From positions 1 through 21,772 of the forward strand of contig CAMAVZ010000029.1 of NCBI GenBank assembly GCA_945861645.1: a DNA stretch of 21,772 nt, given 5' to 3'. The translations under genes and the position numbers were made by a program. This DNA comes from Opitutus sp. GAS368 (GTDB lineage Bacteria > Verrucomicrobiota > Verrucomicrobiia > Opitutales > Opitutaceae). Each line of letters starts with the position of its first letter. Positions within the stretch are counted from its first letter, which is position 1. A model generated the notes under the pieces. That model had not been told where the DNA came from, did not search any database, and saw only the letters and a list, made by a program, of their open reading frames with translations. Positions 1 to 21,772 of this stretch are shown one piece after another.

Positions 1-591
1 TTGTTCGAGGCGGGTTAACGCCACGCCGAGACCGTCACCGATGGCGGTCCCGTCCTCAATCAGACCAATTTTGAGGCGTTCGATTTGGCGAGCGAGCCAG
101 TCATGATCAAAGGTCAGCGGAGCCAGGGTGTAGGCTCGGCCAGAAAAAACGACGAGGCCGATGCGATCGCTCGCGCGCTGAGAAATAAATGCCTGAATCA
201 CCGGCTTGATCGCTTGCAGGCGATTCAGCCGATCGCCATCGCGCTCGTAATCTTCCGCTAACATTGAGCCTGAAAGATCGATGGCTAGCATGAGGTCGTA
301 GCCTTGCTGTTTAACTTCCCGTTTGTCTTCCACGATTTGGGGTCGCGCCAGCGCGATGATGAGCAGCACGAGTCCAAGCATGGCCAGGGCGGCGGGCCAG
401 CGGGAGGTCGGAATTAAAGCAGGGCGATGCCAAGCTGCGGCAAAAGGCACGATCAATACTGGTGCCCCACGGCGTCCGCGCAACCAGATTAACAACGGTA
501 ACCAGAGCAGAGCTAGCAACCAGAGCGGATCGTGAAAAGTATAGCCTTCAAACAGGGCCAAGGGTGCGGTGAAAAGGGGGCGGGTGATCAT
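1..591 (-). CDS. vWA-domain protein, BatA-like (3' end truncated by the window edge)
   Basis: Hand translation from ATG at 591: MITRPLF...FHDPLWLLALLWLPLLIW...LLIIALARPQ...LAIDLSGSM (MIDAS DxSxS)...DRIGLVVFSGRAYTLAPLTFDH...GTAIGDGLGVAL. Follows moxR-DUF58. Not in the ORF track because it has no stop in the window. Confidence 0.92.
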   Translation of the reverse strand, partial: MITRPLFTAPLALFEGYTFHDPLWLLALLWLPLLIWLRGRRGAPVLIVPFAAAWHRPALIPTSRWPAALAMLGLVLLIIALARPQIVEDKREVKQQGYDLMLAIDLSGSMLAEDYERDGDRLNRLQAIKPVIQAFISQRASDRIGLVVFSGRAYTLAPLTFDHDWLARQIERLKIGLIEDGTAIGDGLGVALTRLEQ

Positions 592-610
592 CTGCAGTGG
601 ATTTTTAACT

Positions 611-1537
611 TCAGCGTTTCTTGCCCGCCGCCATACGGGCGTGGAAAAAGCGCACGAGCGCGTCGAGGCGCGATTCATGCGTGCCGACCACCAGCCGACT
701 CAGCGGTGCCGGAAAAATAGCGCGGAAGGCGGCGTCGCGTTGTTGGCCCCAAGCCGCGTGCGCGGTGCGTTGGGCGGTCGTCGCCCCGTTGAGCGTCACG
801 ATTCGGCCGGCCACGGGATCGTAGGTGGTCAGGACCTGGTCGTTGGGTAGCTCGCGCTCCCACGGGTCGTCGACACGGAAGCCCATCGTCTGGTAGCGCC
901 GCGATAGGACGCTCCAGCCCTCGGGTTCGACGCGCGGCGGAAAATCGCTGAGCCAAATCATGATACTGTGCCGGGGGGCTGCTTTAGCAAGGAGCCGCCA
1001 AGGCAGGAAGGAATTCTCAGTTGGTGATTCACGATTTTCGATCGTAGGAGCGGGTTGGCCCAGGAGGGTGGCCGCCGCGTGCAGAATTTGTCCACGGCCA
1101 TGGACTGGTTCCTTTAAAGTGTAGCCCGCCGGGGAGGCGTAGAGGAAACCTACGCGGTCGCGATTGACGGCGCCCAGCATCATGACGAGCCCAGCAAGTT
1201 CGAGGAGGGCGGCGCGTTTAGTTTGGGCGCCAGATCCAAATTGCAGGCTGACGCTATCTTCAAAAACAAGGAGCAGCGAAACTTCGCGCTCTTCGATAAA
1301 TTTTTTGCGATACGGTTCCCCGAGCCGAGCGGTGACGTTCCAGTCGATGTCGCGAATATCGTCGCCGAAAGTATATTTAACCACTTGGTCAAACTCCATG
1401 CCCCGACCGCGAAAAGCGGAACGATATTCGCCGCTGAGTACATTCTCGACGGCGTGACGCACGCGCCATTCGAGCTGCTTGAGCAGCGCGAGCTGGGAGG
1501 TAACCAGCGAGGTGGGATTAGGCGTGGGAACAGACAT
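611..1537 (-). CDS. DUF58 family protein (MoxR-associated, vWA-like)
   Basis: Motifs GEYRSAFRGRGMEFDQV, YTFGDDIRDIDWNVTAR, FIEERE, SDF. Lies between moxR and the vWA gene. Confidence 0.95.
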   Translation of the reverse strand: MSVPTPNPTSLVTSQLALLKQLEWRVRHAVENVLSGEYRSAFRGRGMEFDQVVKYTFGDDIRDIDWNVTARLGEPYRKKFIEEREVSLLLVFEDSVSLQFGSGAQTKRAALLELAGLVMMLGAVNRDRVGFLYASPAGYTLKEPVHGRGQILHAAATLLGQPAPTIENRESPTENSFLPWRLLAKAAPRHSIMIWLSDFPPRVEPEGWSVLSRRYQTMGFRVDDPWERELPNDQVLTTYDPVAGRIVTLNGATTAQRTAHAAWGQQRDAAFRAIFPAPLSRLVVGTHESRLDALVRFFHARMAAGKKR

Positions 1538-1615
1538 GGAGCGGACTGGGTCGGGAGGCCGAGTTTTCTGCTGAGCCGCGGCTCGTCAGGCGTAACTCGT
1601 CTTCCCCGCGTAAGA

Positions 1616-2587
1616 TCAGGCCTTGGCTGGAACCGCCGTGCGATTGAGCACCTGATCGAGAATTTTATCGGGGCTCAGACCTTCGGCTTCGGCTTCGTAC
1701 GTGAGGCCCACGCGATGGCGGAGGGCATCGTGGAAGATTTCTTGAATCAGGTCGGGCGAAACGTAATCAGCGCCGCGCAGCCAAGCGAGGCCGCGACCGG
1801 CCTGGAAGAGGGCGAGCGAAGCGCGGGGGGAAGCGCCGAAATTGAGTAATCGTTTGCTACTCCCGCCTTCAGCTTGGGCGGCGAGGTCACGCGAGCCCCG
1901 CACCAGAGCGAGAATATAAGCATGCACGGCCGGAGAGACGTGAATCGCATCAACTTGCGTGCGGAGCTCGAGCAGCTCTTCGCCGCTCGAAACCGCCTTC
2001 ACTTCAGGTTGCTTGGTGACCTGGCCCCACATTTGCATCATCGATGATTCCTCGGCGGCTGAGGGATAATCCACGAGCAGTTTAAAAAGAAAACGATCGG
2101 TCTGCGCTTCTGGGAGCGGATAGGTGCCCTCTTGCTCGACGGGATTCTGCGTCGCCATGACGAAGAAAGGCCGCGGGAGTTTATGGGAATTGCCGCCGAT
2201 AGTGACTTGCCGTTCCTGCATGGCCTCGAGGAGGGCCGATTGCACTTTAGCCGGCGCTCGGTTGATTTCATCCGCCAAAACCAAATTGGCAAAGATGGGG
2301 CCCTTATGCGTGGCGAAACCGCCATCCTTGGGCGAAAAAATCATGGTGCCGACCACGTCACTGGGGAGCAGATCGGGGGTGAATTGAACGCGCTCGAATT
2401 GGACCCCGAGAGCGGAGCCGAGCGACTTGATGAGGAGCGTCTTGGCTAAGCCCGGCATGCCCTCCAGCAGTACGTGGCCGTTGGCGAGCAGGGCGACCAG
2501 CATGCGTTCGATGACGACATGCTGGCCGATCACTGCCTGGCCGATTTCGTTGCGAAGTTTCAGGGACCAGTCGGGACCGTTAATCAT
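1616..2587 (-). CDS. moxR: MoxR family AAA+ ATPase
   Basis: GHVLLEGMPGLAKT (Walker A), RVQFTPDLLPSD, LADEINRAPAKVQSALLEAMQE, ATQNPVEQEGTYPLPEAQTDRF, GASPRA. Confidence 0.97.
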   Translation of the reverse strand: MINGPDWSLKLRNEIGQAVIGQHVVIERMLVALLANGHVLLEGMPGLAKTLLIKSLGSALGVQFERVQFTPDLLPSDVVGTMIFSPKDGGFATHKGPIFANLVLADEINRAPAKVQSALLEAMQERQVTIGGNSHKLPRPFFVMATQNPVEQEGTYPLPEAQTDRFLFKLLVDYPSAAEESSMMQMWGQVTKQPEVKAVSSGEELLELRTQVDAIHVSPAVHAYILALVRGSRDLAAQAEGGSSKRLLNFGASPRASLALFQAGRGLAWLRGADYVSPDLIQEIFHDALRHRVGLTYEAEAEGLSPDKILDQVLNRTAVPAKA

Positions 2588-2828
2588 GGGAAGGGAGTTA
2601 GCAGGGGGAGGGGAAAAGTGACAAGTGAAGATGCGCGATTATTGTGCAATCAGGCGGTTGGGTGACGGAACAGATCAGACTGCAAAAAGGGCTCAGGGTT
2701 GCAGGATATAGCAGTGAAAAAATAAAAAAATCACGGTAAATTGAGCGGAGAACTGCGCGGCAGGCGGCGACTTGGGTCGATCAAGGTTTGGCGTATCTTT
2801 TTCGATCGATTTGTGGCTAAACTCCTCG

Positions 2829-3236
2829 ATGGGCAATTTTCCTGATACCTTAAGCGCATCGGTGCAGGCGCGTTTGACCGCTTTGGGGGTCCGGGCGGAA
2901 GACGTGACCGAGCAATTCATTCGCGGCACTGGGGCCGGTGGGCAGAAAATCAACAAAACCTCCTCAACGGTCTGGCTGCAGCATCGACCGACGGGGGTCG
3001 TGGTGCGGTGTCAGCGAGAGCGCAGCCAGAGTGTAAATCGGCTGCTCGCTTGGAGCGAATTAGCGGAGAAACTAACTGAACTTAGGGCGAAGGCTGGGCG
3101 GCAGGCGCAAGCCTCACGGGAACTCGTGCGGCGGCAGCTTCGGCAGAAATCTCGGGGGCAGAAGGCGCGGATGATCGAGGGAAAAAAGCATCGCGCGAAA
3201 ACAAAATCACGCCGTAGCCGGCCCGGTGAGGATTAG
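2829..3236 (+). CDS. Short peptide chain release factor-like protein (GGQ domain plus basic tail; ArfB/C12orf65-like ribosome rescue hydrolase)
   Basis: EQFIRGTGAGGQKINKTSSTVWLQHRPTG...CQRERSQSVNR and a Lys/Arg-rich C-terminus. ATG at 2829 preferred over the TTG at 2772. Confidence 0.9.
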   Translation: MGNFPDTLSASVQARLTALGVRAEDVTEQFIRGTGAGGQKINKTSSTVWLQHRPTGVVVRCQRERSQSVNRLLAWSELAEKLTELRAKAGRQAQASRELVRRQLRQKSRGQKARMIEGKKHRAKTKSRRSRPGED

Positions 3237-3296
3237 TGCAGTAGAATGCGGCGACCAGCCGCTCGCTTATATTAGGCCCTAGCTCAGGCGGGTTGA

Positions 3297-3575
3297 TTAT
3301 TTCCGAAAAAATGAAATCAGCGTGATCACGCAGCCCGTGACCCCGGCGAGGTTAGCTATCAGCGGCAGCCTTCGCTCCAACCAATCGGGGGATTGACCGG
3401 CGGGCTCGCTCTCCCCTAGTTGGCGCGTATGGAGCCAATGCTGGTGACGCAGCGCGCTCGCCCGGCGATTGCTGCGCACAAAGCCCTGCAGGATAATGCC
3501 GATCATAATGAGGGCGACGCCGATCGCCAGCAGGCTCTCCGCGGTGGTAAAATCGGACCAGGGATTTTGGTTCAT
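3297..3575 (-). CDS. Small hypothetical membrane protein with two predicted TM helices
   Basis: ATG start, 92 aa, two hydrophobic stretches (LLAIGVALIMIGIILQGFV; LPLIANLAGVTGCVITLISFF). Fills the gap downstream of the MOSC gene. Confidence 0.65.
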   Translation of the reverse strand: MNQNPWSDFTTAESLLAIGVALIMIGIILQGFVRSNRRASALRHQHWLHTRQLGESEPAGQSPDWLERRLPLIANLAGVTGCVITLISFFRK

Positions 3576-3606
3576 CGAGAAATTTTTTTTGTTCTGGGCG
3601 TCATGT

Positions 3607-4434
3607 TTATGGCATGACGATTACCCGATCACCGACGCGTAAAATCCCCCGCTTGGTTTCATTGATAAAATTAACGCCAAAATTAATCTTCGTGGAGTCG
3701 GTGGGATCGCGCCGATAGGCGGCGAGCGTGGGGAGCGGTTCAAGGCCGCGCTCGGCGGTGAGCTGATCTACGGTTGTAACCGTACAGCGTGCGCAGGGGC
3801 CCGCGTGGCGGAGGGCAACATCGTTGATCGTCAGCCGAAGCCAGCCATCCTCGGCAAGCGCCGCGCATCCACTCACCACTAAATTGGGGCGAAAGCGATT
3901 CATCGGTAGGGGGTCTTGTTGTTGTGCGATGAGCCGATCATTAAGCTGAGCGAGTGAGCCTTCGCTGATCATAAGCACCGGATAGCCGTCGGCAAACGAT
4001 ACGGCGTCATCGGCTGGTCCACGGTGGGATTTAATGGGCCGGTGAAATGCCGTTCCCATGCGCACGAGTCGCACGGGTTGTCCGAGGAAACGGGTGAGCC
4101 ACTCGGCGGCCGCGTCATCGCAATCATCGGCGATGGCGGCATGAGACCAGACCGTAACTTTTCGAGGGGTGATCGTCCCGCACGTAAAGCGGGGCACGCT
4201 GACCTCCCTCTGATTTGGCGAAGAAAGAATCAGGGTGTCGGCGCTGAGGGTCGTTTCAATCAGCGCCATGCGCGGATGGGTGCGCTGGGTGATAAATTGA
4301 CCATCCGCGGCATTCACCACCATGAAGCGTCGATCCCCCACGAGACCAAAGGCGTCGATGGCCGCCGAGGTCACGCTGAGTCCGCGGCAAGACTTAACGG
4401 GGTACAGATGAAGAGCGGAGAGCTGCACAGGCAC
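3607..4434 (-). CDS. MOSC domain protein (YcbX/mARC-like: MOSC_N plus MOSC, no ferredoxin domain)
   Basis: LYPVKSCRG, GDRRFMVV, FADGYP, RFRPNLVVSG, EDGW, PCARC (Moco Cys), FGVN, GILRVGD. Confidence 0.93.
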   Translation of the reverse strand: MPVQLSALHLYPVKSCRGLSVTSAAIDAFGLVGDRRFMVVNAADGQFITQRTHPRMALIETTLSADTLILSSPNQREVSVPRFTCGTITPRKVTVWSHAAIADDCDDAAAEWLTRFLGQPVRLVRMGTAFHRPIKSHRGPADDAVSFADGYPVLMISEGSLAQLNDRLIAQQQDPLPMNRFRPNLVVSGCAALAEDGWLRLTINDVALRHAGPCARCTVTTVDQLTAERGLEPLPTLAAYRRDPTDSTKINFGVNFINETKRGILRVGDRVIVMP

Positions 4435-4475
4435 AAAAAAGGTAAGTCGAGAGACGCGGCCGCGGCCGCACTAGG

Positions 4476-4850
4476 TTAGGCGTTAGCCGGAAGATCTTTG
4501 CGGTGATAATTGACGAGATAGATCTGCTGATCCTTGCCGGTCGAAAATTTCTCTGGGCGGACGCCGCTGAGCCCGTAGCAGATGGAAAGCGCGCCCCCGG
4601 CAAATTTAAAAATAGCGGGAATATCTCGACCCGCATTGGGGCCGGTGACGCCATGTAAGGTTAAGCCGGCCGGCTCGATCGTGTAGGTGCCTTGATCCGC
4701 GGTGACGCCACCAAAGCGCACGGCATATTCTCCGCCAGTTAGTTCCAGCTCCATTTTATCGAGCATCATTTTGGGGGCCTCTTCGCCGTCGAGTTCGGCG
4801 TACAGCGGTTGCCAAATGCCTTCGGGTGATTGCATGGAGTGATTGGCCAC
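4476..4850 (-). CDS. TIGR03067-domain protein (PVC-typical); start may be ATG at 4835
   Basis: EGIWQPLYAELDGEE...GTYTI...GPNAGRDIPAIFKFAGGALSICY...RPEKFST pattern. Confidence 0.75.
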   Translation of the reverse strand: MANHSMQSPEGIWQPLYAELDGEEAPKMMLDKMELELTGGEYAVRFGGVTADQGTYTIEPAGLTLHGVTGPNAGRDIPAIFKFAGGALSICYGLSGVRPEKFSTGKDQQIYLVNYHRKDLPANA

Positions 4851-4911
4851 AAAAAAGCCGCGAAAGTCACGATCAGAAAATTTAGACTAGGCCCAAGTGG
4901 CCGGTCTTATT

Positions 4912-6204
4912 TCAACTGCGCTTAGTGATTTCGCGCGGAGTTGTTTCAATCAGGGTGGGCTCGATGATCTCCTTCACGCCTTTGGCGCCGAGTTCTAAGA
5001 ATTTACGTGACCCGGGAAGGAGCGTGCCTTCGTAGGCCCCCACGGCTGAATTATACGATTTGCTGGCGGTCTCGAGGCTGCGGCCTATTTTCTCGAGATG
5101 TTCAGCGAAGCCTTTAATGCGATCGTAGAGTTGCCGCCCAAGGTCGGCGATTTCGTCGGCATTTTTTGAAACCGCTTCTTGGCGCCAACCGTAAGCCGCT
5201 GCCTTAAGGAGCGCGATGAGGGTCGCCGGGGTGGCCAGCAGAACTTTTTTGCTAATCGCTCGATCGATGAGATTCGGGTCACCTTGCAGGGCGCCGGCGA
5301 GGAATTGATCGCCCGGAAGAAATAGTACGACAAATTCTGGGGAAGGCTGAAATTGCGCCCAATAATCTTTGGCGCCGAGGGCATCAATATGGCCGCGAAC
5401 CTTGGCCGCGTGCTCCGCTAATTTGGCGGAACGAACCTGATCATCGGAGGAATTCACCGCTTCGCGATAGGCATCGTTCGGCGCTTTGGCATCGATGACC
5501 ACTTGCTGGCCACCGGGGAGTCGAACAATCAGATCAGGTCGAAAACCACCTGAAGTTTGTTGCTCCGTAAAATCACAGTAGGAACTCATCCCGGAGAGTT
5601 CGACCACGCGCCGGAGTTGCAGTTCGCCCCATGTGCCCGCGGTCGTGGTGGAGCGCAGGGCGGTGGTGAGTTTGGCGGCCTCGGCTTGCAGCGAGATTTG
5701 CGCGCTGCCGAGTGATTTTAACTGAGTGGAAAGTTCGCTGTAAGCGCCGGCGCGAGCTTTTTCGATTTCGCCAATCTTGGCGTCAACCTTCTCGAGAGAT
5801 TCCTTGAGTGGTTTGACGAGCGAGTCGATGGCCTGTTGGCGTTTACCCAGATCGTCGGCAGATTGCTGATGCAGTTTACCAAAAGTTTCGCGGGCCAGCT
5901 CGAGAAAGGATTGGTTATTGGAGCGGAGCGCATCGGCTGAGAGAGCCTTGAAGGAATTGGTCAGGCGCTCGTGAGCGTCAGTCAGCGCCCCAATTTTCTC
6001 GGTGGCCGCGGCCCGCTCAGCGGAGAGATCATTTTCAATTTTCGATTTTTTCGTCTCAAGGTCAGTCAAGCGCAGGCGGGCCGCCTCGAGGTCGAGGGTT
6101 AGAAGCCGGGCGCGTTCATTGGTGGCCGCGGCCCGCGCTTGGGCGATAAACCAGCCTAAAGCGACGCCGCAGGCGAGGCAGAGGAGCGCAGTAACCATTT
6201 CCAT
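4912..6204 (-). CDS. rmuC: DNA recombination protein RmuC
   Basis: N-terminal TM helix and coiled coil, then GTWGELQLRRVVELSGM, RPDLIVRLPG, IDAKAP, SPEFVVLFLPG, ATPATLIALLK..AYGWRQE. Confidence 0.95.
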   Translation of the reverse strand: MEMVTALLCLACGVALGWFIAQARAAATNERARLLTLDLEAARLRLTDLETKKSKIENDLSAERAAATEKIGALTDAHERLTNSFKALSADALRSNNQSFLELARETFGKLHQQSADDLGKRQQAIDSLVKPLKESLEKVDAKIGEIEKARAGAYSELSTQLKSLGSAQISLQAEAAKLTTALRSTTTAGTWGELQLRRVVELSGMSSYCDFTEQQTSGGFRPDLIVRLPGGQQVVIDAKAPNDAYREAVNSSDDQVRSAKLAEHAAKVRGHIDALGAKDYWAQFQPSPEFVVLFLPGDQFLAGALQGDPNLIDRAISKKVLLATPATLIALLKAAAYGWRQEAVSKNADEIADLGRQLYDRIKGFAEHLEKIGRSLETASKSYNSAVGAYEGTLLPGSRKFLELGAKGVKEIIEPTLIETTPREITKRS

Positions 6205-6247
6205 CTCGGCAGTGATAGCGGGAAACGTCGCGCGCGCAAGCTTGCCG

Positions 6248-7231
6248 CTATTTAGCGGCTACGCCGCGGGAAAACAGCTCAGTAATAATATCCTCAAGGG
6301 GGACATCTTGAATCGTCAGATCGTCTACCTGACCGAGCCCTAAAATTTGCTGGCAGACCGCGACGACTTGCTCACTGGGTACATGCAGTAGCATCTCGCC
6401 ATCATCACAAACTTTGGCTGTGCCGTGGGCCGGTTGCCAGCCGAGCGGCAAGGCCGCCTCGCGGGGCTTGAACTTGATGATGCGCTGCTGGGCGCCGGCG
6501 CCAGTGATGCGGTCGAGATCCCCGTCGTAGATTTTTTTGCCGCGATCGATCACGATCACGCGCTCGCACAAGGAGGTGATGTCAGCCATGTAGTGGCTGG
6601 TGAGCAGAATCGTGGTTTTGTAGCGTCGATTATAATCGCGCAGAAATTCGCGGACCGCCTTTTGCGAGACCACATCGAGACCGATGGTCGGTTCATCGAG
6701 AAAAAGCACGCGCGGGCGATGCAGGAGGGCGGCGATGAGCTCCATCTTCATGCGCTCCCCGAGGGATAATTCACGCACCATGACATTCAGTTTCGCGCCG
6801 ACGCCGAGCAAGGTGACGAGTTCATCGAGGGTGGCCTGATAAGCTTTCTGCTCGAGACCATAGATGGCGCGCAGGAGATAGAACGATTCGATGGCGGGTA
6901 GGTCCCACCAGAGTTGATTTTTCTGGCCGAGGACAATGGCGAAGAGGCGGCGGTATTCATTTTCGCGCTTGGACGGGTCGAAGCCTGCGACGCTAGCCCG
7001 GCCGCTGGTCGGATAAATTAACCCCGAGAGCATTTTGAGCGTCGTGGTTTTGCCGGCGCCATTCGGCCCGAGAAAACCGACGAACTCACCTTCTTTGATT
7101 GAGAAGCTGATATGGTCCGCGGCGCGCGTTTCCTCAAACTCGCGATGGAACAGTCCCTGCACGCCGCCCCAGAAGCCGGGCTTTTTTTTGTAAGTGCGGA
7201 AGACGCGGGTGAGATTTTCAACTTCGATCAT
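6248..7231 (-). CDS. ABC-2 type (NatA/DrrA-like) exporter ATP-binding subunit
   Basis: GPNGAGKTT, GQKNQLWWDLP, LSLGERMK, LFLDEPTIGLD, LTSHYM. Confidence 0.93.
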   Translation of the reverse strand: MIEVENLTRVFRTYKKKPGFWGGVQGLFHREFEETRAADHISFSIKEGEFVGFLGPNGAGKTTTLKMLSGLIYPTSGRASVAGFDPSKRENEYRRLFAIVLGQKNQLWWDLPAIESFYLLRAIYGLEQKAYQATLDELVTLLGVGAKLNVMVRELSLGERMKMELIAALLHRPRVLFLDEPTIGLDVVSQKAVREFLRDYNRRYKTTILLTSHYMADITSLCERVIVIDRGKKIYDGDLDRITGAGAQQRIIKFKPREAALPLGWQPAHGTAKVCDDGEMLLHVPSEQVVAVCQQILGLGQVDDLTIQDVPLEDIITELFSRGVAAK

Positions 7232-7340
7232 AAAGGTGGTCGGGGAGAGAGGCCGTAGCAGAAGCGGTTAGCGGCAGTAGAGTGTGGGGTGGCTTGGGTT
7301 ATTTCACCGTCAAATTAAGCGTGCCCCGTAACCCTCATTT

Positions 7341-8117
7341 TCAAGCATGACCAAGCCGGCGATAATCCAGCACGCTGTGGCTGATCAAGCCTTGCGCGAG
7401 GCAGCTGACGTCGGTCAAGGGGGCCGGCGGGGAGACATCATCGATTTTTCCCCAAAGGAGGCGGTGAGAGCCATCGTCCGCTTGGGGGCTGAATAAACCG
7501 GGAACGTGCACGTGAGCAGGGACGGTGCGTTGCACGGCGGTGTCGGGGCGGCAGGGGTAAGGAAAGTTTACGTTATGCACCGTGAAGCTATCGACGGGCG
7601 TGGCGGCAAAAAGTTCTGGGGCCATTCTCGCGGCATGAGCCGCCGAAGCTTTTAGCGTGGCCAGTAGCGCGGCATCAGGTGCCCCGCCTTTTTCCTTGAG
7701 ATGAGCATAGACTGTTTCCGCGATATCCTGAGAGACGGCCATGGCGGGTAATCCATGCAGAGCGCCTTCCCAGGCCCCCGCCACCGTGCCGCTGGCGAGA
7801 ATGAAGCCGAGCGAGCAATTGAAGCCTAGGTTAATACCGCTGATCACTCCCGCCACTGGCTCGGGCAGGAGATGAGCTAGGGCAATATTAACACAATCGG
7901 AAGGCGTGCCATCAACGGTCCAGGTGGGGCAGCCAAAACCGCGGTCGACGACGCTCGATTTTACTGGCCGGTTGCGCGTCTTGGAAGCACCGGACCAGCT
8001 TTGTTCCGTGGCGGGGGCGACGACAGAGAGCTGGTGACCCGCGGCCTTAAGCGCGAAAATTAATTCATGCAGAAATGCTGAACCGATGCCGTCGTCGTTG
8101 GTGACTAGGAGTTTCAT
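7341..8117 (-). CDS. surE: 5'/3'-nucleotidase SurE
   Basis: LVTNDDGI, VVAPATEQS, GTPSDCV, SGINLG.N, SGTVAGA.EG. Confidence 0.95.
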   Translation of the reverse strand: MKLLVTNDDGIGSAFLHELIFALKAAGHQLSVVAPATEQSWSGASKTRNRPVKSSVVDRGFGCPTWTVDGTPSDCVNIALAHLLPEPVAGVISGINLGFNCSLGFILASGTVAGAWEGALHGLPAMAVSQDIAETVYAHLKEKGGAPDAALLATLKASAAHAARMAPELFAATPVDSFTVHNVNFPYPCRPDTAVQRTVPAHVHVPGLFSPQADDGSHRLLWGKIDDVSPPAPLTDVSCLAQGLISHSVLDYRRLGHA

Positions 8118-8133
8118 GAAATAATCACCTGCT

Positions 8134-8631
8134 TTAGCGGTGATCGGCCTCCGCTTGCTTTATTTCAGCGGCGCGTTTGCGGCGCGACTCCGTCAACAAC
8201 CAGACCATATAGCCGACCACGACAAGATTTAGACCCAAAGCGCCGATGAGCGAGCCGGAGGGATTGCGGAAAAGCTCGTAAATTTCAAAGGGAAGGTAAA
8301 TGCCCCCGCTGAGTGCTGCGAGCCACTCAGCCCAGCGGCGTTCGTACCCCAGACCGAAAGCTTCCACCAAGCGCACCGTTGCATAAATCGCCGCCATGCC
8401 GGCGAACGCCCAGAGTTGAGAATTTTCCAGCCGTGCCATCGTATTAATAAAAATCTGCGGATAATAATGATCAGGATTGAGGTGCAATTGCCGGATAATT
8501 TGCTCGGCAAATAATTCATTATCGCGGTGCAGAAAACTTAAGAGCCCAAACCCAGCGATGAGCACAACGATTCCCTGCAAAGCCTCGATGAAAGCGACCG
8601 AACGAAGAGCTTGGTAGTGGGCGGGCGGCAC
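8134..8631 (-). CDS. DUF2127 family membrane protein
   Basis: LRSVAFIEALQG, LHLNPDHYYP, YATVRLVEAFGL, WAEWLAALSGGIYLPFEIYEL. GTG start at 8631 chosen because the longer ORF overlaps pnp and its terminator. Confidence 0.85.
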   Translation of the reverse strand: MPPAHYQALRSVAFIEALQGIVVLIAGFGLLSFLHRDNELFAEQIIRQLHLNPDHYYPQIFINTMARLENSQLWAFAGMAAIYATVRLVEAFGLGYERRWAEWLAALSGGIYLPFEIYELFRNPSGSLIGALGLNLVVVGYMVWLLTESRRKRAAEIKQAEADHR

Positions 8632-8665
8632 GAGTTCTTGAACGTAGGCACCTTTCGATTTTCGG

Positions 8666-8697
8666 AAAGAAAAAAGCCGCGACGGAGGTCGCGGCTT
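8666..8697 (-). terminator. Rho-independent terminator of pnp
   Basis: Minus strand AAGCCGCGAC-CTCC-GTCGCGGCTT, a perfect 10-bp stem, followed by TTTTCTTT about 40 nt after the pnp stop. Confidence 0.9.
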
Positions 8698-8737
8698 GAA
8701 AAAGAGCGGGCCTTTGGTCCTGAGGACCGGCCCGACC

Positions 8738-10942
8738 TTAGGACTGGGCTGGCGCCGGTGCTTCAGCCGCGGGGGCCGCTTCGCCACCGCCGGCCGCTTG
8801 CTTTTGCGCCTCGAGATCAGCCATCGCGGCCCTGCGGCTGAGACGGACCTTACCCGAACGCTCATCGATGCCCACGCATTTGACTGTGATGGAGTCGCCC
8901 ATCTTGGCGACATCTTCGGTGCGGCGCACGCGGAAGTCGGCTAGTTCGGAAATATGCACCAGGCCTTCCTTGCCGGGCATACATTCCACGAACGCCCCGA
9001 ATTCTTTCACCCCAGTGACGCGACCGGTGTAGATCTTGCCGATTTCGATTTGGGAACCACCGCCGCAAAGGGCGTCGATTTCCTGCACGGCGCGGTTCAT
9101 AGCGTCGGCATTATTCGAATAAATGAAGACCTTGCCGGAATCATCATCGGAGATATCGATCTGCGCCCCGGTTGTTTCGGTGATGCGGCGGATCGTCTTG
9201 CCGCCCGGTCCGATGAGCAGACCGATCTTCTCTGGATCGATCTGAATCGTTTGGATGCGGGGCGCGTAGGGGGAGAGGTCTTTGCGGGGAGCAGGAAGCG
9301 AGGCGAGCATCGACTTGAGGATCTCAATGCGAGCGTCGCGCGCTTGATACACCGCGGTCTTCGCGATTTCAAAAGGCAGGCCGTTGATTTTCAGGTCGAG
9401 CTGAAAGCCCGTGATGCCCTTGGTCGTACCGGCGATCTTGAAATCCATATCGCCGAAATGATCTTCCTCCCCGAGAATATCGGTGATGGTCGTCCACTTG
9501 GTGATTCCACCGTTGGCATCCATTTCGGTCATCAGACCGCAGGAAATGCCGGCGACTGGCGCGATGATGGGTACGCCCGCATCCATGAGCGCCAAGCAAC
9601 CGCCGCAGATGGAAGCCATCGAGGTCGAGCCGTTGGAGGCCATGATTTCAGAGACGACACGGATTGAGTAAGGGAACACATCCTCTGGGGGGAGAATCGG
9701 CACCAGCGAACGCTCGGCCAGCGCACCGTGACCAATTTCGCGGCGGCCTGGGCCAATGAAGCGACCGGCTTCACCGACCGAGAACGGCGGGAAATTGTAA
9801 TGGAGAATGAAGCTTTTCGACGTCGCGCCGCCGGTGAGTCCGTCCATGTCCTGCGCTTCTTTCGTCGGCCCGAGGGTAACGATGGCAATATTTTGAGTAT
9901 CACCGCGCTGGAACATGGCGGAACCATGCACGCGCGGGAGGACGCCCACTTTGGATTGCAGCGGGCGCAGGGCCTTCGCATCGCGATGATCTGAGCGCAC
10001 GCCCTTGGCGAGCACGGTGGCGCGGTAGGCTTTGTATTGGAGGTCTTCGAAGACGACGTTGAGGTCGACATCGGTGAACTTGCCTTCGCCCAACTCGGCA
10101 ACGAGAGCGGCCTTGGCCTCGTCTTTTAATTTTTTGACGTTGGCCGAGCGAATGTTTTTCTCAAAGCCGAAGATGGCGGTGGAAACGCGATCTGCCGGGA
10201 CGACGCGCTCAATGATGGCGCGGGCCTCAGGGGTAGCGCCGACGAGCTTGAAGGTGGCCTTGGGTTTGCCAGCCAGGACGACTAATTCCTTGATCGCTGC
10301 GATGATGGGCTGAATCGCTTGGTGACCAAAAGCCAGAGCTTCGACAAATTTCTCCTCAGAGATTTGGTCAGCCGAACCTTCGATCATCAGCATGTCCTTC
10401 GTATTGCCGACGTAGATGAGATCGAGGGCGGATGAGTACATCTGCTCGATGGTTGGGTTGGCGACAAACACGTCGTCGATGAGGGCGACGCGCACGCAGC
10501 CAATCGGCCCGTTCCACGGAATGTCAGAAATCGCGAGAGCGGCGCTGGCGCCGTTGACCATGGCGATATCGGAATCGTTGATGAGGTCGGCCGACATCAG
10601 CTGGCCGATGATCTGCACTTCATTGAGGAAACCCTCCGGAAAGAGCGGGCGGCAGGGGCGATCGCAGAGGCGGGAGATGAGGATCTCGCGCTCGCTGGGC
10701 CGGCCTTCGCGTTTGAAGTAGCCACCAGGAAAACGGCCGGCGGCGGCGTATTTATCGCGGTAGTCGCAGGTGAGGGGGAAAAAATCTTGGCCAGGGCGCA
10801 TGGTCTGAGCGACGCAGGCGGTGACGAAGACATTAGTTTCGCCGACATTGACGTTGACGGCGCCGCCCGCGAGTTGGGCGATGGAGCCGGTGGAGAACGT
10901 GAGCCCGAGACCGGGCACGGTAACATTGTGTTTCTGATTCAT
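8738..10942 (-). CDS. pnp: Polyribonucleotide nucleotidyltransferase (PNPase)
   Basis: [54 protein letters not shown] domain (IGPGGKTIR), S1 domain (EGLVHISEL). ATG at 10942 preferred. Downstream of rpsO. Confidence 0.98.
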
Positions 10943-11126
10943 ATTATGGGAGGTTGGGCCGCTCAAGGCCCGGTAGGTAGGCGACGATCAAAGACCGCGC
11001 TACAGGTTGTTTTACCATTTTCTTCGCTTTCCCTGAATCAACTCCGAGAAATTTCTATTGGCGGTCCCAGCGGGGTGGGGCGGCAAACGGAAATGTCCCG
11101 GGCGGCTGCTTCTAGTGAGGAGAGCT

Positions 11127-11163
11127 AAAACGAAGGGCAGCCCGTCGGTGGACTGCCCTTCGT
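11127..11163 (-). terminator. Rho-independent terminator or attenuator after rpsO
   Basis: Minus strand ACGAAGGGCAGTCC-ACCGAC-GGGCTGCCCTTCGT then TTT, starting 8 nt after the rpsO stop. Confidence 0.85.
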
Positions 11164-11171
11164 GAAATCGG

Positions 11172-11435
11172 TTACTTGCGCAGACTGAGCTTCTGCAGCA
11201 GGTCGTTGTATTTGGCGAGGTCTTCGCTCTTGACGTAATCAAGAAGCTTGCGACGGCGACTGGCCATTTGAAGAAGGCCGCGGCGGCTGTGGAAATCCTT
11301 GCGATGCGTGCGCAGATGCTCGGTCAAGTGATTGATTCGAGCGGTGAGCAGCGCGATCTGGACGTCGCTGGAGCCGGTGTCCTTTTCGTGGGTTTTATAT
11401 AAGGCTATGACTTCTGATTTAACGGGTTGTGACAT
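11172..11435 (-). CDS. rpsO: 30S ribosomal protein S15
   Basis: [34 protein letters not shown]; conserved rpsO-pnp synteny. Confidence 0.98.
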
Positions 11436-11464
11436 GGTTTGGATTGTTGATTACGCGATCGTTT

Positions 11465-11586
11465 GGAGGCCTTGCGGCTTCGTGCCACCCGCTTTTGGAG
11501 GGCCGGCGGCACCGTTATCGTCCGGTTACCCAGACTGACCGTGGCTGAAGTCTGCGACCAGCAGGCTTCAACTAACGCAAGGTCCC
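11465..11586 (-). promoter_or_regulatory. Structured 5' leader of rpsO (candidate S15 autoregulatory RNA)
   Basis: Closing stem CCUUGCG/CGCAAGG encloses three hairpins, one with a GUAA tetraloop. G-U pairs fit the mRNA strand. Ends about 30 nt before the ATG. Confidence 0.65.
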
Positions 11587-11628
11587 ATTAACTAAATCGC
11601 GCCCGCTGCCTGCAAGCGTTTTTTTGCT

Positions 11629-11656
11629 AGAATCAGGGAGGAGTGGACGGCGTCAA
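11629..11656 (-). promoter_or_regulatory. Candidate sigma70-type promoter for rpsO
   Basis: TTGACG-16 nt-GATTCT on the minus strand. A second candidate, TTGCAG-17-GTTAAT, lies at 11615-11587. Confidence 0.3.
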
Positions 11657-11875
11657 ATTATAGGGGGATTGGATGAACTGTCTCGGTATCCTCTTGGCCG
11701 AGACAAGGAGCCTGGTTTAAGGGATAGTCGATTTAATATATAATCACAATCGGCTATTGGGCAGTTTGTTATAAAATTAATTCCATCAATAAGATCTGCC
11801 TGTAGGCCTGATGCTATCAATGGGTAGGGTGGAGGAGCTCCTTTTGCCTATTACGCGTCTCTGGTCAGTAATTCA

Positions 11876-12256
11876 CTAACCCGTGCGCAGAGCTAATCCC
11901 TTAATGGCGGTGCAGCCGGGTACTTTTCGCAGTTTTTCAAGAATGGACTGGCGGTGCAGGAACAGTTCATTGCGGACGACCGCGTGGGAGACCAAGACCA
12001 CGAGTAAGCCTTTTTCAACCACTACGGGATGGGAGTACGCCGCGTTAGCGACGCCGACCAACTCCACCCATTTTTCACGGATACTGTGTTCGAGTGAATC
12101 GTGGCTGATGCGATATTTAATCAGCAACTCGTCGACTAGCGCGGTGAGATCGGTGGGCGTACGCCGTTTGGATCGGCTGGAGTCTTCGGGCAGTACGCGA
12201 AAGCCGGCGATGAGATTTTCAACCGCGCGGCTAAATTCTTTGGGCTCGTCAGACAT
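11876..12256 (-). CDS. dciA: DUF721/DciA family protein (helicase-loading factor homolog)
   Basis: IREKWVELVG...YSHPVVVEKGLLVVLVSHAVVRNELFLHRQSILEKL...LALRTG matches the DUF721 KH-like pattern. Confidence 0.8.
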   Translation of the reverse strand: MSDEPKEFSRAVENLIAGFRVLPEDSSRSKRRTPTDLTALVDELLIKYRISHDSLEHSIREKWVELVGVANAAYSHPVVVEKGLLVVLVSHAVVRNELFLHRQSILEKLRKVPGCTAIKGLALRTG

Positions 12257-12265
12257 CAGCGGCGC

Positions 12266-14008
12266 TTAACCGGCGCCTTGTTGGCGATCATAGAGCGATT
12301 TGTAGAGGGCGTTAGCCGCATACAGGGAGGCGTGATCGCCTTGGGCCACGATGCGACCCTGATCAAAAACCAAAATCATGGAGGCGTCGCGAATCGTGCT
12401 GAAGCGATGGGCAATAATCAGGACAGTTTTTCCGATCACTAATTGGCGCAGCGCATCCTGCACGCCTGCTTCGCTGTCGGAGTCGAGGGAGCTGGTGGCT
12501 TCATCGAGAATCAGAATGGGTGCCTGGCGGAGAAAGGCGCGGGCGATTGCGATCCGTTGCTTCTGGCCGCCGGAGAGTAAGGCGCCGCGTTCGCCCACCA
12601 GCGTGTCGTAGCCCAGTGGCAATTGCGTAATAAATTCATGGGCGTGGGCATTTTCAGCCGCCGCGATAATGGCCTCGCGCGTGGCATCCGGCGTGCCCAG
12701 CGCTAGATTGTTGTAGATCGTATCGTTGAACAGAACGGGCTCTTGCGAGACGAGGGCGATATTGCGCCGCAAATCAGCCAAGCGCAGGGAGCGAACATCC
12801 AGGCCGTCAATGCTCACGCTACCGGCCGCGACTTCAAAGAAGCGCGGAACGAGATTGGCGAAAGTGCTTTTACCGGCGCCACTGGGTCCGACGAGTGCGC
12901 ACACCGTGCCGGCGGGGATCGTGACATTAATATCCCGCAGGGCTGGCGTTTCGCCGTACGAAAAATTGACCTGTTGAAAAGTGAGCTGGCCCTGCAGCTG
13001 CGTGACTGTCACCGGCGCGACGGGATCGGTAATCGTGAGCGGCTCGTGCAGCACGTGTTCGAGCCGCTCGAGGGAAGCGGCGCCGCGATTCATCTCGGTG
13101 TTGAGATAGCCGATCTTTTTAATCGGCTCATAGCACAGATAAAGCGCCGTGATGATGGCGATAAAAGTTTCCCACTTAACATTATGGGTGGAGGCAAAAA
13201 TGAGCGTCGCGGCGATCCCGATCGCGGAGAGAATTTCGATCGCGGGCGTAAGCGCCTGGGCATATTTCACGATCTTCATTTGCGCCGTGACGAGTCCGCT
13301 GGTGGTTCGGCCGAAGCGCGCGAGCTCACGTTCTTCGAGACCGAATGCTCTCACCTCGCGCGCGGCGGAGAGGTTCTCGACAAAATGAGTAGAGACATCG
13401 CCGAGTTGGCTTTGCATTTGTTGCGCCCGGCGGATAATTTTCTTCCCCACGTAATGCACGGGCAGCACGGTGAGTGGGACCACGGCGAGGCACACGAGCA
13501 CGAGCAGGGCGCCGTCGGTGCTGAGGGCCTGCCAGACGAGAAAACTGAGGGCCCCCAGCAGCGCCATCGGTTGTTTGACGCCATCGTTCGCCATCAGGGA
13601 TAAGGTGAATTGCAATTGCGCGGTGTCAGCCAAGCCGCGTGAAATGAGATCGCCACTGGCTTTGCGTTGGAGAAAAGAGAGCGGCAAGAACTGGAGTTGG
13701 CGGAAATAATCTAAGCGGACAGCCTCGAGGACGCGGACGCCGGTGAGTTGGACGTAATAGCTATTCAGATAGCCGCTGACGGCGCGGAGTAAAAAGAGGA
13801 GCGGGACGCAGGCCGCGATCAGCATGACGGTCGCGAGCGGCAGACGCGGGGTGCTTTGGTCAAAAATGGGGGGGAAGACGTATTTGACGAGAGTCGGCAG
13901 CCCCAGCCCGCTGGTGGCGCCAAAGAGCAGCCCGTAGAATATCGCTGCAGATAGCGTGCCGCGGGTCGCGACGAGATAGCGAAAATAAGGGCGGAAGCGG
14001 CGGAGCAT
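12266..14008 (-). CDS. ABC exporter with fused TMD and NBD, MsbA-like
   Basis: N-terminal multi-TM domain; GPSGAGKST, VSQEPVLF, LSGGQKQRIAIAR, ILDEATS, IAHR. Confidence 0.92.
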   Translation of the reverse strand: MLRRFRPYFRYLVATRGTLSAAIFYGLLFGATSGLGLPTLVKYVFPPIFDQSTPRLPLATVMLIAACVPLLFLLRAVSGYLNSYYVQLTGVRVLEAVRLDYFRQLQFLPLSFLQRKASGDLISRGLADTAQLQFTLSLMANDGVKQPMALLGALSFLVWQALSTDGALLVLVCLAVVPLTVLPVHYVGKKIIRRAQQMQSQLGDVSTHFVENLSAAREVRAFGLEERELARFGRTTSGLVTAQMKIVKYAQALTPAIEILSAIGIAATLIFASTHNVKWETFIAIITALYLCYEPIKKIGYLNTEMNRGAASLERLEHVLHEPLTITDPVAPVTVTQLQGQLTFQQVNFSYGETPALRDINVTIPAGTVCALVGPSGAGKSTFANLVPRFFEVAAGSVSIDGLDVRSLRLADLRRNIALVSQEPVLFNDTIYNNLALGTPDATREAIIAAAENAHAHEFITQLPLGYDTLVGERGALLSGGQKQRIAIARAFLRQAPILILDEATSSLDSDSEAGVQDALRQLVIGKTVLIIAHRFSTIRDASMILVFDQGRIVAQGDHASLYAANALYKSLYDRQQGAG

Positions 14009-14091
14009 CGGGAACGCAGCAGAATCTCGAATCGGGAAATCAGAAGCCAGCAGGAAATAATCTGAAAGCCAAGGGCGGTCTTGGTTCCCCT

Positions 14092-14988
14092 TTAATCTTG
14101 GGCGCCCCGAACATCGAGGGCGTCGCGTAAGCCATCGCCAAGGAAGTTGAGCGAAAAAAGCGTGAGCGAAAAAATGCTACCAGGAAAAATCAGCAGCCAC
14201 GGAAACTCTTCCATTTTTTCGGCGCCATCCTTGATCAAGGTTCCCCACGAACTCATCGGGGGTTGCACGCCCAAGCCGAGAAAGCTGAGGAAAGCTTCCA
14301 GTAACATCACGGCGGGGATGGTGAGGGTGGTGTAGACAATAATCGGGCCGAGGGCGTTGGGCAGCAGGTGGCGAAAAATGATGCGGGGATTGCTGAGCCC
14401 CAGGGAGCGCGCGGCTTCGATGAATTCCATTTTCTTTAGCGCCATGATTTGGCTGCGCACGATTCGCGCCATCGTGAGCCATTCGACCGCTCCGATGGCG
14501 ACAAAGAGCAAAATAATATTCCGGCCAAAAAAGACCATGAGCAAAATAACAAAAATCGTAAAAGGCAGGGCGTAAATAATATCAACGAGCCGCATCATCG
14601 TGGCGTCAATTTTCCCTCCGAGGTAACCAGCAATGGCCCCATAAATAACCCCGATCGTGAGCGCCACAAAGGTGGCGCAGAGGCCGACGCCTAAAGAAAT
14701 GCGACCACCGTAAAGCAAGCGGACGAAAAGGTCGCGACCCAAGGTGTCGGTGCCCAACCAATGCGCCGCGCTGGGGGCGGAAGCGCCAAGATCTAAATTC
14801 TGCTCTTGATAGCTCATCCGCAGAAACCACGGGCCGGCGATGCAAAGCATCGTCAGTCCGGCTAAGAGTGCGCCGCCGATAACGGCGAGCCGATTTTTTT
14901 TCAGGCGGTGCCAAGCATCGCGCCAGAGTGAGGAGCGCGCCTCAGTCAGGGGAGGCCGGATCTCGGAAGGGGGGCTGAGCGAAATCAT
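14092..14988 (-). CDS. oppC: Oligopeptide ABC transporter permease
   Basis: SLWRDAWHRLKKNRLA, HWLGTDTLGRDL, EFIEAARSLG (EAA loop), LSFLGLGVQPP, NFLGDGLRDALD. Confidence 0.93.
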   Translation of the reverse strand: MISLSPPSEIRPPLTEARSSLWRDAWHRLKKNRLAVIGGALLAGLTMLCIAGPWFLRMSYQEQNLDLGASAPSAAHWLGTDTLGRDLFVRLLYGGRISLGVGLCATFVALTIGVIYGAIAGYLGGKIDATMMRLVDIIYALPFTIFVILLMVFFGRNIILLFVAIGAVEWLTMARIVRSQIMALKKMEFIEAARSLGLSNPRIIFRHLLPNALGPIIVYTTLTIPAVMLLEAFLSFLGLGVQPPMSSWGTLIKDGAEKMEEFPWLLIFPGSIFSLTLFSLNFLGDGLRDALDVRGAQD

Positions 14989-15031
14989 TTAAACAAAGAA
15001 GCCAGCTGGCTCTGGCGGGTCAGGCGTCGGC

Positions 15032-15949
15032 TCATGCAAATTTTAATTTTGGATTGAGCCACACTTGGACCACATCGGTGGCGAGGTTGAGCACAACGAT
15101 TAGCCCCGCGTAGAGCATGACGGTGCCGAGCACCAACGTGTAGTCACGATTGAAGGCGCTGTTCACAAATTCGCGCCCGAGGCCAGGGATTTGGAAAATA
15201 GTTTCAATGATAAATGAACCGGTGAGAATACCCGCGGTGGCTGGTCCTAAAAATGAGACGACGGGCAGGAGCCCGCCGCGCAACGCGTGGCGGGTGATAA
15301 TGCGAAATTCTGAAGCGCCTTTCGCGCGGGCGGTGCGGATATAGTCTTGATGCAGCACTTCGAGCATGCCGGCTCGCGTGAGCCGCATGATATACGCGGC
15401 GTAGACCAAGCCCAAGGTCAGTGCGGGCAGCACCCGGTCGGTGGCGGTGTACCACCCGGAGGCGTTGACCCAACCGAGGTGGATGGCGAAAAAAAGCACG
15501 AGCAGTGGGCCCAGGACAAAAGTCGGCACACAAATTCCCAGCATCCCCAGCGAACTCGCCAGATAATCGAGCCCACTATTACGGCGGACCGCCGCCAAGA
15601 CCCCTAAGGTTAGCCCAAGGCTCAGCGCACAGGCCAGCGCGAGGGCGCCGAGTTCCAAAGACACGGGCAGCTTATCTGCGATGATTTCATTGACGGAGCG
15701 ATTGGAGTATTTGAACGATGGCCCGAGGTCGCCGTGGGCAATTTTCCCGAGGTAGTTGAGATATTGGCGCCCGAGCGGTTGATCGAGGCCGTAGTGCGCT
15801 TCAATGTTTTTTAGAATTTCTGGGGGGATGGCTTTTTCGGCGGTGAACGGCCCGCCGGGGACAAAGCGCACCATGAAAAAAGTCGCCGTGATAATAATAA
15901 AAAGCACGGGGATAACCTGCAGCAGGCGGCGAAAGATAAAGCGAAACAT
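15032..15949 (-). CDS. oppB: Oligopeptide ABC transporter permease
   Basis: MFRFIFRRLL, PGGPF, YGLDQPL, GDLGPSFKY, DYIRTARAKG, IETIFQIPGLG, NRDY. ATG at 15949. Confidence 0.93.
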   Translation of the reverse strand: MFRFIFRRLLQVIPVLFIIITATFFMVRFVPGGPFTAEKAIPPEILKNIEAHYGLDQPLGRQYLNYLGKIAHGDLGPSFKYSNRSVNEIIADKLPVSLELGALALACALSLGLTLGVLAAVRRNSGLDYLASSLGMLGICVPTFVLGPLLVLFFAIHLGWVNASGWYTATDRVLPALTLGLVYAAYIMRLTRAGMLEVLHQDYIRTARAKGASEFRIITRHALRGGLLPVVSFLGPATAGILTGSFIIETIFQIPGLGREFVNSAFNRDYTLVLGTVMLYAGLIVVLNLATDVVQVWLNPKLKFA

Positions 15950-16025
15950 AGCGGGGGAATCAGGCGATAGCTGACAGAGGATCACGCGGCGTGGCCAGAC
16001 GGAAAAATGCGGCGGGCCGCAGCCG

Positions 16026-17687
16026 CTATTTCTTTAGCAGGGCATCGCGCCGGCTTTTGAACTCAGTGCCAGGTTTCCAAACGGGCCAGACGGTGGCGGT
16101 GGCGATGCGTCGACCAACTGCAAAGAGGAAGACCGTGTTTTGGGCCGCGCCGACCATCGTCCAGTCTGGTTGGACCGCGTCAGTTACCTTATGGTAGTCA
16201 TTGGTCAGATAGGCCACGCGCAGTTTCAGGCCATAGCCCTCCGATTGGCCGATGAAGTCGAGCCCGGAGCGAGTGAAATACGCGGGCACGCCGACCTTCG
16301 CAAATTCGAAGTGATCGCTGCGGTAATAATAACCTTTTTCCGCATCGGTGTCGGCGCGTACCACGCGACCTTGCTCCGCCGCTGCGGCGAGACCGATATC
16401 GTCGATGGTGGATGGATTGTTTCCGACCACCTCAATGTCCCGAGTCGGGCCGTACGCATTATTGGAGTCGAGTGGCTCGAGGTTAAGATTAGCGAGCGTT
16501 TGTGAAAGTGGATACAAGGGATGCTCAGCATAATAGCGCGAACCGAGGAGCCCTTTTTCTTCCGCCGTAGGAAAAAAGAATAGGCACGAACGCGGCCAAC
16601 GTTGATCAGCGGTCGACGTCGCCGCGGCCCGCGCCAACTCCAGCAACATGCCAACGGCCGTAGCGTTATCCGCGGCTCCATTAAGAATTTGGTCCCCCGG
16701 GAGGCTGAGATTGCGGCCAAAAGCATCCCAGTGGGCTGAGTAAATTAAATATTCTTGGCGGCGCTGGGGATCGGCGCCGGGCAGCAGAGCGAGGACATTC
16801 TTTGACGCGACTTGGCGGGTCATATTATTAATCGTGAAATTGGCGTGGGCGGCAATTGCCACTGGGCGAAAATCACGGCGGGCCGCGGCGGCTTTCAGGG
16901 TGGCGAAATCTTGCCCGGCCGTCGCCAGAAGTTTTTTCGTGGCCTCCAGCGTCAGCCAACCTTCCACCGCGACGCGTTGCACCTTTTGATTTGTGCTAGC
17001 GAGATCGAAATTTTCTCGACCCCAGCTACCCCCGACGACGGCGAAGGGGTAGCCCGCCGGACCGGTCTCGTGAATAATCAGACAGGCCGCCGCGCCGCGG
17101 GCCGAGGCGATCTCGTATTTGTAGGTCCAGCGGCCGTAATAGGTCATTGCTTTTCCGCCAAATATTTTTTTATCGAGTTGGCCGGTGGTGGGCTCCCGCA
17201 CGGGCGGATCATTGATCAGAATAAGCACCGTCTTGCCGCGCACATCCACGTCCTTGAAATCATCCCAGCCGAATTCGGGGGCCACCACGCCATAGCCGAC
17301 GAAGACCACGGGACTGTCTTTGACCTCTATCGTGGGCTGCTGGTGGCGTGAGAGCGCGATGTAGTCATTGATGATGACGGGAGTGATCGTCGTGCCGCCC
17401 ACTGTAAAAGTGGCAGCCGCTTGCGAAGTAATCCCGATCATTGGCACCTGCTGGATATAGGTGCCGTCCGGATTACCGGGCTGCAGGCCAATTTTCTTCA
17501 GCTCACTGATGAGGTAATTAACCGTTTTTTCCTCACCGGCTGAAGCGGGGGCGCGGCCTTCAAATTCATCGGAGGCCAGAATTTTAGTATGAGCCAAGAT
17601 CCGTGCCGCCGAAATTTCTGGCGGGGACTCCGTCGCAAGGGCGGGGGCGGCTAAGATGGTTAGGATCCACCATCGTATAATTTTCAT
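16026..17687 (-). CDS. Secreted M28 family metallopeptidase with PA domain
   Basis: Signal peptide; LASDEFEGR, VFVGYGV..PEFGWDD, YYGRWTYK (PA insert), AHWD, GAADNA, AEEKGLLGS, RSDH, YHKVTD. Confidence 0.93.
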   Translation of the reverse strand: MKIIRWWILTILAAPALATESPPEISAARILAHTKILASDEFEGRAPASAGEEKTVNYLISELKKIGLQPGNPDGTYIQQVPMIGITSQAAATFTVGGTTITPVIINDYIALSRHQQPTIEVKDSPVVFVGYGVVAPEFGWDDFKDVDVRGKTVLILINDPPVREPTTGQLDKKIFGGKAMTYYGRWTYKYEIASARGAAACLIIHETGPAGYPFAVVGGSWGRENFDLASTNQKVQRVAVEGWLTLEATKKLLATAGQDFATLKAAAARRDFRPVAIAAHANFTINNMTRQVASKNVLALLPGADPQRRQEYLIYSAHWDAFGRNLSLPGDQILNGAADNATAVGMLLELARAAATSTADQRWPRSCLFFFPTAEEKGLLGSRYYAEHPLYPLSQTLANLNLEPLDSNNAYGPTRDIEVVGNNPSTIDDIGLAAAAEQGRVVRADTDAEKGYYYRSDHFEFAKVGVPAYFTRSGLDFIGQSEGYGLKLRVAYLTNDYHKVTDAVQPDWTMVGAAQNTVFLFAVGRRIATATVWPVWKPGTEFKSRRDALLKK

Positions 17688-17743
17688 GATGATATGGTAA
17701 GCGGGCGGTCCTGCGGGGTGCGGGCTAATTTTCTGGTCGTAGC

Positions 17744-19357
17744 TTACTCGAGCGTCAGCCCGCTAAAGAATCGCGTCCAGAGGCTATCCGTCTGCCAATT
17801 TTTTACGTTGGGCTGGATCAGGAAGTTTTGCACATTAAAATAAAGCGGGATGAGAGGCATATCCTCGAGGAGAATTTTTTCCGCTAACGCGTAGTGGCGG
17901 TGGCGCAGAGCGGGCGAGGCTTGGGTGTTGGCGGCGCGCACCAGATGGTCGTACTCGGAATTGCGCCAATGCGGATAGTTCGCGGGGTGGCCGCTGGTGA
18001 GTTGCGTGAATAAGTCCGCGGCACTCGGGTAGTCAGGTATCGCGGTTACCAGGGCGAGGTCATAGTCTCCGGCGGTGAGGGCGGCCAAATGAGTACGGGC
18101 TTCGCGCTGCGCGAGGGTGATTTCAAGGCCGAGTTCGCGCCGCCAGACTTGCTGAATCACCTCGAGGACGGGGGCCGGATACCACGTCGTGAGTTCGAGT
18201 CGAGGGAAGCCGCGGCCTTGCGGAAAGCCCGCGGCCGTTAAGAGGCGCCGCGCTTCAGTAAGATCTTCTTCGAGGCCGAGCCCACTCGTATGCTGGCCAA
18301 GGCCGGGGGGGATAAAGGAGTAAGCGGGGACTTGGCCGCCTTGCAGCACCTTCTCGGTGAGCGTACGGCGATTTAAAGCGAGGGCCAGCGCTTGGCGTAC
18401 GCGCCGATCATTTAAGGGCGACTTTGTGGTGTTGATCGCTAGGTAGCGCGTTTCTTGCTGCCGCACCGAGCGCAAAATCGGCGGCTGACTTGCTCGATAG
18501 GCGGGCAATTTATGAAACGGCACCGACATCGTAACATCTAATTGGCCGGCGCGAAACGCGCGTTCTTCACTGTCGCCACTATCGAAAGCAAGGAAATGAA
18601 TCGCGGCCAACGGAATCGAGCGCGCCGCCCGATAGGTCGGGTTGCGGGCCACCATAATTGCCTGGTGGGGGCGCCAGGCGGTTAGCGTGAAGGGACCATT
18701 ACCGATATAATTTTCCCGCGAAATTCCGCCGGCGCGGTTGGGCCCGTCCGCGCGGGGCGGCCTGAGGCGAGAGCGATGGACGGGAATCCAGGGACCGCTG
18801 GCGACGAGCGCCAGAAAATCAGCCTGCGGCTCGGTGAGGGTGAGCTCCAGTTGGCCGTCAGGCAAAGCGCGGACGCCCACCGCCAAAAAATCTTTTTCGC
18901 GGCCGGCATAGAAGGCTTCCGCATTCTTTAAGGGGAAGAAGAGTGCTGCTTTCGGCGCCGCAGTCGCGGGCGTGAGTGCGCGTTCGAGCGAGGCGACAAA
19001 ATCAGCTGCCACGACCGGCTCGCCGTTAGACCAGCGCGCTTCGGGATTAAGCGTAAAGGTGTAAGTCCGCCCATCGGGTGAAATCGTCCACTTCGTCGCC
19101 ACGGCGGGTTGGGGTTCGCCATCATCTGGGCTGGGGGTGAGTAAGCCTTCGCCGAGGGCGCGGATAATAAAAAATTCATCTGGGAGCGTGGCCCGTTGCG
19201 GATCGAGGGTGGCGGGCTCATTGCGTTGGCTGACACGTAAAATTGGTCCAGCGGGGTGAGCCTCGGCGGGTTTTTGGCAGCTGCTGAGGGCACACAGCAA
19301 ACTGACCGCGCTCAGTGCCCAGCAACTTAACCGGTGATTATTTCTCCAGCCAAACAT
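17744..19357 (-). CDS. oppA: Peptide ABC transporter substrate-binding lipoprotein (OppA-like, family 5), copy 2
   Basis: Lipobox LSSC; EPATLDP, WTISPDGRTYTF, ARWSNGEPV, GNGPF, RVRQALALA, PLIPLYF. Confidence 0.9.
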   Translation of the reverse strand: MFGWRNNHRLSCWALSAVSLLCALSSCQKPAEAHPAGPILRVSQRNEPATLDPQRATLPDEFFIIRALGEGLLTPSPDDGEPQPAVATKWTISPDGRTYTFTLNPEARWSNGEPVVAADFVASLERALTPATAAPKAALFFPLKNAEAFYAGREKDFLAVGVRALPDGQLELTLTEPQADFLALVASGPWIPVHRSRLRPPRADGPNRAGGISRENYIGNGPFTLTAWRPHQAIMVARNPTYRAARSIPLAAIHFLAFDSGDSEERAFRAGQLDVTMSVPFHKLPAYRASQPPILRSVRQQETRYLAINTTKSPLNDRRVRQALALALNRRTLTEKVLQGGQVPAYSFIPPGLGQHTSGLGLEEDLTEARRLLTAAGFPQGRGFPRLELTTWYPAPVLEVIQQVWRRELGLEITLAQREARTHLAALTAGDYDLALVTAIPDYPSAADLFTQLTSGHPANYPHWRNSEYDHLVRAANTQASPALRHRHYALAEKILLEDMPLIPLYFNVQNFLIQPNVKNWQTDSLWTRFFSGLTLE

Positions 19358-20975
19358 AGCGATAGTCGGAGTGATCCATCGGGGTGGGTTGCCAACCGCG
19401 GACAGCCGGGTGCAAGAGGTAAACGTGCGTATTAAAATAAATGGGAATAATGGGTGCGGCTTCGAGCATGAGCGCCTCGGCCGCAGTCAACACCGCGCCG
19501 CGGGCCGCGGGATCAGCAAGGCGATTCGCCTGATCGGAGAGGGCGTCATACGCGGGATCAGCCCAACCAGTGTGGTTATTGCCCGAATCGCTGCGCCATA
19601 AATCGAGGAAGGTCGTCGCATCGAGATAATCAGCCGTCCAACTCCCTAGGAGGATTTGATAATCTCCCGTGCGCCGGCTAGCGAAGACGACCTTAAATTC
19701 CTGATTTACGAGCCGGATATCGAGGCCGAGGTCGCGGCGCCACATTTGTTGAATCGCTTCGGCCACGAGCCGGAGAATTTCAGAATTGTTGTAGAGAATT
19801 TCAATGGGCGGCAGTCCCGCCCCGCCGGCGTGCCCCGCTTCGGCGAGGAGTTGGCGCGCCGCGGCCAGATCATACGCGCGGCGGGTCGGAGGCGTATAGC
19901 CAGGAATAACTGAGGAGATGAGGGTGGGCGCCGGCTGGCGTCCACCGGGAAGAATTTTTTGCGCAATCGCCTCCCGGTCGATCGCGAGCGACAACGCCCG
20001 GCGGATCCGTTGATCAGTCAGCGGTGCGCGGCGCACGTTGAGGCGGAAGAAATAGGTTTCAAGAATGGGATCGATGCGGAGTGCGGGGGATTTCTCTTGT
20101 TGGAGCGGAAGAATTTTAGAGAGCGGCAGAGCCCACGTGCCATGAAGCTGACCGGCGCGGAAAGCGCGTTCTTCGGCGTCCATGCTATCGATGGGATAAA
20201 ATTGAATGGCGTTGAGGCGCACCGTCGCGTGATCCCAATAGGTCAAAGATTTTTCGACCAAAATATGTTGATGGGGCTTCCATTCTTTTAAAATGAATGG
20301 ACCGCTGGAAATGAGTTTCCTTGGTCGCGTCCACGGGGTGCCCCGACGGTAAGCGTCACCGACCGCCGCGATGCTGCGCACGTTCAGGGGGCGCCACGGT
20401 GAGTTGAGGAGAATTTGGAGAAAATATGGTGCGGGGTGAGCCAGTGTAACCACGAGCGTGCGCGGATCAGGCGCGGCTAAGCCGACGGTAGAAAAATCGG
20501 TGGCCTGGCCTTTATGAAATGACTCGGCTCCGCGGATGATATAAAAAAAATAGGCGTAATCCGCCGCCAGGGTGGGGGTGAGAATCCGCCGCCAAGAGGC
20601 GATGCAATCCTCGGCGGTGATTGGATCGCCATTGCTCCAGCGGGCGGTCGGGCGCAGATGAAAAGTGTAGACTAATCCATCGGGGGAAATTTCCCAACGT
20701 TCGGCGAGAGCGGGGCGAGGGGCGAGGGTGACGGGATCAAAGGTGACGATGGGTTCGAACAGGGCCGCGATAATTTTGGCATCGCCGAGGCCGGTGACCG
20801 TTTGGGGATCAAGATCAGTTGGCTCGGAGCCCACACTTAAATGTAAAACGCCAGCTTGGGTAGCTTGGTCAACGGTGGTGGCGCGCCGAGCACAGCTCCC
20901 GTTGAGCAAAGCCATCAGGCCAAAAAGTACGCCCGCCAAGCGTAGCGGTCGCCGGATATCGTTAGCGCCTCTCAC
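19338..20975 (-). CDS. oppA: Peptide ABC transporter substrate-binding lipoprotein (OppA-like, family 5), copy 1
   Basis: Signal peptide ending ...GSC; EPTDLDP, WEISPDGLVYTFHLR, WSNGDP, SSGPF, RRALSLAIDR, WTADY.D, PIIPIYF. GTGA overlap with the ispF stop. Confidence 0.92.
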   Translation of the reverse strand: MRGANDIRRPLRLAGVLFGLMALLNGSCARRATTVDQATQAGVLHLSVGSEPTDLDPQTVTGLGDAKIIAALFEPIVTFDPVTLAPRPALAERWEISPDGLVYTFHLRPTARWSNGDPITAEDCIASWRRILTPTLAADYAYFFYIIRGAESFHKGQATDFSTVGLAAPDPRTLVVTLAHPAPYFLQILLNSPWRPLNVRSIAAVGDAYRRGTPWTRPRKLISSGPFILKEWKPHQHILVEKSLTYWDHATVRLNAIQFYPIDSMDAEERAFRAGQLHGTWALPLSKILPLQQEKSPALRIDPILETYFFRLNVRRAPLTDQRIRRALSLAIDREAIAQKILPGGRQPAPTLISSVIPGYTPPTRRAYDLAAARQLLAEAGHAGGAGLPPIEILYNNSEILRLVAEAIQQMWRRDLGLDIRLVNQEFKVVFASRRTGDYQILLGSWTADYLDATTFLDLWRSDSGNNHTGWADPAYDALSDQANRLADPAARGAVLTAAEALMLEAAPIIPIYFNTHVYLLHPAVRGWQPTPMDHSDYRYVWLEK

Positions 20976-21460
20976 GGGAATGACTTCTCGATTAAGGCGA
21001 CCGCATGGGCGGCGATAGCCAGCCCGCGGCCGAGGTCATCGCACCCTTCATTGGTGGTCGCCTTCAAACCGATCGCATCGGGGGACAAACCAGTGGAGGC
21101 GGCGAGGACCGCCTTCATCTCGGCTAGGCGATTAGAGATTTTTGGTTTTTCGGCGATCAGCGTCGCATCAATATTAATTGGCGTCCATCCGTTTGCCTGC
21201 AGCGTCGCGATTACTTTTTGGAGGAGCACCTGCGAATTTATATTCTGCCAAGTGGGTTCGGTGTTAGGGAAAAAATGGCCAATGTCAGGCAGCCCTGCCG
21301 CACCCAGCAAGGCATCGCAGATCGCATGCGTGAGGGCATCAGCGTCCGAATGTCCCTCGAGGCCGAAGTCCGCGGCAAAAGTTACCCCGCCCAGTACCAA
21401 CGGTCGGCCGACCGTGGTGCGGTGGATGTCGTAGCCGTGACCAATGCGCCAATGAGCCAT
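20972..21460 (-). CDS. ispF: 2-C-methyl-D-erythritol 2,4-cyclodiphosphate synthase
   Basis: RIGHGYDIH, LGGV, GHSDADAL.HAICDALLGA, DIGHFFP, KATTNE. Confidence 0.97.
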   Translation of the reverse strand: MAHWRIGHGYDIHRTTVGRPLVLGGVTFAADFGLEGHSDADALTHAICDALLGAAGLPDIGHFFPNTEPTWQNINSQVLLQKVIATLQANGWTPINIDATLIAEKPKISNRLAEMKAVLAASTGLSPDAIGLKATTNEGCDDLGRGLAIAAHAVALIEKSFP

Positions 21461-21472
21461 AAATAATTTCCC

Positions 21473-21772
21473 TTAAGGTTTAAGTTCAGTGACCAAAAAT
21501 TCCAAGTACGCCAGGTCGGCCGGGGTGGTCAGCTTGGGATTCGGGTACGTATTCTCGAGTAAGGCAATGGGATGGTGCAGTAACTCTACCGCCGCCGCAT
21601 CATCGGTAATGCTCAACCGGCGGGCGGCTACCCGCGCGTAGGCTCGGTCGATTAAAGATCGCGCGAAAACCTGGGGCGTTTCCATCGCCCAGAGATGCTG
21701 GCGCGGCAGGGTGCGCAGTTGGCCTTCGCCGCGATGGACTTTAATGGTGTCGATCACGCGATGGGCCAGCAC
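21473..21772 (-). CDS. ispD: 2-C-methyl-D-erythritol 4-phosphate cytidylyltransferase (C-terminal part; 5' truncated by the window)
   Basis: DTIK, LWAMETPQVF, ITDDAAAVE, NPKLTTPADL; directly upstream of ispF. Confidence 0.95.
   Translation of the reverse strand: MLAHRVIDTIKVHRGEGQLRTLPRQHLWAMETPQVFARSLIDRAYARVAARRLSITDDAAAVELLHHPIALLENTYPNPKLTTPADLAYLEFLVTELKP

Follow-up and report, generated by a model that had tools for sequence, protein, structure and literature searches.

A conserved structured RNA leader upstream of rpsO in the Opitutales, with ribosomal protein S15 as its candidate ligand

Background

Ribosomal protein S15 is a textbook case of a single protein whose control falls to unrelated RNA shapes in different lineages. 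In Escherichia coli the S15 pseudoknot is small and spans the ribosome-binding site, and this leader is catalogued in Rfam as the S15 family RF00114. On the rRNA itself, the S15 site as outlined in PMC4684408 consists of a three-way junction with a G-G-C triple and of a GU/GC motif located in helix 22 at a distance of about 10 pairs, and the known mRNA leaders treated there copy one or both of these parts. In the S15 leader of Thermus, according to the same account, a G-G mismatch replaces the GU/GC motif and the junction mimics the G-G-C triple (PMC4684408). For the rpsO operator of E. coli, an equilibrium between a hairpin and a pseudoknot is described in PMC3985624.

Regarding the spread of such leaders, predicted ones were added for Alphaproteobacteria, Actinobacteria and Chlamydia, the chlamydial one being a hairpin over the start codon (PMC4137082, main text). 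Candidates from Flavobacteria, Halobacteria and Methanomicrobia were added in PMC7247131, whose main text lists four confirmed and two predicted bacterial S15 leaders besides its own flavobacterial and two archaeal candidates. The main texts of PMC4137082 and PMC7247131 contain no word beginning with Verrucomicrob- or Opitut-, although their supplementary files may list further taxa. Our search of the literature on rpsO and ribosomal leaders in Verrucomicrobia found no description of a leader like the one treated here, and the literature searched together with Rfam gave no ribosomal-protein leader for the order Opitutales. Each new shape of S15 leader shows in what way RNA can reinvent a binding site.

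The present study concerns a stretch of 21,772 nt from Opitutus sp. GAS368 (contig CAMAVZ010000029.1), which as a whole is called the window below. An initial annotation, made from these letters alone, had proposed that positions 11465-11586, read on the minus strand, form a multi-helix RNA upstream of rpsO and that this RNA is a lineage-specific S15 leader. We compared the region with its relatives in the order and in the phylum, searched it against Rfam, counted covariation in aligned leaders and collected the RNA contigs that cover it.

Results

Genomic context of the leader

In the window, rpsO stands between a DciA-family gene and pnp, all three on one strand (Table 1), and the leader sits within the 440-nt gap that separates the DciA-family gene from rpsO. 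The same gap also holds an open reading frame of 55 aa (11653-11820). The motif is about 135 bases long and lies directly 5' of rpsO; as DNA it is single copy in the window's genome, where model R2 (described below) has its sole match at this place. The linker that follows the motif was inspected by sequence and is without a Shine-Dalgarno-like word, and the linkers of the relatives inspected are likewise A/C-rich. Behind rpsO there is a terminator-like hairpin, which the consensus scan left uncalled.

The initial annotation knew of no described form of this RNA in the phylum. Rfam 15 gave no match over the whole window at gathering scores, and none over 11150-11900 at E up to 10, catalogued S15 leaders included.

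Table 1. Features of the rpsO locus and its leader (positions in the window; pairing and changes counted in 56 aligned leaders)
Feature	Position	Strand	Basis or remark
pnp	8738-10966	minus	next gene 3' of rpsO
Terminator-like hairpin and UUUU after rpsO	11127-11162	minus	14-pair stem, -27.7 kcal/mol
rpsO, ribosomal protein S15, 87 aa	11172-11435	minus	open reading frame; Pfam Ribosomal_S15, E 1.5e-33
Linker, A/C-rich, G-free	11436-11453	minus	between motif and rpsO start codon
Whole conserved leader motif	11450-11584	minus	covariance model R2, 140 bits, E 3.9e-29
PB, 3' strand GAUCGCG	11454-11460	minus	partner of 11543-11537
P5 hairpin, GAAGCC-GCAA-GGCCUC	11466-11481	minus	3' arm of P1 in the initial annotation
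P4 hairpin	11482-11512	minus	10 pairs, 8 changed on both sides, 93.9% paired
PA, 3' strand AACG	11513-11516	minus	P3-P4 junction strand, 96-100% conserved in 45 leaders
P3 hairpin, GUAA loop	11520-11535	minus	6/6 pairs changed on both sides, 98.2% paired
PB, 5' strand CACGGUC	11537-11543	minus	7/7 pairs changed on both sides, 93.0% paired
P2 hairpin	11544-11572	minus	12 pairs, 11 changed on both sides, 89.5% paired
PA, 5' strand CGUU	11574-11577	minus	inside conserved word UUGCGUUAG (11580-11572)
-10-like AGTTAAT	11587-11593	minus	16-17 nt after the -35-like box
-35-like box CTTGCA	11611-11616	minus	preceded by A-rich run 11625-11619
DciA-family gene	11876-12256	minus	gene 5' of leader; Pfam E 2.4e-10

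Spread of the leader within the order

When 41 related genomes were searched at the DNA level, 21 of the 24 other genomes of the genus proved to have kept the leader together with rpsO; in the other families of the order this search matched the coding part only. Words common to the upstream regions of those families are UUGCGUYAG, CCRYGRY, AACGG, CCGGC...GCKGG and CGUG. Covariance model R1, built from 22 genus leaders (alignment A2), matches the leader in four other families with E below 1e-4, and in a search with the filters off, each of the four loci left over had its best match at the place upstream of rpsO (E 9.3e-5, 0.0029, 0.22 and 0.82). Twenty-seven leaders (alignment A4) gave a second model, R2, and covariation was counted in alignment A6 with 56 leaders.

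The initial annotation had placed a structured RNA directly before rpsO, and this is where it is met throughout, as a conserved element: each of the 45 model matches is on the rpsO strand and ends 7-25 nt upstream of the approximate start of the gene, every one of the 38 genomes with a match has a single one, and rpsO is the only constant neighbour of the motif (57/57). The genome-wide search matched 38 of 151 genomes of the window's order, a proportion obtained with strict filters and to be read as a floor, because the same model finds missed leaders in rpsO-upstream stretches; one family gave 0/15 in the phylum-wide search, yet 12 of its 12 rpsO-upstream stretches match at 42-61 bits with the filters off. 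Altogether, 18 or more families of the order have the motif.

A phylum-wide draw gave 11 matches in 151 genomes, all of them within the window's order, and among 48 rpsO-upstream stretches (12 from other orders and 36 from other classes of the phylum) none matched below E 0.03, the best one scoring 14.6 bits. Among the genomes searched, the restriction to a lineage that had been suspected from the single sequence is found at the level of the order.

Two side observations belong here. In a genome of about 0.9 Mb of the same order (L031), the leader seems to be without P3 and scores only 10.2 bits with model R1, and the motif may be reduced there. Furthermore, in another order of this class, four stretches upstream of rpsO (L104, L108, L114 and L103) have a different conserved word in common, roughly GUCGAUUAGCCGCUGCCACGAGCUAA; it is found some 30 nt ahead of the AUG, could form a UUAGC/GCUAA stem and may represent a distinct small rpsO leader in that family.

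Strand and fold of the leader

The minimum-energy fold of minus-strand 11465-11586 is the four-way junction of the initial annotation, in which a stem P1 (11586-11576 with 11476-11465) closes over the hairpins P2, P3 and P4; it has -59.1 kcal/mol and a z score of -4.27, and none of 200 shuffles matches it in stability. The initial annotation had also derived the strand from the G.U wobbles of the single sequence, an argument that proved weak because the plus strand folds almost equally (-58.4, z -3.56). What settles the strand is the comparison of relatives: a covariance model scores 22 genus loci at 125-155 bits on the rpsO strand versus no more than 16.6 bits on the other strand of these loci, and many of the conserved pairs in the 56 leaders are G.U.

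Covariation in the relatives' rpsO 5' regions, the check which the initial annotation had recommended, bears out three of its four helices. The hairpins P2, P3 and P4 all stand, each with the majority of its pairs changed on both sides (Table 1). With a rejected helix P1a counted in, 37 of 44 pairs are changed on both sides in the 56 leaders, and the whole counted structure is 87.8% paired versus 35-44% in controls with the partners shifted by 1-3 columns, in an alignment that was fitted to the nested helices and so favours them (PA, described below, is outside the model). None of 500 shuffles reaches any of the five measures, a control which overstates significance and independence since the aligned sequences are related. 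Helix P1a itself (UUG 11580-78 with UAA 11453-51), stacked on PB, is 47.8% paired in the 56 leaders and was rejected.

The closing stem P1, on the other hand, is not conserved. A P1-like stem of at least five pairs is found in the minimum-energy fold of 2 of 45 leaders, the window included, and its 3' arm belongs to a hairpin of its own, P5: the stretch from P4 to PB forms a hairpin in 45/45 relatives, with -3.8 to -18.6 kcal/mol, although the sequences, lengths and loops of the P5 stem all differ among them. Helix PB occurs in the single-sequence minimum-energy fold of 33/45. Judged by these comparisons, PB and not P1 is the conserved closing helix, and P1 is an accident of the window's lineage.

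Could the four-way junction closed by P1 nevertheless be the working structure? It is the computed minimum-energy fold of the window sequence, and an RNA contig that extends to 11625 in a relative 95-99% alike implies that the 5' arm of P1 can be transcribed in some molecules. Set against this are the 2/45 for a P1-like stem versus 45/45 for P5 and 33/45 for PB, the genus members with a GAAA loop in P5, which leave the UUGCG word partnerless there, and a conserved -35-like box, by which transcription would likely begin within the 5' arm of P1. We regard this structure as very improbable.

A softer form of the idea is that in the window's lineage the P1 fold and the consensus fold (PB, P5, PA) are alternative conformers of which S15 selects one. 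For the window sequence the computed energies of the two are indeed close by the folding model, being -59.9 for the earlier fold versus -53.9 for the nested consensus plus about -4.4 for PA, and the equilibrium of hairpin and pseudoknot set out for the E. coli rpsO operator in PMC3985624 offers a parallel. Such a switch would require transcription to begin upstream of 11586, a start so far unproven, and because most relatives lack the P1 alternative, the switch is excluded as the conserved mechanism; we consider two conformers improbable even for the window's own lineage.

The second pair of PB (11542 with 11455) is an A.C in each of the 15 leaders from the genus and near it, and elsewhere it is G.U (17), A-U (13), U.U (5), G-C (4), C-G (1) or a gap (1). 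An A.C that replaces G.U may be an isosteric wobble. P3 differs in length between families. The most conserved letters are the C-G of PA, the A-G before P2, the CC after P2 and AACGG, together with the P4 box CCGGC/GCKGG and the C-G after P4. The loop of P2, CUGGUCG, is invariant within the genus, and so is the loop together with its closing pairs, GCUGGUCGC (loop 11556-11561); in the rest of the family (L035-L042) the loop reads YGGUU and in other families it varies freely. This loop may be a family-specific contact.

A probable pseudoknot

The word at the 5' end of the motif and the strand between P3 and P4 offer a further helix, PA, which was absent from the model. PA has four pairs (11577-11574 with 11516-11513) and is 96.4% paired in the 56 leaders, and both C and G of its 5' strand are invariant (56/56). 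It shows 9 compensatory cells, versus 1.1 +/- 1.0 in shuffles (0/500), and these cells come from at least five families. One U-A pair is changed to C-G in 7 leaders of at least four families, and the same change is seen at the next pair in 2 more leaders. The limits of PA are that it counts four pairs only, two of which never vary, and that the fourth is unpaired in 8/56. As PA crosses PB, the two helices together would make a pseudoknot, which on this covariation we call probable.

Two variants of the helix were tried. A fifth pair (A11573-U11517) is paired in 21/56 only and was dropped, and an alternative register, slid by +3, was rejected: it is 87.5% paired but has no compensatory change and competes with P4.

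The P4 box and the S15 site of 16S rRNA

The initial annotation had pointed to motifs of the G.U/G-C type in published S15 leaders, and a motif of this type is present in P4. It lies in the box CCGGC (11506-11502)/GCGGG (11492-11488), whose letters are 89-100% conserved in 45 leaders and in which G11504 stands opposite G11490. This central position is G.G in 38/56 leaders, those of the window's own genus among them, and G.U in 18/56; an invariant G-C follows it, the two being pairs 9 and 10 counted from the junction. The base of P4 is flanked by the invariant letters G-G...C-G. In 16S rRNA helix 22 of a complete genome of the same genus, a G.U and then a G-C are found at the corresponding place.

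The layout of P4 and the junction thus resembles the two-part S15 site of 16S rRNA, and by this analogy it is suggestive, while the likeness of G.U/G-C to the S15 motif is a short one.

Promoter-like elements and transcript ends

Upstream of the motif, a CTTG box after an A/T-rich run was seen by eye in all 56 flanks, some 35-41 nt before the invariant C (11577), and the computed consensus has 'ttgc' at -39 to -36. In the window this is CTTGCA, which would act as a promoter element. The -10-like AGTTAAT is kept in the genus only, other families having CATTGT- or CATTTT-like words instead, and the consensus scan left it uncalled. From the box, its spacer of 16-17 nt and the weak -10-like word, we infer a transcript start near 11581-11579, at the UUGCG word, and thus likely inside the 5' arm of P1. 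A sigma-70-like GAGACA-16-TATAAT (11684-11657) was considered as well; it is absent even from the two closest relatives and was not taken to be the conserved promoter.

The leader is transcribed together with rpsO: metatranscriptome contigs from four runs cover rpsO and part or all of the leader, and parts of the window without cover by an RNA contig were not counted as evidence. In two runs from two studies the contigs end exactly at 11566, within the 5' arm of P2, and continue in letters that we take to be Illumina adapter. This end may be a library artefact, with the true start about 14 nt further upstream, or it may mark a cleavage in P2. The contig of another run, from the relative 95-99% alike, reaches 11625, which is upstream of the start we propose, and that of the fourth run stops at 11490. 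The contig that reaches 11625 also runs through rpsO into pnp despite the hairpin at 11127-11162, which suggests read-through past this terminator-like element.

These ends bear on the possibility that the fold is real and has another role, either binding another protein or a small molecule, or protecting the transcript of rpsO, and of pnp by read-through, from decay that depends on the 5' end. Such a role would suit a locus in which pnp follows rpsO and one RNA contig spans the leader to pnp, and the sharp end at 11566 in two runs could then be a processing site. Yet a strong terminator-like hairpin stands between rpsO and pnp, and rpsO alone is the constant neighbour in all 57 cases. The strongest conservation, moreover, falls on a box within a helix, one similar to the S15 motif as published, and S15 leaders of several unrelated shapes are already listed in the main text of PMC7247131. 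A role apart from S15 is therefore unlikely in our view, though less so than either of the two P1 schemes.

Discussion

The RNA upstream of rpsO in the window is a real, conserved and uncatalogued leader, as its structure, its conservation in the order, its constant position and its absence from Rfam tell. Our main reading is that it is a cis-acting leader of the rpsO mRNA, of an uncatalogued structural class, through which surplus S15 most likely acts as a translational repressor of its own mRNA, and to this we give a probability of roughly 0.7. S15 is likely the ligand of the leader, at about two chances in three.

The proposed domain is compact and is built as follows. The RNA would start near 11580, with P2 as its first hairpin; the long-range helix PB would then close the junction that bears P3, P4 and P5, and the 5' CGUU would pair with AACG of the P3-P4 junction strand and lock the domain as a pseudoknot. 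Binding of S15 at P4 and the junction would stabilise this knotted domain beside the start site, and the stabilised fold may block or trap the 30S subunit at the rpsO start. The ligand and the effect on translation are points that we infer, and for the blocking or trapping of the 30S subunit the reason is that the domain ends (11454) 18 nt before the AUG and that the G-free linker has no Shine-Dalgarno. Start codon and linker stand outside every conserved helix, which counts against a translational block. Attenuation of transcription is unlikely, since no conserved helix lies over the AUG and no U-run follows P5.

A more far-reaching proposal is that the leader is an uncatalogued S15 sensor of the whole order, in which the two halves of the 16S site, the junction and the GU/GC step one turn from it, are both copied within a five-helix domain locked by the pseudoknot; we would give it even odds. 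If it is true, the swap of G.U and G.G in P4 and that of G.U and A.C in PB across families make up a natural mutant series for the way S15 reads RNA.

The leader is large and supported by covariation, and it varies naturally (G.U or G.G; G.U, A-U or A.C) at positions thought important. RNA family databases could add the motif, with better annotation of the genomes of this order as a result, and the leader offers a simple test system in which S15 binding may be followed with reporter fusions.

With the S15 leaders presented in the main texts of PMC4137082 and PMC7247131, our leader shares the route of discovery, namely a conserved structure before rpsO in one lineage; those leaders belong to other lineages and have other shapes. 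A closer likeness is that to the leader of Geobacillus (Firmicutes), which as outlined in PMC4684408 also lies 5' of rpsO and combines a junction of several stems with a GU/GC-type motif placed in one stem about one helical turn from it, the same layout as is found in P4 here. It differs in that the RNA of the window has no match in Rfam 15, has five hairpins or helices with a probable pseudoknot, and carries G.G instead of G.U in 38/56 leaders. In this last respect the leader of Thermus thermophilus comes nearer: PMC4684408 gives it a G-G mismatch, comparable to the G.G at a similar place in the window's genus, and a junction that mimics the G-G-C triple, comparable to the invariant G-G...C-G at the base of P4. 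The number and the order of the helices are different, however, cmscan gave no match, and the likeness here is one of letters only. With the leader of E. coli, finally, which likewise gave no cmscan match, the window's leader has in common a pseudoknot and a G.U/G-C motif, a place before rpsO-pnp and a terminator, or terminator-like hairpin, after rpsO (PMC3985624 and PMC4684408, as far as their accounts of the operator go); whereas here the knot would be part of a domain that measures about 125 nt and stops 18 nt short of the AUG.
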